Shown one piece after another: positions 1 through 64,000 of a DNA stretch of 64,000 bases. Numbering within the stretch: the first letter of the stretch is position 1; every line of letters starts with the position of its first letter. Under the pieces are notes generated by a model. It saw only the letters and a program-made list of their open reading frames with translations, ran no database searches and had not been told where the DNA came from. The DNA lies in contig WQXA01000001.1 in NCBI GenBank assembly GCA_009785095.1, positions 3,244 to 67,243 on the forward strand, written 5' to 3'. A program made the translations under genes and the position numbers. The DNA comes from Candidatus Saccharimonadota bacterium (lineage in GTDB: Bacteria; Patescibacteriota; Saccharimonadia; Saccharimonadales; Saccharimonadaceae).

Positions 1-188
1 AACTCCACACTCACGACCACTCGCCTTTTAAACCTAAACCTGTTCTGGCTGATCTGCGGCAACTCCGAAATGTTGGTAGCGAAGGCGACAAAGTGGCCGA
101 AAATGACAGCAAGCGCAGCAACTGGGACGTTTACCAATTTTAGTTTCTGTGTTACGATATTAGTGCAATTATAAAACAAGGAGGGGTT

Positions 189-1328
189 ATGGGAGACGGC
201 GATAAAGCTAGTCCGGACGTGGCGGCACAAAGTCCGGCCAAATTAGCAAAAACAAAAAAATCTAAAAAACCGCTAATCATCACGCTGATTATCGCAGGAG
301 CGTTGCTCCTAGCCGGCGTCGGTTTTGCGATTTGGTATTTTGCTTACTACAATTCGGACAGGAAAGTTTTGAGCGACGCCTTTTATAATCTCACGAGCAC
401 TACCGAGGGTACCACCGAAGCAAAAATGACGATCAAAATAGTTGGCGACGATGTTGGCACGCCGGATATGAGCCTCAGCGCAAATATCAAGGCGAAATAC
501 AATAAAGACGCCATAGCGATGGACATTGATGGCAAGCTCTCGGCGGAGACGATGTCGGTTGGAGCTAGCGCTAATCTAGTGGCCAACATGAAGGACGGCG
601 AATTTTATGTCAAGGTGAACGATCTAGAGGGAGTGTTAAATAGCGTGGGCATGAGCAGCGCTGCTCTCGGTGTCGATCTGAGTGCGGTGTCTGACAAATG
701 GATCAAAATTAGCTCGGACGATCTCGGCGATCTAATCCCACAGGCCGATGTTAGCACCGATGACTTTTCGAAATGTCTCGAAAAAGCTGGGACTACTTTA
801 CGCGAGCAAAGAAGCGTGCAAAAGGAACTCTTAGATGCCATCCAAGATAGCAAAGCCCTGACCGCCAAACGCGTCGGCAAAGACCGAGACGGCATAAAAT
901 TCCAACTAACGGGCGACATCAAAGCCACGCCCGAACTCGCTAGCAAATTAAAGAGCACGGAAATTTTCAAATCGCTGAGCGATTGCGCCAAGAAACTGGA
1001 CGACGCCGATACGGCCGCGGATATAGCCAGAGTCGCCGAGGACGATTTTGACTTGGCGACTATCGAGGAAGCCCTAGGCCAACTCAGCATCGAGGTTAAT
1101 TTCTGGGTTAGTCCTTGGGGTCACCAAGCGACTCGCCTGCTGGTCAGCGTCAAAGTTGATGAACCAAAAGTCGAGTTTACGCTCGATATGACGAACAAGA
1201 GCGGCAAAACTGAGATAAAGATGCCGAGCGACAGCACTTCCCTAACGTCGATCATCGAAGATCTCATGGGTTCATATAGTCCGTATAGCGATTTGATTGA
1301 CTATGACGACGTTTACGACTACTTGTGA
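189..1328 (+). CDS. hypothetical membrane-anchored protein; paralog of 2202..3467
   Basis: ATG preceded by AAGGAGGGG. Lys-rich N-terminus followed by one TM helix. Blocks shared with 2202..3467 (YYNSDRKVLSDAFYN / FYNNDKRVLNDAFHN; SDKWIKIS / SDKWFKFS; NFWVSPWGH / HFWVSEWNH). Confidence 0.6.
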   Translation: MGDGDKASPDVAAQSPAKLAKTKKSKKPLIITLIIAGALLLAGVGFAIWYFAYYNSDRKVLSDAFYNLTSTTEGTTEAKMTIKIVGDDVGTPDMSLSANIKAKYNKDAIAMDIDGKLSAETMSVGASANLVANMKDGEFYVKVNDLEGVLNSVGMSSAALGVDLSAVSDKWIKISSDDLGDLIPQADVSTDDFSKCLEKAGTTLREQRSVQKELLDAIQDSKALTAKRVGKDRDGIKFQLTGDIKATPELASKLKSTEIFKSLSDCAKKLDDADTAADIARVAEDDFDLATIEEALGQLSIEVNFWVSPWGHQATRLLVSVKVDEPKVEFTLDMTNKSGKTEIKMPSDSTSLTSIIEDLMGSYSPYSDLIDYDDVYDYL

Positions 1329-2155
1329 GGCGATGGATGCCTAAATCTAAAAAGAACGCATCATGGAAAACGGCCGTGTCACCGGGTGGCGCGGCCGGCA
1401 GAGGCCATAGAACCCAATCGATTGTCATGATCGCCACGATCGCGACTCTCGGTGTCGTCATCGCTATCCTAGTGATCGCGTTGGTTATCATGGCGGGAGA
1501 TGCGCGTCAAGACAAACTGACCGACAACGAGGTGAACACCGAATCAAATGAAGATATACCACTAGCTCGAGCTACCGCCATCAACGCCAGCGGCTTAGAC
1601 GGATCGAAGCTCATCACCGCGGCCGATCTAGCGGAGGGCGAGATTCCTGATCACTACATCGGCAACGAGGACTCGGCTGTCGTGGTTATCGCGTACGAAG
1701 ATTTCGCCTGTTCGCACTGTCAGGCGCTGGCGGCCGACGCTGAGCAAATCTACGTCGATTATGGCGACCGCGTGCTGTTCATTCACCGCAGTTTCAATTT
1801 GGGTTTTCCTAATTCTGAGAAAACATTGCAATCGGCCGAGGCGGCCTATTTGGTGGGCGGCCAGGACGCCTATTGGGCGATGACCAAATTGCTATACCAG
1901 GACGACAAATTCACAGGCCGGATGAAGATCGGCCAAGCGGTTTTCAACGGCTACGCTAAACAAATTGGTCTCGACTCGACGAAATTTCAAGCAGCTTCGG
2001 CCGAGGCGGTCATAGCCAACAAACTTGGCCGAGACCGCGAGCTCGGCATCGAGGCTGGCGTCAATGGCACGCCCTCCTGGTTCATCAACGGCCAACAAAT
2101 TACCCCGAGAGACGCCGAAATCCGGACGGCTCTAGACGCAGCGCTATCATTGTAA
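1325..2155 (+). CDS. DsbA-family thiol:disulfide oxidoreductase, membrane-anchored
   Basis: CxxC motif (FACSHCQ) in a thioredoxin-like context, TM helix near the N-terminus, C-terminal GTPSWFING typical of DsbA/thioredoxin_4. The start is uncertain: GTG 1325 overlaps the upstream stop, and ATG 1337 is an alternative. Confidence 0.7.
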   Translation: MRRWMPKSKKNASWKTAVSPGGAAGRGHRTQSIVMIATIATLGVVIAILVIALVIMAGDARQDKLTDNEVNTESNEDIPLARATAINASGLDGSKLITAADLAEGEIPDHYIGNEDSAVVVIAYEDFACSHCQALAADAEQIYVDYGDRVLFIHRSFNLGFPNSEKTLQSAEAAYLVGGQDAYWAMTKLLYQDDKFTGRMKIGQAVFNGYAKQIGLDSTKFQAASAEAVIANKLGRDRELGIEAGVNGTPSWFINGQQITPRDAEIRTALDAALSL

Positions 2156-2201
2156 TCAAAGTATGCTATAATCTTCTCATTAGTCAAACTAAGGAGGAGT
2201 T

Positions 2202-3467
2202 ATGAGCAAGCACTCGGATCCGGTGACCAAAACAACAAAACAGTCAACTCGAGGGAAGAAATCCAAGAAAAAGTCACACAAAAAACTGGTGATTATCCTG
2301 TCGATAATCGGCGGCCTGTTGCTGGCTGCTGGTGTTGGTTTGGCTGTTTGGTTTTACGCTTTTTACAATAATGACAAGCGAGTGCTGAACGACGCGTTTC
2401 ATAACTTTATGAGTAGCGATGCTGGTTCGGGGGCTATGAATATCAAAATGAATGTCGCAGAAACAGAAACTTCGTCAAGTATGCGAGCCGAATTCGATTA
2501 TGTATTTCGAGGTAATAGTGACGTCGCAGTAGTCGATATGCAGCTCAAGGCCGGCCCCGACGAAATGTACTTAGACCTCAGCGCCAACATGGCGGCAACG
2601 TCGAGCGGTGATATTTATCTCCGCGTCAACAAGCTCGGCAAGACGCTAGAATCGATGGGGGTGGAGGCTGATCAACTGGGGATTGACGTCGATGCCATAT
2701 CCGACAAGTGGTTCAAATTCAGCATGGCAGATCTCGAAGAACTTAGCGGGGCGCCAATTAACGATGCTAGTTATAAAAAGTATTACGAGTGCATGAATGA
2801 TGTTGTGTTAGATCTCCAAAATAACCGTGACATGCAGGAAGACCTACTGAGGACGATTCAGGATAGCGGATTTCTTAGCGCCCAGCGAGTCGGCGGTGAT
2901 AAAAATGGCATCAAATTTAATCTCGAGGTCAATTTGGACGAGACCGGCACTCTAATTAGAAAAATCATCGGAGCTAAATTTGTAGACGGCTTTATTAAGT
3001 GCTACGAATATTATACCGGCACGAGCATATTTGACTCTGAATCGGACTCTACTTCTGACACCGAGTCGTCCTTTAGCTCGGATTTGGCTGAAATTAAAAA
3101 GTTCGTCTCGGAACATCTCGACGCGGAGTTTCATTTTTGGGTCAGCGAGTGGAACCATAAACCAACCAGAGCAGAATTTAAACTCAAAATTACCGACGCT
3201 CCAAATGTGCCAGACATCAAGATATCGGCGACCATGAGCATGGATTACAAAAAAGTCGAGGTGTCTGTGCCGAATGACGCCGCCAGCGGTAAATCACTCA
3301 TAAAGGATATTCAGCGAGCGATAAGCCCTTACGCCGATCAGCAGGCGCAGACTTTTTTCGTCGACGATTATTTTGATGATGATTACGTTCGCACTGGCAA
3401 CGAACGCTTCGAGCTTGTCTGCAAAGGCAAGACAGCAGCTGATTGTGAATTGCGCCGCGTGGATTGA
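2202..3467 (+). CDS. hypothetical membrane-anchored protein; paralog of 189..1328
   Basis: RBS AAGGAGGAG. Same architecture and conserved blocks as 189..1328, with an acidic Ser/Asp-rich insert. Confidence 0.6.
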   Translation: MSKHSDPVTKTTKQSTRGKKSKKKSHKKLVIILSIIGGLLLAAGVGLAVWFYAFYNNDKRVLNDAFHNFMSSDAGSGAMNIKMNVAETETSSSMRAEFDYVFRGNSDVAVVDMQLKAGPDEMYLDLSANMAATSSGDIYLRVNKLGKTLESMGVEADQLGIDVDAISDKWFKFSMADLEELSGAPINDASYKKYYECMNDVVLDLQNNRDMQEDLLRTIQDSGFLSAQRVGGDKNGIKFNLEVNLDETGTLIRKIIGAKFVDGFIKCYEYYTGTSIFDSESDSTSDTESSFSSDLAEIKKFVSEHLDAEFHFWVSEWNHKPTRAEFKLKITDAPNVPDIKISATMSMDYKKVEVSVPNDAASGKSLIKDIQRAISPYADQQAQTFFVDDYFDDDYVRTGNERFELVCKGKTAADCELRRVD

Positions 3468-3483
3468 GTTAACTGAGGTGATT

Positions 3484-6270
3484 TTACTCCTTCATCACAT
3501 CTAATTCCGCGATCAGGCGCGTCTCTAATGTGCGCTTGTCGTCGAGCTGGCGTTTCGTTTCCTCGACGAGGTGTTTAGGCGCTCGATCCACGTAGCCGCT
3601 GCTACTGAGGCGTTTTTCCAAATTAGTGATTTCTTCCCGCACGGCAACCAAACGCATTTCTAGGCGCGTCTGGTGCTCGTACAATAGGTCTTCGTCGATG
3701 TCGAGCCAGGCGGCGTGATCAGTCACGGCCAAACGCATCCCCCTGCCCTTTTTGGTCGGCCGCACCGATTTTAGCCCAGCCAACGCCTCAATCAGATCAG
3801 AATTTTCGTTAATCAGCGGCTCGTGCTCGTAAATGAGGTCGTACTTGCCGGCCGGCAGCTCGGTGGTGATAAAACGAACACTGCTGACCAATTCCTTGAT
3901 TTGATCGAATTCGGCCGCTTTGGCTTTATCAAAAATCAACTTCTCCGGCCACTTTTGGGAAATCAACAAAGTCTCATCGTCATGCAAAGTCATCCAGATC
4001 GTCTCCGAAACGAACGGCGCAAAAGGATGAACCAGACGCAAAATTATATCGAGGACGTGGCGCAAGAACGCCGGCCGCGGGTTGATTTTGCTGGCCTCGA
4101 TGAACCAATCGGCCACGTCGTCCCAAACCACGTGGTAAACGATGTCAACCGCCTCAGCAAAACGGTAGTTTTTGATGTGGCCATCGATGGTTTTTCGGGC
4201 GGTGTCGAGCTGACGCAGAACCCAGTGGTCGGCTAGGGATATAGGCGCATCGAGCGCGGAGCCGCAACTTACTGCCACGCGACTATCGAAGGACGGCGAG
4301 AGAGTCAGTGAGGAGTCCTGTGACGACAGGCACGACGAACGGCGTGGCAGTAATGTTGGGGCGGAAGCGCTGTTAATTGGGCTCGCCAAACCGTCTTCCT
4401 TCGGTACGTGATTTCCGCCCGTCGTTACGGGGGAAATCACTTTCGCCTCGTCGTAACTACGTACAGCCTCAGGAAGAGATTTTGGCTCGTCAATGTCTCT
4501 ATTCTTATCCTGCCCCTCGATAAACCGCGCGATATTCCAGAGCTTGTTACAGAAATTGCGGCCGGCGACCACCGACGCGACCGAAAAAGCTTGCGCCTGG
4601 CCAGCGGAGCGATTCATGACGATGCCGATACGCAACGCGTCGCTACCATATTCGTCAATGATATCCATCGGATTGACCACATTATTCTTACTCTTACTCA
4701 TTTTCTGGCCTTTTTCATCTGTTACCATACCGTGCAGATAGACATTCCTAAACGGCACTTGTCCCGTTCTGTACAGTCCGAACATAATCATCCGCGAGCA
4801 CCATGGCCGCATGATGTCGACGCCGTGTTCCATCAGCGTCGTCGGGTAAAAGCGCGCCAGTTCCCCACCGCTCAGAAAATCCGTCGTGATAAACGGCCAT
4901 TGACCAGAGGAGAACCAAGTATCAAAAGTATCATTGTCACGCTGATAAGTCTTCCCTGCTACGGTGATTTCGGCTTGATCGACGCGCGCATCAAAAATCC
5001 AATCATCCTCGTCTGCAACATTTTGAAAGGCCGGAATCGGAATGCCCCAAGGAATCTGGCGGCTAATATTCCAATCGCGCATCTCGTCGTAGTAGCGAAC
5101 TAGCTCGTCGGCCTTTTGTGCCGGGGTGAATTTGATTTCTCCGGCTTCGACAACTTTTTTCGCACGCTGGGCCAGCGGCTGAACATCCATGAACCACTGT
5201 TTCATAATCAGAGGTTGGATAACCGAGCCGCATTTGTAACAGTGCGGCACTTGGTGCTCGAACTTTTCGATTTTCCTGATCAGACCTAATTCTTCTAGAT
5301 CTTTGACCACTGTTTCACGAGCAGTGTCAACATCCATTCCGCGATATTTTCTCGGCGCATTATCGGTGATTTTGCCGTCCAAGCCAATAATCTGAAGTGG
5401 CTCTAGGTCGTGTCGCTGGCCGATGTCGAAATCTAGTGGGTCATGCGCCGGTGTGACTTTGACCGCGCCGGTACCAAAACCTAACTCTACCGCTTCATCC
5501 GCCACAATTGGAATTTCGCGATCCGTCAAAGGTAATCTGACCATTTTGCCGACTAGATCCTTGTATTTTTTGTCGTCTGGATGAACCGCCACGGCCATGT
5601 CGCCAAGCATGGTTTCGGGTCGCGTGGTGGCGACAATGATTTCCGCAGCCGTCTCGTTTTCTACGACCGGATAGGCGATGTGCCAGAGGTGAGATTTCTC
5701 CTCACGAAAAACGACTTCGATATCTGCAAAACTCGTCTGATGCTGAGTGCAATAGTTCACGATACGCTCGCCACGATAGATCAACCCCTCATCCCACATC
5801 TTTTTAAAAGTCTCGTAAACCGTCTCGACCACTTTCTTGTCCAGAGTAAATGTGTTGGCTGCCCAATCGCAACTAACACCTAGGGCTCGCACCTGTAGCT
5901 CCATATTGCCACGATTTTGCTCAACAAAATCCCAAGTCATTTTATACAATATCTCACGCGAAAAGTCAAATCGTGACTTGCCTTCCTTCTCGAGTGCTTT
6001 CTCGAAAACCACCCAAGTTTCAAAACCGGCATGATCAGCACCCGGGATGTAAATCGTATCACGACCATTCATCCGTTGGTAACGGATAACGATATCCTTA
6101 ATGGTTTCTAAACTGTGGCCAACATGCAGATCAGCGTTAGCATTCGGCGGCGGCATGACAATAGAATACGGCTCGCCCTGCCCTGTTGGCGCGAAGGCAC
6201 CCGAAGTCTCCCAGAGAGCGTAAACCTCGGGCTCGTAAGTGTTTGGTTCGTAGGCTTTTGACAATTTCAT
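3484..6270 (-). CDS. valS: valine--tRNA ligase carrying an ~85-aa in-frame insertion
   Basis: PPPNANADLHVGH (HIGH region), KMSKSK, class Ia editing and anticodon-domain blocks, C-terminal coiled coil. Start set to ATG 6270 (MKLSKAYEP...) because the 53 upstream codons of the ORF run into the divergent fem gene. The extra segment lies between NKLWNIARFIEGQ and LADHWVLRQL. Confidence 0.93.
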   Translation of the reverse strand: MKLSKAYEPNTYEPEVYALWETSGAFAPTGQGEPYSIVMPPPNANADLHVGHSLETIKDIVIRYQRMNGRDTIYIPGADHAGFETWVVFEKALEKEGKSRFDFSREILYKMTWDFVEQNRGNMELQVRALGVSCDWAANTFTLDKKVVETVYETFKKMWDEGLIYRGERIVNYCTQHQTSFADIEVVFREEKSHLWHIAYPVVENETAAEIIVATTRPETMLGDMAVAVHPDDKKYKDLVGKMVRLPLTDREIPIVADEAVELGFGTGAVKVTPAHDPLDFDIGQRHDLEPLQIIGLDGKITDNAPRKYRGMDVDTARETVVKDLEELGLIRKIEKFEHQVPHCYKCGSVIQPLIMKQWFMDVQPLAQRAKKVVEAGEIKFTPAQKADELVRYYDEMRDWNISRQIPWGIPIPAFQNVADEDDWIFDARVDQAEITVAGKTYQRDNDTFDTWFSSGQWPFITTDFLSGGELARFYPTTLMEHGVDIMRPWCSRMIMFGLYRTGQVPFRNVYLHGMVTDEKGQKMSKSKNNVVNPMDIIDEYGSDALRIGIVMNRSAGQAQAFSVASVVAGRNFCNKLWNIARFIEGQDKNRDIDEPKSLPEAVRSYDEAKVISPVTTGGNHVPKEDGLASPINSASAPTLLPRRSSCLSSQDSSLTLSPSFDSRVAVSCGSALDAPISLADHWVLRQLDTARKTIDGHIKNYRFAEAVDIVYHVVWDDVADWFIEASKINPRPAFLRHVLDIILRLVHPFAPFVSETIWMTLHDDETLLISQKWPEKLIFDKAKAAEFDQIKELVSSVRFITTELPAGKYDLIYEHEPLINENSDLIEALAGLKSVRPTKKGRGMRLAVTDHAAWLDIDEDLLYEHQTRLEMRLVAVREEITNLEKRLSSSGYVDRAPKHLVEETKRQLDDKRTLETRLIAELDVMKE
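4384..4486. mobile_element. palindromic hairpin element, copy A (84-nt core 4394..4477), in-frame inside valS
   Basis: Core is 78/84 identical to the reverse complement of 10423..10506. Terminal inverted repeats TCTTCCT/AGGAAGA. Inner 9-bp plus 5-bp hairpin GTGATTTCC-g-CCCGT-cgtt-ACGGG-GGAAATCAC. A degraded second hairpin copy (TCCTGTGACGACAGGCA, 4316..4332) lies next to it in the opposite orientation. Confidence 0.8.
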
Positions 6271-6412
6271 TTTAACCTCTGCAAAATTGTTGTTTTCACG
6301 TGAAAACAACACTAACCATTCAGCCCACCTCTGACCGAATTTCTTTACTAAAAAACAAATGTTTGTTTCATAAGCATTATACCACAAAAGAATTAGGTGG
6401 TACAATATACAT

Positions 6413-7396
6413 ATGATTAGAGAGATCAAGGATCAGACAGAATGGGATAAATTGCTGACCGAACAGGGCGGCCATCCGTTGCAGCTCTGGGCTTGGGGTG
6501 AGCTAAAACAGGCGCACGGATCGTGGACGCCGTATCGTTTAGCGATCGAGCAAAATCATGAATTTATCGGGGGAGCGCAAATTTTGGCGCGAAAACTATC
6601 AAAACCGTTCGGGCGGATGTTTTACATACCGCGCGGGCCGTTCTGTGCCAAAAATAACAGGGGTGAAATTTTACAGGAACTAACTAATTGGGCAAAAAAC
6701 CGTGGCGGTATAGAGCTAAAAATCGAACCCGATTGGGCGGAAGCGGAACAGTGGCCAGCCGGTTGGCGGCGCTCGAAAAACCGTATTTTGGTGTCGCAAA
6801 CCGCGATAATTGATCTTTCTCGTAGCCAGGACGAGATTATGAGCAGGGCGGCCAAAAAAACCCGCCAATATATCCGAGGATCGGCCAGTGCGGGCGTCAC
6901 GGTGCGGCGGGTGACTGCTAAAAAAGACATCGCTAAATGCCTCGAGATTTATCACAGCACGGCCAAGCGAAATAAGTTTGGCTTGCACGAGGACAGTTAC
7001 TACTATGATTTGGCGCGGTTAGCGGGCGATTCTAACCTGATTTATCTAGCGGAAAAAGACGGTCAGCCGCTGTCTTTTCTTTGGAATCTGCGGACGCCGA
7101 GCACTGAGTTTGAGCTGTACGGCGGCGCCAATGAAGCAGGGCAGGGGCTTAGGTCGAACTACTGTCTAAAATGGCACGCTATAACAGAGGCAAAAGCCGC
7201 CCAAGTCGCGATTTACGACCTGAACGGTCTACTAAACGACGGAGTTAGCAATTTCAAGCGCAGTTTCTCCGACGACGCGATCACCTGGGTGGGGACGTGG
7301 GACAAACCGCTGTCGCCGCTCTATTACGCCGTGGAGACCGCTCTACCGGTAGCCAAAAAAACCGTCCAGGTCTTGAATAGACTAAAAAAACGCTGA
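6413..7396 (+). CDS. FemAB-family peptidoglycan interpeptide-bridge aminoacyltransferase (paralog 1)
   Basis: FemAB-like blocks (YIPRGPF, YDLNG, NFKRSFS) and ~330 aa length. Divergent from valS. Confidence 0.75.
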   Translation: MIREIKDQTEWDKLLTEQGGHPLQLWAWGELKQAHGSWTPYRLAIEQNHEFIGGAQILARKLSKPFGRMFYIPRGPFCAKNNRGEILQELTNWAKNRGGIELKIEPDWAEAEQWPAGWRRSKNRILVSQTAIIDLSRSQDEIMSRAAKKTRQYIRGSASAGVTVRRVTAKKDIAKCLEIYHSTAKRNKFGLHEDSYYYDLARLAGDSNLIYLAEKDGQPLSFLWNLRTPSTEFELYGGANEAGQGLRSNYCLKWHAITEAKAAQVAIYDLNGLLNDGVSNFKRSFSDDAITWVGTWDKPLSPLYYAVETALPVAKKTVQVLNRLKKR

Positions 7397-7398
7397 TT

Positions 7399-8454
7399 CT
7401 AGCGGCGAAAAATCTTCTTGGCTAGCGTCTTAGTGCGTTTTTGATGAGCTAATCGTCTGGTGTAGGTGATTAGCTGGTCGATCTGGTTTTCTTTTATGAG
7501 GCCGAAAAACTTCTGGTATTTCAGAGGTAGAGTGGTCAAATCTATCGCCTCGAGCGCCCCAAGAACTCGCGGGTGATTAGCCACCCGGGCGATGAATTGA
7601 CGCCGCTCGCGCATGCGTTTGCTGTGTCGGAAATAATATTCCTCAAAAATCACGCTATAAATGTTGTATAACAGATAGAAATTGATCTGTTCGGTGAGAT
7701 CGTAAATATTTTTCTGTCGATTGATTCGCTCCAAACTGTCGGCCAGAACCAGCAATCCCTCGAACTGCTCCGGGCAGTAGGAGCGGGTGAGAGAAATATT
7801 GTCTTTTCTATAATGATAGAGTTTTTGCCTCGAGACGATGACTTTTTTGGCGTCCAAAAAAGCGGCGAAAGTCGCTAGACCGTCCTCGTGGATTTTGACT
7901 TTTGGATCGACCGCCATCAGATTGGGCTCGATGATGGAGCGGCGGAAAATTTTGTTCCACATGGCGGCGTAGATACCAAAATAAAAGAAATTACCGGAGT
8001 AAATCATGCGAGGATAGATGTCGCTCATTAGCCCAGGGCGATTGAAGACGCCCTGCGGCACGGATTGTTTCGCCGGATAAGACCGGCCGCGCATATCGAA
8101 ATAGTTATCAAAAGTAATAATGTCGGGGCGATGCTCAGCGATCAACCGGGCGACTTTGGCGAGAGCTCGGGGCGCTAGATAATCGTCGCTATCAACCAGC
8201 CAGATGTAGTCGCCTCGGGAAGCTTTGAAACCGGCTTGTCGCGCCAGGGTGTGACCGCGGTTTTCTTGATGGATGACTTTGATATTCCTAGGATAACGAG
8301 CGGCGTAGTCATCGGCGATCTGGCCACAGTTATCGGGCGAACCATCGTCCACTAAAATCAACTCATAATCCGAAATGTCGCCCTCGATGATGCTATCGAT
8401 ACAGCGCGGCAAAAACCGCTCGGCTTTGTACATCGGCACTATCACACTAATCAT
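7399..8454 (-). CDS. family 2 glycosyltransferase
   Basis: ISVIVPMYKAERFLPRCIDSI...LILVDDGSPDNC GT2 signature. Start moved to ATG 8454, because the ORF's N-terminal 121 codons overlap the divergent fem gene. Confidence 0.8.
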   Translation of the reverse strand: MISVIVPMYKAERFLPRCIDSIIEGDISDYELILVDDGSPDNCGQIADDYAARYPRNIKVIHQENRGHTLARQAGFKASRGDYIWLVDSDDYLAPRALAKVARLIAEHRPDIITFDNYFDMRGRSYPAKQSVPQGVFNRPGLMSDIYPRMIYSGNFFYFGIYAAMWNKIFRRSIIEPNLMAVDPKVKIHEDGLATFAAFLDAKKVIVSRQKLYHYRKDNISLTRSYCPEQFEGLLVLADSLERINRQKNIYDLTEQINFYLLYNIYSVIFEEYYFRHSKRMRERRQFIARVANHPRVLGALEAIDLTTLPLKYQKFFGLIKENQIDQLITYTRRLAHQKRTKTLAKKIFRR

Positions 8455-8486
8455 ATCTCGATTGTACCATATGGTAAAATGGTTGC

Positions 8487-9563
8487 ATGAAAAGGACTTT
8501 TTCTGAGTTGTCAAAAGAAGAGTGGCGCGAGTTTCTGGCCGGCCAAAAAACAACCCATATTTTTCAGAGTGTGGAGCGGATCGAGTTGCGCGAAATGATG
8601 GGTTATCAAAATTACATTGTCGGTCTGCGCGAAGGGGGCAGGGTCGTTGCCGGCGGCGTGCTGCTCGGTCGCCGTGGCGAATTTTGGATGGCTTATGGGC
8701 CGCTGATTGATTGGGATAATCATGATTTGGTGGCGGTTTTCCTGAGTGGGTTGGTTGATTTTTCGCGCGCCAAAAACATGCTAAAAATAGAAGTTTTTCC
8801 GGATGTTTTACTGTCACTGCGCGATAGCAAAGGTCAGATTCTAGAGCAGTGGGATCGATCGAGTATCAAACAGGTTTTTCGTGAGGCCAATTTCCGCTAC
8901 CAGGGCGAAACGATTGGCTACGAAATGAAAGCCGGTCGCTGGGCTTTTACCAAGGATCTGTCGGGCATTAAGGACGTCGATGCTCTTCGCAAAACTTATC
9001 GAAAGACGCTGCGGGCGCGGCTGAGGCAGACTGAGAATGATGTAAAAATTACAACACTAAAACGTGATGAACTCGGCGTGTTGGTAGGGTTGATCGATGA
9101 ATCGGACGCGCGCCATGGCGTTTCTGGTCGCCAGGCGGAATATTACGAACAGATGTACGATGCGCTGGGTCGCCACGTGAAGTTTTTGGTGGCACGAAAA
9201 ACCTCTGATAACAAGCCGATTGCGGGGGCGGTCTTTGTCGATAGCGGCCGCGAGATGGCTTCATACTTGAGCGGCATGGATCGGCGTTATCGTGAGCTAA
9301 ACGGGCGGGCTTGGCTGCAGGATTTTATGATGAGAGAGTGCCTGAAAAAAGGTATTCCAAAAGTTAATTTTTTCTGGATAGAAGGGCGATTTGCGGATAA
9401 TCCCTTGCTCGAATTCAAGAGCGGTTTCGGCGGCGTGGTCGAGGAATACATCGGTGGTTTTGAGAAAATTATTAGTCCGGCCAAATATTATTCGCTCAAA
9501 GTGGGACGAAAAATTGGGCGGGTTCTACGACAAATTCCACGCCGCCAGGGTCATCGAAATTGA
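8487..9563 (+). CDS. FemAB-family peptidoglycan bridge-formation protein (paralog 2)
   Basis: FemAB-like blocks (AYGPLI, EFKSGFGG) and length. Lies 32 bp from the divergent GT2 start. Confidence 0.7.
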   Translation: MKRTFSELSKEEWREFLAGQKTTHIFQSVERIELREMMGYQNYIVGLREGGRVVAGGVLLGRRGEFWMAYGPLIDWDNHDLVAVFLSGLVDFSRAKNMLKIEVFPDVLLSLRDSKGQILEQWDRSSIKQVFREANFRYQGETIGYEMKAGRWAFTKDLSGIKDVDALRKTYRKTLRARLRQTENDVKITTLKRDELGVLVGLIDESDARHGVSGRQAEYYEQMYDALGRHVKFLVARKTSDNKPIAGAVFVDSGREMASYLSGMDRRYRELNGRAWLQDFMMRECLKKGIPKVNFFWIEGRFADNPLLEFKSGFGGVVEEYIGGFEKIISPAKYYSLKVGRKIGRVLRQIPRRQGHRN

Positions 9564-10967
9564 CGGGTTGACTTCGGTGTTGAGCGGGTCGCCGGGCGGG
9601 ACTTTTTGTGCCATGAAATAGCCGAGGCTGGCGATCATAGCGGCGTTATCGGTGCACAGCTCGGGCGTGGGGTAGGTGATTGGAATGGGCAAGCGCTCGG
9701 CTAGCTCGCGGCGTAGCTCCTGGTTGGCGGCGACACCTCCGGCGATGACGACCGATTTAGGCTGAAATTCGGCGTAAGCGGCCACGATTTTGTCGACCAG
9801 TGTCTCGACGGCTGTTCGTTGGAACGAAGCCGCGAAATTATGGCGCTGTGACTCGTCCAGAAGCTCGGGGAGGCCGGTCGAGGGGAAAGTGTGGTCGTGG
9901 CCGACTTCTGACTGAACTGTCCTTAGAACGGCTGTCTTGAGGCCAGAAAACGAAAAGTCGTATCGGTTCGACATTTTGGCTTTAGGAAAAGTATAGGCCA
10001 GCGGATCGCCGGTTTTGGCCGCTCTGGCGATCGAAGGCCCTCCGGGGTAGGGCAGGCCGAGAATTTTGGCGACTTTGTCGAACGCCTCGCCGACGGCGTC
10101 ATCGGCGGTTTGGCCGATCATTTGGTAGTCGCCGTGATCATGGAACAGGACGATCTGGCTGTGCCCGCCGCTGACGATTAGAGCTAGCATGGGAAATTGA
10201 GGAGGATTTCCTAAACCATTTTTTCTCATCCCGTAATACGTCAAGCGATCCGCGCGGTGCGACATCTCCATGTCCTGCGGACGGAGACTCTGTCGCTCCG
10301 GCGTCTCCATTGACGCATTTTCGTGAAGAGGATTCAGAAAAAGGTTTAGGGAATCCTCTTTATCCGTCATTCCGGACGGTGTCGAGACAAGATTTTGATC
10401 GCTCTCATTAGTTGCCAAAATGTCTTCCTGAGGCTGTACGCAGTTACGACGAGGCGAAAGTGATTTCTCCTGTGACGACAGGCAGAAATCACGTACCGAA
10501 GGAAGATCATTTGGCAACGGTGAACATGGCTTGCCGTCGATGATGAAATTTGCATAAACATGCGCCTCGACGTGGTGAACCGGGTAGAGTGGCTTGTTCT
10601 TGATGAGCGCCAGCGTGCGGGCGGTCAGCGAGCCAATCAGGAGCGAACCGACCAGGCCGGGCATAGTCGCCACGGCGATGGCGTCGATCTCGTTCCAGCC
10701 GCCAACTCCTTTTACGGCCTCGTCAACGACAGGCAAAATGACCTCGAGGTGCGACCGAGCGGCGACCTCAGGCACGACGCCGCCGAACGCGGAATGAATA
10801 TCGATCTGCGATTGCACGACGTTCGATAGCAGCCGCCTACCGTCTTCGACCACGGCGGCCGCAGTCTCATCGCAAGACGTTTCGATTCCTAATATTTTCA
10901 CATCTGTTATTTTAACATACCTCGATCTTAATTTAGCAATTGTTTGTTCTTTTCCTACTCGTTTCAT
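9525..10967 (-). CDS. tsaD: tRNA N6-adenosine threonylcarbamoyltransferase TsaD carrying an ~110-aa in-frame insertion
   Basis: ILGIETSCDETAAAV, HHVEAHVYA, LIVSGGHS and GGVAAN blocks. Start is ATG 10967 or GTG 10901 (VKILGIETS). About 330 extra nt lie between YANFIIDGK and FPMLALIVSGGH. Confidence 0.88.
   Translation of the reverse strand: MKRVGKEQTIAKLRSRYVKITDVKILGIETSCDETAAAVVEDGRRLLSNVVQSQIDIHSAFGGVVPEVAARSHLEVILPVVDEAVKGVGGWNEIDAIAVATMPGLVGSLLIGSLTARTLALIKNKPLYPVHHVEAHVYANFIIDGKPCSPLPNDLPSVRDFCLSSQEKSLSPRRNCVQPQEDILATNESDQNLVSTPSGMTDKEDSLNLFLNPLHENASMETPERQSLRPQDMEMSHRADRLTYYGMRKNGLGNPPQFPMLALIVSGGHSQIVLFHDHGDYQMIGQTADDAVGEAFDKVAKILGLPYPGGPSIARAAKTGDPLAYTFPKAKMSNRYDFSFSGLKTAVLRTVQSEVGHDHTFPSTGLPELLDESQRHNFAASFQRTAVETLVDKIVAAYAEFQPKSVVIAGGVAANQELRRELAERLPIPITYPTPELCTDNAAMIASLGYFMAQKVPPGDPLNTEVNPSISMTLAAWNLS
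10411..10518. mobile_element. palindromic hairpin element, copy B (core 10423..10506), in-frame inside tsaD, inverted relative to copy A
   Basis: Reverse complement is 93% identical to 4394..4477. Long imperfect terminal inverted repeats (GTTGCCAAAATGTCTTCCTGAGG / CCGAAGGAAGATCATTTGGCAAC). Two base pairs of the inner hairpin differ from copy A by compensatory changes (C:G to T:A, twice). Confidence 0.8.
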
Positions 10968-10990
10968 TGTAAAATAGTAAAGTGAAAAAT

Positions 10991-12031
10991 ATGCTAAGGC
11001 GGGCAACGACGCGTGAGGTCAAGCGCTGGGATGAGCTTTTGCCGGAAAACGAGGCCGGCGGCGAGGTTTTCCAGACCAAGTCGTTCGCTGCTATCAAGGA
11101 ACGCCAGGGCTGGCAACCGGAGTTTTGGGTTTATGAGACTTCTTTCGGTCAGGTTTACGCGCTGGCGCTAACTCGACGGATTACTGGGGTGGGGCGGATC
11201 GTCTACATGCCGCGCGGCCCCAGCATCACCAACATCAAGCAATGGACTGAGATCTGTCGATTGAATCGCCGATTCGAGAAAACAGCGACGCTTATCAAGA
11301 TGGATCCGCCGATCGCCCGTGACAACGCTAAAACTTTGCCGAATGATTTGGTTAAGGTCGGCAACGTCCAGCGTTCAACCGCCAACACTGTGGTGGTTAA
11401 CCTAGAGCAAACCGAGGACGATCTCTGGCGCAGTTTCCGGCAGCGTGCCCGGCGTTCAATTCGGGGTGGCCGAAAAGAAAAACTGCGGGTGGTTGACGTC
11501 GAACCGTCGCGCGCTAGTGTCGATCAGATGTGGCAACTCTACAAAGGCACGGCTCGGCGTGCCAAATTGACCACCCGGCGCTCGAGATACTATCATCATT
11601 TTTGGCAAGAGTTTGGTGGTCGCGGCGTCGGGCGGTTCTTCTTTGTTCTCGAGCCGAATCACGAGGAGCCGGTGGCCGGGGCTTTTGTGCATTGGTCGGG
11701 CAAGAACGCTCTGTACAAGGACGGCGGCTCGCGACGCGATAGCAAAACTCACTTTTCGCATCTACTGCATTGGCAAATCATGCGTTGGCTGGCCGGGCGT
11801 GGCGTCAGCACTTACGATCTCGGTGGCACGCCGCCCAGCGATCGTTTGGATGATCCAATGCATGCGCTGGCGAGTTTGGTGACCTTTAAGCTCAGTTTCG
11901 GCGCGCCGGTGGTTGACTTTGTTGGTACTTATGATCAAGTACTAAAACCGGCCAAGTACAAGAGGTGGCGCCAAATCGAACGTTTGTGGCGGGCGGTGGC
12001 TCGTCGCACGCCCGCTCGCGATATTTATTAG
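10991..12031 (+). CDS. FemAB-family peptidoglycan bridge-formation protein (paralog 3)
   Basis: YMPRGPS, YDLGG and TFKLSFGA blocks. GTG 10982 is an alternative start. Divergent from tsaD. Confidence 0.7.
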   Translation: MLRRATTREVKRWDELLPENEAGGEVFQTKSFAAIKERQGWQPEFWVYETSFGQVYALALTRRITGVGRIVYMPRGPSITNIKQWTEICRLNRRFEKTATLIKMDPPIARDNAKTLPNDLVKVGNVQRSTANTVVVNLEQTEDDLWRSFRQRARRSIRGGRKEKLRVVDVEPSRASVDQMWQLYKGTARRAKLTTRRSRYYHHFWQEFGGRGVGRFFFVLEPNHEEPVAGAFVHWSGKNALYKDGGSRRDSKTHFSHLLHWQIMRWLAGRGVSTYDLGGTPPSDRLDDPMHALASLVTFKLSFGAPVVDFVGTYDQVLKPAKYKRWRQIERLWRAVARRTPARDIY

Positions 12032-12055
12032 AATCTGGTACAATGGGCAATCATT

Positions 12056-13369
12056 ATGATTAAAAGAATCCTAAAGAAAATTCCTGGTTACGAAAAGTTA
12101 GTAATACCGCTACACCGGGTGCGGGCTTTTCGGGCGGCCAGCAAATACGATTATCCGGCCTCCAACATGAAAGTCATCGGTATCACCGGCACCAACGGCA
12201 AAACCACTACGGCCTTTATGGTGCACAAAATGTTAACAGCAGCCGGCCACAAAACGGCTCTGATGACCACGGTGGCCTATGGCGTCGGGAACGATCTCAA
12301 ACCGCAAATTTCGCACATGACAACGGTGAGCGCCAAATTGCTCAACGAGCGCATCGCTGGCTTTCGTGATGCTGGCGCTGAATATCTGGTACTAGAGATC
12401 ACCTCGCACGCTCTGGCGCAGCGTCGTGTCTTTGGCATTCCGATCGATGTGGCTGTTTTGACCAATGTGACGCATGAGCACTTGGATTACCATAAAACTT
12501 TTGCTAATTACTTGAATGCTAAGCGAAAATTGTTCAAGATCGCCAACAGAACGCACGGCGGGCAGCGCGTCGGGATCATTAATGCGGACGATCCGGTGGC
12601 GAAGATATTTGCCGGCGATATTGCGAATCCTTTGACCTATGGCATCGACAAGGGCGACCTAAGGGCGCGACAGGTCAAACTAGAATCGACCGGTATCGAT
12701 TATTATGTCAAAGTCGACGACGTTAAACTCCACATTCGCTCGCCAATCCCGGGTCTGTTCAATGTTTATAATTCGCTGGCAGCGGTGGGCGTGGGGCTGA
12801 GTTATGGCCTGACGCCGGAGCAAATCGAAAAGGGAATTGCTGCGTTAACATCGGTCGAGGGTCGAATGAACCGCGTTAATGAAGGACAGAAATTCCAAGT
12901 CGTGGTTGATTTCGCTCACACGCCGGATAGCTTTGAGAAATTACTGAGCGATTTTCGAAAATCGACCAAAGGCAAATTGATCGTCATGTTCGGTTCGGCC
13001 GGCCGACGCGACGAAAAAAAGCGAGCGGCGCAAGGCGAAATCGCCGGAAAATACGCCGATGTCGTGGTTCTGACCGAAGAAGACGATCGTGATGTCGACG
13101 GCCAAGAAATCCTGAGCCAAATCGCCGAGGGTGCCGAGAAATCCAACAAAAAGTTGGACGAGAATTTGTTCAAAGTGCTCGATCGCACCGCGGCCATCGA
13201 GTTCGCGCTAAAGCAAGCCAAAGCGGCCGACGACGTGGTGATGCTGCTCGGCAAAGGTCACGAAAAAACCATCGAGCGCGCCGACGGAGAGCACCCTTGG
13301 GATGAGACTGAGGTAGCGCGGAAAATTTTGCGGTCGAAAATCTCGACCAGTTCCAGGAAATCAGCCTGA
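12056..13369 (+). CDS. murE: UDP-N-acetylmuramoyl-L-alanyl-D-glutamate--(L-lysine or meso-DAP) ligase, short form
   Basis: Mur ligase P-loop GITGTNGKTTT, the DFAHTPDS block typical of MurE, C-terminal GKGHE. Confidence 0.8.
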   Translation: MIKRILKKIPGYEKLVIPLHRVRAFRAASKYDYPASNMKVIGITGTNGKTTTAFMVHKMLTAAGHKTALMTTVAYGVGNDLKPQISHMTTVSAKLLNERIAGFRDAGAEYLVLEITSHALAQRRVFGIPIDVAVLTNVTHEHLDYHKTFANYLNAKRKLFKIANRTHGGQRVGIINADDPVAKIFAGDIANPLTYGIDKGDLRARQVKLESTGIDYYVKVDDVKLHIRSPIPGLFNVYNSLAAVGVGLSYGLTPEQIEKGIAALTSVEGRMNRVNEGQKFQVVVDFAHTPDSFEKLLSDFRKSTKGKLIVMFGSAGRRDEKKRAAQGEIAGKYADVVVLTEEDDRDVDGQEILSQIAEGAEKSNKKLDENLFKVLDRTAAIEFALKQAKAADDVVMLLGKGHEKTIERADGEHPWDETEVARKILRSKISTSSRKSA

Positions 13370-13385
13370 GTGCTATAATAAAAGC

Positions 13386-13937
13386 ATGAACAATTTAACA
13401 ACCATCGACCAAATCGAGTCGAGCGTGGTGTCGCTGCGCGGGCAGAAAGTGCTAATCGACGCCGACGTGGCGCGGTTTTATGGCGTGGAGACCAAACGCA
13501 TTAATGAAGCGATCAAAAATAATCCGGACAAGTTTCCAGATGGCTATATTTTATCTTTGCATGCAGACGAATGGCAAAACTTGAAGTCGAAATTTTCGAC
13601 TTCAAGTTGGGGCGGCAAAAACAAACTGCCCAAAGCGTTCACCGAAAAAGGCCTATACATGCTGGCCACCATCCTGAAAAGTCCGCGCGCCACCGCGACG
13701 ACGCTGGCGATCGTGGAAACTTTCACGAAAATCCGCGAGCTGACCGGCCTACTCAGCGACCTGCCGGATTCCACGAACGGCGTCGAGCGCCAGGCCCTGA
13801 TCGACCAAAGCAGCCAAATCATGTCGGGGCTACTGGACGAAAACATGCGCGTTTCGGAAACGGAAACTACTGTCGAGGTCAATTTTGCGGTCATGAAAGT
13901 CAAGCACACGGTCAAACGTGGCCGCAAGCAAAAGTAA
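13386..13937 (+). CDS. ORF6N/KilA-N-like DNA-binding domain protein
   Basis: LRGQKVLIDADVARFYGVETKRINEAIKNNPDKFP...FTEKGLYMLATILKS matches the ORF6N domain pattern from memory. Confidence 0.55.
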   Translation: MNNLTTIDQIESSVVSLRGQKVLIDADVARFYGVETKRINEAIKNNPDKFPDGYILSLHADEWQNLKSKFSTSSWGGKNKLPKAFTEKGLYMLATILKSPRATATTLAIVETFTKIRELTGLLSDLPDSTNGVERQALIDQSSQIMSGLLDENMRVSETETTVEVNFAVMKVKHTVKRGRKQK

Positions 13938-13939
13938 TT

Positions 13940-14788
13940 CTAGTCCAGCGTCAACGACACGCAGCGGATGTAGCCGCCGCCTTTGGCGAGTTCGGGGGCG
14001 TCGATCGGGATGACTTTCAGGCCGCGCCGCTCGAGCTCGGCTTTTAGCTGTGGCGCGTGGGCGCTCATGATGACGGTTTGCCCGGTCGAAACCGAATTCA
14101 GACTCAGACCGCGCACTGCCTCGTCGTAACTGACCGCGATTTTCTCGATCGGTAAATTAGCGATTTTAACCTGCGATTCTTCGTCGAAAGCTCCGGGGTA
14201 ATAGGCAATCAAATCGTCGCGGATCACAGTGAGCGCCAGATCGACATCGTAGAAAAAGCTATCCGGCCAGCCGGTAGCGGCGTTGATAACCGGCCGATCG
14301 TCGCCGTCCAAATCAGGCAGGGTGTGTAACTGCACCAACTCCAGCCCCAAAGTTTCGGCTGCGAAAGCCTGCGCCGCCGCGTCGCTGCGATAGCCGCTGC
14401 CAGCCAACAAATATTTGCCGCAGGGCAGGGAATCGCCTTGGCCGCTAAATTTCAATCCGTCCGGCACGTGCACCAGAGTTTTTCCGAGCTCGGCCAAGAT
14501 TTCCGCAGCGTGTGCCTCTTCGCCTTTCCGAGGGCCCGGCAGGCGGCTCAGGACGCATTTTTCGCCACGCACCAATCCCCAATTGGCCGTGTAAACGCCG
14601 TCCTGTGACGTGGATGGCGGCGGGACTTGGATGACTTCGATGCCGGCTGTCTCGAAAGCTTTCCGGATAGTCGCGTGCTCGGCCTTGGCCTTGTCGACCG
14701 CTATTTCAGCATCGGTGTAATAGGGGTTAATCCAATCGGCGCTACTAAAATAATCGGCGCCGCTCATCAAAACTTTTTGGTTCAACAT
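13940..14788 (-). CDS. guanidino-group-modifying enzyme superfamily protein (amidinotransferase / DDAH / arginine-deiminase-like)
   Basis: C-terminal GGGYIRCVSLTL (catalytic Cys motif of this fold) and ~280 aa length. Confidence 0.5.
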   Translation of the reverse strand: MLNQKVLMSGADYFSSADWINPYYTDAEIAVDKAKAEHATIRKAFETAGIEVIQVPPPSTSQDGVYTANWGLVRGEKCVLSRLPGPRKGEEAHAAEILAELGKTLVHVPDGLKFSGQGDSLPCGKYLLAGSGYRSDAAAQAFAAETLGLELVQLHTLPDLDGDDRPVINAATGWPDSFFYDVDLALTVIRDDLIAYYPGAFDEESQVKIANLPIEKIAVSYDEAVRGLSLNSVSTGQTVIMSAHAPQLKAELERRGLKVIPIDAPELAKGGGYIRCVSLTLD

Positions 14789-14844
14789 ATCGCAAAATAT
14801 TGTAGCACATGCTAGAATGGGAGCTACTAATGCGAGGGGGTTTC

Positions 14845-16563
14845 ATGGGAAACAGGTCTGGACAATTACCGACAAACAAAGATTTAATCGATATCAAAGA
14901 AACTTTGGCGGCCTACTATGATATCGTGCCAAATGCGAATAAATCGAATCAGAAAGTGATTTTCGGCACCAGCGGCCATCGCGGAGCAGCCGAAAAAGGC
15001 AGTTTCAACCAAGCCCACATCGTGGCCATCACGGCGGCGATAGTCGAATATCGGCGCGAGCGAGGTTTGGGCGGATCGATTCTAGTTGGTCTCGATACGC
15101 ATCTTCTGTCGCTGCCGGCTTTTCGCACGACGTTAGAAGTTTTAGCCGGCGCGGGCGTGCAATACGCAATCGATTCTCATATCACGGCCGAGATGCTTGA
15201 CTTGGCCGAGCAAGGCCGAGCGCCCAAAGGCTGCGCTATCTGGACGCCGACGCCGACGATTTCGCACGCGATCTTGCACGCCAACGGTGACAAAACCGAT
15301 TTGGCTGAGATGTCTGATGGCATAGCGATTACGCCGAGTCACAATCCGCCGACTGATGGTGGCTATAAATACAACCTCGAGCACGGCGGGGCGGCTGACG
15401 CGGACGCGACGAATTGGATTGCGACGCGCGCCAATGAGATTTTGGCGGATGGTTTCGAGAAAGTTCCCCGAGCCGATTTCATAGAAGCCCTGAACCGAGC
15501 CGAGCGAGTTGATTATCGTACCAACTACGTCAAAGATCTGAGTAACGTCATCGACATGGAGGCTATCGCCGTGGCCGGCGTGCGGATCGGCGCCGATTCG
15601 TTGGGCGGTTCGTCGATGGATTATTGGAGCGAGGTCGCGAGAACCTACAATCTCAATCTGGTCGTCTTGAATGATGTGGTTGATCCGCGGTTTTCTTTTA
15701 TAACTTTGGACTGGGATGAAAAAATCCGCATGGATTGCTCTAGTCAGGATTCGATGGCCGGTACGGTGAGGCTCTCAAACGAGGCGGGCGATTTCGACAT
15801 TGTGACCGGCAACGACTGTGATGCTGATCGGCATGGCATCGTGGTGAGAAATCCCAAGAACGACAAATTTGAATTGATGAACCCGAATCATTTCTTGGCG
15901 GTGGCGGTTAATTACCTATACGGCCAGAATCGCCCCAATTGGTCGACTAATTTACAGGTCGGCAAAACTCTAGTTAGTTCGAGCCTGATTGATCGCGTGG
16001 CAGCCGGACTCGGCCGGGCAATCTACGAAGTCCCGGTGGGTTTTAAATGGTTCGTGCCCGGTTTACTCGACGGTTCGCTCGGCTTTGGTGGCGAAGAATC
16101 GGCCGGCGCGAGTTTCTTGCGTCGCGACGGTAGGCCATGGACGACTGACAAAGACGGCATTGTCCTAGCGCTGCTGGCGGCGGAAATCTTGGCCAAGACC
16201 GGCCAAACACCGGCCGAAATGCATCGCGAGCTAACCAACAAATACGGCCAAAGTTGGTACGAGCGCATCGACGCGCCGATTGCCCCCGATGACAAATCAA
16301 AATTGTCGAATTTGAACGCCGAACAGATCACTGCCACCGAGCTAGCGGGCGAGCCGATCATTGCAAAACTGAGCGAAGCGCCCGGCAACGGTGCCAAAAT
16401 CGGCGGCCTAAAAGTCGCCTCTGAGAACGCCTGGTTCGCAGCCCGACCGAGCGGAACCGAAAATGTTTACAAAATCTACGCCGAAAGTTTCATTTCGCAC
16501 GATCATCTGCTCGAAGTACAATCCGCTGCTAAAGAAGTTGTTGCGCGAGCGATCGGAGAATAG
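14845..16563 (+). CDS. pgm: phosphoglucomutase, alpha-D-glucose-phosphate specific
   Basis: TPSHNPPTDGGYKYN phosphoserine loop, GNDCDADRHG, GGEESAG. Start set to ATG 14845, which follows GAGGGGG. Confidence 0.88.
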   Translation: MGNRSGQLPTNKDLIDIKETLAAYYDIVPNANKSNQKVIFGTSGHRGAAEKGSFNQAHIVAITAAIVEYRRERGLGGSILVGLDTHLLSLPAFRTTLEVLAGAGVQYAIDSHITAEMLDLAEQGRAPKGCAIWTPTPTISHAILHANGDKTDLAEMSDGIAITPSHNPPTDGGYKYNLEHGGAADADATNWIATRANEILADGFEKVPRADFIEALNRAERVDYRTNYVKDLSNVIDMEAIAVAGVRIGADSLGGSSMDYWSEVARTYNLNLVVLNDVVDPRFSFITLDWDEKIRMDCSSQDSMAGTVRLSNEAGDFDIVTGNDCDADRHGIVVRNPKNDKFELMNPNHFLAVAVNYLYGQNRPNWSTNLQVGKTLVSSSLIDRVAAGLGRAIYEVPVGFKWFVPGLLDGSLGFGGEESAGASFLRRDGRPWTTDKDGIVLALLAAEILAKTGQTPAEMHRELTNKYGQSWYERIDAPIAPDDKSKLSNLNAEQITATELAGEPIIAKLSEAPGNGAKIGGLKVASENAWFAARPSGTENVYKIYAESFISHDHLLEVQSAAKEVVARAIGE

Positions 16564-16751
16564 TTAGCAAATTTGCGCTTAAAGGATCGGTGCAATGTTC
16601 CAAGCCGTATGTCGGGGGTCGATTTGAACTATTGCATCCCTCGGTAGTGGTTCTGGCTGTGAGCCTATAGTGTGACTTGGTTTAACCAGAGGAGCGTGAG
16701 TTGGCGGGTTCGTACTACTGGCTCTGCCTATGCGGTAGTCAGTGCGAACTG

Positions 16752-17567
16752 TCACAGCTGAACTGTGGCGGTCGCTGGTCGGCGCATCGACGGCTGCTTA
16801 TTAGATTGCTGTGTGTTGCGCTCTGCGTCCACAGCAGGGCGTTTTTTATGCCGTCTTGGTTGTTGAACCGGAACTATTCCGTCAGACAATTTTATTCCGG
16901 CTCGTCGTGCCAACCTATCCACCTCTCCAACCCAGTATGGAAGTTCTCTTTTCTCTCTATTACGTTTACCAGGCTTACTATAGTCAACCCGATGACCTTT
17001 AACACTCGCACTCCCCATGACGGTTGTGAGAAATAGAGCACGACCTACGTAATTCTCTCGCAATCTTATTCGACGATCTGCTGGAGATTCTTTACAATCT
17101 TGAGGCATGAACATAACAGCATACTTTTGCCAATATTCTTTCCATGCAATACCCTCTTCAGTGCGTATGGCATCATCACGCTCAAGCCAGGACATCTCCT
17201 GTTCGGCCATTATTCTGGAGCGTTCTGCCCACGCAGCGGCCTCTTCGTACATCGGTTGTTCTATTAATGCTCCAAGATTATCTAAGTCAGCAGAAACTTC
17301 ATCCAGCTGAGATGGTTCAGCTTCAGTATCAGTCTGGGCAGATTGCTCTCTCACGTGCCGGGCTGCCAGCATACCCCACGCTGTCTTATCGCTATGTATA
17401 ATAGACTTCATAGTCTTTGGGTCGATATGGTCATCGGGCATGAGTTCCGGGTCAGCATAACCATCTGGTTCTTCGAAATAGCCAGCTCCAGTAAAAGCTC
17501 CAGGTTTTTGCGGTAAGCTATCTCGCCCTTCATATCGTTCAATAGCACTGCTCAGTCGTTCTGCCAT
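16752..17567 (-). CDS. hypothetical acidic Trp-rich protein (orphan)
   Basis: Long ORF with no recognisable motif. Start placed at ATG 17567 (MAERLSS), because the codons upstream coincide with a consensus promoter. TTG 17660 is the alternative start. Confidence 0.45.
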   Translation of the reverse strand: MAERLSSAIERYEGRDSLPQKPGAFTGAGYFEEPDGYADPELMPDDHIDPKTMKSIIHSDKTAWGMLAARHVREQSAQTDTEAEPSQLDEVSADLDNLGALIEQPMYEEAAAWAERSRIMAEQEMSWLERDDAIRTEEGIAWKEYWQKYAVMFMPQDCKESPADRRIRLRENYVGRALFLTTVMGSASVKGHRVDYSKPGKRNREKRELPYWVGEVDRLARRAGIKLSDGIVPVQQPRRHKKRPAVDAERNTQQSNKQPSMRRPATATVQL

Positions 17568-17614
17568 AACACCTACGATCTTTCTCCCACCGCAGTTAAA
17601 AGTATTTGCGGAAA

Positions 17615-17645
17615 ATTGTAACACAATGGGGGGGGGTGCTGTCAA
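17615..17645 (-). promoter_or_regulatory. sigma70-like promoter TTGACA-19 nt-TACAAT with a C9 tract inside the spacer
   Basis: On the minus strand: TTGACA (17645..17640), a 19-nt spacer containing CCCCCCCCC, then TACAAT (17620..17615). Confidence 0.5.
17628..17636. repeat. homopolymer tract G9 (C9 on the gene strand)
   Basis: Counted directly. Confidence 0.95.
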
Positions 17646-17682
17646 GGGCTTTTTCAACAAAAATTCAATGGAAATATAGAAA

Positions 17683-17725
17683 CTAGCACTCGGGGCTTGC
17701 GAGTGCCAGGATTTTGCGCTACAAT
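17683..17725 (+). promoter_or_regulatory. CIRCE-like HrcA operator overlapping the groESL promoter
   Basis: CTAGCACTC-N9-GAGTGCCAG (consensus TTAGCACTC-N9-GAGTGCTAA). TTGCGA (17697..17702), 17-nt spacer, TACAAT (17720..17725). Confidence 0.75.
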
Positions 17726-17758
17726 GGAGAGGAAAGAAATTAACTCGAGGAGGAGTTC

Positions 17759-18028
17759 ATGACCAAAGTTCCAATCAAACCCCTGGGCGAGCGCATCGTG
17801 GCCACGCGCGAGGAAGCGGCGACTAAAACTGCGGCCGGCCTTTATCTGCCGGACAACGCCAAGGAAAAATCACAAATTGCCAAGGCCGTGGCCGTTGGCG
17901 CGGCCGTTCGCGAAGTCAAAATCGGCGATCGGATTATCGTGCGCGAGTATTCCACCACCGAAGTCAAAATCGACGGCGTGGAATATCTGATCGTCAAAGA
18001 AGAGGACGTCCTGGCGACGGTGGCCTAG
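17759..18028 (+). CDS. groES: co-chaperonin GroES
   Basis: IKPLGERIV...AGLYLPD...GDRIIVREYS blocks. RBS GAGGAGGAG. Confidence 0.95.
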   Translation: MTKVPIKPLGERIVATREEAATKTAAGLYLPDNAKEKSQIAKAVAVGAAVREVKIGDRIIVREYSTTEVKIDGVEYLIVKEEDVLATVA

Positions 18029-18053
18029 AAGAAATTAATGAAAGGAGAAAACA

Positions 18054-19676
18054 ATGGCAAAGAAAGTATTTTATGACGACGAGGCGCGCGAGAAAATTTT
18101 AGCGGGCGCGCGAAAATTGGCCGACGCGGTCAAAGTCACCATGGGCCCAAAAGGCCGCAACGTGGTCATCGGCAAAAGCTACGGCGGGCCGAGCGTGACG
18201 CACGACGGCGTGACGGTGGCCGAGGCGATCGATTTGCCTGAGACAGAGGAAACTTTGGGCGAGAAAATCGGCGCTGATCTAATCAAGCAGGCGGCCAAGA
18301 AGATGAACAAAGATGCCGGCGACGGCACCACAACGGTGACGATTCTGACTTATGAAATTTTAAAAGAAGCCAACCGATTGATCGCGGCCGGACACAACCC
18401 GATGGCGCTGCGAAAAGGTGTCGAAAAAGCCGGCGCAGAGGTTTTGGCTGGCCTAGCCAAGTTGTCCGAACCGGTTGATGGCAAGAAAGACCGAGTGGCT
18501 GAGGTGGCGACGATCTCGGCCGGTGATAGCGAAATCGGGCAATTGATCGCTGACGTTATCGCTAAAATTGGCCGCGACGGCGTGGTTAGTGTCGAAGAAG
18601 GCCAGAGCCTGACAATGGAGGCCGAGGTGGTCGAAGGATTCACTTTTGACCGTGGCTACGTTTCGGCGTATATGGCGACCGACACTACCCGCATGGAGGC
18701 GATTTACGAGCGGCCCGCCATCTTGATTACCGATAAAAAAATCAGTTCAGTCCAGGAATTTTTGCCGATTCTCGAAAAGTTAGCGGCGGCGGGTAAGAAA
18801 GACGTCGTTTTGATTGCCGACGAGGTCGAGGGCGAAGCACTGGGCGTGCTAATCCTTAATCGTTTGAAAGGTGTCTTTAACACTGTGGCGGTCAAAGCAC
18901 CGAGTTTCGGCGATCGCAGAAAAGACGTGCTCGAGGATATCGCGATTTTGACCGGCGCGACCGTCATCACCGAGGATCAGGGACTGTCCTTTGAAAACGT
19001 TGGCCTCGAGGTGCTCGGTTCGGCGCGCAAAGTTATCGTCGGCAAAGACAACACCACGATCATTGAAGGCGCGGGCGACAAACGAAACATGGCGGCGCGG
19101 ATCAAGCAGATCTTAGCGCAAGCGGACGTGGCTAGTTCCGAATACGACAAAGAACAGCTCGAAAAGCGTGCGGCATCGCTCAACGGCAAAGTCGCTGTTA
19201 TCAAAGTCGGCGGCGCGACCGAAACCGAAATCAATGAGAAGAAATATCGTGTTGATGACGCTGTGGCTGCGACCAAAGCGGCTCTCGAGGAAGGCATCGT
19301 CCCGGGCGGCGGTGTGTCGTTGATCGCGTTGAGCAAAGAAATCACCGGCCAAAGCGCCGGCGCGGAAATTTTGCGCGTGGCCTTGGCGCAGCCGTTCAAA
19401 CAGTTGATGAACAACGCCGGACTCAACACCGAGGCGTTATTCGCCGAAGTCAGCACCGCCAAAATCGGCTATGGCGTCGACGTCATGAAGCCGGAAAAAG
19501 GCGTCATCGACCTCAAAGCCGCCGGCGTAGTCGACCCGGCACGCGTGCTGCGCGAGGAGATCCAAAACTCCGTTAGCATTTCCGCCACAGCCATGACCAT
19601 GGGCGCATTGGTGGCCGACATTCCCGAACCAAAAACCACCGCTCCCGATATGGGTGGTGGTATGGGGATGATGTAA
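18054..19676 (+). CDS. groEL: chaperonin GroEL
   Basis: DGTTTVTIL, EEGIVPGGG, C-terminal GGGMGMM. Confidence 0.97.
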   Translation: MAKKVFYDDEAREKILAGARKLADAVKVTMGPKGRNVVIGKSYGGPSVTHDGVTVAEAIDLPETEETLGEKIGADLIKQAAKKMNKDAGDGTTTVTILTYEILKEANRLIAAGHNPMALRKGVEKAGAEVLAGLAKLSEPVDGKKDRVAEVATISAGDSEIGQLIADVIAKIGRDGVVSVEEGQSLTMEAEVVEGFTFDRGYVSAYMATDTTRMEAIYERPAILITDKKISSVQEFLPILEKLAAAGKKDVVLIADEVEGEALGVLILNRLKGVFNTVAVKAPSFGDRRKDVLEDIAILTGATVITEDQGLSFENVGLEVLGSARKVIVGKDNTTIIEGAGDKRNMAARIKQILAQADVASSEYDKEQLEKRAASLNGKVAVIKVGGATETEINEKKYRVDDAVAATKAALEEGIVPGGGVSLIALSKEITGQSAGAEILRVALAQPFKQLMNNAGLNTEALFAEVSTAKIGYGVDVMKPEKGVIDLKAAGVVDPARVLREEIQNSVSISATAMTMGALVADIPEPKTTAPDMGGGMGMM

Positions 19677-19723
19677 AAATTTGCCTCCGGAGCAATTTAC
19701 CTTATACATATGACAAAACCTTG

Positions 19724-19752
19724 TTGACTTAGACACAATAGTATGATAGACT
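19724..19752 (+). promoter_or_regulatory. promoter TTGACT-17-TAGACT, 10 nt upstream of ATG 19763 (leaderless-type)
   Basis: Hexamers and spacing read directly. No Shine-Dalgarno sequence in the 10-nt gap. Confidence 0.5.
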
Positions 19753-19762
19753 ATCCACCATT

Positions 19763-20449
19763 ATGACAAGACCAGAGACAACAGGTGGGAATGATTTAGT
19801 GAAGATGGTAACGGGCGATTTATCGGCTCGGGGGGGGGTAAGCGAAGAAACGCTTGCTGACGTTGAGATTTTCTTGCGACGGCTCGAGACGGAACACGGA
19901 GGGAGCTTGGTATGTGGCAATCCAACCGAGTTCTCTAGTGCGGTGGCACGCGCGCTAGTCCGACACGAGGTAGCAAACAATGGTCGTCATACAAAAGTAA
20001 CTTGGGAAGAAGATCACGATCGTGGTGCGGCTGTTGTCAATGCACTGATGGGTAGCAAAATTGTTGCGGAGTACTTCACTCTCGACAAGAAAAAAGGAGG
20101 TGGCAGACCGATTGGGTTGACACTTCCCGCAGAATCGGCTAAAGAAGAAGATAGTGGCTTGAGCGAAATAGAGACAGAAGTCGCAGCTCTCGAGCAAGAA
20201 GTACTTACTGCAGAGGAAGAACTGGGCGAGCTTGCAGAGGCGCTAGGAATGGACGATATAACAATGGATCCTTTTGATATCCCCGAAAATACTGACCCAT
20301 GGACAAAGAGAGGACTACTGAAAGCCAGACTTGCCAAAATCCAAGAAAACTTATATCCTGCTAGAGAACTTGCTAAGGAATTGGGCATCGACACCCTTGA
20401 GTCGGAAGCGGTCAATACAGGAGCAGGTGATTATGTGGAAGTGGTGTAA
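19763..20449 (+). CDS. hypothetical acidic protein (orphan), G9 tract at codons 23-25
   Basis: Intact 228-aa ORF. The tract is read as RGG. No recognisable domain. Confidence 0.5.
   Translation: MTRPETTGGNDLVKMVTGDLSARGGVSEETLADVEIFLRRLETEHGGSLVCGNPTEFSSAVARALVRHEVANNGRHTKVTWEEDHDRGAAVVNALMGSKIVAEYFTLDKKKGGGRPIGLTLPAESAKEEDSGLSEIETEVAALEQEVLTAEEELGELAEALGMDDITMDPFDIPENTDPWTKRGLLKARLAKIQENLYPARELAKELGIDTLESEAVNTGAGDYVEVV
19830..19838. repeat. homopolymer tract G9
   Basis: Counted directly. Confidence 0.95.
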
Positions 20450-20524
20450 GGCCATTGTGTCTGGAGAAGAAGTAGAGTAGAATGGGCAAAATAAGTTAAG
20501 TTATGGGTGGGAGATAGGAAATAT

Positions 20525-20878
20525 ATGAAAGGAACTGGTAATGTACCCCTCAGGGATTTGACTGATGAAGTTAGGGGGGGGGGCAAAGCTCGTGGGAATG
20601 ATACAGCACAATCTCCAATGGCACAATCAGCTTGTCTATTACTTTCATTTGAAACAGAACGAGTAGGTCGTCCAATGACTTTTGCGGATCGATTTGCATA
20701 TGATGCAAATCTTGTCAGAGTTGGCAAGAGATTGTTTCCAAAGGAGATGACTTGGCTGGAGAATACTGGCTTTCCTACCTGCGAAGGCTGCTCTGCTGAC
20801 TGTGGAACTGAAACACCAGATTGGCTCAAGTCTGTAGTCAAAACATTAAACCGAGAAGTTTATCCCCGTAGCAACTAG
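20525..20878 (+). CDS. hypothetical Cys-containing small protein (orphan), G10 tract near the 5' end
   Basis: ATG 20525 follows GGGTGGGAGATAGG. Upstream promoter TTGTGT (20455..20460), 17-nt spacer, TAGAAT (20478..20483). The tract is read as RGGG. Confidence 0.5.
   Translation: MKGTGNVPLRDLTDEVRGGGKARGNDTAQSPMAQSACLLLSFETERVGRPMTFADRFAYDANLVRVGKRLFPKEMTWLENTGFPTCEGCSADCGTETPDWLKSVVKTLNREVYPRSN
20574..20583. repeat. homopolymer tract G10
   Basis: Counted directly. Confidence 0.95.
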
Positions 20879-20910
20879 CTTTTCACGCTATTCTGCTCAA
20901 AGAAATCAAC
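20875..20910 (-). pseudogene. duplicated 3'-end fragment of the 21613..22137 gene (reads VDFFEQNSVKS*)
   Basis: 20893..20910 (CTGCTCAAAGAAATCAAC) matches 21628..21645 (CTGCCCAAAGAAATCAAC) at 17/18 positions. Both encode VDFF(G/E)Q about 10 codons before a stop on the minus strand. Confidence 0.55.
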
Positions 20911-20943
20911 CCACTTTCGTTCACTTGATTTCCTGGCGATAAT

Positions 20944-21594
20944 ATGTTATGGTTTTCAACAATGAGAAGGCGATCATTCAGTACCAGTCAGACTCTAACT
21001 CTAACAACGGGTCGTCCAAATTTGCCACTGGTTTCGTATTCCCCTAATAGCGAACAGCCAGAATGTCCGTATGACGCGAGTAGACGTGCTTCTATCGCAC
21101 GGCGTTTGTTCGATCTGGCTGGGGGGGGGATCGATGAAGGGCTCGAGAGAGAGCTGGCTCATTGCTCGAAAGACTGCCTGAAGATAGGTTTCAACAAAGG
21201 TGGCAGTCCTAATTTTTGCATAGTGAGATGCCAACTTGGTCTACGGCCAGAAGGAAACCCAACCGATAACTTAGGCAGCGAATGCCGTCAAGCTTGGAAA
21301 GGCTCTGACTCGTTGTCACCGCTTGCCTACGACCCACTAAATGGCCAGCGAAGCTCTTCATTTACTCACGACTTAATGTTAGTTGAGCGTGAGCTTAGCA
21401 GCGTTGCGCCAGAGACTCTGACGCGGCCTGATGGTGATTGTGTCTCAACAGATATGCTAAACACACGACCATTGAGTCTAGAAGATGCAGAGCGCGTCGA
21501 TCAGCTTGTAAAAAACTGTGGTGGATGCCTAAATGTCACCTGTGCACTATACAAATCGATCGCTAAGTTGAAAAGTCGGCGTGAATCCGAGTAA
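20944..21594 (+). CDS. hypothetical Cys-rich protein (orphan), G9 tract at codons 59-61
   Basis: Intact 216-aa ORF. The tract is read as AGGG. Lies between the two 18-nt direct repeats. Confidence 0.5.
   Translation: MLWFSTMRRRSFSTSQTLTLTTGRPNLPLVSYSPNSEQPECPYDASRRASIARRLFDLAGGGIDEGLERELAHCSKDCLKIGFNKGGSPNFCIVRCQLGLRPEGNPTDNLGSECRQAWKGSDSLSPLAYDPLNGQRSSSFTHDLMLVERELSSVAPETLTRPDGDCVSTDMLNTRPLSLEDAERVDQLVKNCGGCLNVTCALYKSIAKLKSRRESE
21121..21129. repeat. homopolymer tract G9
   Basis: Counted directly. Confidence 0.95.
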
Positions 21595-21612
21595 TCAAAC
21601 TAGAAATTGAGC

Positions 21613-22137
21613 CTACCCGGCATGCTGCTGCCCAAAGAAATCAACTTCTTTGATGACGTCCAATAATGCCTGGGCGCGGCGGTTTTCGTCCGGTATGGTG
21701 CGGGCGGTTTCGTAGGCGACCGGTATGAGCGAGGTGTCATCGGTCGAGCGGATAATTAGCAAAATGGTGTTGAATCTCTCCTCGGGCGGCAGAGTCAATC
21801 TGTCGACTAGCGGTCGGAGTTCCGCCAGGGCGCTGCGCTTGATATTATCGAGTTCGGGCGGTATGGTAGGCGCCGCGGCCGGTGCCGGCGCAGCGGGCAC
21901 GGCCGGATCGGGCGTCGCAACCATCGCGGCCGGATCAGGCGCTACAACCGGCGCAACCGGATCAGGCGAAACAGGCGCCACGGACGGATCAGGCGAAACA
22001 GGCGCCATCGCCTGAGCGGCAGGCGGTTCGCCAACCGGTGCGGCAACCGGCGCCGGCTGGCCTTGGATGCCGGCTATCATCTGGTTTAGCTCGTCGTCAT
22101 TAACCTTGCTCTTGCTGGTGTCTTCGTCCATTCCCAC
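21613..22137 (-). CDS. hypothetical protein with a Pro/Ala-rich repeat linker (APVSPDP x2) and a conserved-looking C-terminal domain
   Basis: ORF with host-like codon usage. No assignable family. Confidence 0.55.
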   Translation of the reverse strand: MGMDEDTSKSKVNDDELNQMIAGIQGQPAPVAAPVGEPPAAQAMAPVSPDPSVAPVSPDPVAPVVAPDPAAMVATPDPAVPAAPAPAAAPTIPPELDNIKRSALAELRPLVDRLTLPPEERFNTILLIIRSTDDTSLIPVAYETARTIPDENRRAQALLDVIKEVDFFGQQHAG

Positions 22138-22182
22138 CCTTTCTTTTCCAAGATTATATCATAAGCAATTTAGTTTTGTAAA

Positions 22183-23136
22183 CTACTGTCTCGGCACGAA
22201 AATTTTAACGGCGTCGGAGGCGCGCTCGGCGGTCACAGTGCGGACATCGGACAGCGACACGGTATCACCACCGACGTGAATGGATAGGTCGGACGCGGGT
22301 AAAAACTCCAATTCTTCGTAATCGGACACGACGCCGGGCAGGCCAAAAGTCGCCCAACGGCCGGCGACCAAGCTTTTGCCGAACCAGCTATTGTTTGACG
22401 ATCGGCCGCGGACTTTATCGAAATGAAAGAAAAAGTCATCACGAGCTAAGAAATTGCCGACTCCCGGGGGATGGAGCAGGCCTTTGGCGGCGGGAGTGAG
22501 GAAAAAGCCGATGCTGTCGTCGCGGTAGGTCAGGCCATCGCGACGCCAAACCGGCAAGGACAGAGCGTTGATATTGCGAGATAGTTGACCGAGAGCGCTC
22601 GGCCGCAGGCTAGCGACCGGCGAGCGGCGAGGCCGGCGCTGGCGAGTGTCACGGGCTGGCTCGGAGTTTAGCCAATCGACCGCCACAGTGGTGATGCCGA
22701 ACGTGGCATAGGCCGCCACGTAGAATTTGATACGGCGATTGATCGTCAATTCGAGCGGGTGAAAATCTAGCGTTTTGCTCGTGAGAATTTTCGTAGGATT
22801 CTTGATCGAGCCGTTCAAGGCCGAAGCAAAATCGTTAGCGTTACCGAGAGGCAGAAAGCCCGCCACGACCTGTTTTTTTGATTCGAATAGACCTTGTAAG
22901 GTGACTTGGTTGACACCGTCACCGCCGGCGCCAAATAGTACGTCGTCGTCCTTTAGCGTCTCGCGCACCATTTGCACGGCCTCGAAATACGGCACTTTGT
23001 TCAGAGGGATCTCGACAAATTCAACCCCGCGCGTCGTCGCGATTTGTTTGAGAGCGGGTGCGACTTTCTGGTCGTATTCCGAGGCACGACTAGATGTCAG
23101 CGAGTGAACGGCGACTATGCGACGGAAGTTTTCCAT
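22183..23136 (-). CDS. diacylglycerol/lipid kinase family protein (YegS/BmrU-like)
   Basis: GAGGDGVNQV (GGDGT-type DAGK catalytic motif), ~315 aa, N-terminal Rossmann-like layout. Confidence 0.6.
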   Translation of the reverse strand: MENFRRIVAVHSLTSSRASEYDQKVAPALKQIATTRGVEFVEIPLNKVPYFEAVQMVRETLKDDDVLFGAGGDGVNQVTLQGLFESKKQVVAGFLPLGNANDFASALNGSIKNPTKILTSKTLDFHPLELTINRRIKFYVAAYATFGITTVAVDWLNSEPARDTRQRRPRRSPVASLRPSALGQLSRNINALSLPVWRRDGLTYRDDSIGFFLTPAAKGLLHPPGVGNFLARDDFFFHFDKVRGRSSNNSWFGKSLVAGRWATFGLPGVVSDYEELEFLPASDLSIHVGGDTVSLSDVRTVTAERASDAVKIFVPRQ

Positions 23137-23194
23137 GCTTCAATCATAGCATATTTTTAGGCGGGATCAGGCTCAATTTTATTAGGAAAAAGTA

Positions 23195-23223
23195 TTGACC
23201 TTTGAAAAGTTTCATGATACAAT
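23195..23223 (+). promoter_or_regulatory. promoter TTGACC-17-TACAAT, followed by a ~128-nt leader
   Basis: Hexamers and spacing read directly. ATG 23352 has the RBS TAGGAGAAG. Confidence 0.55.
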
Positions 23224-23351
23224 TATCCAAATCACATATTTGCCAGATCAGGCGACGCCAAAGCTGACAAATGAGGTGAACAATTCGCGCGGCTATGTTT
23301 TGAACCGATCGGCCGCGTGGGCTCGTAACTAATTCGGTTTAGGAGAAGTTT

Positions 23352-24299
23352 ATGAAGAATTTTATTGAATCAATAGGAAATGTCACTAGAAAACCAGTGG
23401 CTGTTGCTACCGTAGCAGCTGCAGCTTTCGGACTAGTTGGTGGATGTACTGTTTCTGGGTCAAACCGGGGGGGGGATGTTTCGCCTCAGGTTGCTGCGTC
23501 TCAGGATGATATGCCTGAGGATATTATGGGAGCAAAAACGTTTGCAGCACCACAAGGAGAAAGACCTAAAGACATAGAGCCCGCAGAGCCCACACTTGGA
23601 GCTTCGAATACTCCAGAAGCGACAAATAAAAGAGAAGGAATTACTCCTAGCCCCTCTAAACAACAGCCAACTGGAACTCCTAATGAAGAAGCTCCGACCA
23701 GTGCCCCAGCCACTATAGAAGCAAAAGATGAGGCAGAACCACCAGCTGTTGAAAGCCCTAAACCCACTGAGCAAATCGAAGCTCTTGACGACGTGGGCAT
23801 TATAGAAACCATAGCTGAAGAACTTAAACTATATTTGGGGGCGGGCAGCTATCTGACTGATAATAAGCTCGACCTAAGAGATCGCAGCTTGAGAAATAAA
23901 TTAAAAAAAGAGTTATCAGCACTAGAGCAGAGATTTGGTAGCGAGCTGGCGGAAGAAGTTTTAAAAAGCGCGCTTGCCCGAGCGCTCACTGGTATAGAAG
24001 ATCCATCACCGGCGGCTAAAAATAGAGACTACGCCATGCGTTTCATAAAAGGTCGCATTGGAAATCTTACTAATAGGACGCTAAATGGTGATGAGAGCGC
24101 TGAAAGGGAACTGGTTAAAATTGAAGCTGAGGTTCAGGAAAAATTACAGGCGGCCATCGATGATGGTAACAAGGGCGGTAATCCCGGCAGTTCGACAGAA
24201 AATGTTAGTTACAGAAGAACAAAATTAAGCGGAGAAACGAGAGCTTTACTGCGGTTTCTCTACGGCGATGACGCAAGAGTGGACATAGTGGAAGTATGA
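23352..24299 (+). CDS. putative lipoprotein (orphan), G9 tract 6 codons after the lipobox Cys
   Basis: Signal peptide ending LVGGC, Pro/Glu/Thr-rich linker, helical C-terminal part. The tract is read as RGG. Confidence 0.6.
   Translation: MKNFIESIGNVTRKPVAVATVAAAAFGLVGGCTVSGSNRGGDVSPQVAASQDDMPEDIMGAKTFAAPQGERPKDIEPAEPTLGASNTPEATNKREGITPSPSKQQPTGTPNEEAPTSAPATIEAKDEAEPPAVESPKPTEQIEALDDVGIIETIAEELKLYLGAGSYLTDNKLDLRDRSLRNKLKKELSALEQRFGSELAEEVLKSALARALTGIEDPSPAAKNRDYAMRFIKGRIGNLTNRTLNGDESAERELVKIEAEVQEKLQAAIDDGNKGGNPGSSTENVSYRRTKLSGETRALLRFLYGDDARVDIVEV
23467..23475. repeat. homopolymer tract G9
   Basis: Counted directly. Confidence 0.95.
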
Positions 24300-24333
24300 T
24301 AGTGGAGTGTCTTAAAACATTCCATTAACCACA

Positions 24334-24363
24334 AAATCCCGCGCTCCGGCGCGGGATTTTTCT
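24334..24363. terminator. bidirectional rho-independent terminator
   Basis: AAAATCCCGCGC-tccg-GCGCGGGATTTTT: a 10-bp GC-rich stem with an A-run on one side and a T-run on the other. Confidence 0.8.
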
Positions 24364-24389
24364 TAGTGGTACTGCTTCAATGCGACAAT
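24363..24389 (-). pseudogene. displaced native 3' end of the FtsX permease gene (IVALKQYH*)
   Basis: Encodes exactly the last 8 codons plus the stop of 24796..26016, with 5 differences from 24796..24822 that are all synonymous. It uses G/C-ending codons and abuts the terminator. Confidence 0.8.
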
Positions 24390-24439
24390 CTAGCTACATT
24401 TGACTGACCGGATTGCTTTATCTGCGGCTCGCAATGACG

Positions 24440-24742
24440 CTAAGCGGCATCGGGTCGGTCTTCATCAAGCCCCTCGCACAAGGGATTTGTCCCTGTCGAG
24501 CCTAAATCAATACCTACCTTTGGTAACATTCTGCTAACCGGCACACCTCTTCGGGCAGCGCGCTTATAGACTCTCGCTAGTCTATTAATAATTGCTTGGT
24601 GCTGCTGTTCTGGAGATGGCGCATTTAACAACCGTACAACTAGCTTACCCATTCTGTCTATTATTCGAGCCACGATGCCAGGACGCCCTTCTTGTATCAG
24701 GTTAGGTTGACGGGGGGGGGGTATATCAAGACTCTCACTCAT
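24440..24742 (-). CDS. hypothetical basic 100-aa protein (orphan), C10 tract at codons 8-10
   Basis: ATG 24742 lies 10 nt downstream of the -10 box. The tract is read as PPP. The upstream part of ORF 24440..24766 overlaps the promoter. Confidence 0.5.
   Translation of the reverse strand: MSESLDIPPPRQPNLIQEGRPGIVARIIDRMGKLVVRLLNAPSPEQQHQAIINRLARVYKRAARRGVPVSRMLPKVGIDLGSTGTNPLCEGLDEDRPDAA
24712..24721. repeat. homopolymer tract G10 (C10 on the gene strand)
   Basis: Counted directly. Confidence 0.95.
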
Positions 24743-24752
24743 ATTATATCTC

Positions 24753-24781
24753 ATTGTACAATTCAAATTCGTTTAGGTCAA
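24753..24781 (-). promoter_or_regulatory. promoter TTGACC-17-TACAAT (leaderless-type)
   Basis: Minus strand: TTGACC 24781..24776 and TACAAT 24758..24753. Confidence 0.55.
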
Positions 24782-24795
24782 GTGGCGTACTTGAC

Positions 24796-26016
24796 TTAGT
24801 GATATTGTTTTAGTGCGACAATTGGATCTTGGCGGGCGGCGCGGGCGGCTGGCCAGAGGCCAAACAAGAGACCGACAACGAGCGGTACGCCGAGACCGAT
24901 GGCGAAAATCCACCAACTAGATACTAGTGGCAAGGAAAATTGCAGGGCGATCACATAGCCGGCCGCGTAAGCTAATAGTAGTCCAACCAAGCCACCACCT
25001 AGCGTCATGAGGAGAGCTTCTAGCAAAAACTGCTCGAGAATCTGGCGTTTGGTGGCGCCGACGGCTTTTCGGATGCCGATTTCGCGCACTCGTTCGGTCA
25101 CGCTGACTAACATGATATTCATGATGCCGATGCCGCCGACCAAGAGCGATATGCTAGCAAAAATCAGAGCCACCAACGTGATCGTCGCCAACCAACCGGC
25201 GGTGGCGCCAGCCGCTTCGTGGGCGGTGTGCACAGCGAATTCGCTGTCGTCAAAGTGATCCCGCTGCAGCGTGGCGACGACGCTCTTTCTGGTTTCTTCC
25301 AATTGTTTTTTGTCGACCGCGCGGACAATTATTTGCCCAATTTGCGCTTTGTTGTCGGTGAATCGGACGCCGTCGGCCAGAGAAATAAAGGCCGCCTTGT
25401 CGACGTCAACCCCGGCCAGCGAAATCGGTTGATTAGCGGTTTTGACCACGCCGACCACCATGAATTCTTTGCCCTTGATGTTGATTTTCTGACCCATGGC
25501 TTGATTAGTTTCAATCAAGCCCGAAGCCAATTTTTCACCGAGAATCACGTAGTTACGAGCAGTTTCTTTATCAGAAAACCAATCGCCCGAAATCATTTTG
25601 AGCCCCAAAACATCCGGCAGTTGATCGTTAGTAGCAACAGTAGTGATATTGTCATAGAAACGCTGGCCGCTCTCGACGCGGCTGCCCAGGAACATCATGG
25701 GAGCGACATCTCGAACGCCGGAAAGTTTGCTAATCGCTGTGACATCGCGCTCGGCCAGAGTTGTGGCGTTAGCCACCCGGAGAGGCGAAAAGGCTTCCAT
25801 ACCCGTGGTGCTATCGCCGGCCGAACGAATCAGTAGAACGTCGTCGTTCAATCGAGCGGTTTGGTTGATAATGCTGGCACGTAGTCCGCCGCTAAGAATC
25901 AGAATCAGGGAAATAATAAAGACACCAATCACCACGCCGAGGGTCGTGAGCAGAGTCCGCGTGCGATGAGCGCGCAGGCTTCCCAGAGCGAGGCTAAAGC
26001 TAACCGGCAAAACCAT
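24796..26016 (-). CDS. ABC transporter permease, MacB/FtsX family
   Basis: N-terminal TM helix, large periplasmic-type domain, C-terminal FtsX-like 3-TM bundle (ERVREIGIRKAVGA). Confidence 0.85.
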   Translation of the reverse strand: MVLPVSFSLALGSLRAHRTRTLLTTLGVVIGVFIISLILILSGGLRASIINQTARLNDDVLLIRSAGDSTTGMEAFSPLRVANATTLAERDVTAISKLSGVRDVAPMMFLGSRVESGQRFYDNITTVATNDQLPDVLGLKMISGDWFSDKETARNYVILGEKLASGLIETNQAMGQKINIKGKEFMVVGVVKTANQPISLAGVDVDKAAFISLADGVRFTDNKAQIGQIIVRAVDKKQLEETRKSVVATLQRDHFDDSEFAVHTAHEAAGATAGWLATITLVALIFASISLLVGGIGIMNIMLVSVTERVREIGIRKAVGATKRQILEQFLLEALLMTLGGGLVGLLLAYAAGYVIALQFSLPLVSSWWIFAIGLGVPLVVGLLFGLWPAARAARQDPIVALKQYH

Positions 26017-26870
26017 TATTTCTTCCCCCTGACGAAACGCCGCGTACCCCGACGTTTGCGGGCGGCTTTACGGCGCGAGATGAATTTGTTGGCGATTGAG
26101 TGCGCTCGATTCTCAGTTAGCTCGATGTCCTTTACGATGCGACCGTCTTTCATGTGAATCACCCGAGAGGCGTAACTAAGCAGATCAGGATTGTGTGTGA
26201 CCATCAAAATAGTGTTGCCTTCGCGGTGAATGCGCGTTAATTCGTCCATGATGATCTCGCTATTTTTGCTATCGAGATTGCCGGTCGGCTCGTCGGCCAA
26301 AATGATCGACGGATTATTGACGAGAGCCCGCGCGATGGCGACGCGCTGGGTTTGGCCACCGGACAATTGATAGGGCATATAATATTCGCGATTTTGCAGA
26401 CCGAAATTTTTTAAAAGCTGACTGGCTTTTTGTTGGTGGCGGAAATTTAAGCCTCGTTGGTAAGTCAGCGGCAGAGTCACGTTGTTCAAAATGTTTAACT
26501 TTTCTATCAAATTAAAGTTTTGAAAGACAAAACCAATCTCGCGATTTCGAATGCGGGCTTTTCGGGTGCTCCTGATGCGGGCGACGTTGCGGCCATTCAA
26601 GATATATTCGCCGTCGGTCGATTGATCGAGCAATCCCAACATATTGAGCAGGGTCGTTTTACCGCAGCCGCTCGGCCCCATGATGGCCACGAATTCGCCG
26701 CGCTCGATCGTCAAATCCACACCGTCCAGAGCCGCCATCGCCGTGTCGCCGTAACCGAAAACTTTACGCAAATTATGCAGGCCAATCACCGGAGCGGTGC
26801 TGCTAACGGGACTCGCGAAAAAAATAGAACCAGTACTATGAGGTGTGGTGGCCATCTTATCAAGTATCAT
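26016..26870 (-). CDS. ABC transporter ATP-binding protein (MacB/LolD-like)
   Basis: [35 protein letters not shown]. Basic C-terminal tail. An internal start at 26855 is possible. Confidence 0.9.
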
Positions 26871-26928
26871 ACTCTATTTCAAACAATTTAGCAACAGGCG
26901 AAATCAGAAAAATTCCGAACCAGGCACG

Positions 26929-27501
26929 CTATTTGATCAGGGTCAATTTGACGCGTTTACTCATGACGAAGTAGAGCGAGACGAGGCCGGCGTAAATCAG
27001 CGCGCCGAGTATGACGCCGATCAATATGATGATACCGCCGGCGCCGATGCCGGAGCAGACTTCGTGGCTACCGTAATCGAGATAACCGTAGCTGTATTGT
27101 TGATAACAGTATTGCGCGAACATGCCAGTGATAGACATAATCACCGCATATAGAGCGGTTAGGCCAATCGAGATGAAAGCCAAAAGTCGCCCCAGTTTCT
27201 TTTGCATGGCAATGAACACCACGGTCAAAATGTAAGAAACGCAGATCAATAGTCCGAAGATCATCGTCTCGATGGCCAAAGCTCCATTCGTACCGCTCGG
27301 CAAACCGTCCTCGGCTATGCTAGCCAGAGCAAAAAAGAACACAAACAAAAAACTCACGCTATACATTCCGAAAACAATCAGCCAAAAAACTAGCAAGCCA
27401 CCCAGACCTCTGAGCGAATTCTCTTGTTGGATGTATTGCGCTTGAGGCAGATCGTCCGACCGCGATGCCTCTGATTTAGTTGATATTTTGTTGTCCATCA
27501 T
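26929..27501 (-). CDS. hypothetical polytopic membrane protein
   Basis: Four to five hydrophobic segments. RBS AAAGGAGGAA upstream of the ATG. Confidence 0.55.
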   Translation of the reverse strand: MMDNKISTKSEASRSDDLPQAQYIQQENSLRGLGGLLVFWLIVFGMYSVSFLFVFFFALASIAEDGLPSGTNGALAIETMIFGLLICVSYILTVVFIAMQKKLGRLLAFISIGLTALYAVIMSITGMFAQYCYQQYSYGYLDYGSHEVCSGIGAGGIIILIGVILGALIYAGLVSLYFVMSKRVKLTLIK

Positions 27502-27570
27502 TCCTCCTTTGGTTATATTTTTATTCTACCACGATTTTCGTTATAAATGAAAGTTAGCAATATTAAAATC

Positions 27571-27661
27571 TGGCGGAGACGGCGAGATTCGAACTCGCGA
27601 GAGCCTTTTGAGCCCTACTCGCTTTCCAAGCGAGCTCCTTCAACCACTCGGACACGTCTCC
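27571..27661 (-). tRNA. tRNA-Ser (anticodon GGA), class II with long variable arm, CCA encoded
   Basis: Folded by hand: acceptor GGAGACG/CGTCTCC, anticodon stem CTCGC/GCGAG with loop TTGGAAA, T-arm GCGAG-TTCGAAT-CTCGC. Confidence 0.9.
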
Positions 27662-27863
27662 AATTCCAATATTCTACCACGAAGCGAGAGAAGAAATAAA
27701 CTTGTTTCTTCCGAGCGAGTGTATGAATACAACGTAGTTATATTTTAACACAAGTTTAAGGGACAAGCTAAGCCCAACGGCCAAAGATTTCATTTCTTGT
27801 GGTAAAGTTAGCATTATAGAATATTGCTTGTGCTTAAAAAAGGGTGTATACTAAGAGTAAGTT

Positions 27864-30800
27864 ATGGTAGCAATTTCGCGTGCAATGAAAGAGTCGACAG
27901 ACAAGGGTTTTTCTGATAGCGGCAAAAACCGTCGCCGTCTAATGCTCATTACGCGCACCCTTGCCGCTCTTGGCGGTGGTTTCGTTATTATTTTCGGCCT
28001 GCTCTATCTTTTTCACTCAAAAGACACCACCCTGACTATGCCGGCATCCTTGCTAGATCGCCAAACTCTCGATGTCAAGCTCAACGTCTATTCTGCCGAC
28101 GGGGCTACCGATTTACTTTATTCACAAGATCTCACTGCGAGTGTGGTAAATGATGGAAGCCAAATAAAAGTAAATTGGCGAATACCAGCGGAATATACCA
28201 AGCGCGACACTCATGTCGAAGTGGTTAGCCGAGAACTTTTAGCAAAAGAGGAATCATATGACTCTTCCTGTGCATATTTCGTTCCTACGCGTTCCAGCGG
28301 CTTCATTTCTGATCTCGCCGGCTGGAACAGTTTGGACGAAAACCAACGCATTGGCTGTCTTGCGCCTAACGATCAATACACTAGTTTTCTCCAGGCCTAC
28401 AACGACATCAGCAAAACCCTTTACTCGGGTCTTTATTTTGACGGCGGCCAAGTCATCAACGCGCCAAACACTTCTGGCGACATTAATTTAACTGACATTA
28501 ATAATCTCATTAACCAAGCCATCAATGAGAAAGCCCTTGTTTTTGCTGGCCCCCAAGGCAGCCCTGGGCTGCGCGGCTCTCAAGGAACGCCAGGATCGCA
28601 AGGTGAGAAAGGTGAAAAGGGCAGTCCCGGTGACACTACCGTCGTCATAGATCCCGGCCTAGTTGGGGAGAAAGGCGCCAAAGGAGATACGGGCACCAAA
28701 GGTGACAAGGGCGACAAAGGCGATCCCGGCAGCGACGGCGTCATGGGTGTTACCGGCGGCGGGCTTATTCTCTATAATCATATACTTTCCCTCAAGTCAT
28801 GCCTGGATGGTGAGGTTCTTAAATATCAGGATGGCGTGTGGGATTGTGCTCCGGACATGGTAGGCACCAGCGGTATTAGTCTGACTTGTACCGAAGGAGA
28901 CATACTCAAATCTGTCGGTGGCGTGTGGTCTTGTGCTGCCGAGGGCACCGGTACGAGCACGGACACTACTTACCTTGCCGGCAATGGTTTAATCCTGGAC
29001 TCCGATACCAACACGTTTTCTATCAACGCCCTGGCCTGCCAGACCGATGAATATCTGACCTGGAACGGCACTCAGTTTTCTTGCGAGGCGGACGACGATA
29101 CCAATATTGACACCGACACCACATATGGCGCTAAACAATACGGTGGCCTCGTCCTGGACAGCAATAATGATTTTGCTCTCATGCTCTGCTCTGACGCTCA
29201 GGTGCTAAAATACTCCAGCGCCGCTTATAGCGGTCAAGGTGGGTGGATTTGCGCCGAAGACGCCGACACGACTTATGATCTGTCTGGCTATCTGCAAATC
29301 GCCAATCTCCAGGACGCCATCGATGCTCTCACGCCAGGCTATTACAACAAGGATCAAATTGACAGTATGTTCGATGATTTCACCAGCACGCTGCCTCTGA
29401 GTGGGCTAAAAGTTCCTCAGGTGGTAGCCCTGGAGTCGGAGCTCTCAGACGCCTCCTGCACCGAGGCCGGTGATTATTGGTTTGTGCAGGACATGGACGT
29501 TACAAAGCCAGACCACACTGGTCGCGCTTGGTGCTATGAAGACGGTGGTGGCACGCTTCACCTCTACAAAGTTTACGATGATTATTCCCACCCCGATAAC
29601 GTCAGTATTCTCTTTAATTCTGACGGCCAGCTCACAGTTTCCGAGAGTTGGTTAGATAGCTATCTTTCAAGTAAAGATTACGCTACGGAAGACTACGTAG
29701 ACAATGCTATAGCAGGTCTAGATTTTACGCCTTACGTCACTTGGACTGACGTGCCGCAGTGCTCGGCCGGATCATTCCTGACTAGCACGGCCAGCGGCGT
29801 GCTGTCTTGCGCCGCCGCCAGCACCACCGACACCACCTATACGGCCGGTGAAGGTATCACCATTGACCCAACCAGGGGTAATGCCATCAGCATCAACGCC
29901 CCGACTTGTACGGTTGGGCAATACCTCACCTGGAACGGCGCGTCGTTTTTGTGTCAGGACGATGCCGACACTGTTTTCTCTCTGCCTGATGGTACTGATG
30001 ATGGCGACATACTCATTTGGGATACTGCCACTAATTCTTGGGTGATCGGACAGCAAACCGGATCAGGTATTGATACGACCTACGCCGCCAAGGCTGGTGG
30101 TGGATTAAAACTAGAGGGCTCTGCTTCGCCCTATGAATTCTCGCTGATTGATTGTTCGGCTGGGCAGCTGCTGAAGTTCGTCTATAATCCTTCTACATTG
30201 GAAAACGAATGGCAATGCGCTGTGGATTTGCAAGGTGCCGACCAGGATCCTTATTTGGCCGGTACGGGCATCGTAATAGATTCTAGTAACTTCATCGGTA
30301 TCGACGCTACCGAGTGTCAAACTGGCGAATTCCTGACATGGACAGCCTCCGGCTTTGCCTGTCTGGATGCCAGCTCGAGCTTCACCGACAATGACGAGCA
30401 AGTTCTGACTTTTGACAACACCAACTGCAAACTCAGCATTAGCAACGGTAATACAATTTATTTGAATTGTGGCACGGAGTCGTGCCCGCCGGTCGGGGCG
30501 CTGCGCATCAACACTAATTTCTTTGATCCGATTGTCACCGATGTTAGTGGCGCCGTTTGGTACCGCATGGATGGTCAGACTATTTCGCCCAGCGACCAAG
30601 CTACTTATGCAGCTGGTTTTGCCGGTATTATCAATCCCGATGGCACCTTGCCGGTTCAGCAAAACTCTGACAGCCTTTACTTCTACCTCAAGGTTTTTGG
30701 CAATTGTGCGCCGATGGTCAATACCGACACGGTTTACGAGGAGGGCAAAGGTATCAGCTTTACCGACCTGGACGGCAATGGCATTCCGGAAATTAATCTA

Positions 30801-33800
30801 TTATATATAAGTGACAATGGCGATTTTATTTTCCAAAAAGGCATGCAAAATGGCAGCGAGACCGAATCATTGAGCGCCTTTGAAGTTCGCGACATGACGG
30901 CGAATAGTATTTTCCGTGTTGATACTTTGAATGGCCAAGTGCAGATGAAAGCCATCGAAGACGCCTACGGTAGCACTGGCGCCTACGGCCAAACTCTGCA
31001 GATAGATGTTTACGGCAACCTTAAATGGGACAGCAATATTTGTCGGGATGATATTAACGCACCGTTCACCAACATTCCTTCTCAGGCTGTCGCCATCTTA
31101 TCCACCAATGACCGCTTCTTGTTCACAGTAGCAACCACCGCCAGCGGTGACGTATCCACGCCGGACAATGTCACGACTTACCTTGCTGGACAGACCATTC
31201 CGGCCAACACCGAAGTGGTGGTCTTGACCGACAATACCGAAGTCTATCTGACCGGTGACATCGTGACCGACGGATCCTGGATTAGCCAAGTCAAATTCTG
31301 TGGTGACCCCAATACCAAAGAATTACCAGTCGGCACTCACGCTCGCCAAGCTCTAACTTGGGACGGATCCGAATGGGTGGCTGGCGAATACATCACCGTT
31401 AACGGCCAGGACGCGGAGGCTTTCAAAGTCAGCGCCGACATGAACGACGCCGACAAAACGGTCTTTAACGTCGATTCGGTCAACGGCGTTGTGACGGTCG
31501 GCACAGCCGCCAACCCGGCTGACTTGATTGTTAACGGCGATACTATATTAAACGGTGACACTTACTTCAACGCTCCACTCCATCTGGACGCGGATGCTTT
31601 GGTTTATGATTACACCGGCAGTTCTGGCGATGCCGGCGATTACCTGAGGATAGACGAGAACGGCCGCCCAGTTTGGCAACCCATTCACGGTGATTTCGGT
31701 GACATCGGCGATTACCATGCTGATACAGACGGGATAGCACATGGGCAAGTGATGGTGTTTGATGCAATCGAAGACAAGTTTGTGCCAATGTACCTAGGTA
31801 TAAACCCAGACCCGGATGATGTCTGTAATACTCAACAAAATTTCAGCATTGCCGATCCTGGTACTACCGTAGATATTTTGGTGAACAGGAATACTATACA
31901 GAACCGACCGTCAGTAGAAATATTAAAGAAAGTAGATAGTACGACCACCAGTACCAAAGTACGGCAGTTTAATACGGCCAATATCACTAACTTTACTAAC
32001 AGCGACAGCAATAAATACTTAGATTGGAATGCTAGCCGAGTGCAACCACAAACTACCTATAACTATACGCCAGCTGATCTAAACAAGGTAATAAGTACTA
32101 CCTCGATTGGCGATATAAAGCTTTATGAAACTACTATTGATACGGATCTAAAGACATTCGAGCAACTAACGACCGGCTACGACACTAGCAATGCTAATGT
32201 TGACCAATCCGGCTCTCTCTTAGGGCAGATCAAGAGCCAATTTGCTGGTATTTCGTCTGGTGCTGGTGGTGGCTATAACGTTGTTACTCAAAATAATACG
32301 AGCCTACCAATAGAAATCCTACACTTTTATGGTAATTATACTTATTCTACGACCGGGCAAGCTCTAGTTGCTGGTGACAATGGTTTTGTTGAAACCTCTG
32401 CCACCGACGGAGCGATGCTAGTTTTATGGTTCCATAATAACCTAACAGTCAATTCTGGTGCTACCCTAACACCAAAAGTCCGTCGCAAAGGTATGACCAT
32501 AATAGTTGATGGCAAACTGACCAATAATGGTACAATCTCTATGACTGCTAGAGGGGCTAGTGCAACTGGGCAAGATGTACAACTATTCAAGAATTCTGAC
32601 AGTACATTTGAGTTGGTGCCGGCGGTAGGGGCGACAGGCGGAGCAACTGCATATACGGGGTGTAGAGGGTGGGCTCGAGGTAATAACGGAAGTTCCATAG
32701 TGATTAACGCTCGCGGTACTGGTGGCGGAGGCGGTGGTGCTATTGGTCCATGGGATACCTGCGGTTCATCATCTGGCGGAGCTGGCGGAGCTGGCACATC
32801 GTATTCTGGCGGTGCTGGTGGTGGTACGACTATTACGGATCGTATCAACCTCGCTGGCGGCGTGGGCTCCTCGACCGGTGGAGCTGGTGGCGCTTCTGTG
32901 GCTGGACGCGGGAATGCCTCTTCGGGAACAAAGCTCGTTGGTGGCGGTGCTGGCAACCCAGCCGGAGCCAACGCCGCGCAAGGAGCTGCCGCATCGGGCT
33001 GGATTGCTGGTGACGGTACGGGTGGGCTACTTAACGTCTACACTGAACAGTTGGTTAACACCGGCTCCATCGTCTCAGGAGGGGTGATTGGTACTAGGCC
33101 GATAGGCTCGGCTAGCGAAGTTGGTGTTGGTGGATCGAGCGGAGGCGGTAGCGTCAATATATTTGCTGCTAGCTCTACCAACGGAGTAATAAACGCAGGA
33201 GGGGGAATAACGGCTGGATTCAATTCGGGAATGGGTGGTGGCGATGGTGGCGCAGGTAACGCCACAATAACGCCTACCGCAGTCACCTATTACCTCTTTA
33301 CAATCAACGGAGCAACATATTATTATAATGCTGGCATGGGCTTCGTGCCATTTCCGGGCAACCCGAGCAAGAATTCCCTGACTTTAAGCGACTTCTTAAC
33401 CTACGGAGATATTAGTGAGGACATTAATTACATTGCTCCCAACGACCTGGCTAATCTACTCCAAAACGGCACAATTTTAACCGCCACTAACGCTGGCGCA
33501 CAAGACTTTACAGTCAGAGGCGCTCCGCAACCCCAACTAATTGTTGATCGCGCACCAGTCAACCTCGGCATGATCGATACGCTAATATCTACTACTTTAG
33601 GCGGCATAATTTCTGGCAATGGCGTGGCCACGGTGGTGGTTTCTGCCAATAATGGCATGACTTGGTATACGACTCACGATTTGGGTGCTACTTGGGTACA
33701 AGTCAGTCCTCTGGATGTAACTACGGTATTAAACGAGGGTATACCAAAGGATGAATTCGATCAATTAGCTCAAACTCTCTTGTCGGTACCAGGATTCGAA

Positions 33801-34844
33801 GATACCGATCGTCTACGCTTTGCTTACGTTTTAGATATGCAGACTATATCGGATTCTGCTCAGATTCAATACCTAGAACTAAATTACCAATCTTGGTTCT
33901 CGTGGATCAAGTCCGAAAACGACATAGACAATGACATGAATGGCGACTATACATATACTTATACCTCGCCGACCACTTTACGGGTAACATTCCATAAAAC
34001 TGGTGATTTCAAGGTTAACGTTATCGGTGAGCTGTGCAACCCGTTAACTCTGGCTCAAATTCCCGAGGGCGAAAAAACCGGCCAGACCATCATGTGGGAT
34101 AACGATACGCAGAGTTGGGTGCTGGGTGTCGGTTCTATCGCCAACTATGATGCCGGCAAAGGCATCGCCATCGACAGTAATGGTAATATCAACCTGTTGT
34201 ACATAGACGATAACGGCAACTTTGTTTTCAAAAATCTCGGTGGTGACACCGCTAATGTCTTCCAGGTGATTAATGCTGCTAACGCTCCGCTCTTTACCGT
34301 TGATGCCGTTACGGGTAATGTGATAGTTGGCTCTGGCGACACTTCGGATTCTACTGCCGTGGCTCTCGTACTAGATTCTTCTACAGTTGCTCCGTCAAAC
34401 CCCAAGAACGGCATGCTCTATTACGACACTACGCTAAATAAATTCCGCTGTTACGAGAACGGCGCCTGGGTTGACTGTATCCAAGAAGCGCCGTTTAGCA
34501 CTCGCTACAACAATTGGATCGCCGGTATGGAATACGACTTTGGCGACGGCCTTTATGGTCAGCGCCTCACGGGCAATATCACTGCAACTTCTGGTCTGCT
34601 TTCGGATATTACACTTGGTATATCTAACGTAGCCAGCATCGTAGATTACGGCGGCAGCATCGGCTTGGGCACGGGGTCAACCAAGCGCGGAATCATTCCA
34701 TTCGGCACATCAGACGGCAACGTTTCGCTTGAATTCGATTCTTCCGATAAAAGTATCCACTTGCTTACTATGGTCAACAATGCCCGCGATGGCACAACTA
34801 ATTCTGATTACAACATATGGCTTAAATACACCAAGACGCCGTAG
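27864..34844 (+). CDS. giant (2326 aa) membrane-anchored surface protein with collagen-like, Cys-pair repeat, Gly-rich and tail-fibre-like segments
   Basis: N-terminal TM helix. Two G-X-Y runs (28549..28632 and 28665..28740). About nine modules of C-x3-[EQ]-x-L-x-[WYF]...[WF]-x-C, often preceded by DTTY. GGxGGxG-rich block around aa 1590-1790. C-terminal NGMLYYDTTLNKFRCYENGAWVDC. Putative promoter TTGCTT-17-TATACT at 27824..27852. Confidence 0.8.
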   Translation: MVAISRAMKESTDKGFSDSGKNRRRLMLITRTLAALGGGFVIIFGLLYLFHSKDTTLTMPASLLDRQTLDVKLNVYSADGATDLLYSQDLTASVVNDGSQIKVNWRIPAEYTKRDTHVEVVSRELLAKEESYDSSCAYFVPTRSSGFISDLAGWNSLDENQRIGCLAPNDQYTSFLQAYNDISKTLYSGLYFDGGQVINAPNTSGDINLTDINNLINQAINEKALVFAGPQGSPGLRGSQGTPGSQGEKGEKGSPGDTTVVIDPGLVGEKGAKGDTGTKGDKGDKGDPGSDGVMGVTGGGLILYNHILSLKSCLDGEVLKYQDGVWDCAPDMVGTSGISLTCTEGDILKSVGGVWSCAAEGTGTSTDTTYLAGNGLILDSDTNTFSINALACQTDEYLTWNGTQFSCEADDDTNIDTDTTYGAKQYGGLVLDSNNDFALMLCSDAQVLKYSSAAYSGQGGWICAEDADTTYDLSGYLQIANLQDAIDALTPGYYNKDQIDSMFDDFTSTLPLSGLKVPQVVALESELSDASCTEAGDYWFVQDMDVTKPDHTGRAWCYEDGGGTLHLYKVYDDYSHPDNVSILFNSDGQLTVSESWLDSYLSSKDYATEDYVDNAIAGLDFTPYVTWTDVPQCSAGSFLTSTASGVLSCAAASTTDTTYTAGEGITIDPTRGNAISINAPTCTVGQYLTWNGASFLCQDDADTVFSLPDGTDDGDILIWDTATNSWVIGQQTGSGIDTTYAAKAGGGLKLEGSASPYEFSLIDCSAGQLLKFVYNPSTLENEWQCAVDLQGADQDPYLAGTGIVIDSSNFIGIDATECQTGEFLTWTASGFACLDASSSFTDNDEQVLTFDNTNCKLSISNGNTIYLNCGTESCPPVGALRINTNFFDPIVTDVSGAVWYRMDGQTISPSDQATYAAGFAGIINPDGTLPVQQNSDSLYFYLKVFGNCAPMVNTDTVYEEGKGISFTDLDGNGIPEINLLYISDNGDFIFQKGMQNGSETESLSAFEVRDMTANSIFRVDTLNGQVQMKAIEDAYGSTGAYGQTLQIDVYGNLKWDSNICRDDINAPFTNIPSQAVAILSTNDRFLFTVATTASGDVSTPDNVTTYLAGQTIPANTEVVVLTDNTEVYLTGDIVTDGSWISQVKFCGDPNTKELPVGTHARQALTWDGSEWVAGEYITVNGQDAEAFKVSADMNDADKTVFNVDSVNGVVTVGTAANPADLIVNGDTILNGDTYFNAPLHLDADALVYDYTGSSGDAGDYLRIDENGRPVWQPIHGDFGDIGDYHADTDGIAHGQVMVFDAIEDKFVPMYLGINPDPDDVCNTQQNFSIADPGTTVDILVNRNTIQNRPSVEILKKVDSTTTSTKVRQFNTANITNFTNSDSNKYLDWNASRVQPQTTYNYTPADLNKVISTTSIGDIKLYETTIDTDLKTFEQLTTGYDTSNANVDQSGSLLGQIKSQFAGISSGAGGGYNVVTQNNTSLPIEILHFYGNYTYSTTGQALVAGDNGFVETSATDGAMLVLWFHNNLTVNSGATLTPKVRRKGMTIIVDGKLTNNGTISMTARGASATGQDVQLFKNSDSTFELVPAVGATGGATAYTGCRGWARGNNGSSIVINARGTGGGGGGAIGPWDTCGSSSGGAGGAGTSYSGGAGGGTTITDRINLAGGVGSSTGGAGGASVAGRGNASSGTKLVGGGAGNPAGANAAQGAAASGWIAGDGTGGLLNVYTEQLVNTGSIVSGGVIGTRPIGSASEVGVGGSSGGGSVNIFAASSTNGVINAGGGITAGFNSGMGGGDGGAGNATITPTAVTYYLFTINGATYYYNAGMGFVPFPGNPSKNSLTLSDFLTYGDISEDINYIAPNDLANLLQNGTILTATNAGAQDFTVRGAPQPQLIVDRAPVNLGMIDTLISTTLGGIISGNGVATVVVSANNGMTWYTTHDLGATWVQVSPLDVTTVLNEGIPKDEFDQLAQTLLSVPGFEDTDRLRFAYVLDMQTISDSAQIQYLELNYQSWFSWIKSENDIDNDMNGDYTYTYTSPTTLRVTFHKTGDFKVNVIGELCNPLTLAQIPEGEKTGQTIMWDNDTQSWVLGVGSIANYDAGKGIAIDSNGNINLLYIDDNGNFVFKNLGGDTANVFQVINAANAPLFTVDAVTGNVIVGSGDTSDSTAVALVLDSSTVAPSNPKNGMLYYDTTLNKFRCYENGAWVDCIQEAPFSTRYNNWIAGMEYDFGDGLYGQRLTGNITATSGLLSDITLGISNVASIVDYGGSIGLGTGSTKRGIIPFGTSDGNVSLEFDSSDKSIHLLTMVNNARDGTTNSDYNIWLKYTKTP

Positions 34845-34886
34845 TTGTGATAAAACGATTAAGTAAAGAAGGGGAGGAGACAGGGT

Positions 34887-35321
34887 ATGGAACGGGCAAA
34901 TGTAGAGAAAGAGGTGGGGTTTAAAACTCGCAAGGTGCGCAATAAGAAGGGTCGTTTTGTTGTTGGGGTAATCATGGCCGTCGTCATAGTTGCTCTGGGC
35001 GTGTTTGCTTGGTTCCAATTCAAAGAGATCAAACAACTTCGTGACCCTAGTTATGCTGCCGAACAGGCCACCACTGATGCCGCGAAGCTCAAAGACAAAG
35101 TCGCCAAACTCATAGAGTTGCCCGATGAGACCGCTACGGTTGCCACTGTCACGGACGCGGAGAAGCTAAAGGGACAGGACTTCTTCAAGAACACCGAAAA
35201 TGGCGACAAAGTCCTCATCTTTCCCGCTGCCAAAAAAGCTGTTATCTACCGCGAATCCGACAATAAAGTCATAAACGCCGGCCCAATCATCCTCAGCTCT
35301 TCTTCTGTTAATGAACAGTAA
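34887..35321 (+). CDS. hypothetical small membrane-anchored protein
   Basis: Strong RBS GGGGAGGAG and one TM helix. Confidence 0.55.
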   Translation: MERANVEKEVGFKTRKVRNKKGRFVVGVIMAVVIVALGVFAWFQFKEIKQLRDPSYAAEQATTDAAKLKDKVAKLIELPDETATVATVTDAEKLKGQDFFKNTENGDKVLIFPAAKKAVIYRESDNKVINAGPIILSSSSVNEQ

Positions 35322-35336
35322 TTAATTTGCGTTTTT

Positions 35337-38300
35337 TTATCGACGACGAGCCGTAAGCTTATCGTGATACTCTCGCGCATACCTAATCAGTTGCGGCGGA
35401 AGACCCACTTTCTCGGCAAAAGAAAGGGGATTTGATATTACTTTTTCACCATCAACAATAGTCCGCTCAATCTGATCGCCAGATTCGGTGAGGACAATAC
35501 CTTGCACGCCCAAATCTGAGGCTTCTTCTGCGAAATCCAAAAAACCGTCATGATGGGTTGTCACCACTAAACGATGGCCGCGCGCGGCATTAGCCGCTAA
35601 TGTTGCGGCTGCGAAAGCGGCCTGGTACTTCGGAGATGTTGAACTGCCAATTTCGTCGGCAAAAGTGATGGCTGTTCTTGCTCCGGAAATTATTCGATGG
35701 TGGTCAGCCCAAACATCAACCTCGTGTTGACCGGCACTAGCCTCAACGTCCATTTCTTGGGCGATCCTACTGATGTATGAAATCCGCTCAAAATAAGGTA
35801 GGTTTCCATAGCTGGCCGGTACGACCCCCATTTTCATAGCGAGTAAAATGGCGTTGGTGATGTGCCTCGTGCCATAGGTTTTGCCTGCTGAGTGCTCGCC
35901 GCTGAGGGTAACGCCAGCCTGATCGCTCCGGATGCTATAATCAAAAGGCTGGTGCCTACTGCCGTGCCCGATGTCTTTCACTGAGTCGAGCCGTACTTCG
36001 CCGGTATCATTGAATTTGGCCAGCGCGTACTCGCCGGACGAGACACGTTTAGCCAAATCACCAAGGTATAGCAATCTATCGATAGCCTCGGCTATCTCTC
36101 TCGGTTCTTCTTGCCAAAAAGGATTTTCCGGACGTTGTTTTTTAGTCAACGGTGAATAATCAGAATGCCAGGCATCTGTGCTATTCGAATCGTCGACCGT
36201 TTCACTAGGAGTCGCCGTGCGATTATTGACGAGGTTTTGTAAATGCAAGATACCTTGACGCATATGAACGGAGTCTATCTGATCGCGATGCTGTTCTAGG
36301 CGTTCGAGCGCATCCATTATAGTAGGCTCCGACTGCATGAGTTCAATCAATTTTCCAATACCCGAACCCATTTTAATCGATGTAGAGATCAGTTCCGAGT
36401 TCGGGTTCTCCTGCCGCTCGCTTTCTCCAGTAACGTAGGCATGTTGATTACTGTCAAAAGTTGTTTCTGGTTGTGCTAGAACTTCAAGGATCGGCTTTAG
36501 GTCATCTCTAAGCCAAAACTTTTCAAGGCTACTGCCTTTAAAATCAATTTTACGTATTGCTGTCGAAGCTAATCTCGCTGCCTGTCTCAATCTCTCCTGG
36601 ATCTTATCTGTGTGCTGTTTGTTGATACCCTTAAGAAAGTAATATTGGCGACGGTTCTGACTGTTGTCGTAAAGTTGCAATTCTTGCTCATGAGCTGATC
36701 GCAATTTGTCAATTTGAGAGCTGAGAAATGATAGGGAATCACGTAATTTAGTAAAGTCTCCGAAACCAAGTAGCTCCAACAGCTCTACATAGGCTAAGGC
36801 CTTCGCTGCGAGACTAATATCACGCACTATTGGATAGTATGATGCATCTCCATCGAGATTAAAATGACCATTTTTCGAAAGCGAGGGTGTTACCTCGTCC
36901 GTTATTTTATGACCAAAACCATGCTGAAAGTTAAACGCCCAGATAGGATTAAGCTGTTGTAGCAGAACCGATGGATCTTTATTTCCAACTATCTTCAAGA
37001 AAGTCTCAAGGTTGACACCGAGCAAATTGAGATCATCAACCAAATCATCCAGTTCTCCATAACCGGCCAGCACCTCGATCGTCCGCCGCCGTTCGATTAA
37101 TTCCCTAAACTCAACTGGGTCGCTATTACACAGCAACTGTCGCTGCTCCGAACTCATGCCACTCAGTAGATCAGAATCCTTGCTCAATGGTACATAGGCG
37201 GGGCTGTGTGGTGTCTCGGGGAACATATATGCTAGACCACCGTCGCGCTCCATCATCTCTTCGCGTTTCGTTTGGTCGTAACCACTTTCCGGAACAGCCG
37301 GATAGTCCGGCGTGTAGCTAATTTTGAGGCTGCCATCCAAATAGTCTTCCATTAGACCAGCATAGTCTTCACCGAGTCCTCTTGAGCGCACTACATCTAT
37401 AAAACCAGAATCAGCCACGCCTTCTACCATCTGATATGGGTTGTCAGGGTCGTTTGTAAAGCTATAAAGTCCTGCGTCTTTCAATTTTTTTAGCATGCTC
37501 GCAACATGCTCGTTATGGGTTGCTAAACACACTAATCCGCCGTTTTCCTGCACATAGCGAGCGAACGCCAAATTCAAGGCTGCTTGCCAAAGCGGCGACG
37601 TCGTGGACATCGCTTCATCGAGATAAAAAACAGGTTTCTTGCCTATGTGACGGAGCGCTTCTTTCCATCTACGAAACTCATTAACGAGTGCGCCATGGTT
37701 ACCTATGCCGCGAGAATTGCACCGGCCAAGCATAGTGAAGGACGTATGCAACTCAAATTCGTTTGGTTGTTCGGCCGGAACCCAACCAAGTGCTTGTCGT
37801 GCTATCCGCGCACCGAAATCACGCTCCATGGCGAATGTTTTACCCGATCCATTTGCAGCAACTAGGACAACTATTGAGTGCTCATTAAACAATCCTTTGC
37901 CAAGGGTTTGCTCACCTTTGGGCTTCTGAAATTTCCAAGCGCCGGAGATCTCCGAATCAGTATCGCCCGGGATTGCTGGATGCCATTCGTCCTCAGCTAT
38001 CATTGAGGCTAACGTTGTGACTACTACCAAATCTACCATTCGAGCGAGAACATTATCTGCCCAATTACTAGGATTGTGGTTAAAATGTCCGAAAGTATCT
38101 CCACCAGAGTAGTATCGATTATCAGGGCGACCATATCCAGGAAGCCACGATAGAAATCTATCGTAAGGGTAAGAACCAAATTGACATCTTGCTTGCTCGT
38201 CACTCATCCAGGTTCGAACTTGATCAACTGAATCTCGATTTAACAAATTTCTTATACAGTATTCTAGATACTTCATACTTACAGCACTTGGCTCAAAAGT

Positions 38301-38843
38301 TTCATCAATAGTGGTAAGCAGACTAGCTATTCGTCCCAGACTTCCAACGTTTGTTGCGATGTCATCAAGAACAATATTCATGGCCTCGTTCGTTCGGTGA
38401 TGCTCATACCCTAGGTTTGGTACATAAATTTCTGACTCTGTCTCTAAACCCATCACATACATTTCATATAATGAGCTGTTATTCCAATTAGAATCATCCC
38501 CTGAAGGCCAAAATGCAGAACCTAAAGCATCCGCCAGTGCCATTGCTCCCACTAGAGCCTTTCTTAACTCTGGTAGCTGTTCTGATTCGGCGAGCATGCG
38601 AAGTATCTCCCTACGCTGCTCGAGCACAGTTGTATCAGAAATCGGTCTTGATATAATGTCATCTGCTATGTAAGATAATCGACTCTCCGTAAATATAGAT
38701 ACGTTACCTTCCTCCTCGGATGGTTCAAACGGTCGATAATCAGATTCATGTTGACCAGTGTAAAATCTAGCTGGCAGGGCTTCAAGTTGATTCGGGGGGG
38801 GGGGCGGCGGTAGCAATAGCAATGTTCGTGATATTGGTCGCAT
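35337..38843 (-). CDS. MutS-family protein with two tandem core-plus-ATPase (domain III/V-like) modules; C11 tract at codons 12-15
   Basis: Module 1: AANGSGKT (~37836..37859), VFYLDEAMSTTSP, LATH. Module 2: GEHSAGKT (~35880..35903), FADEIGSSTSP, VTTHH. Each is preceded by a helical segment with a MutS-core-like ...I..RR.I..L motif. I saw no mismatch-binding domain I and no Smr domain. Confidence 0.6.
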   Translation of the reverse strand: MRPISRTLLLLPPPPPPNQLEALPARFYTGQHESDYRPFEPSEEEGNVSIFTESRLSYIADDIISRPISDTTVLEQRREILRMLAESEQLPELRKALVGAMALADALGSAFWPSGDDSNWNNSSLYEMYVMGLETESEIYVPNLGYEHHRTNEAMNIVLDDIATNVGSLGRIASLLTTIDETFEPSAVSMKYLEYCIRNLLNRDSVDQVRTWMSDEQARCQFGSYPYDRFLSWLPGYGRPDNRYYSGGDTFGHFNHNPSNWADNVLARMVDLVVVTTLASMIAEDEWHPAIPGDTDSEISGAWKFQKPKGEQTLGKGLFNEHSIVVLVAANGSGKTFAMERDFGARIARQALGWVPAEQPNEFELHTSFTMLGRCNSRGIGNHGALVNEFRRWKEALRHIGKKPVFYLDEAMSTTSPLWQAALNLAFARYVQENGGLVCLATHNEHVASMLKKLKDAGLYSFTNDPDNPYQMVEGVADSGFIDVVRSRGLGEDYAGLMEDYLDGSLKISYTPDYPAVPESGYDQTKREEMMERDGGLAYMFPETPHSPAYVPLSKDSDLLSGMSSEQRQLLCNSDPVEFRELIERRRTIEVLAGYGELDDLVDDLNLLGVNLETFLKIVGNKDPSVLLQQLNPIWAFNFQHGFGHKITDEVTPSLSKNGHFNLDGDASYYPIVRDISLAAKALAYVELLELLGFGDFTKLRDSLSFLSSQIDKLRSAHEQELQLYDNSQNRRQYYFLKGINKQHTDKIQERLRQAARLASTAIRKIDFKGSSLEKFWLRDDLKPILEVLAQPETTFDSNQHAYVTGESERQENPNSELISTSIKMGSGIGKLIELMQSEPTIMDALERLEQHRDQIDSVHMRQGILHLQNLVNNRTATPSETVDDSNSTDAWHSDYSPLTKKQRPENPFWQEEPREIAEAIDRLLYLGDLAKRVSSGEYALAKFNDTGEVRLDSVKDIGHGSRHQPFDYSIRSDQAGVTLSGEHSAGKTYGTRHITNAILLAMKMGVVPASYGNLPYFERISYISRIAQEMDVEASAGQHEVDVWADHHRIISGARTAITFADEIGSSTSPKYQAAFAAATLAANAARGHRLVVTTHHDGFLDFAEEASDLGVQGIVLTESGDQIERTIVDGEKVISNPLSFAEKVGLPPQLIRYAREYHDKLTARRR
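38794..38804. repeat. homopolymer tract G11 (C11 on the gene strand)
   Basis: Counted directly. Read as PPPP within LLLPPPPPPPNQ. Confidence 0.95.
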
Positions 38844-39021
38844 TCTCTATATTGATAAGTGTTCAGAAATGAACCAGCAAACGTAAAGTTGGGTTTATCA
38901 ATATCTTGCCTTGAGGCTGTCGGTATAGTAAAATCTGGGGCTCTACGCATAGCAAAAACCTAAAAATCACACTTTAGTTTGTGCTATGTTACATTATTTT
39001 GTACTATCTGTCAAATATCAT

Positions 39022-40053
39022 TTATATTCCGAGTAGCAGTCGCGCGAAACTGAAATAAGCGAAAATTCCGAATATGTCGGCGATGATGGTGACCAAAGGA
39101 GATGAGATCAGGGCAGGGTCGATCCGGACGGCTTTGGCGATAATCGGGAGCAGCGTACCTAATACTTTGGCAAATATTACGGTGGCGAGCAGCCCTAGCC
39201 ACAACACGAATCCTAGCACGATGTTCTGTTCGACGACCATGATGTATGTGAAAATAACTAATCCTAGCAGCGCGCCGGAAACTATCGAGACCATGAATTC
39301 TTTGCTAATGGCTCGGAAATATTGTCGCTGCGTGATTTCGCCGATGGCCATGGATCGGATTATGACGGTGGCAGCCTGTGAACCACCCGCGCCCGCGATC
39401 CCCATAATCATAGGAATAAAAGTAACCAGAATCGGCATTTTGAGAAACGATTCTTCGTAGCGCGCCACTAGCATGCCGGCCAGCAGCGCCGCAAACACCA
39501 AGAATATCAGCCACGGCAATCGTGATTTGACGTGTTGCCAGATTGACGTTGCTAGGTAAGGGCGGTCTTTCTTGGTGCCGACAATACCCGCGCCGGCCGA
39601 TAGCTCGCGGGTGGCTTCGCGCTCAATGATGTCGGGGATTTGCTCGATAGTTACTATGCCGATCAATTTGCGGCTCTTAGCGCTATCGACCACAGGCAGC
39701 GATGGCAAAAGCTCGCGACGCATAATCGCCGCTACGGTCATATTATCGGTCGTCGGCTCGATAACGGTGACATTTGGGTTATAAATTTTTTTGAGGCTCT
39801 CGCCCGTGTCGGACAGAATCAAGCGGCGAATTGAGACTTTGCCAATCACCGCGCCAGCCTCATCGGTGATATAGCAATTAGTCAGCGCAATAGAATTCTT
39901 GCCGATGTCGCGAATGCGATCCAGCGCCTGCTGCACCGTCATATCTAGTTTAAGATCGACAAAATCCTTGGTCATGACTGCGCCAACGCTGTTCGATTGA
40001 CGACTCAGTTTCGTTGATTTGGAGTTGGTTTGTTTTTCCGCGGACTTCTTCAT
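39022..40053 (-). CDS. mgtE: magnesium transporter MgtE (CBS pair plus TM domain, short N-terminus)
   Basis: Two CBS-like repeats followed by a 5-TM MgtE-type domain (MGIAGAGGSQAATVIIRSMAIGEI, PLVTIIADIFG). Confidence 0.8.
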   Translation of the reverse strand: MKKSAEKQTNSKSTKLSRQSNSVGAVMTKDFVDLKLDMTVQQALDRIRDIGKNSIALTNCYITDEAGAVIGKVSIRRLILSDTGESLKKIYNPNVTVIEPTTDNMTVAAIMRRELLPSLPVVDSAKSRKLIGIVTIEQIPDIIEREATRELSAGAGIVGTKKDRPYLATSIWQHVKSRLPWLIFLVFAALLAGMLVARYEESFLKMPILVTFIPMIMGIAGAGGSQAATVIIRSMAIGEITQRQYFRAISKEFMVSIVSGALLGLVIFTYIMVVEQNIVLGFVLWLGLLATVIFAKVLGTLLPIIAKAVRIDPALISSPLVTIIADIFGIFAYFSFARLLLGI

Positions 40054-40056
40054 ATT

Positions 40057-40476
40057 CTACTCACCAGTATAATGCAAAATCTGCCAAATCACGCCGAACT
40101 TGTCCGCGACCATTCCGTATAATTCAGAAAAGAACGGTTTTTGCAGATCCATCAGCACTTTTCCGCCCTCTTTTAGTTCATTGAACAGCCTAGTTACTTC
40201 GTCCGTGCTGTCGGCGCTGACAGTCGGCGAAACGTTGTTGCCCACCACGAGCGGCGCGTTCGACGGCATATCCATCATCATGAGCACACTGTCACCGACT
40301 TTTACGCCCGCATATACGATTTTCTGCTTGTCTTCCTCAGCAACAGGAAAATTCGGGTCCGGCGGAACGCTATCATAAGTCATCATCTCACCCACGTCAG
40401 TTTTAAACACCGTGGCGTAAAATTCTGCTGCCTCGCGGCAATTACCGTCAAAGTTTATAAACATTTCTAGTTTCAT
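40057..40476 (-). CDS. VOC/PhnB-like (3-demethylubiquinone-9 3-methyltransferase domain) protein
   Basis: MKLEMFINFDGNCREAAEFY... PhnB-like N-terminus. Start ATG 40476 follows AAGGAGGGGGG. Confidence 0.6.
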   Translation of the reverse strand: MKLEMFINFDGNCREAAEFYATVFKTDVGEMMTYDSVPPDPNFPVAEEDKQKIVYAGVKVGDSVLMMMDMPSNAPLVVGNNVSPTVSADSTDEVTRLFNELKEGGKVLMDLQKPFFSELYGMVADKFGVIWQILHYTGE

Positions 40477-40531
40477 AAAAGCCCCCCTCCTTATTATCGT
40501 CACTAATACATTGTAACACGCCCAAGCTAAT

Positions 40532-42154
40532 TTATTGTTGAACGAGATTTCGTCGTCGCCAAGATACAAAACCGAGCAGGGCGGCCGTCGCTGCTACGGC
40601 TGTGGCGGCGGCTAGCGGTGCGAACTTGACGGCTTCGGACGGCACCGAGGCGAAATGGCTGAGCGGCGAAATATTCATGATCCACTGATCAACCCGCATC
40701 AGCGGCCCGATCCACGACATAAAGGCAATATAGCCGTAAATCACCCACAGCACCAGCCCGGCCAGGCGCGGCAGCAGCCCAAACAGCGCCACGTACAATC
40801 CGGCCAGCAGCGCCGCCATCGGCCAATAACTGAGCGCGCCAAAGACGTAATCGCTCATATTGACCGACCAACTAGAAAAAGTATTAACACAGAGCGCCAT
40901 AACAAAACCGCTGATCGCCAGCATAACCGCCGCGCCGACCAGCGTCGTTACCAAATGCAGCGATAGCCACCTGACCCGCGACAGACTGGTCGCCAGCAGA
41001 TTCTCGACATGACCCGAACCCTCCTCAGCCCGAGCCCGCGACAGGGCATGAATCACATAAGCCAAAACCATCAACAGCGTGATCATGAGCATAGCCGATA
41101 AAAACGTCGGAATCATCGCGCCACCCCCGCCCATTTCTGCGATCATCCGGGCTAGTTCGGGCGAGCTGTCGTAAACTTTGCTCATTTGCGGCACCAGCGC
41201 ACCGATCACCGACACCAAAGCCAGCGCGCCGCACATCCAACCGATGAAAATATTCTTTTGCAGATAAACAGTCAGACCCGGCGCCGTGCGCAGGAATTTC
41301 CCGGCTCGCGCCCGGCCAGCCCGCGACGGCAAAATCCCGCGGCTTTCGTCACGCAAATTTAATAGCACAAAAGCCACGCCAACCGCCACCACCGCGACAA
41401 CGAGCGGCACCAACAGCGGCCACCACTCCGGGAAAGTTAAACTACGTGTCGCCTGGTTCCAACCAAACGGACTAAGCCACGACGGCCAGGCCGCCTGTAA
41501 AACACCGTTCGAACCGCCGATTTCCCCCAAGAAATCGCCAATGCCGCGCAACATAAAGGCCGCGCCGATCAAAATCGCCGCCATGCCGTTGGCCGATCGC
41601 GTCGACTCAAATAGCTGCGCCAACACCGCCGCGATGCACGCCCAAACGAAACCAAAAGCAGCAAATCCGGCCGCGAACAACCAAACCGAACCGTTGCCCC
41701 AACCGTCGTACAACGCGCCCATGCCGGCGCCCATCAACGCCGCCATCACCACGTTCATAACCAACGCCACGATCAACGCCGCCGACAAACCGGCGCCGCG
41801 ATGGACTCGCCCGCTCATGATCAATTCCTGGGCGCCCATTTCTTCGTTTTGACGCGTGTGACGCATGACAAACAACGTGTTCATAAAAGCAATCACCAAC
41901 CCCCACCACAGCACTGTTTCGAGCGTAAACAATGAACCAAAATTCGGCCCGTCCATCGATCCGACCAAAAACCGCCCGGCCGGCATAGTGTTGAATTGTT
42001 GATACAAAGTATTCAACGTCTCCGGCGCGGCGTAGGTCCCCTTTAGAATCGGGATCATATAGAGCAACATGCCGGTTATCGACAGGATCCAAACCGGCAA
42101 TTTGACGCGATCACGCCGCAAGATTAATTTAATTAGATTCCATGTGCCGGTCAT
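40532..42154 (-). CDS. ABC-2-type exporter permease (multi-TM)
   Basis: About 12 hydrophobic segments. Downstream of the ABC ATPase gene, with an ATGA overlap with the NUDIX gene. Confidence 0.65.
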   Translation of the reverse strand: MTGTWNLIKLILRRDRVKLPVWILSITGMLLYMIPILKGTYAAPETLNTLYQQFNTMPAGRFLVGSMDGPNFGSLFTLETVLWWGLVIAFMNTLFVMRHTRQNEEMGAQELIMSGRVHRGAGLSAALIVALVMNVVMAALMGAGMGALYDGWGNGSVWLFAAGFAAFGFVWACIAAVLAQLFESTRSANGMAAILIGAAFMLRGIGDFLGEIGGSNGVLQAAWPSWLSPFGWNQATRSLTFPEWWPLLVPLVVAVVAVGVAFVLLNLRDESRGILPSRAGRARAGKFLRTAPGLTVYLQKNIFIGWMCGALALVSVIGALVPQMSKVYDSSPELARMIAEMGGGGAMIPTFLSAMLMITLLMVLAYVIHALSRARAEEGSGHVENLLATSLSRVRWLSLHLVTTLVGAAVMLAISGFVMALCVNTFSSWSVNMSDYVFGALSYWPMAALLAGLYVALFGLLPRLAGLVLWVIYGYIAFMSWIGPLMRVDQWIMNISPLSHFASVPSEAVKFAPLAAATAVAATAALLGFVSWRRRNLVQQ

Positions 42155-42600
42155 CGCTCGTCACTCCCTTCTGCTAAAATATCTAACGGGTAAATCTTCC
42201 CATCTCGTACGAGTTTGGCTATGTCCGCCAACTCGCTAAATCGCGTATCTAATCCACCAATATCATCAATCGGCACGAATCTAATATCCAAAGTTTCCTC
42301 CTCAGGCGCGGCGCGGTTTTCGTGGATCAAGCTACCTTTGAAAAAGAAAATCACGGCCATTCGATCGTCAAAATCTTTTTTGCGAATTGATAGAAGCCCG
42401 TTAATTTTCACGTCGTAACCGGTTTCTTCCTTAGTCTCGCGAATCGCGCCCTCGATCAAACTCTCGCCCGGTTCGACATGACCGGCCGGAAAGTTCCACT
42501 TGCCGCGCTGACCGTAATTGTTTTTGCCTTCCTGAATCATCAGAATCTGGCCGTCCTTTTCGACCGAAGTACTAACGAAAACCATAGAAGGCACGGTCAT
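42151..42600 (-). CDS. NUDIX hydrolase
   Basis: Nudix box GHVEPGESLIEGAIRETKEETGY. Start ATG 42600 lies immediately after the stop of the ATPase gene. Confidence 0.85.
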   Translation of the reverse strand: MTVPSMVFVSTSVEKDGQILMIQEGKNNYGQRGKWNFPAGHVEPGESLIEGAIRETKEETGYDVKINGLLSIRKKDFDDRMAVIFFFKGSLIHENRAAPEEETLDIRFVPIDDIGGLDTRFSELADIAKLVRDGKIYPLDILAEGSDER

Positions 42601-42602
42601 TT

Positions 42603-43310
42603 TTATGTCTCGCCCTCGTACTTGCTCAGGAAGACTTTTTGGAGATTTTCGTGCTCGCGTTTTAGCTCGGCCAGGGTATAGACGCCGGCGGTTTTGCCCT
42701 CGCGAATGATCGTGACGCGATCGCACAGCGCCTCGGCCTCGCTCAAAATGTGGCTAGAGAGCAGGATTGTCTTGCCGGCTTGTTTTAGGGCGCGAATTTC
42801 GGCCTGGAAAGTTTGCTCCATCAGCGGGTCGAGTCCGGATGTCGGCTCGTCCAAAATATAGAGCGGCACATCGCTGGCTAATGCTGCGACGACGGCGACT
42901 TTTTGACGATTGCCTTTTGAATAAGTCCGGAATTTCTTGGTCGGGTCGAGTTGGAATTTGGCGAGCAATTCTTTTCGGCGCTTTTCGTCCAAACCACCCC
43001 GCAAAGACCCCAACAGATCAATAATCTCACCACCGGTCAGATTCGGCCAAAAGTTGACATCACCCGGCACGTAGGCCAATTTCTCGTGCAATTTGACGGC
43101 GTTTTTCCACGGATCCTGGCCGAACAATTGGACGTCGCCGGATTTTTTGCGCAACAGCCCGAGAACGATGCGGATAGTTGTTGATTTGCCGGCGCCGTTT
43201 GGCCCGAGGAAACCGTGAATCTCGCCCTCGTGGACATCGAGATCAAAACCGTCGAGCGCTTTTACTTTACCGAAATATTTGTGTAAGTCCTTGATAGATA
43301 TTATGCTCAT
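42603..43310 (-). CDS. ABC transporter ATP-binding protein
   Basis: [18 protein letters not shown] signature variant, [12 protein letters not shown]. Confidence 0.9.
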
Positions 43311-43464
43311 AACGGTTACGATTATAGCACAGAATATGATAAAATAGACAATGCTCGATTCTGCTAAGGAAAAAGAGCAGGCCAGCTCGGTTTTTCGCGA
43401 GCGAAAAACTCGGCTTTGCCGACTGGCCGCCGAGAAAAAACGTAGTTTTGTCTCGGGGATTTAT

Positions 43465-43540
43465 CGGGGCTTGGCGCAGTTGGTAGCGCGCCGCGCTGGG
43501 GGTGCGGAGGTCGCCCGTTCGAGTCGGGTAGCCCCGACCA
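43465..43540 (+). tRNA. tRNA-Pro (anticodon GGG), C1:G72, G37, CCA encoded
   Basis: Folded by hand: acceptor CGGGGCT/AGCCCCG, D-arm GCGC-AGTTGGTA-GCGC, anticodon stem CCGCG/TGCGG with loop CTGGGGG, T-arm GCCCG-TTCGAGT-CGGGT. Confidence 0.9.
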
Positions 43541-43576
43541 CGGATTTGACGCAGTTCGATTTGTCTGACATCAGGG

Positions 43577-43605
43577 TTGACTTTAGCGAGATTGAAAAAT
43601 ATAAT
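43577..43605 (+). promoter_or_regulatory. consensus promoter TTGACT-17-TATAAT, 8 nt upstream of ATG 43614
   Basis: Hexamers and spacing read directly. Confidence 0.6.
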
Positions 43606-43613
43606 TGAAGGAA

Positions 43614-43924
43614 ATGAGACAGGAAAGTTACCCCCCCCCTTCCGGCCTGACCTCGACAGGATCGCGGAACTCGGAAGAGGGTTTCATGGCGGGGATGCGT
43701 CTCTTGTCCCTATCGCGTCTTCCGGATTCCCGAACCTTTCCCCGTACCCGCATGAGCTGAGCGACGAAAAGGTTTATGAAGCGGTTCTAGGCGCTGAAGG
43801 AATTGGGATTACGATGACACCGAAGGGCGTAGATAAGTATGTGAAAACGGTTACGCCTCCAGATCCGAGGGATTTCGAACCCATAGGTCGCATGGCCAGA
43901 TTTCTTCTTGGGCGGTTCATTTAA
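43614..43924 (+). CDS. hypothetical small protein (orphan); apparently out of phase at the C9 tract if ATG 43614 is the start
   Basis: ATG 43614 (frame 0) enters the C9 tract after 5 codons. The 100-codon open frame that ends at 43924 is in another frame and would be joined with C10 or C7. The only in-frame start is TTG 43577, which is itself the -35 hexamer. Confidence 0.4.
43631..43639. repeat. homopolymer tract C9
   Basis: Counted directly. Confidence 0.95.
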
Positions 43925-43958
43925 TCTCGAGAGTCTCTGAGGCTACGTTACTACGAAT

Positions 43959-43987
43959 TTGACGAAACGGTTTTGGCAATGTATAAT
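43959..43987 (+). promoter_or_regulatory. promoter TTGACG-17-TATAAT
   Basis: Read directly. Followed by RBS GAGAGGAGAG and ATG 44013. Confidence 0.55.
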
Positions 43988-44012
43988 GGAACTCCATGAG
44001 AGGAGAGATTTC

Positions 44013-45524
44013 ATGAAAAGAAAAAGTATTAAAAATTCTTCACGGTCGGTTCGTGGGGGAGCGACGAGCCAGAGTTGTTTCGACGACGAGAAATATATCA
44101 AACTCCAGAGCGCAAAAATTGCCGAGCGGATCGAGCTATTTGGTGATAAACTTTATTTGGAATTTGGCGGCAAGATTTTTGATGATTTGCATGCCGCGCG
44201 AGTTTTGCCAGGATTTCGGCCGGGCATTAAAACTGAGGTGCTACTACAATTCCGCGACAAAGCCGAAATTATTTTCTGTATCAACGCGGGCGACATCGAG
44301 AAACGGCGCGTCCAGAGCAATCACAACGTGACCTATGATATTGAGCTATTGTGGCTGATAAAGGATTTTGAGGCTTTAGGTATATCGACGGCGGCGGTCG
44401 TGATCACGCTTTATGCCGGTCAACCTTCGGCCGAGAAATTCAAAAACCAGCTAGAACATCGCGGCATCAAAGCCTATTTCCACACTCACACCAAAGGCTA
44501 CCCGACCGATGTCGATACCATCGTCAGTGAGGCGGGCTACGGCGCCCAGGCCTACATCAAGACCACCAAACCGCTCGTCGTGGTAGCGGCGCCGGGGCCG
44601 AACAGCGGCAAGCTGGCGACGTGCTTGGCGCAGCTGTACCACGAGCACCGGCGCGGTGTGCGGGCTGGTTATGCCAAATATGAAACTTTCCCGGTGTGGG
44701 ATTTACCTCTGAAACATCCGGTGAATATGGCTTACGAAGCTTCGACGGCTGATCTCGGCGACGTCAATATGATCGACAATTTTCATCTAGAAAAGTACGG
44801 CGTGACGGCCACGAGCTACAATCGGGATATGGCGGTCTTCCCGATCCTTAAAAATATTTTGCACCGAATTACCGGCCAGGATCTCTACTATTCGCCGACC
44901 GACATGGGCGTTAATCTGATTGGCCAATGTATCACGAACGAGACTTGCGTGCGCCGCGCTAGCAGCAACGAAATTATCCGGCGCTATCTAAATAGTTTGT
45001 GCGATTACAAAAATGGTTTATGGGGTGCGAATATGCCGGAGCGGATTAAGATTCTAATGGACGAACTAGGCATTAGTGTGGCCGATCGGCCGGTCGTGGC
45101 GGCAGCGCTAGTTACTCAAACGAAAAAGAAAGCCAACGCGGTGGCGATTGAGCTCGACGATGGGCGGATTATCACCGGTCGCGATACTAAAATCATGTCG
45201 GCTTCGGCGGCGGCTGTCGTCAACGTCATCAAAGAACTGAGTGGAATCGAGGACAAAATTCACTTGATCTCGCCGGTTAATTTGCATCCAACGCTGAAAT
45301 TGAAACAGGAAGTCTATCACGAGAGTCGGCTGAATCTGCTCGATGTCTTGATGGTGCTGGCCGTTAGCGCTACCACCAATCCAACGGTCGAGCTGGCGCT
45401 GTCGAAACTGCCCGATTTGCGTGACTTGGAGGCGCATTCAACGGTCATGCTGCCACGAGCCGAGATTAACACCCTGAAAAAATTGGGACTCAATATTACT
45501 TGCACTGATGAGTTTGCGATGTAA
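44013..45524 (+). CDS. DUF1846 / UPF0371-family protein
   Basis: FDDEKYIKLQSAKIAERI...LYLEFGGKIFDDLHAARVLPGF matches the UPF0371 N-terminus from memory. About 500 aa. Confidence 0.6.
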   Translation: MKRKSIKNSSRSVRGGATSQSCFDDEKYIKLQSAKIAERIELFGDKLYLEFGGKIFDDLHAARVLPGFRPGIKTEVLLQFRDKAEIIFCINAGDIEKRRVQSNHNVTYDIELLWLIKDFEALGISTAAVVITLYAGQPSAEKFKNQLEHRGIKAYFHTHTKGYPTDVDTIVSEAGYGAQAYIKTTKPLVVVAAPGPNSGKLATCLAQLYHEHRRGVRAGYAKYETFPVWDLPLKHPVNMAYEASTADLGDVNMIDNFHLEKYGVTATSYNRDMAVFPILKNILHRITGQDLYYSPTDMGVNLIGQCITNETCVRRASSNEIIRRYLNSLCDYKNGLWGANMPERIKILMDELGISVADRPVVAAALVTQTKKKANAVAIELDDGRIITGRDTKIMSASAAAVVNVIKELSGIEDKIHLISPVNLHPTLKLKQEVYHESRLNLLDVLMVLAVSATTNPTVELALSKLPDLRDLEAHSTVMLPRAEINTLKKLGLNITCTDEFAM

Positions 45525-45563
45525 ATGTGGTAGAATGTTTTTAAATCTTAAAGAAGGAGAGTG

Positions 45564-46262
45564 ATGAGATTATTACTAAAACTTAGCGGCGAGCAATTAG
45601 CGGGCGATAATCCGCGCGGTTTCGATATCGAACGTGCTAAATGGATCGCGGCCGAAGTCCATAAAGCCCAAGACACCGGCGCCGAGGTGGTGGTGACTGT
45701 CGGGGCGGGGAACTTTGTGCGCGGCGAGTATTTCGCGGGGGCGAATGTCCGACAAGTCACGGCCGACAACATGGGCATGTTGGCGATCGTTATCAACACG
45801 CTGGCTTTGGCGGATGTTTTTAATAGCGTCGGCGTGCAGGCAGCGGTCTTGAGCAACATTAGAGCCGACCAAGTCGTCGACCAATACACTCATCGGCGGG
45901 CGCTGTCGCACTTGGCCAAAGGTCGCGTGGTCATCGTTGGCGGCGGCACTGGTCGGCCGTACGTGACAAGCGATTCGGCGGCGGTGTCGTTGGCACTGGA
46001 GCTCGATTGCGATGTGGTGCTAAAAGCCACCAAAGTCGACGGCGTGTTCGATTCTGATCCGGAAAAGAATCCGGCGGCCAAGAAAATCAATGCGATGTCG
46101 CTGTCCGAAGCCGTCGAAAATCCGAAAATCAAAGTCATGGACAAAGCCGCCCTCGGCCTGGCGGCTGATTTCAACAAACCAATCGTCGTGTTTGAACTCT
46201 TAAAAGAAGGCAACATCAGGAAAATCGCCGAAGGCAAAACCGTCGGCACTAGGATTGAGTAA
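45564..46262 (+). CDS. pyrH: UMP kinase
   Basis: LLKLSGEQL, VVVTVGAGNFVRG, IVGGGTGRPYVTSDSAA. Confidence 0.92.
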   Translation: MRLLLKLSGEQLAGDNPRGFDIERAKWIAAEVHKAQDTGAEVVVTVGAGNFVRGEYFAGANVRQVTADNMGMLAIVINTLALADVFNSVGVQAAVLSNIRADQVVDQYTHRRALSHLAKGRVVIVGGGTGRPYVTSDSAAVSLALELDCDVVLKATKVDGVFDSDPEKNPAAKKINAMSLSEAVENPKIKVMDKAALGLAADFNKPIVVFELLKEGNIRKIAEGKTVGTRIE

Positions 46263-46267
46263 CGTTA

Positions 46268-49200
46268 TCATATCTTCGTCACATCGATCGGTTCTAGGCC
46301 GGTAATGTCGTTTTTGGAGCTCAAAATAGCCGTGATGGCTCTGACCGTGTCGAGCGACGTGAAGCACGGGATGCCTTTCTCGACGGCCTTTCGCCGGATT
46401 TTGAATCCATCCATGAGGGACTTTTTGCCTTTGGTCGGCGTGTTGATGATAAAATCGATTTTCTGGTCATTGATCAAATCGAAAATGTTGGGTTTTTCTT
46501 CAAAAATTTTCGAAACTTTTTTGACTTTGATCTTGTATTTACCGAGGAAATTTGCAGTATTTTCGGTGGCGAAAATTTTATAGCCCAATTTTACGAAATC
46601 TTTGACGATGGGCACGATCTCGATTTTGTCGCTGTCTTTGACCGAGACGAGGATGTTTTTGGTATTACCAATTTTGATACCCGAGGCCAGCATACCTTTG
46701 AACAAGGCCTCCTCGAAAGTTTTGGCTAGCCCCAAAACTTCGCCGGTCGATTTCATTTCCGGATCGAGGCTAGTATCGACGTTGTATAATTTTTCGAAAG
46801 AAAAAACCGGGACTTTGATGGCTGTGTATTTACTTTTCTTGTACAAGCCCGACCCGTAACCCAATTTCACGAGCGGCTCACCCATAATGCAGCGAATGGC
46901 GAGGTCGATCATCGGCACGCCGGTGACTTTACTGATGTAAGGAATCGTCCGGCTGGAGCGCGGGTTGACTTCGATGACATACATTTCGTCATTGTGCAAG
47001 ATAAACTGGATGTTCATCAGGCCGACAGTGTTCAGTTCCTGGGCGATTCTTTTCGTGTAGTCGAGGATGATCTTTTTGTGACGGTCGCTGATCGACGGGC
47101 TGGGGTAAACCGAAATGCTGTCGCCGGAGTGGACACCAGCCCGCTCGACATGTTGCATGATTCCCGGGATCAGCACGCTTCGGCCGTCACAGATAGCATC
47201 GATTTCTAGCTCTAGCCCGGTCAAATATTTGTCGATCAGAATCGGGTGTTCCTGTTTGACCAAGTTTATGATATCCATAAATTCCCCGACGTCTCGATCG
47301 CTGTAGGCGATTTTCATGCCTTGCCCGCCGAGGACGTAGGATGGGCGAATCAGCACCGGATAACCTAGTTCGCCCGCCACCGCGATGGCTTCTTCATAAG
47401 TAAAGACGGTTTTACCAATCGGTCGACGGACGTTGATATTTTCTAAGGCCTCGTCGAATTTTTCGCGGTCTTCGGCGCGGTCGATGTCGGCCGGTTTGGT
47501 GCCAAGAACTTTGACACCGATACTGTTCAGATAATCCGTCATTTTGATGGCGGTTTGGCCGCCGAATTGAACGATGACGCCAAAGGGTTTTTCGCGGTCG
47601 ATGATACTTTTTAAATTCTCGGTCGTGATCGGTTCGAAATATAGCTTGTCGGCGGTGTCAAAATCGGTGCTAACTGTCTCGGGGTTGTTGTTGATAATTA
47701 TCGTTTCGAACCCGAGATTTTTTAACGACCAAACGGCGTGGACGCTGCAGTAATCGAACTCGATGCCTTGGCCGATGCGGATTGGGCCGGAACCGATGAC
47801 GATGACTTTTTGCCGGCGGCCGTTTTTGACTTTTTCGCCTTTGTCGGCGTAGTCGGAATAATAGTACAGGCTATCGCTGTTTTCTTTGCAGGCCCAAATA
47901 TTGACGGTGTGGAAGGAAGGAACGATTTTGAATTTTTCCCTTAAACTTTTGATTTCTTGCTCGGTCTTGTTCGAAAGTGTGGCGATGGTTTTGTCCAGAA
48001 AACCCAAGGCCTTGGCGGATTTTAGAATATTCTCGGAAAGCCCGCCCAGTTTGTCATCGCGAGGCGATTTATCGCCGTGGCGATCCATGGACTGCTTCGC
48101 CGCGCTCGCAGTGACGGATTGTGTTTTAGTCAATTTCTGTTCCATCTTTATAACATTTTGAATTTTCTTAAGGAAGAAGGGATCGATTTTCGTGATGTCA
48201 TAAATTTTGTCTATAGGGGTACCGCGGCGCATGGCCTCGCAAACAACGAAGAATCTCTCATCGTCGATCGCCGTTAATTTTTCGCTGATCTGTTTGTCGT
48301 CTAATAACTGCAATTTGGGCATGATAAAGCTATCCAGCCTGAGTTCCAGAGAATATACGGCCTTCATCAGTGCCGCCTCGAGGCTATGCGCGATCGACAT
48401 AACTTCGCCGGTGGCTTTCATTTGAGTGCCCAAACTTCTTTTAGCTTTGACGAATTTGTCGAACGGCCAGCGCGGGAATTTGATGACAATGTAATCGACC
48501 GGCGGCTCGAAACCCTTTAAAGTTTTCCCAGTGACCTCGTTCTTAATTTCGTCCAGAGTATAACCGATGGCAATTTTGGTGGCGACGCGGGCGATTGGAT
48601 AACCGGTAGCTTTTGAGGCTAACGCGCTGGAGCGGCTGAGTCGTGGGTTGACCTCGATCAGGGCATATTGGCCGTCGGCTGGGTTGACGGCGAATTGCAG
48701 GTTACAACCACCCTCGATACCTAGCTCGTCCAATATCGCGAACGAGGCTTGTCGATAAATTTCCAAATCTTTCTTTGATAACGTTTGAGCCGGTGCAACG
48801 ACGATGCTGTCGCCGGTGTGAACGCCGACCGGGTCGATGTTTTCCATGCTGCAAACCAACACTTTGTTGCCGGCCGAGTCTCGGATAGCTTCGAATTCGA
48901 TTTCTTTCCAACCCGCAACACTTTTCTCGATCAGGATTTGACCGACGCGGGACAATCCTAAGCCCACACGGCCGATTTCGTCCAATTCCTCTTCGTTTTT
49001 AACGATGCCGCCACCGGCGCCGCCCAGGGTGTAGGCCGGTCGGACGACCACCGGAAAACCGATCTTCCTGGCATAAGAAATCGCATCTTTGATGTTCTCG
49101 ACAACCTTGCTTTCGATACAGGGTTGGCCGATACTCTCCATGGTTTGTTTAAAAATAAGCCGATCTTCGGCTTTTTCGATTGCTGCGGGCGTAGTGCCCA

Positions 49201-49546
49201 ACAATTTAACATTGTATTTCTCTAGGAATTTCTGCTCGTGAAGTTCCATCGCCAGATTCAGGGCAGTTTGACCGCCCAGAGTCGGCAGAATCGAATCGGG
49301 CTTTTCGATTTCGATGATTTTCTTTAGCATATCAACGGTCAGCGGCTCGATGTAGACTTTGTCGGCCATGTTTTTGTCGGTCATGATGGTCGCCGGGTTG
49401 GAATTAACCAAAACAACCTCGAGACCCTCGCTTTTTAAGGTTTTGCAGGCCTGAGTACCGGCGTAATCGAACTCGGCGGCCTGACCGATGACAATCGGAC
49501 CCGACCCGATTACTAGGACTTTCTTAATTTCCCTCTTTAATGGCAT
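46268..49546 (-). CDS. carB: carbamoyl-phosphate synthase large subunit
   Basis: Duplicated ATP-grasp halves (VLVIGSGPIVIGQAAEFDYAG / VIVIGSGPIRIGQGIEFDY) and an MGS-like C-terminus. No carA is adjacent in this window. Confidence 0.95.
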   Translation of the reverse strand: MPLKREIKKVLVIGSGPIVIGQAAEFDYAGTQACKTLKSEGLEVVLVNSNPATIMTDKNMADKVYIEPLTVDMLKKIIEIEKPDSILPTLGGQTALNLAMELHEQKFLEKYNVKLLGTTPAAIEKAEDRLIFKQTMESIGQPCIESKVVENIKDAISYARKIGFPVVVRPAYTLGGAGGGIVKNEEELDEIGRVGLGLSRVGQILIEKSVAGWKEIEFEAIRDSAGNKVLVCSMENIDPVGVHTGDSIVVAPAQTLSKKDLEIYRQASFAILDELGIEGGCNLQFAVNPADGQYALIEVNPRLSRSSALASKATGYPIARVATKIAIGYTLDEIKNEVTGKTLKGFEPPVDYIVIKFPRWPFDKFVKAKRSLGTQMKATGEVMSIAHSLEAALMKAVYSLELRLDSFIMPKLQLLDDKQISEKLTAIDDERFFVVCEAMRRGTPIDKIYDITKIDPFFLKKIQNVIKMEQKLTKTQSVTASAAKQSMDRHGDKSPRDDKLGGLSENILKSAKALGFLDKTIATLSNKTEQEIKSLREKFKIVPSFHTVNIWACKENSDSLYYYSDYADKGEKVKNGRRQKVIVIGSGPIRIGQGIEFDYCSVHAVWSLKNLGFETIIINNNPETVSTDFDTADKLYFEPITTENLKSIIDREKPFGVIVQFGGQTAIKMTDYLNSIGVKVLGTKPADIDRAEDREKFDEALENINVRRPIGKTVFTYEEAIAVAGELGYPVLIRPSYVLGGQGMKIAYSDRDVGEFMDIINLVKQEHPILIDKYLTGLELEIDAICDGRSVLIPGIMQHVERAGVHSGDSISVYPSPSISDRHKKIILDYTKRIAQELNTVGLMNIQFILHNDEMYVIEVNPRSSRTIPYISKVTGVPMIDLAIRCIMGEPLVKLGYGSGLYKKSKYTAIKVPVFSFEKLYNVDTSLDPEMKSTGEVLGLAKTFEEALFKGMLASGIKIGNTKNILVSVKDSDKIEIVPIVKDFVKLGYKIFATENTANFLGKYKIKVKKVSKIFEEKPNIFDLINDQKIDFIINTPTKGKKSLMDGFKIRRKAVEKGIPCFTSLDTVRAITAILSSKNDITGLEPIDVTKI

Positions 49547-49612
49547 ACTCCCTCCTTCGAAGCTCCTTTAAAACTACTAAACATTGTACACTAAAATGTC
49601 AAAAAGTTAATC

Positions 49613-49641
49613 TTGACTTTTTGTGCGCGTTGTGATAAAGT
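49613..49641 (+). promoter_or_regulatory. promoter TTGACT-17-TAAAGT, 9 nt upstream of ATG 49651 (leaderless-type)
   Basis: Read directly. Confidence 0.5.
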
Positions 49642-49650
49642 GTTAGCATT

Positions 49651-50624
49651 ATGAATACATCACCAAAGGATCCTACACAAAAACCACTAAAAGAGCACGA
49701 GCGGTTGTTAGCAGTTCCAGGAGGAACAAAGAGACTGACAAGTGGCTTAATTGTGCCACGGGGGGGGGGGCAGCGGCGCTAGAAGCTTTAGCTGTCGACA
49801 GACCCGATGAACCGACTTCCGAACAAGCCAATGAAGCTTGGCAAACTTGGCGCGAAAGATCGGAATATACCGCATTCAAAGACATTTTTGACGCCCTAGA
49901 AGGGCAACTTGAAAATTATGAAGTAGCCGGAAAATTGTTCAAACTCGATCTCTCTGTCTATGACGAAACTGCTGCCCGCACCGCTCTCAACGATGCCCTG
50001 AATCATATCACTATTACGCAGCTTAGATCTATGCGTGAAGCTGGTATGGATAGCGAACACCCATACGCTCTCATTGCCAATTTTGTGCCGACCAAGAAAT
50101 TTAGCCATTCTGAGCTAGAGACAGCGAATGCTAAGTTAAATCCTGATGATCACTTTGAAGCTCTCGACTATCGTGATCAGTATACTGAGGATCAACTAAA
50201 TGGTGATTACAGAACCAAATCAGGCCAAGAAGGCTTTGTGGTTGAGTTCATCCCAGTTGAGCCCAATATTAATGCCGCTAAACAGAAGGATCAGATCGAT
50301 CAACTTGATAGACTTAATAGTATTGAGGGCGCTAACTGGAGTGTGCCTGGCGACGCGTCTAGCATGATCTATCAACAGGTTCTGGCGGATAAAGGCTTGC
50401 TGACTGGCGATGACAATCCTAGTAAAACGTCTATTGTCAGATTAGATTTAGAGTCGAAGGCAGGGGATCCTGACAGTTACAGAAACCTAGCGTGGGATGA
50501 GCTAGTAGATATGTTTCGTCCGATTACGTACCGCGTTGACTACGGCAGGGCGTTCTTGGTCGGGGCGGGCGTCGACGTCGACAAGGACGTTTCGCGTGTC
50601 GCGATAAAGCCAAAATTTGATTAA
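49651..50624 (+). pseudogene. hypothetical protein (orphan) frameshifted at a G11 tract (phase-OFF or sequencing error)
   Basis: ATG 49651 reads MNTSPKDP...IVPRGGGQRR*, stopping 3 codons after the tract. The frame that ends at 50624 is open from 49647 through the tract, but has no ATG or GTG before TTG 49935. G9 or G12 fuses the two frames into a ~324-aa ORF. Confidence 0.7.
49760..49770. repeat. homopolymer tract G11
   Basis: Counted directly. Confidence 0.95.
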
Positions 50625-50668
50625 CTTCATGACTTTCTTTTCCCCTCAAACTCCTGTAAAATAGAACC

Positions 50669-52360
50669 ATGGACGAGATGGTAAAAACTGTCACGGAGGT
50701 TGTTCGAGGGCTGTTCGATATCGACGCAGAGGTGGTTCTGACGCGACCCGAGCCGAAATTTGGTGACTACGCGACCAATGTGGCGCTGGCTTTGGCCGGG
50801 CAACTCGGCAAAAATCCGCGCGAGATTGCTGAGCAAATCGCGGCCAGGCTGCGCGAAACAAACGAGTTTGAATCTGTCGAAGTCGCCGGCGCGGGTTTTA
50901 TCAACATGCGATTATCTAACGCCTATTTGGTGCGCGAATTGGACAAAATGCTAGAGGCGCCGGACACTTACGGCCGGCCAAATGCCTACCATGATAAGAC
51001 TGTGGTCACTGAATATTCTGACCCCAACCCGTTCAAAGTGTTGCATGTCGGTCATCTCTACACCAGCATTGTCGGTGACGCGATTTCTAACCTCATCGAA
51101 ACCGCCGGTGGGGAAGTGCACCGCGTCAATTTTGGCGGCGACGTGGGACTGCACGTTGCCAAAACGATGTGGGCGATTATCGAGGCGCTGGGCGGCGAAA
51201 ACCCCAAAAAACTAGCAGAAATCCCCACGGATCAACATGCTAAATGGTTGGGCGAGTGCTACGTGGCCGGAACGCGTGCCTACGAAGACGACCCAACAGC
51301 CAAAACGGCAATCGTCGAAAACAACAGAAAAATCTACGCGCTTTTTAAAAATGGCGACACCGAGTCACCGTTTGCGCAGATTTACTGGACTTGTCGGCAG
51401 TGGAGCTATGATTACTTTAATGATTTCTATGACAGAATTGGCAGCAAATTCGAAAAATATTATCCAGAAAGCGAAACAGCCGAAGTCGGCCTAGCGACCG
51501 TTTTGGAACAGCGCGACAAAGGCGTCTACCAGGACAGCAACGGCGCGGTGATATTCGACGGCGAACCGTATGGTTTGCACGCGCGCGTTTTTATAAATTC
51601 TGAGGGATTGCCGACCTACGAAGCCAAGGACGTCGGCCTAGCGATGCTCAAATGGCAGGATTATCATTTTGACAAATCGGTGATTATTACCGGTAACGAA
51701 CAGATGGATTACATGAAAGTCGTCATCAAAAGCATCGAGCAATTCGCGCCGAATCTGGCGGAGAATACTTTGCATTTGACGCACGGCCTAGTTAAATTGG
51801 CCGGTGCGGAAAAGATGAGCAGCCGAAAAGGTAATTTCCTGCGGGCAGTCGACGTGCTTGATCTGGTGGCCGACGAATATAAGAAAGCACAAGGCCAGGC
51901 CGACGATGCGGCAGTGCTTGGTGCCATCAAATATGCTTTTCTCAAAAACCGACTAGGTGCTGATCTAGTTTTTGAACCGCACGAATCGATCAATATGACT
52001 GGTAACAGCGGATCGTATTTGCAATATTCGCACGCTCGGGCGCGGTCGATCCTTAGGAAAACCGACTTTGCAAGCTCCGTCCTTGCAAAGGATGTTGATT
52101 TTGACGAATATGAGCGCTCGCTGGTAGTGAAGTTGACCGAATGGCCAGAAGTTTTGACGGCGGCGGTGAACGAGCTAGCGCCACACGTGGTTTGTACCTA
52201 CTTATATGAGTTAGCACAAAATTTTAATCGTTTTTACGAAAACTCGCGTGTCGAGGGCGATCCGCGGGCGGCCATCCGAACGCGCCTAGTGGCGGCTTAT
52301 GCCGATATTCTACGGGGCGGCCTGGCGATTCTAGGCATCACCGCTCCGGATAAAATGTAG
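50669..52360 (+). CDS. argS: arginine--tRNA ligase
   Basis: NPFKVLHVGHL (HIGH), MSSRKG (KMSK variant), C-terminal DALR-type anticodon-binding domain ending in ...M. Confidence 0.93.
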   Translation: MDEMVKTVTEVVRGLFDIDAEVVLTRPEPKFGDYATNVALALAGQLGKNPREIAEQIAARLRETNEFESVEVAGAGFINMRLSNAYLVRELDKMLEAPDTYGRPNAYHDKTVVTEYSDPNPFKVLHVGHLYTSIVGDAISNLIETAGGEVHRVNFGGDVGLHVAKTMWAIIEALGGENPKKLAEIPTDQHAKWLGECYVAGTRAYEDDPTAKTAIVENNRKIYALFKNGDTESPFAQIYWTCRQWSYDYFNDFYDRIGSKFEKYYPESETAEVGLATVLEQRDKGVYQDSNGAVIFDGEPYGLHARVFINSEGLPTYEAKDVGLAMLKWQDYHFDKSVIITGNEQMDYMKVVIKSIEQFAPNLAENTLHLTHGLVKLAGAEKMSSRKGNFLRAVDVLDLVADEYKKAQGQADDAAVLGAIKYAFLKNRLGADLVFEPHESINMTGNSGSYLQYSHARARSILRKTDFASSVLAKDVDFDEYERSLVVKLTEWPEVLTAAVNELAPHVVCTYLYELAQNFNRFYENSRVEGDPRAAIRTRLVAAYADILRGGLAILGITAPDKM

Positions 52361-52376
52361 TTATTTTATAACGCTA

Positions 52377-52405
52377 TTGACTTTTTAACAAATCTGTGTT
52401 ACAAT
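52377..52405 (+). promoter_or_regulatory. consensus promoter TTGACT-17-TACAAT
   Basis: Read directly. Followed by RBS GGAGTG and ATG 52425. Confidence 0.55.
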
Positions 52406-52424
52406 GGTAATATGGAGTGATATT

Positions 52425-52751
52425 ATGAGCGAGATTCTAAAGAAATATCACGAACCTGGCGCCGCTGGCTGGACGCCGGACTCAAAATTAACAGACGAAA
52501 TCAACGAAATTTTAGCCGGGCGACGCCGTTTTGTGGCCGACGTGAGTGGCGAATTCGCAACGCGTATGGCGTTTGCCCAGGAGCCAACTGAGGCAGAAGC
52601 ACCATTGAATGTTCTTCTTGATGCTATTACTCCGGTGGCTGTGTTGCCCATAGCATCCGCAAATCCAGGAATAGCGGCCATAATGGCATTGGATACAATA
52701 GAAAATCCGCCACACGACGAAAACAGGGACGATTGGGCATTGGCTGCCTAA
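52425..52751 (+). CDS. hypothetical small protein
   Basis: ORF with its own promoter and RBS. No recognisable motif. Confidence 0.45.
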   Translation: MSEILKKYHEPGAAGWTPDSKLTDEINEILAGRRRFVADVSGEFATRMAFAQEPTEAEAPLNVLLDAITPVAVLPIASANPGIAAIMALDTIENPPHDENRDDWALAA

Positions 52752-52892
52752 TCCCCTTGCAGGGACGGTTCCTGCAAGACGCAGTTACATTCGACACAGT
52801 CTTTGTTGTATAGACGGCTTCGCCGCATACAACATTTCGTCGCCTCGGAAAAGAAAATGAGTTTTCTTTTCACTCGCCTCCTCGTGTTGTAA

Positions 52893-52941
52893 AAACTACA
52901 TATAGCGTTCTTAAACCAACGTGATATACTAGATGTAGTGT
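52893..52941 (+). promoter_or_regulatory. pair of putative NrdR boxes upstream of nrdJ
   Basis: AAACTACATATAGCGT (52893..52908) and ATACTAGATGTAGTGT (52926..52941). Each matches the remembered consensus acaCwAtATaTwGtgt at about 13/16 positions. The starts are 33 bp apart. Box 2 overlaps a TATACT -10-like hexamer. Confidence 0.45.
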
Positions 52942-52986
52942 TTGGGCAGCACTGAAATAAAGAAAAGAATTTAAGGGGAGGTAATC

Positions 52987-55875
52987 ATGGCTCAAAGGGG
53001 TAAGGTTTTAGGTGCGCGGCAGCGACCGAATAGCAACAAACTGAGGGTTGAATATAATTTTTCGACGGCGCAAAAGGATCCCTACGCAGAGGTCAAATGG
53101 GAAAAACGCGACGTTACCATGACCAATTGGCGCGACGGCAGTGTCTCGTTTGAGCAGAAGGGCGTCGAATTCCCGGACTTTTGGTCGCTAAATGCCACGC
53201 AAATCGTGACTAGCAAATATTTTCGCGGCCGAATCGGCACGCCGGCGCGCGAGAGCTCCCTTAAACAGCTGATCGATCGAGTGGTTAACAAATATGCTGC
53301 CCAAGGTAAAAAAGACGGCTATTTCGCTAGCGCCAAGGACGCCGAAGCCTTTGCTAGCGAGCTCAAATGGATGCTGCTGCATCAGGTTTTTTCCTTTAAT
53401 TCGCCGGTTTGGTTCAATGTCGGCACCGACGCGCCGCAACAGGTCAGCGCCTGTTTCATTCTCGGCGTCGAGGACAATATGGAGGCGATTCTCAATTGGT
53501 ACACCGAAGAGGGTAAGATTTTCAAGCGCGGCAGCGGTTCCGGCGTCAACCTCAGCCGGATTCGTGGTTCGCGCGAAGGATTAAGCACCGGCGGGCGAGC
53601 GAGCGGGCCGGTATCGTTCATGCGCGGCGCCGACGCTAGTGCGGGAACAATCGCCAGTGGTGGCGCAACTCGGCGCGCCGCCAAAATGGTGGTGCTCGAT
53701 GTCGACCACCCGGACGTCGAGGCCTTTATCGAGACCAAAGAGCGCGAGGAGGAGAAAATCCGGGCGCTCCGGGACGCTGGTTTTGACATGGATCTCGACG
53801 GGCGGGATATTTATTCTGTCCAGTACCAGAACGCCAACAACTCGGTGCGAGTGAGCGATGAATTTATGCGGGCGGTCGAGGCGGGAGCGCCGTTCGGTCT
53901 CAGGGCGCGCAAGGACGGCAGCATCGTCGAAACGGTCGACGCGCGCGAATTGTTTGGCAAAATGTCGCAGGCGGCCTGGGCGTGCGCCGACCCCGGGATT
54001 CAATACGACGGCGTGATTAATGCCTGGCACACCATTCCGAACGACGGCAAGATCACCGCCAGCAATCCTTGTTCTGAGTACATGTCGATCGACAACAGCT
54101 CGTGCAATTTGGCGTCGATCAACCTCTTGAAATTTCTAGACGAAGACGGTCAATTCGACGTCGACAAATTTATCGCGGCCGTCGAAGTAATTTTCACGGC
54201 CATGGATTTGTCGATCACTTTTGGCGATTTTCCGACCGATCGGATAACCGCCAACACGCGCAAATTCCGTCAATTAGGACTCGGCTACGCCAACCTCGGC
54301 GCGCTGCTCATGGCGATTGGTTTGCCGTACGATTCACCGGAGGGACAGGACGTAGCAGCCGCCATCACTAGCTTGATGACGGCGGCAGCCTATCGCCGCT
54401 CAGCCGAAATCGCGGCCGCGGTCGGCTCATACGAAGGCTACGCCAAAAACGCGGCGCCGCACACGGCGGTGATGCGAAAACACGCCGCCGTCTCGATGGC
54501 TAAAACTGACGATATCGTTGACCAAGATCTCCACACCAACGCCGAGGACATCATTTTCGCGGCCAATCGTGAGTGGGAGGACGGGATTAAATTGGGCGCG
54601 GAGCACGGGTGGCGCAACTCGCAGGCCTCGCTCCTGGCACCGACGGGCACGATTGGCTTTATGATGGACTGCGACACGACGGGGATCGAGCCGGACTTTT
54701 CCTTAGTCAAGTTCAAGAAATTAGTCGGCGGCGGTTCCATGCAAATTGTCAACCAAACCATCCCACGAGCTCTCGAAACTTTGGGCTACAAAGCCGACCA
54801 AGCCCAAAAAATTATCGAATATATCGCGGGAAACGGCAACGTAATTGGTGCGCCGGAACTGAAAATCGAGGATTACGCGGTGTTCGATTGCGCGGTCGGC
54901 GAGCGAGCGATCGAACCGATGGGACACATTCGCATGATGGCGGCGGTGCAGCCTTTCCTGTCCGGCGCGATTTCTAAAACCGTCAACATGCCAGAATCAG
55001 CCACCATCGAAGAAGTCCAAGAAATCTACCTGGAAGGCTGGAAAATGGGACTCAAAGCCATCGCCATTTATCGCGACAATTGCAAAGTCGGCCAACCGCT
55101 GTCCGATGGCAAGAAAAAAGAAACCGCGGGCAAAACTCCGACCGAGGCGGAAACTCCAATCGAGGAGCGCCACGCCGTGCGCCGCAAATTGCCCGACGTG
55201 CGACCGGCGCAAACCTACAAATTCGAGGTGGCGGGCGCCGAGGGTTATCTGATCGCTGGTTCGTATCCCGATAACGGCGTCGGTGAGATTTTTGTCAACG
55301 TTAGCAAACAAGGTTCGACTTTGGCGGGGCTGATGGATGCTTTTTCGGTGGCGATTTCGATTGGTTTGCAATACGGCGTACCTCTCGAAACTTATGTCAA
55401 GAAATACATCAACACGCGCTTTGACCCGGCCGGCATGACCAACGATCCTGATATTCGATTTGCCCAAAGTCCGATCGATTACATCTTCCGTCGTCTCGCG
55501 TTGGATTACTTGCCATTCGACACGCGCGCCAGTTACGGCATCTACACGACCGAAGAGCGTGTGCGGGCGATCGAGACGGGCGAGTACGCGCCGGCGCCAC
55601 TGGAATCTGATAAGAACTTGACCGACAGCTCCGGCAGCGACGAAGACGGCGTCGGAAAACTAGAGATGAAAGTCGACGACGCGCCGGAGCGCCTAGAAAA
55701 AGTCGGCGACCCGATCGAGGTAAAAATCGGCGAAGCGCCGCCACGTTCCACGGCCGAACTAGCCAATGTCGGCGAGAGCGACGCGCCGATTTGCATGAAT
55801 TGCGGCGTCAAAATGCGCCCAGCCGGCTCATGTCACATCTGTGAGTTGTGCGGCTCGACGAGCGGCTGTAGTTAA
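52987..55875 (+). CDS. nrdJ: class II (adenosylcobalamin-dependent) ribonucleotide reductase
   Basis: Single large chain with the SNPCSEY active-site loop and a C-terminal CxxC...CxxC tail (CMNCG...CHICELCG). No nrdB/nrdF partner is adjacent. Confidence 0.85.
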   Translation: MAQRGKVLGARQRPNSNKLRVEYNFSTAQKDPYAEVKWEKRDVTMTNWRDGSVSFEQKGVEFPDFWSLNATQIVTSKYFRGRIGTPARESSLKQLIDRVVNKYAAQGKKDGYFASAKDAEAFASELKWMLLHQVFSFNSPVWFNVGTDAPQQVSACFILGVEDNMEAILNWYTEEGKIFKRGSGSGVNLSRIRGSREGLSTGGRASGPVSFMRGADASAGTIASGGATRRAAKMVVLDVDHPDVEAFIETKEREEEKIRALRDAGFDMDLDGRDIYSVQYQNANNSVRVSDEFMRAVEAGAPFGLRARKDGSIVETVDARELFGKMSQAAWACADPGIQYDGVINAWHTIPNDGKITASNPCSEYMSIDNSSCNLASINLLKFLDEDGQFDVDKFIAAVEVIFTAMDLSITFGDFPTDRITANTRKFRQLGLGYANLGALLMAIGLPYDSPEGQDVAAAITSLMTAAAYRRSAEIAAAVGSYEGYAKNAAPHTAVMRKHAAVSMAKTDDIVDQDLHTNAEDIIFAANREWEDGIKLGAEHGWRNSQASLLAPTGTIGFMMDCDTTGIEPDFSLVKFKKLVGGGSMQIVNQTIPRALETLGYKADQAQKIIEYIAGNGNVIGAPELKIEDYAVFDCAVGERAIEPMGHIRMMAAVQPFLSGAISKTVNMPESATIEEVQEIYLEGWKMGLKAIAIYRDNCKVGQPLSDGKKKETAGKTPTEAETPIEERHAVRRKLPDVRPAQTYKFEVAGAEGYLIAGSYPDNGVGEIFVNVSKQGSTLAGLMDAFSVAISIGLQYGVPLETYVKKYINTRFDPAGMTNDPDIRFAQSPIDYIFRRLALDYLPFDTRASYGIYTTEERVRAIETGEYAPAPLESDKNLTDSSGSDEDGVGKLEMKVDDAPERLEKVGDPIEVKIGEAPPRSTAELANVGESDAPICMNCGVKMRPAGSCHICELCGSTSGCS

Positions 55876-55880
55876 AGTTT

Positions 55881-56313
55881 TGTCATCCTGAACCTAGCGC
55901 TCTGTCATCCTGAACTTGTTTCAGGATCCAAAATATTCTAAAATCAGAACGTGAAAAGCTACTATGTCTATATTCTGACCAATAGAACAAATCAGATCTT
56001 TTATATTGGCATAACGAACGATTTATGGCGACGCATCTATGAGCACAAAAACCACTTGGTTACTGGTTTCACCGACAAATATAACTTGGAGAAGTTGGTC
56101 TATTATGAGGAAACCAGCGATGTAAATTCTGCGATTCAGCGCGAGAAACAATTAAAGAATTGGCATCGACAATGGAAAATCAATCTAATTGAGCAAGCTA
56201 ACCCCAACTACAAAGATCTCGCGGAAGAGCTTTGATCATTTAAGATCCTGAAACAAGTTCAGGATGACAGGTAATTGAGATTAAGATGACAGATCATTGA
56301 TCTTGGGATGACA
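55881..56313. mobile_element. GIY-YIG nuclease cassette bounded by nested inverted repeats
   Basis: Perfect 26-bp inverted repeat: TGTCATCCTGAACTTGTTTCAGGATC (55903..55928) versus 56244..56269. Extra half-sites TGTCATCCTGAAC (55881..55893) and GATGACA (56285..56291 and 56307..56313). Each repeat also folds as an 8-bp hairpin. Confidence 0.7.
55951..56235 (+). CDS. GIY-YIG nuclease family protein (UPF0213-like, 94 aa)
   Basis: YYVYILTN...FYIGITNDLWRRIYEHK GIY-YIG motif. GTG start. Confidence 0.85.
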   Translation: MKSYYVYILTNRTNQIFYIGITNDLWRRIYEHKNHLVTGFTDKYNLEKLVYYEETSDVNSAIQREKQLKNWHRQWKINLIEQANPNYKDLAEEL

Positions 56314-56342
56314 AACGCTATCTTTCTTGTTAAAATAATAGT

Positions 56343-56879
56343 ATGAAAAAAGCCAACCTGCTCTGGATTGACCTCGAGATGACGGGGCTTGATCCGGTGA
56401 AAGATCGAATTATTGAGGTCGGTGTCATCGCGACCGATTGGCGGTTGAATGAGGTGGCGCGTTACACGGCCGCCATCAAGGTAAATCCGAGGCTGGCCAA
56501 ACGTCGTATGACCGGTGATTTTTGGGAGAAAAACATGGCGGTGCGTGAGGCGCTGTTCGAGGCCAGCCAAACCAGCGGGCGAGTGGTGCGAACGGTTGAA
56601 AACGAGTTGATTGACTTTCTAAAGAAAAACTTTGACATGAAGCAACCGATCTATTTGGCCGGCAATTCGGTTTGGAACGATCGGCAATTCATCGAGCGAC
56701 AATGGTCGCGGCTAAACAATCTACTGCATTACCGCATGCTCGACGTAACGGCGTGGAAATTGGTGTTCGAAAATCATTTCAGAACCAAAATCAACAAGCC
56801 CGAAATCCACCGCGCTTTGGACGACATCGAGGGCTCGATCGCCGAATTGAAACTTTATATGAATAGAATTAAATTATAG
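56343..56879 (+). CDS. orn: oligoribonuclease
   Basis: LLWIDLEMTGLDP..DRIIEV, YRMLDVT, HRALDDI. Collinear with E. coli Orn. Confidence 0.9.
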   Translation: MKKANLLWIDLEMTGLDPVKDRIIEVGVIATDWRLNEVARYTAAIKVNPRLAKRRMTGDFWEKNMAVREALFEASQTSGRVVRTVENELIDFLKKNFDMKQPIYLAGNSVWNDRQFIERQWSRLNNLLHYRMLDVTAWKLVFENHFRTKINKPEIHRALDDIEGSIAELKLYMNRIKL

Positions 56880-56889
56880 GAGGAAAATC

Positions 56890-57235
56890 ATGAAAATTAT
56901 CAAACGAGGCGACATAAAACTCGAATCGGCTCACGGCGGCTCTGGCTCGCGCAAAGTCTTGATGCAGAACGTTAAAACTAGCGAAATCGAAGCCATGAGG
57001 GATGGTTTTTTACCGGGGGGGGGGGCAAATGTTTGACTGGCATCTGCACGACGGACTGACGGAAATTATGTACGTCTTGGCTGGCTCCGGCAAAGTGCAT
57101 GACGAGGACGGCCAGTATGATTACGCGTCGGGCGATCTCTTTACTTTTCCGGCGAACGAAAAACACAAGATCGTGAACACCGGCGATTCAGAAAGCCACA
57201 TGATTTTTGTTAGATTCAAAGAAAAGGCGATATGA
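56890..57235 (+). pseudogene. cupin-domain protein frameshifted at a G11 tract (phase-OFF or sequencing error)
   Basis: RBS AGGAGGA then ATG 56890 reads MKIIKRGD...DGFLPGGGANV*. The second frame (GGGQMFDWHLHDGLTEIMYVLAGSG...) carries the cupin core. G10 gives one 114-aa cupin ORF. Confidence 0.8.
57015..57025. repeat. homopolymer tract G11
   Basis: Counted directly. Confidence 0.95.
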
Positions 57236-57237
57236 TG

Positions 57238-57288
57238 CATCGAGAAATCGAAAAACTAAAAGTTTACCTAGAGCGGATCAAGCGATGA
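57238..57288 (+). pseudogene. displaced native 3' end of orn (HREIEKLKVYLERIKR*)
   Basis: Resembles the Orn C-terminus (functional copy IAELKLYMNRIKL*; E. coli IRESVAELAYYREHFIKL*). It uses GC-rich codons, and its TGA overlaps the ATG of the DHH gene as ATGA. Confidence 0.6.
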
Positions 57289-58211
57289 AAATCGTCTGTA
57301 CTTCCGATGCTTACGTTGACATCGATGGGCTGGCCTCGATGGTGGCTTACGTCGAGCTACTAAATAAAACCAACGAACCGGCCGCCGCGATGTCGGAAGC
57401 GCGGTTAAACGCTAGCATCCCGAGCGAGATGCGATCGTGGCCGTTCGATCTAAAAATGCCCGAGCCAAAATCTGATGATACTTTTATCCTGGTGGATATT
57501 TCAAATCCGACCTGGATACCGCCGTGGGTCGACGAGAATCGCATCGAGGCGGTGATCGATCATCACCCGGGCTATGAGGAATATTGGCGCGAGCGAATTG
57601 ATGGCGGCACACAGATCGAAATGATGGGCGCGGCCGTCACGATGATTTGGGAAAAATGGCGCGACAGCGGTCTTTTGGATCAGGTGAGCGAAACCTCGGC
57701 GCGATTGATCGCCTGTGCGATTCTGGATCAGACGCTCAATTTTCAGGCTAGCGTCACAACCGATCGCGATAGAACGGCGTACGATGATTGCCTGGGTAGG
57801 GCGAACTTTGACGGCGATCTGAAGGAATGGTATTTTTCGAGCGTGCAGGCGGACATCGAGCACGACCTCGAGAATGCTATCAAAAACGATACGAAATCCG
57901 ACTTTAAAATCCCCTCACTCGAACCGACAATAAAATGCGCGCAACTGGCCGTTTGGGACGGGAAAGATTTTTTGACGAAATACGGTCGCAAGATTGTGGA
58001 TGTCTTGGGCGATGATGAATATTGGTTGCTGAATTTGATCGATATTTCCGGCGGAAAAAGTCAATTTTTTACCAATGAAAGGATGACCGCCAAAGTCATA
58101 ACAGAATTAACCGGTGCCCAATTCGACGATGATGGCTTGCTCGCGGTGGCTGATCGTCCTTGGCTCAGAAAAGAAATCATAAAAGCAGGAATCGAACGTG
58201 CTAAATCATAA
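57285..58211 (+). CDS. DHH-family phosphoesterase (NrnA / family II pyrophosphatase-like)
   Basis: DIDG, LVDISN and VIDHHPG motifs (DHH motifs I-III). Start moved to ATG 57285. Confidence 0.6.
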   Translation: MKIVCTSDAYVDIDGLASMVAYVELLNKTNEPAAAMSEARLNASIPSEMRSWPFDLKMPEPKSDDTFILVDISNPTWIPPWVDENRIEAVIDHHPGYEEYWRERIDGGTQIEMMGAAVTMIWEKWRDSGLLDQVSETSARLIACAILDQTLNFQASVTTDRDRTAYDDCLGRANFDGDLKEWYFSSVQADIEHDLENAIKNDTKSDFKIPSLEPTIKCAQLAVWDGKDFLTKYGRKIVDVLGDDEYWLLNLIDISGGKSQFFTNERMTAKVITELTGAQFDDDGLLAVADRPWLRKEIIKAGIERAKS

Positions 58212-58521
58212 GGAGGTCGAGGAGTATGTTTTGTCGATGCCGAATGCGCGGCTAGATTTTCCGTTTGACGAAAAAACCGCCGTTTACAAGGCCTCCAATG
58301 GCAAAATGTTCGCGTTGATCGCCGAGGGATCGAAACCGCTACGAATGAGTTTGAAAATCGATCCCAATCTGGGCGAGCTGCTGCGCGAAAAATACGAGAG
58401 CGTGCTGCCGGGTTATCACCTCAATAAAAAACACTGGATCACCGTTATTTTGAGCGGGCAACTGAGCGACGATGAGGTGCGCGATTTGATCCGCCACAGT
58501 TTTGAATTGGTTAATGGCTAG
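58198..58521 (+). CDS. MmcQ/YjbR-family protein
   Basis: LDFPFDEKTAVYK...GYHLNKKHWITV pattern. About 107 aa. Confidence 0.65.
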   Translation: MLNHKEVEEYVLSMPNARLDFPFDEKTAVYKASNGKMFALIAEGSKPLRMSLKIDPNLGELLREKYESVLPGYHLNKKHWITVILSGQLSDDEVRDLIRHSFELVNG

Positions 58522-59174
58522 TCTTCTTTCAAAGGCAAACGATCGGCTAACTCCTGGAAATCTTCCGAGGCTCTCTCGAGGACTTCTAATTGGGCGGCGG
58601 ACGCGGACTTTCTTAAAATATCTATTTGCCCAAGGATAGACAGGAGCTGATCGCGCAAAACCCGCGCATAAACGATGTCGAGATTGCCGTACGATTTGGC
58701 GTCGTTAAGCTCGGAGATGGCCGAGACTTGCTCCTCGTCGAGGTAGTCCTCAGGATCGATGGCGGAATAAACCTCGGCGATTTCCCGGAGATGCGAGGTG
58801 GTGACGATGCTAGTTTGAGCCACGACCGTAGCGGTCACGCCGTTGCCGATGGGGTTGTTCTCGCTGTATTCGATAATGACGCGCAGCTCGCTCATCTTGG
58901 TACCGAGCGCGGTGACCTGGGCGTTCCGGGCGTTATTGTTGCTATTGACAACGCCGACGACGATCAAAATAGCGATCAACAGGATGATGGCGCCACCGAG
59001 GACAAACAGAGCTTTCTTCGGAATAATGCCAAACAATTTGCCGTTTGACCCGGACGGCGGTGCTATCGCGTCCATGTAGGACGGCGTGTCGGGAGTGTAA
59101 GGCGCCGGCGCATCGGTAGGCAGCGATGGGGGTGGACTAGGCGTCGGCGGCGGGTTAGGATCGTTTGGAAACAT
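58518..59174 (-). CDS. hypothetical membrane-anchored protein with a Pro-rich N-terminus
   Basis: One TM helix after a PPPTPSPPPS segment. Start set to ATG 59174. Confidence 0.5.
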   Translation of the reverse strand: MFPNDPNPPPTPSPPPSLPTDAPAPYTPDTPSYMDAIAPPSGSNGKLFGIIPKKALFVLGGAIILLIAILIVVGVVNSNNNARNAQVTALGTKMSELRVIIEYSENNPIGNGVTATVVAQTSIVTTSHLREIAEVYSAIDPEDYLDEEQVSAISELNDAKSYGNLDIVYARVLRDQLLSILGQIDILRKSASAAQLEVLERASEDFQELADRLPLKED

Positions 59175-59327
59175 ATGAATATTTAACCACAAGCGCTAGC
59201 CCCAGGCAAGCCTCGCGAAGAACTATGCGACGTTTTGGCTACAAAATATCACTATCGTTGTAATAATCACAACATATAAATAACAGATTACCACAACCGA
59301 AATTTGACTAAAAATCCAAAATAGGGG

Positions 59328-59356
59328 TTGACAAATCGAGAGAGAGAGAGTATTAT
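59328..59356 (+). promoter_or_regulatory. promoter TTGACA-17-TATTAT with a (GA)6 dinucleotide repeat filling the spacer
   Basis: TTGACA 59328..59333, GAGAGAGAGAGAG 59338..59350, TATTAT 59351..59356. Confidence 0.5.
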
Positions 59357-59406
59357 TGGATTCGACAATAACAAAATAGTATGTCAAGTAAACGGAAAGG
59401 AAAATA

Positions 59407-60993
59407 ATGACAGCTTTAACGGCAGGACAGGCACCTTTAACCCGAAGAGCGCTCAGAGAAGCGGAGAAGGTTCAAAAAAGAGAATCCTCGCTCTTTAAGA
59501 GGATGGGTAGAAAAATAGGAAAGCTGGCGACTGCTCTCGTTACTCCTTTTAGCGGCCGCAAAATGGAAAACTCTGAAGTGGAAAACCCCGATGAGCCACG
59601 CATTCCTTTTTCTTCGCCAGAAGACACAGTGGAACTTCCAGTAACTGCAGATGAAATTGTAGATGAGGGTGAAGGTGAAGGTGATGTAAGTGTAAGTGGA
59701 GAGCCAGAATCGGGCGAAGAAGTTATTAGTAGAGCCGAGAGGTTATCTCAGCGATATGAGAACAAGGCAGCAAAAGCGGGACTAAGAGCTGCTGATGAGA
59801 TTAGTCCGTTTAAAGCGCAATCTTTGCGGAGTAAACGAGATCGTCTTTTGTCGCGGGCGGAGAGAGCTAGAGCCGGAGAACGTTTCGGGGTCATTGGAGC
59901 GGTGGGCAGAAGTGCGATCAACAAACTCACCGAAGCCAGGCAAAATCGCCGGGAAAGGAAGGCAGACAGAGCTGCGTACCAGGAAGAAAGAGCTAGAAAG
60001 GAGTTCGAGATTACTAACATTGAAGCCGGACTTACAAAACTGCGACAGGAAAACTTTGATGACATTAACTCTGGAGCTGCGCAAGCCAACATCGATGAGC
60101 AAACGACGCTTCGATCGCAGCTAGGAGTTGCTAAACGAGAGTTAGGCACATTTGACGACGAGCATGAACATCTACAGCCAAGAACCCTCGGCGGCAGAAT
60201 GCTGGGTGTCGTGACGGGACTGCAGGGCTCAATACAACGAGCCGTTGAGGGATTCAAGTTTACTCCACCAGAGCAGATGGAGGATGAATCCGATGAGGAT
60301 TACAATGCAAGACTTGACGATGCTAAAAGCCTCATCACAATAAAACGTGTCGTGGGTGGTTTGGCAGCAGGCGCACTTTTGGTTGGTGGGGCGCTTGCTC
60401 TAGCTAAATTGAATCAGAGCGGCTATGACTCCACAGCTTTGGATATGGCGCCGGATGCTACTGCACTGCCGACAGGTAGCGGTAGTGGCAATGGCCTAGT
60501 TAACGATGCTATAAGGAGCGTGAATAAGGCAGTAGAAAGTGTGGCAGCAGACGTAAAGGAAACTGCCACGGGCGCTGCTTCAAAAGTCGGTCAGTTTGTC
60601 GGCGAACCGTTTTCAACCGGTTCCGGCAGCACTACTAGTGGTACTATCATCGACAACTCTGACCTTACTAATGCTTTACCAGGCAGCAGGAATAGCGGCG
60701 CGGCAGAGAATGTAATGGAGGCTGTCCAGCCTACGATTCCGGAAATCTCGATCACAGTTGGTCAGGGTGGCGGTTACGGTGATGCGCTAGTTAAATATAG
60801 ACCCGGAGCGACGATCAATTGGGACGCATGGAACAAGGCGACAGCGCCTGGCACGAAGCTTCATGGTTGGTTACTAGAGAACGGTGCGTATCCAAGGCCA
60901 GAAGGTGGCAACCTAGGTATCGCGGATCTCTCAGGAGAAGTACCTATCTCGGTTGTAGAAAAACTCGCAGAAATTCCGGATATATTCAAATAA
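59407..60993 (+). CDS. hypothetical protein (charged coiled-coil N-terminal half, one TM helix, Gly/Ser-rich C-terminal half)
   Basis: ORF with RBS GGAAAGGAAAA. No recognisable motif. Confidence 0.5.
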   Translation: MTALTAGQAPLTRRALREAEKVQKRESSLFKRMGRKIGKLATALVTPFSGRKMENSEVENPDEPRIPFSSPEDTVELPVTADEIVDEGEGEGDVSVSGEPESGEEVISRAERLSQRYENKAAKAGLRAADEISPFKAQSLRSKRDRLLSRAERARAGERFGVIGAVGRSAINKLTEARQNRRERKADRAAYQEERARKEFEITNIEAGLTKLRQENFDDINSGAAQANIDEQTTLRSQLGVAKRELGTFDDEHEHLQPRTLGGRMLGVVTGLQGSIQRAVEGFKFTPPEQMEDESDEDYNARLDDAKSLITIKRVVGGLAAGALLVGGALALAKLNQSGYDSTALDMAPDATALPTGSGSGNGLVNDAIRSVNKAVESVAADVKETATGAASKVGQFVGEPFSTGSGSTTSGTIIDNSDLTNALPGSRNSGAAENVMEAVQPTIPEISITVGQGGGYGDALVKYRPGATINWDAWNKATAPGTKLHGWLLENGAYPRPEGGNLGIADLSGEVPISVVEKLAEIPDIFK

Positions 60994-61010
60994 ACAGAAA
61001 GGAAAAAGAA

Positions 61011-61688
61011 ATGGCGGGAGATCTTGTAAGAGGAGGGAACGGCAGAAAAGCGGTAGGTCGCCCAAGCGCCGCTCCAAGTTTACCTAGATATGTAGGAGGA
61101 GGTTATCGCACTCAGCCACGGAAACGATCAGTTTTCGATAGGATGTTTGCTCCCCTAGATAGGTTGGGCAATAAAGGAAGTGGGCTCCCTCTCGAAGAGC
61201 TTTCATTGGCAGAAAGAGCAGCAAGGGGGCTGGAATCAACGACAGCTGCTGGTAATAGGCAGAATACACCGACTACCGTGGATGAAGCTCTACAATTAGT
61301 TATCCGGAAAGCCAAAGAAACCCCTGGCTATAAAGATATTATCGAAGCGGATGTACTTGCTGCGACAGAAGTCGTAAAATCAGCGATCGTCCAACGATTA
61401 ATGAAAGCAAGAAAAGAAGCGAAGGGCGGTACATCGGGGTATACAGATGGTCGACTTCTTAAGCACTACCAGGTAGAAGCGGCTAGTGCTAATGCGACTA
61501 CCGAATCCAGTAGAAGAGGGATACGACTTGGTGAGAGAGCCATTGTATTAGATGCCCTTTTGGGTGCAGCTGTCGAACTTGGGGATGCGCCTGCTGACGT
61601 AGCGAAGAAAGATCGAAATCTTCCCAAGAGCTGGTTTAGAGGTATCGACTTTAGTTCGATCACGACTCAAATCAGGGAGAAAAAATAA
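61011..61688 (+). CDS. hypothetical protein
   Basis: ATG 61011 follows AAAGGAAAAAG. The upstream part of ORF 60819..61688 overlaps the preceding gene. Confidence 0.45.
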   Translation: MAGDLVRGGNGRKAVGRPSAAPSLPRYVGGGYRTQPRKRSVFDRMFAPLDRLGNKGSGLPLEELSLAERAARGLESTTAAGNRQNTPTTVDEALQLVIRKAKETPGYKDIIEADVLAATEVVKSAIVQRLMKARKEAKGGTSGYTDGRLLKHYQVEAASANATTESSRRGIRLGERAIVLDALLGAAVELGDAPADVAKKDRNLPKSWFRGIDFSSITTQIREKK

Positions 61689-61740
61689 ATCCTATCTATT
61701 TTCTTTCGACAACACTAGCAAAAAATGCTACAATTAACTT

Positions 61741-63525
61741 ATGCAAGACGCCAAAGAAGAGGTGCGAGCCAAATTAGCCATTGAGGATGTGATCGGCGAG
61801 TATGTCACGCTGAAACGCTCGGGGCGTTATTGGCGCGGCCTGAGTCCTTTCACGAATGAGAAAACGCCGTCGTTTTTTGTGACGCCCGAGCGGGATATTT
61901 GGCATGATTTTTCCTCTGGTAAGGGCGGCGATGTGTTTAGTTTCGTCATGGAGGTCGAGGGTCTAGATTTCCGCGGTGCGCTAGAATTTCTGGCGCGAAA
62001 AGCGGGCGTCGACCTAAGCCAATATGACGGACGAACGCCGCGGGATTTGAGTCGCCGAAAAGAGCGGATTCTCACGATGAACAATATCGCTCTGAATTAT
62101 TTCCAGCGTGAAATGTTGAAAAGTAAGACGGCGCAGGAATATATTTCGATCAAGCGCGGCCTAACCAAGGAGACGGTGATCGAGTGGGGCATTGGATACG
62201 CGCCGGAAGATTCGCGGCTCAGGAAGCTCCTTTTGGATAAGAAATTTACGGAGGTCGAGATTCGCGGCGCCGGTTTGATCGGTGGTCGTGGTGGCGAAAT
62301 GTTTCGCGGTCGGATGATGATTCCTCTGCGTGACGGTCAAGGTCAAGTGGTTGGCTTTACCGGGCGGATTATCGGAGATGGTGAGCCAAAATATCTCAAC
62401 ACGCCGGGCACGATTTTGTATGACAAAAGCCGCCAGGTTTTCGGATTGAATTTCGCGAAAAGTGCCATTCGGCGAGATGATTTCACGGTTCTAGTAGAAG
62501 GAAACTTGGACGTCATTAGCTCGCACCAAGCCGGAGTCGAGAACGTGGTGGCTTGCGCCGGCACAGCGCTGACGCGCGATCATCTAAAGGCATTGAGTCG
62601 TTTGTCGCGAAATGTGCGACTCTGTTTCGACGGCGATCGGGCTGGCGTGACGGCGACCGAACGAGCGATTGCTCTGGCCGAGCCGTTGGAATTAAAACTC
62701 TCGGTGATTTCTTTTTCCGAAGCCAAAGACCCCGACGAGCTGATCGGCCAGAGCGTAGATAAATGGCGAGCTGTTATCGAAAAACATGTGCCGGCGGTTG
62801 AGTGGGTGATCGAGCAATACGCCGCCCGCGAAGATTTGAGCACGGCCGATGGCAAGAAAACCCTGACTAGCCAAGCGCTAAAATTGATTCGTAATTTGCG
62901 TGATGTGGTCGAAATCGAATTTTATTTAAAGCAATTGAGCGAGCTAACCGGCGCTAGTTTACACGTCCTTGAACAAAAAATGTATTCAACCAGAACAGAT
63001 AAAAAACCAAAGAAAATCATGCGTGAGATCAAAACGCCGCGCCGCGAATATTCGCGTCGTGACGAGCAACATTTCCTAAACCAGATTTTCGCGGTGGCGC
63101 TCAAAGTTTCGCGCCTGCGCAGCATCCTGAATAATTTGCGCGATGAATATTTGACCGAAACTTTTGCCAAATTAAAATATTATTTGCTCGGGCGAGAAAT
63201 TGAAATCTCGGGCGAGATGGCGGACAAAATGGCTGAACTCGAGATCATCGTCAACCAGGAACTCGGTGGCGACACGGACGAGCGGATTCTTTTGCTAGCT
63301 AGCATGGTCGAGCTAGAAAAATTGAAATTGCGCACTAAATTTGAGAGCCTGAGTAGCGAACTAGCGACCGTGCTCGACAGTGGCGACAACGAGCGCGTGG
63401 AAATTCTTAACGGCGCAGTGAATGGCTTAAAACGCGATCTAAATGCGCTCGAGAAAACCTCATCGCGCGATGATTTTGCTGGTCTGTTCATGGTTTGGGA
63501 TAATCGAAAGGAGGACAATGAGTAA
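61741..63525 (+). CDS. dnaG: DNA primase with a degenerate zinc-binding motif
   Basis: EKTPSFFV, GKGGDVFSF, Toprim block (LVEGNLDVIS, CFDGDRAG). Confidence 0.9.
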   Translation: MQDAKEEVRAKLAIEDVIGEYVTLKRSGRYWRGLSPFTNEKTPSFFVTPERDIWHDFSSGKGGDVFSFVMEVEGLDFRGALEFLARKAGVDLSQYDGRTPRDLSRRKERILTMNNIALNYFQREMLKSKTAQEYISIKRGLTKETVIEWGIGYAPEDSRLRKLLLDKKFTEVEIRGAGLIGGRGGEMFRGRMMIPLRDGQGQVVGFTGRIIGDGEPKYLNTPGTILYDKSRQVFGLNFAKSAIRRDDFTVLVEGNLDVISSHQAGVENVVACAGTALTRDHLKALSRLSRNVRLCFDGDRAGVTATERAIALAEPLELKLSVISFSEAKDPDELIGQSVDKWRAVIEKHVPAVEWVIEQYAAREDLSTADGKKTLTSQALKLIRNLRDVVEIEFYLKQLSELTGASLHVLEQKMYSTRTDKKPKKIMREIKTPRREYSRRDEQHFLNQIFAVALKVSRLRSILNNLRDEYLTETFAKLKYYLLGREIEISGEMADKMAELEIIVNQELGGDTDERILLLASMVELEKLKLRTKFESLSSELATVLDSGDNERVEILNGAVNGLKRDLNALEKTSSRDDFAGLFMVWDNRKEDNE

Positions 63526-64000
63526 GAATATCCTGGTGATCAATAGCGGTAGTTCGTCGATCAAATTTCAGCTACTAGACGTTACCACAAAAGAGGTAAT
63601 CATAAAAGGCCTGGCCGAGGAACTAGATTCGCCGTTGGCGCGAATCAAGATCAAATACGATGGCCAATCAGAAACTGAAAAAATGCCGGACGCGGATTTC
63701 GAGACGGCCATCCGACGCATTTTCGACGAATTGGATGAGCGCGGCCTAAAAAGCACCGTCAAAGCCGTCGGTCATCGCGTCGTCAATGGCGGGGAAGAAA
63801 TCAAAGAATCGGTGCTCATCGACGACCAGGTTCTAGCGGCCATAGAGCGGGCGACTATCTACGCGCCGCTGCACAATCCGGCTCAGATCGCCGGTATTCG
63901 CGCCGTCAAAAAAGTCATGCCCAAACTGCCGCAAGTGGCGGTGTTTGACACGGCTTTTCATCAAACCATGCCAGCGCGGGCTTATCGTTATGCGGTGCCG
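63518..64000 (+). CDS. ackA: acetate kinase (5' part; continues beyond the window)
   Basis: ILVINSGSSSIKFQL, GHRVVNGG, APLHNP, VAVFDTAFHQTMP. RBS AAAGGAGGA. Overlaps the end of dnaG by 8 nt. Confidence 0.9.
   Translation, partial: MSKNILVINSGSSSIKFQLLDVTTKEVIIKGLAEELDSPLARIKIKYDGQSETEKMPDADFETAIRRIFDELDERGLKSTVKAVGHRVVNGGEEIKESVLIDDQVLAAIERATIYAPLHNPAQIAGIRAVKKVMPKLPQVAVFDTAFHQTMPARAYRYAVP

Follow-up and report, generated by a model that had tools for sequence, protein, structure and literature searches.

The closest described parallels to the locus reported here are found at icd of E. coli, where e14 and phage 21 bring a substitute 3' end and leave a 163-bp pseudo-icd' behind (PMC6379469). 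Homology-facilitated illegitimate recombination (HFIR) that displaces 3' ends is also a published model (PMC5361080). Saccharibacteria, the group to which our locus belongs, are naturally competent (PMC10633639).

Our analysis concerns orn in one such bacterium (Candidatus Saccharimonadota, contig WQXA01000001.1); by the window we mean the whole stretch of 64,000 nucleotides that was analysed. In the window's lineage alone, orn has taken up an insert of about 0.41 kb at a point some 18 codons short of its stop. The insert brings a complete replacement for the Orn tail, then a strong AGGAGG and a single gene, the cupin. Orn could keep its full length because the insert supplies this replacement tail. 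The stranded tail still holds the initiation region of the DHH gene together with the ATGA overlap. We give a probability of about 0.72 to the overall explanation, namely that a derived cupin insertion with a substitute orn tail arrived by recombination anchored in orn and left the native tail stranded. The features are listed in Table 1.

Table 1. Features of the orn-cupin-DHH-yjbR region in window coordinates
Feature	Position	Strand	Remarks
orn (oligoribonuclease)	56343..56879	+	178 aa, intact; Pfam RNase_T E = 1.5e-17
Left direct-repeat copy CATCGAGGGCTCGA	56825..56838	+	D161-I162-E163-G-S codons of orn; candidate crossover/microhomology site
Working (substitute) Orn tail IAELKLYMNRIKL with TAG	56838..56879	+	Very AT-rich from 56846 on
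Shine-Dalgarno AGGAGG for cupin	56878..56883	+	Overlaps orn TAG; 6 nt before ATG 56890
Cupin_2 gene, frameshifted here	56890..57235	+	Frame A 56890-57036, frame B 57029-57235
Homopolymer tract G11 (OFF state)	57015..57025	+	Codes the P-G-G-G loop that immediately precedes cupin motif 1
Displaced native Orn tail (remnant), ORF of 17-18 codons, (M)MHREIEKLKVYLERIKR and stop	57232..57288 (ATGs 57232, 57235)	+	PSSM 23.5 bits
Right direct-repeat copy CATCGAGAAATCGA	57238..57251	+	Pairs with 56825-56838
DHH-family phosphoesterase, 308 aa	57285..58211	+	Pfam DHH 33.7 bits; the final ~20 nt of the native orn tail form its start context
yjbR (GTG start)	58198..58521	+	Pfam YjbR 94.9 bits; 14-nt overlap with DHH end

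The insertion is derived, because four related lineages have the orn/DHH junction without a cupin. In all four (L004, L005, L006/L007 and L008/L009) the gene order is RNR-orn-DHH-yjbR, with a 4-nt overlap between orn and DHH and a 14-nt overlap between DHH and yjbR. Their orn genes end in RIKR and a stop (ATC AAG CGA TGA aaa[a/t]cgt), and the window's remnant and junction match them. The initial annotation had predicted relatives of exactly this kind, with the ATGA overlap and no cupin, and had the cassette arrive later, which the four cupin-free lineages support. It had also named a cupin ancestral at orthologous loci as the observation that would speak against it; L004 to L009 all lack the gene. 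By gene order, RNR-orn-DHH-yjbR is evidently the ancestral operon of this sub-clade, the ATGA overlap linking orn to DHH. The further claim that coupling to DHH was the original state of orn holds for this sub-clade only, because orn is coupled directly to yjbR in about 70 other Saccharibacteria loci. The deeper state in Saccharibacteria is orn-yjbR, with DHH itself an older insert at the orn junction. Unrelated single-gene inserts occur at the downstream junction of orn in other Saccharibacteria.

DHH was evidently lost secondarily in L001 and L002, in the latter by a short-repeat deletion mediated by AAGAAAT. These two have the closest orn, no DHH and tails like the working tail, which prompted us to consider the reverse polarity, with the working tail native and DHH plus the remnant re-imported. 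We rejected this as less parsimonious, because L002 lost its DHH gene through the deletion and because the position and overlaps of DHH are identical in the window and the four lineages.

There is good reason to regard the orn product as complete. The whole protein scores above the equivalog cutoff of NCBIfam NF003765 (140.7 bits vs 106), its 178 aa compare with 177-178 aa in relatives, and homologues in the PDB can be aligned with it up to residue ~176, tail included. The DEDDh residues are all present, D10 and E12 in WIDLEMTG, D113, and H156 with D161 in HRALDD; H156, D161 and D113 are invariant across a 20-sequence Orn alignment. The window's Orn is thus predicted to be an oligoribonuclease with its DEDDh residues and a full-length C-terminal helix.

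The 3' codons of orn (GAA TTG AAA CTT TAT ATG AAT AGA ATT AAA TTA TAG) are conspicuous in composition. The working tail has 13% GC and a GC3 of 0.10, the orn body a GC3 of 0.67. The contrast drawn by the initial annotation between an AT-rich end and GC-rich codons upstream is real in this respect, but it was overstated. Of 45 genes, 4 including orn have a tail GC3 of 0.2 or less, AT-rich tails ahead of coupled starts are also native here, and the native tail of DHH is as AT-rich as the new orn tail (GC3 of 0.1). Among relatives, the GC content of the tail ranges from 28 to 47%. AT-richness as proof of a foreign substitute tail was rejected on account of the native DHH tail and of this range. 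Nor is the remnant written in GC-rich codons, as had been proposed: its GC content is 38% and its GC3 0.46, about average or below.

What identifies the remnant is its protein sequence. Positions 57238-57288 translate to HREIEKLKVYLERIKR and a stop, with an in-frame ATG ATG just upstream (57232 and 57235). We built a 13-position profile (PSSM) of Orn tails from 93 homologues and scored it against the six-frame peptides of the window. The working tail reaches 26.8 bits and the remnant, the second-best match, 23.5 bits; the next best among 79,284 other peptides reaches 11.9. The resemblance of the remnant to Orn tails is, by these scores, far beyond chance. This bears out the proposed homology of the stretch to the Orn C-terminus, and the lack of profile similarity that would have spoken against a 16-codon remnant was not observed. 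Each border of the insert accordingly carries an orn 3' end. In the 90 other loci that were fetched, orn is never followed by a second Orn-tail match. The initial annotation had counted the locus as the third case of the same insertion logic in the window. We could not reproduce this: when each ORF in the window was checked for a copy of its C-terminal tail further downstream (BLOSUM62 score of at least 28), orn alone turned up, everything else being noise in non-coding frames.

A DNA alignment of the remnant with the 3' ends of orn in relatives begins at about 57229-57232, requires small indels and extends through the start of DHH. The remnant still matches orthologous Orn tails at 9-10 of 13 positions. 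G164, S165 and E168, which are invariant in Orn, are replaced in the remnant by R, E and K, which is consistent with a release from selection. The native tail that most resembles the working one is IAELKLYINRIKK of L002 (11/13); the working tail and the remnant have only 22 of 42 nt in common. These observations fit a remnant that is the recently released native copy and a working tail that is an imported, diverged copy. We see about an even chance that the substitute tail arrived together with the cupin from another Saccharibacterium, in which a cupin lay directly downstream of orn.

One could also argue that both tails originated in place. A piece of the orn 3' end of ~55 nt would have been duplicated when the cupin was captured, through a staggered break, template switching or replication slippage. 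The copies would then have diverged, the upstream one under selection on the protein, the other restrained solely by the start of DHH. Both tails do resemble genuine tails of the clade, and if the final four codons, where the tails run into the DHH start, are set aside, they are about equally like the L004 tail (14/24 and 12/24 nt). There would also have been time for divergence, since the window sits on a long private branch (the nearest relative's Orn is only 77% identical). However, copies that share 22/42 nt are about as alike as orthologues of different species, and the unconstrained remnant has kept its open frame along with its 9-10 Orn-tail residues, which a long neutral history should have erased. 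We regard an origin in place as unlikely, though of all the alternatives it survives best.

A Shine-Dalgarno sequence of its own, a frameshift and a position between orn and the remnant had been ascribed to the cupin, and all are confirmed. Frame A runs into a stop at 57034-57036, and frame B is open to the TGA at 57233-57235. With G10 in place of G11, the gene encodes an intact cupin of 114 aa. The repaired protein matches Pfam Cupin_2 with 58.7 bits (cutoff 27.2). Its AF2 model has a pLDDT of 70, and the Foldseek matches are small monocupins such as 3cew and 1o4t. The cargo is predicted to be a small monocupin with a metal site. Deriving its function from the fold failed, generic monocupins of this kind being the sole matches. 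In the protein search, the sole close homologue is P0241 in L010 (75% identity). Homology between the window and L010 at the DNA level is confined to 56884-57213, and the L010 gene is set in an unrelated ABC/Zn-ribbon/NUDIX/HD operon. A donor with orn and cupin side by side was found neither in the protein search nor in a metagenome scan, which matched, apart from the L010 locus, only cupin relatives (37-45% identity) that lack an orn in their vicinity.

The ATG at 57235, which arose with the new junction, shares its A with the cupin TGA (a TGATG overlap), and the TGA of the remnant, as described before, overlaps the DHH ATG at 57285 (ATGA). Translation would, on paper, pass from orn through the Shine-Dalgarno sequence and cupin, the remnant ORF of 17-18 codons and DHH to yjbR. 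Orthologues of DHH (64-70% identity) occupy the same position in L004 to L009 and have a conserved N-terminus, MK(I/N)VC. The 14-nt overlap with yjbR is found there as well, and the N-terminus of YjbR, HKEVEEYVLSMP, is conserved with L001. The DHH protein had been called NrnA-like, for which we see no support: Pfam matches the N-terminal DHH domain only and finds no C-terminal DHHA1 domain, and the best NCBIfam match is a weak one over the whole length to Mn-dependent family II pyrophosphatase (51 bits, cutoff 283). A sequence search of the PDB gave no match for the protein.

How did the insert get there? It is bracketed by a direct repeat in which 11 of 14 positions are identical, the first seven (CATCGAG) perfectly, at a spacing of 413 nt. 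We estimate the probability of a chance 7-nt repeat in that neighbourhood at roughly 0.02-0.05, and fitting the native sequence takes an additional net indel of 4 nt. We favour a route in which orn provided the anchor for recombination and the right-hand joint was illegitimate. DNA would probably have entered by natural transformation, the conserved HRALDDIEGS block of orn would have served as the anchor, and the right-hand joint would have formed at or near CATCGAG. This route resembles HFIR. Selection would have spared an insertion only if the Orn C-terminus and the start context of DHH both came through intact, and this double requirement would explain the layout of a substitute end plus a retained remnant. 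Phylogenetic discordance between orn and its flanks as a sign of a recombination tract was uninformative, as gene-by-gene identities among relatives are star-like and show no mosaic boundary in orn. A hairpin that hides the DHH or the cupin start, and would give the coupling a structural basis, is unsupported (z = +0.94 and -0.38); the fold of 57170-57330, to which the first value belongs, is no more stable than shuffled sequence.

The same borders could be those of a site-specific integration. An element or cassette whose attP lay in a copy of the orn 3' end would have integrated at CATCGAG, as e14 and phage 21 do at icd, and either all of it but the cupin was later lost or the recombinase acted in trans. 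The layout is exactly that of attL and attR with a substitute 3' end (PMC6379469, for e14 at icd), and the short direct repeat CATCGAG stands at both ends of the insert. Yet the cupin is the sole content of the 413 nt, and no recombinase is encoded within the insert or about 5 kb of it, the neighbours being RNR, GIY-YIG, orn, DHH, YjbR, hypothetical genes and DnaG. A repeat search found no borders of integron or MITE type around the cupin and neither an attC-like hairpin nor an inverted repeat at its 3' end. That none of the 90 other loci has a second orn-tail remnant gives no sign of a recurrent att site. Hence, we consider site-specific integration improbable. The inverted repeats TGTCATCCTGAAC belong to the neighbouring GIY-YIG gene only.

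That the insertion is an assembly chimera, or G11 a homopolymer miscall in an intact gene, is very improbable. The insertion is no chimera because two independent assemblies and Logan contigs carry it: the independent MEGAHIT assembly of the same strain, L091, is 99.97% identical to the window over 16.7 kb, and the Logan contigs span the region from the tract to yjbR. The two assemblies differ by 2 SNPs and 2 gaps; the SNPs are at 57000-57012 (AGG/ACG and TTA/CTA), and both gaps are at G tracts. L091 has G10 (ON), and an intact cupin of 114 aa is called there. The window and the ERZ27264051 assembly disagree at each of the window's three G11 tracts and agree at seven G9, G10 and C9 tracts, a pattern that could also reflect how assemblers behave on the longest tracts. 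Against this, the Logan contig L092 independently has G11; it begins exactly at CC plus G11, and a contig break at the tract is what real heterogeneity would produce. The homopolymer spectrum, bimodal with 17 tracts of G5, none of G6-8 and nine of G9-11, is likewise beyond the reach of sequencing error. The difference between G10 and G11 taken by itself might be a homopolymer assembly error.

Least probable of all is that cupin and duplicated tail are ancestral to the sub-clade and were lost in the relatives by recombination between the tail copies, restoring a single DHH-coupled tail: flanking direct repeats can delete a gene precisely, and L002 shows a short-repeat deletion at this very locus, but one gain would be traded for no fewer than four precise losses, each independent of the others (L004, L005, L006 and L008, plus the lineages of L001 and L002) between repeats too diverged (52%) for efficient homologous deletion.

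If the tract varies in length, the consequences could reach beyond the cupin. A change of one G in either direction switches the cupin reading frame, and between the assemblies the flanks are alike and the tract length is not. P0241 has PAGA (GCC GGC GCG) at this position, so the G tract is specific to the window's lineage. Together, the differences at the three G11 tracts and the bimodal spectrum suggest phase variation based on simple sequence repeats (SSR) in Saccharibacteria. With the tract OFF, ribosomes would stop at 57036, ~200 nt before the remnant ORF, and, more speculatively, translation of DHH and yjbR would fall as far as it depends on coupling. We offer only tentatively, and as a rather unlikely possibility, that this termite-gut lineage of Saccharibacteria has a set of poly-G contingency loci, one of them wired into a translationally coupled nucleotide-salvage operon, where G10/G11 switches the cupin and modulates translation of DHH and YjbR through a relay of cupin stop, remnant ORF and ATGA. 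In the literature we searched, no description of SSR phase variation in Saccharibacteria or Patescibacteria was found; if true, these loci would be the first described in the Candidate Phyla Radiation (CPR).

The appealing aspect of the locus is how legible it is. It shows the footprint of a one-gene gain inside a tightly overlapping operon of a streamlined CPR genome, with both neighbours unbroken. The upstream enzyme gained a replacement C-terminus, the start context of the downstream gene is kept in the stranded old terminus, and a variable G run can switch the inserted cupin off. The footprint is clear but not unprecedented. Because different single genes have been inserted downstream of orn in many Saccharibacteria, DHH in the ancestor of this sub-clade included, the junction may be a useful model for gene gain within operons of naturally competent epibionts.

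Among known systems, our locus is like e14 at icd in that incoming DNA replaces the 3' end, the target gene stays functional and the displaced end is kept at the far side of the insert. It differs in an insert of 0.41 kb that carries a single cargo gene and lacks an integrase, in a displaced end of 17-18 codons that doubles as the start context of the next gene (ATGA) and in its host, a CPR bacterium. It shares with the T6SS effector-immunity loci of V. cholerae and the orphan C-terminal arrays of Rhs and CDI systems that the gene body serves as homology anchor, a new 3' end comes in with cargo, and the old 3' end is kept downstream (PMC5361080). There, however, the new 3' end is another toxin domain and diversification is the point, whereas here no donor was found, the replacement is a homologous tail of equivalent function, and an unrelated accessory enzyme travels with it as cargo. 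Integron cassettes are also single promoterless ORFs in operon orientation at a fixed junction; near our cupin there is no attC hairpin, integron integrase or attI, and a duplicated target-gene end is not an integron feature. Finally, the tract resembles SSR contingency genes of Campylobacter, Helicobacter, Neisseria and Haemophilus, with a poly-G of 9-11 in the 5' part of the ORF, length differences that switch the frame and a bimodal spectrum. Unlike those, it lies in a cytoplasmic-looking cupin of a housekeeping operon, not in a surface or restriction-modification gene, and the comparison is one between assemblies.

The loci retrieved for the closest Orn and DHH homologues support a history in which orn was once coupled to the DHH phosphoesterase gene, and the cupin gene together with the present 3' end of orn (the working tail) is a later, lineage-specific insertion. 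Four lineages (L004, L005, L006/L007 and L008/L009; Orn 64-72% and DHH 64-70% identical to the window) share the order RNR-orn-DHH-yjbR-(minus-strand gene of ~200 aa)-dnaG. In all four, orn and DHH overlap by 4 nt and DHH and yjbR by 14 nt, while cupin and GIY-YIG genes are both missing from these loci. Their orn genes end in Y L x (R/K) (I/V) K R and a stop, encoded by AAG/AAA CGA/CGG TGA aaa. The displaced native Orn tail in the window (the remnant) and its junction, ATC AAG CGA TGA aaatcgtctg, match these orn/DHH junctions. The initial annotation had proposed ATGA-coupled orn-DHH as the ancestral state and the cassette of working tail and cupin as a later gain. Both proposals are borne out: the coupled pair exists without a cupin in four lineages, and cupin and working tail were inserted later.

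The insertion is real. It is also present, at 99.97% identity, in an independent MEGAHIT assembly of another ENA sample (L091), and the interval between G tract and yjbR is covered by two Logan contigs. NCBI entries named Candidatus Saccharibacteria match the window's Orn and DHH proteins at 100% identity, and the window belongs to a genome of that group.

Features of the orn region and homopolymer tracts in the window
Feature	Position	Strand	Remark
Class II RNR	52987-55875	+	
Inverted repeats	55874-55941, 56231-56298		68 nt each, imperfect
GIY-YIG gene	55951-56235	+	94 aa
orn	56343-56879	+	
Direct repeat, left	56825-38		CATCGAGGGCTCGA
Cupin_2 gene	56890-57235	+	frameshifted
Remnant ORF	57232/57235-57288	+	17-18 codons
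Direct repeat, right	57238-51		CATCGAGAAATCGA
DHH phosphoesterase	57285-58211	+	
yjbR	58198-58521	+	
ORF pair	59407-61688		528 aa, about 225 aa
ORF with tract 38794	35337-38843	-	tract at 5' end
ORF with tract 49760	49651-50624		
G11 tracts	38794-38804, 49760-49770, 57015-57025		
Ten G/C homopolymers, 9-11 nt	17628, 19830, 20574, 21121, 23467, 24712, 38794, 43631(C), 49760, 57015		in 64 kb

All elements named in the initial annotation were found where it had placed them. The 3' end of orn encodes IAELKLYMNRIKL before its stop, which is overlapped by AGGAGG, and the cupin ATG follows 6 nt further on. The cupin TGA (57233-35) shares one A with the ATG that opens MHREIEKLKVYLERIKR, and the TGA of this ORF overlaps the DHH start as ATGA. 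Two neighbouring regions also set the window apart from relatives. The GIY-YIG gene lies between inverted repeats (74% complementary, core TGTCATCCTGAAC) and is missing in relatives, where no more than roughly 20-35 nt separate RNR from orn; it resembles a small mobile element. An ORF pair without Pfam match, between the minus-strand ~220-aa gene and dnaG, is missing in L002, L004 and L008 and is therefore a further lineage-specific insertion.

The similarity of the remnant to Orn tails is not due to chance. Against a 13-column PSSM built from the tails of 93 Orn homologues, the window's own protein excluded, scores are 26.8 bits for the working tail and 23.5 bits for the remnant; the maximum among the window's 79,284 other six-frame peptides is 11.9 bits. 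The proposed homology of the frame at 57238..57288 to the Orn C-terminus thus holds. The accompanying claim about composition holds in part. The new orn end is indeed AT-rich (13% GC, GC3 0.10, compared with 0.67 in the orn body), but the remnant is not GC-rich, since its 38% GC and GC3 of 0.46 are average or lower in a genome of 50.6% GC. Nor is a very AT-rich tail peculiar to the new orn end: GC3 is 0.1 in the native tail of DHH, directly 5' of the coupled yjbR start, and at most 0.2 in the tails of 4 of 45 genes.

The remnant has R, E and K in place of the invariant residues G164, S165 and E168, a loss that fits a copy released from protein-level selection; 9-10 of 13 tail residues are still as in orthologous tails. 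The two tails have only 22 of 42 nt in common, a divergence as between orthologues of different species, yet the unselected remnant has barely decayed. We therefore infer that the working tail was imported, already diverged, together with the cupin. The donor would be another Saccharibacterium carrying the cupin directly downstream of orn, and it is likely to be a related one because the closest native tail is that of L002 (11/13). By the likely route, conserved orn sequence would have anchored a recombination event whose right-hand joint was illegitimate. The phylum being naturally competent (PMC10633639), this route is plausible. It agrees with the model of homology-facilitated illegitimate recombination, which is known to displace old 3' ends downstream (PMC5361080). 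Searches of protein homologues and metagenomes found no donor of tail and cupin, and no mosaic boundary is resolvable in orn, where gene-by-gene identities are star-like.

The borders of the insert give further detail. DNA homology to the gene for P0241, the sole close homologue of the cupin (75% identical), is limited to 56884-57213. On the right, relatives' orn 3' ends align with the window from the DHH start leftwards to about 57229-57232, as far as the D-D-I-E codons (GAT GAT ATC GAG); the alignment contains small indels and is shifted by about 4 nt net. Hence, out-of-frame native orn sequence may have furnished the cupin TGA and the ATG ATG. Both ends carry a short direct repeat, perfect in its first 7 nt, at a spacing of 413 nt. 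Less probably, the second tail arose by duplication of the orn tail in situ, or the insert is a decayed integration of the e14/icd type (PMC6379469). Neither the insert nor its surroundings encode a recombinase, and attC-like or terminal inverted repeats are absent. By whatever route, selection would explain the architecture: in all relatives the last orn codons contain the DHH initiation region, and insertion exactly at the ATGA would break either the Orn C-terminus or this region.

The G11 tract splits the cupin frame; with G10, the gene caller gives an intact protein of 114 aa. Over 16.7 kb, window and L091 differ by two gaps and two SNPs, and both gaps are at G tracts: G11 in the window is G10 in L091 at 57015 and G9 at 49760, where the ORF has 229 aa in the window and is intact (323 aa) with G9. 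At 38794 the other assembly (ERZ27264051) has G10, and the ORF with this tract is called at 1086 instead of 1168 aa. Hence, all three G11 tracts differ between window and independent assembly (L102/L091), altering ORF integrity, while seven G9/G10/C9 tracts are the same in all assemblies. A Logan contig (L092) begins exactly at CC+G11. The two SNPs fall in the 25 nt upstream of the cupin tract, at about 57000 (AGG to ACG, R to T as in P0241) and 57011 (TTA to CTA); they could be either tract-linked haplotypes or homopolymer-adjacent sequencing errors.

The spectrum of G runs in the window is bimodal (17 G5, no G6-8, four G9, two G10, three G11), and most tracts of 9-11 nt are in the 5' part of small hypothetical ORFs. 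G9 tracts also occur in the loci of termite-gut relatives (L004, L008/L009, L016); none of this type was found in about 600 kb from other Saccharibacteria. P0241 has PAGA (GCC GGC GCG) at the site of the window's PGGG(Q), and the cupin tract therefore arose in the window's lineage. Together the tracts look like a set of SSR contingency loci, judged from assembly-level differences, which are not proof. The literature searched contained no description of such loci in Saccharibacteria/Patescibacteria.

Orn, which retains its DEDDh residues and exceeds the equivalog cutoff, is intact. With G10, the cupin is a Cupin_2 protein (58.7 bits) with a readable H-x-H...E...H motif. Its model retrieves only small cupins of varied or unknown function in Foldseek, and it is a generic metal-site monocupin. 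Its neighbours are nucleotide and phosphoester hydrolases both in the window and on L010, where P0241 is part of an ABC/Zn-ribbon/cupin/NUDIX/NUDIX/HD/IMPase-like operon. This setting hints at involvement in nucleotide salvage. A metagenome contig of 39% GC (L095, 3023-4339) encodes homologues of the GIY-YIG protein (54% identity) and the cupin (45%) ~700 nt apart, which may be coincidence. That the DHH protein is NrnA-like, as initially suggested, could not be demonstrated by Pfam, NCBIfam or PDB comparisons. No RNA structure supports a gate on a putative ribosome relay from cupin through remnant ORF to DHH. Weak promoter-like hexamers in both AT-rich borders could give independent transcription.

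Across 80 species-representative Saccharibacteria genomes yjbR almost always lies directly 3' of orn. Hence, DHH is itself an older insert at this junction, limited to the termite-gut sub-clade. DHH is absent from L001/L011 and L002/L003, the relatives closest in Orn, where it was lost secondarily by two different deletions. In L002 (779-860), what follows the AAGAAAT of the orn tail aligns with the final ~40 nt of DHH and is now read as an N-terminal extension of YjbR, which indicates a deletion between AAGAAAT repeats in the orn and DHH tails. L001 has a separate, nearly exact deletion (6525-6540). About 3 kb upstream of orn this closest relative also carries bAvd and reverse transcriptase, a pair resembling a diversity-generating retroelement, and next to it a downstream VWA-domain gene (1417-2767). 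Other Saccharibacteria carry unrelated inserts of one or two genes between orn and yjbR, all in operon orientation: a membrane protein (L012), Ldh-like and kinase-like genes (L017), a 176-aa protein (L030), a ~400-aa protein (L040 and L073) and a HAD-like hydrolase (L088). L018 also has an insert there. A second Orn tail was found at none of 90 other loci. The junction is a recurrent site of gene gain, with tail duplication only in the window.

Insertions that supply a substitute 3' end while displacing the previous one are known, and the present insertion is of this kind. What sets it apart is that it is tiny, lacks an integrase and brings a single gene, that it lies within a coupled operon of a CPR bacterium, and that its cargo gene carries a length-variable G tract.
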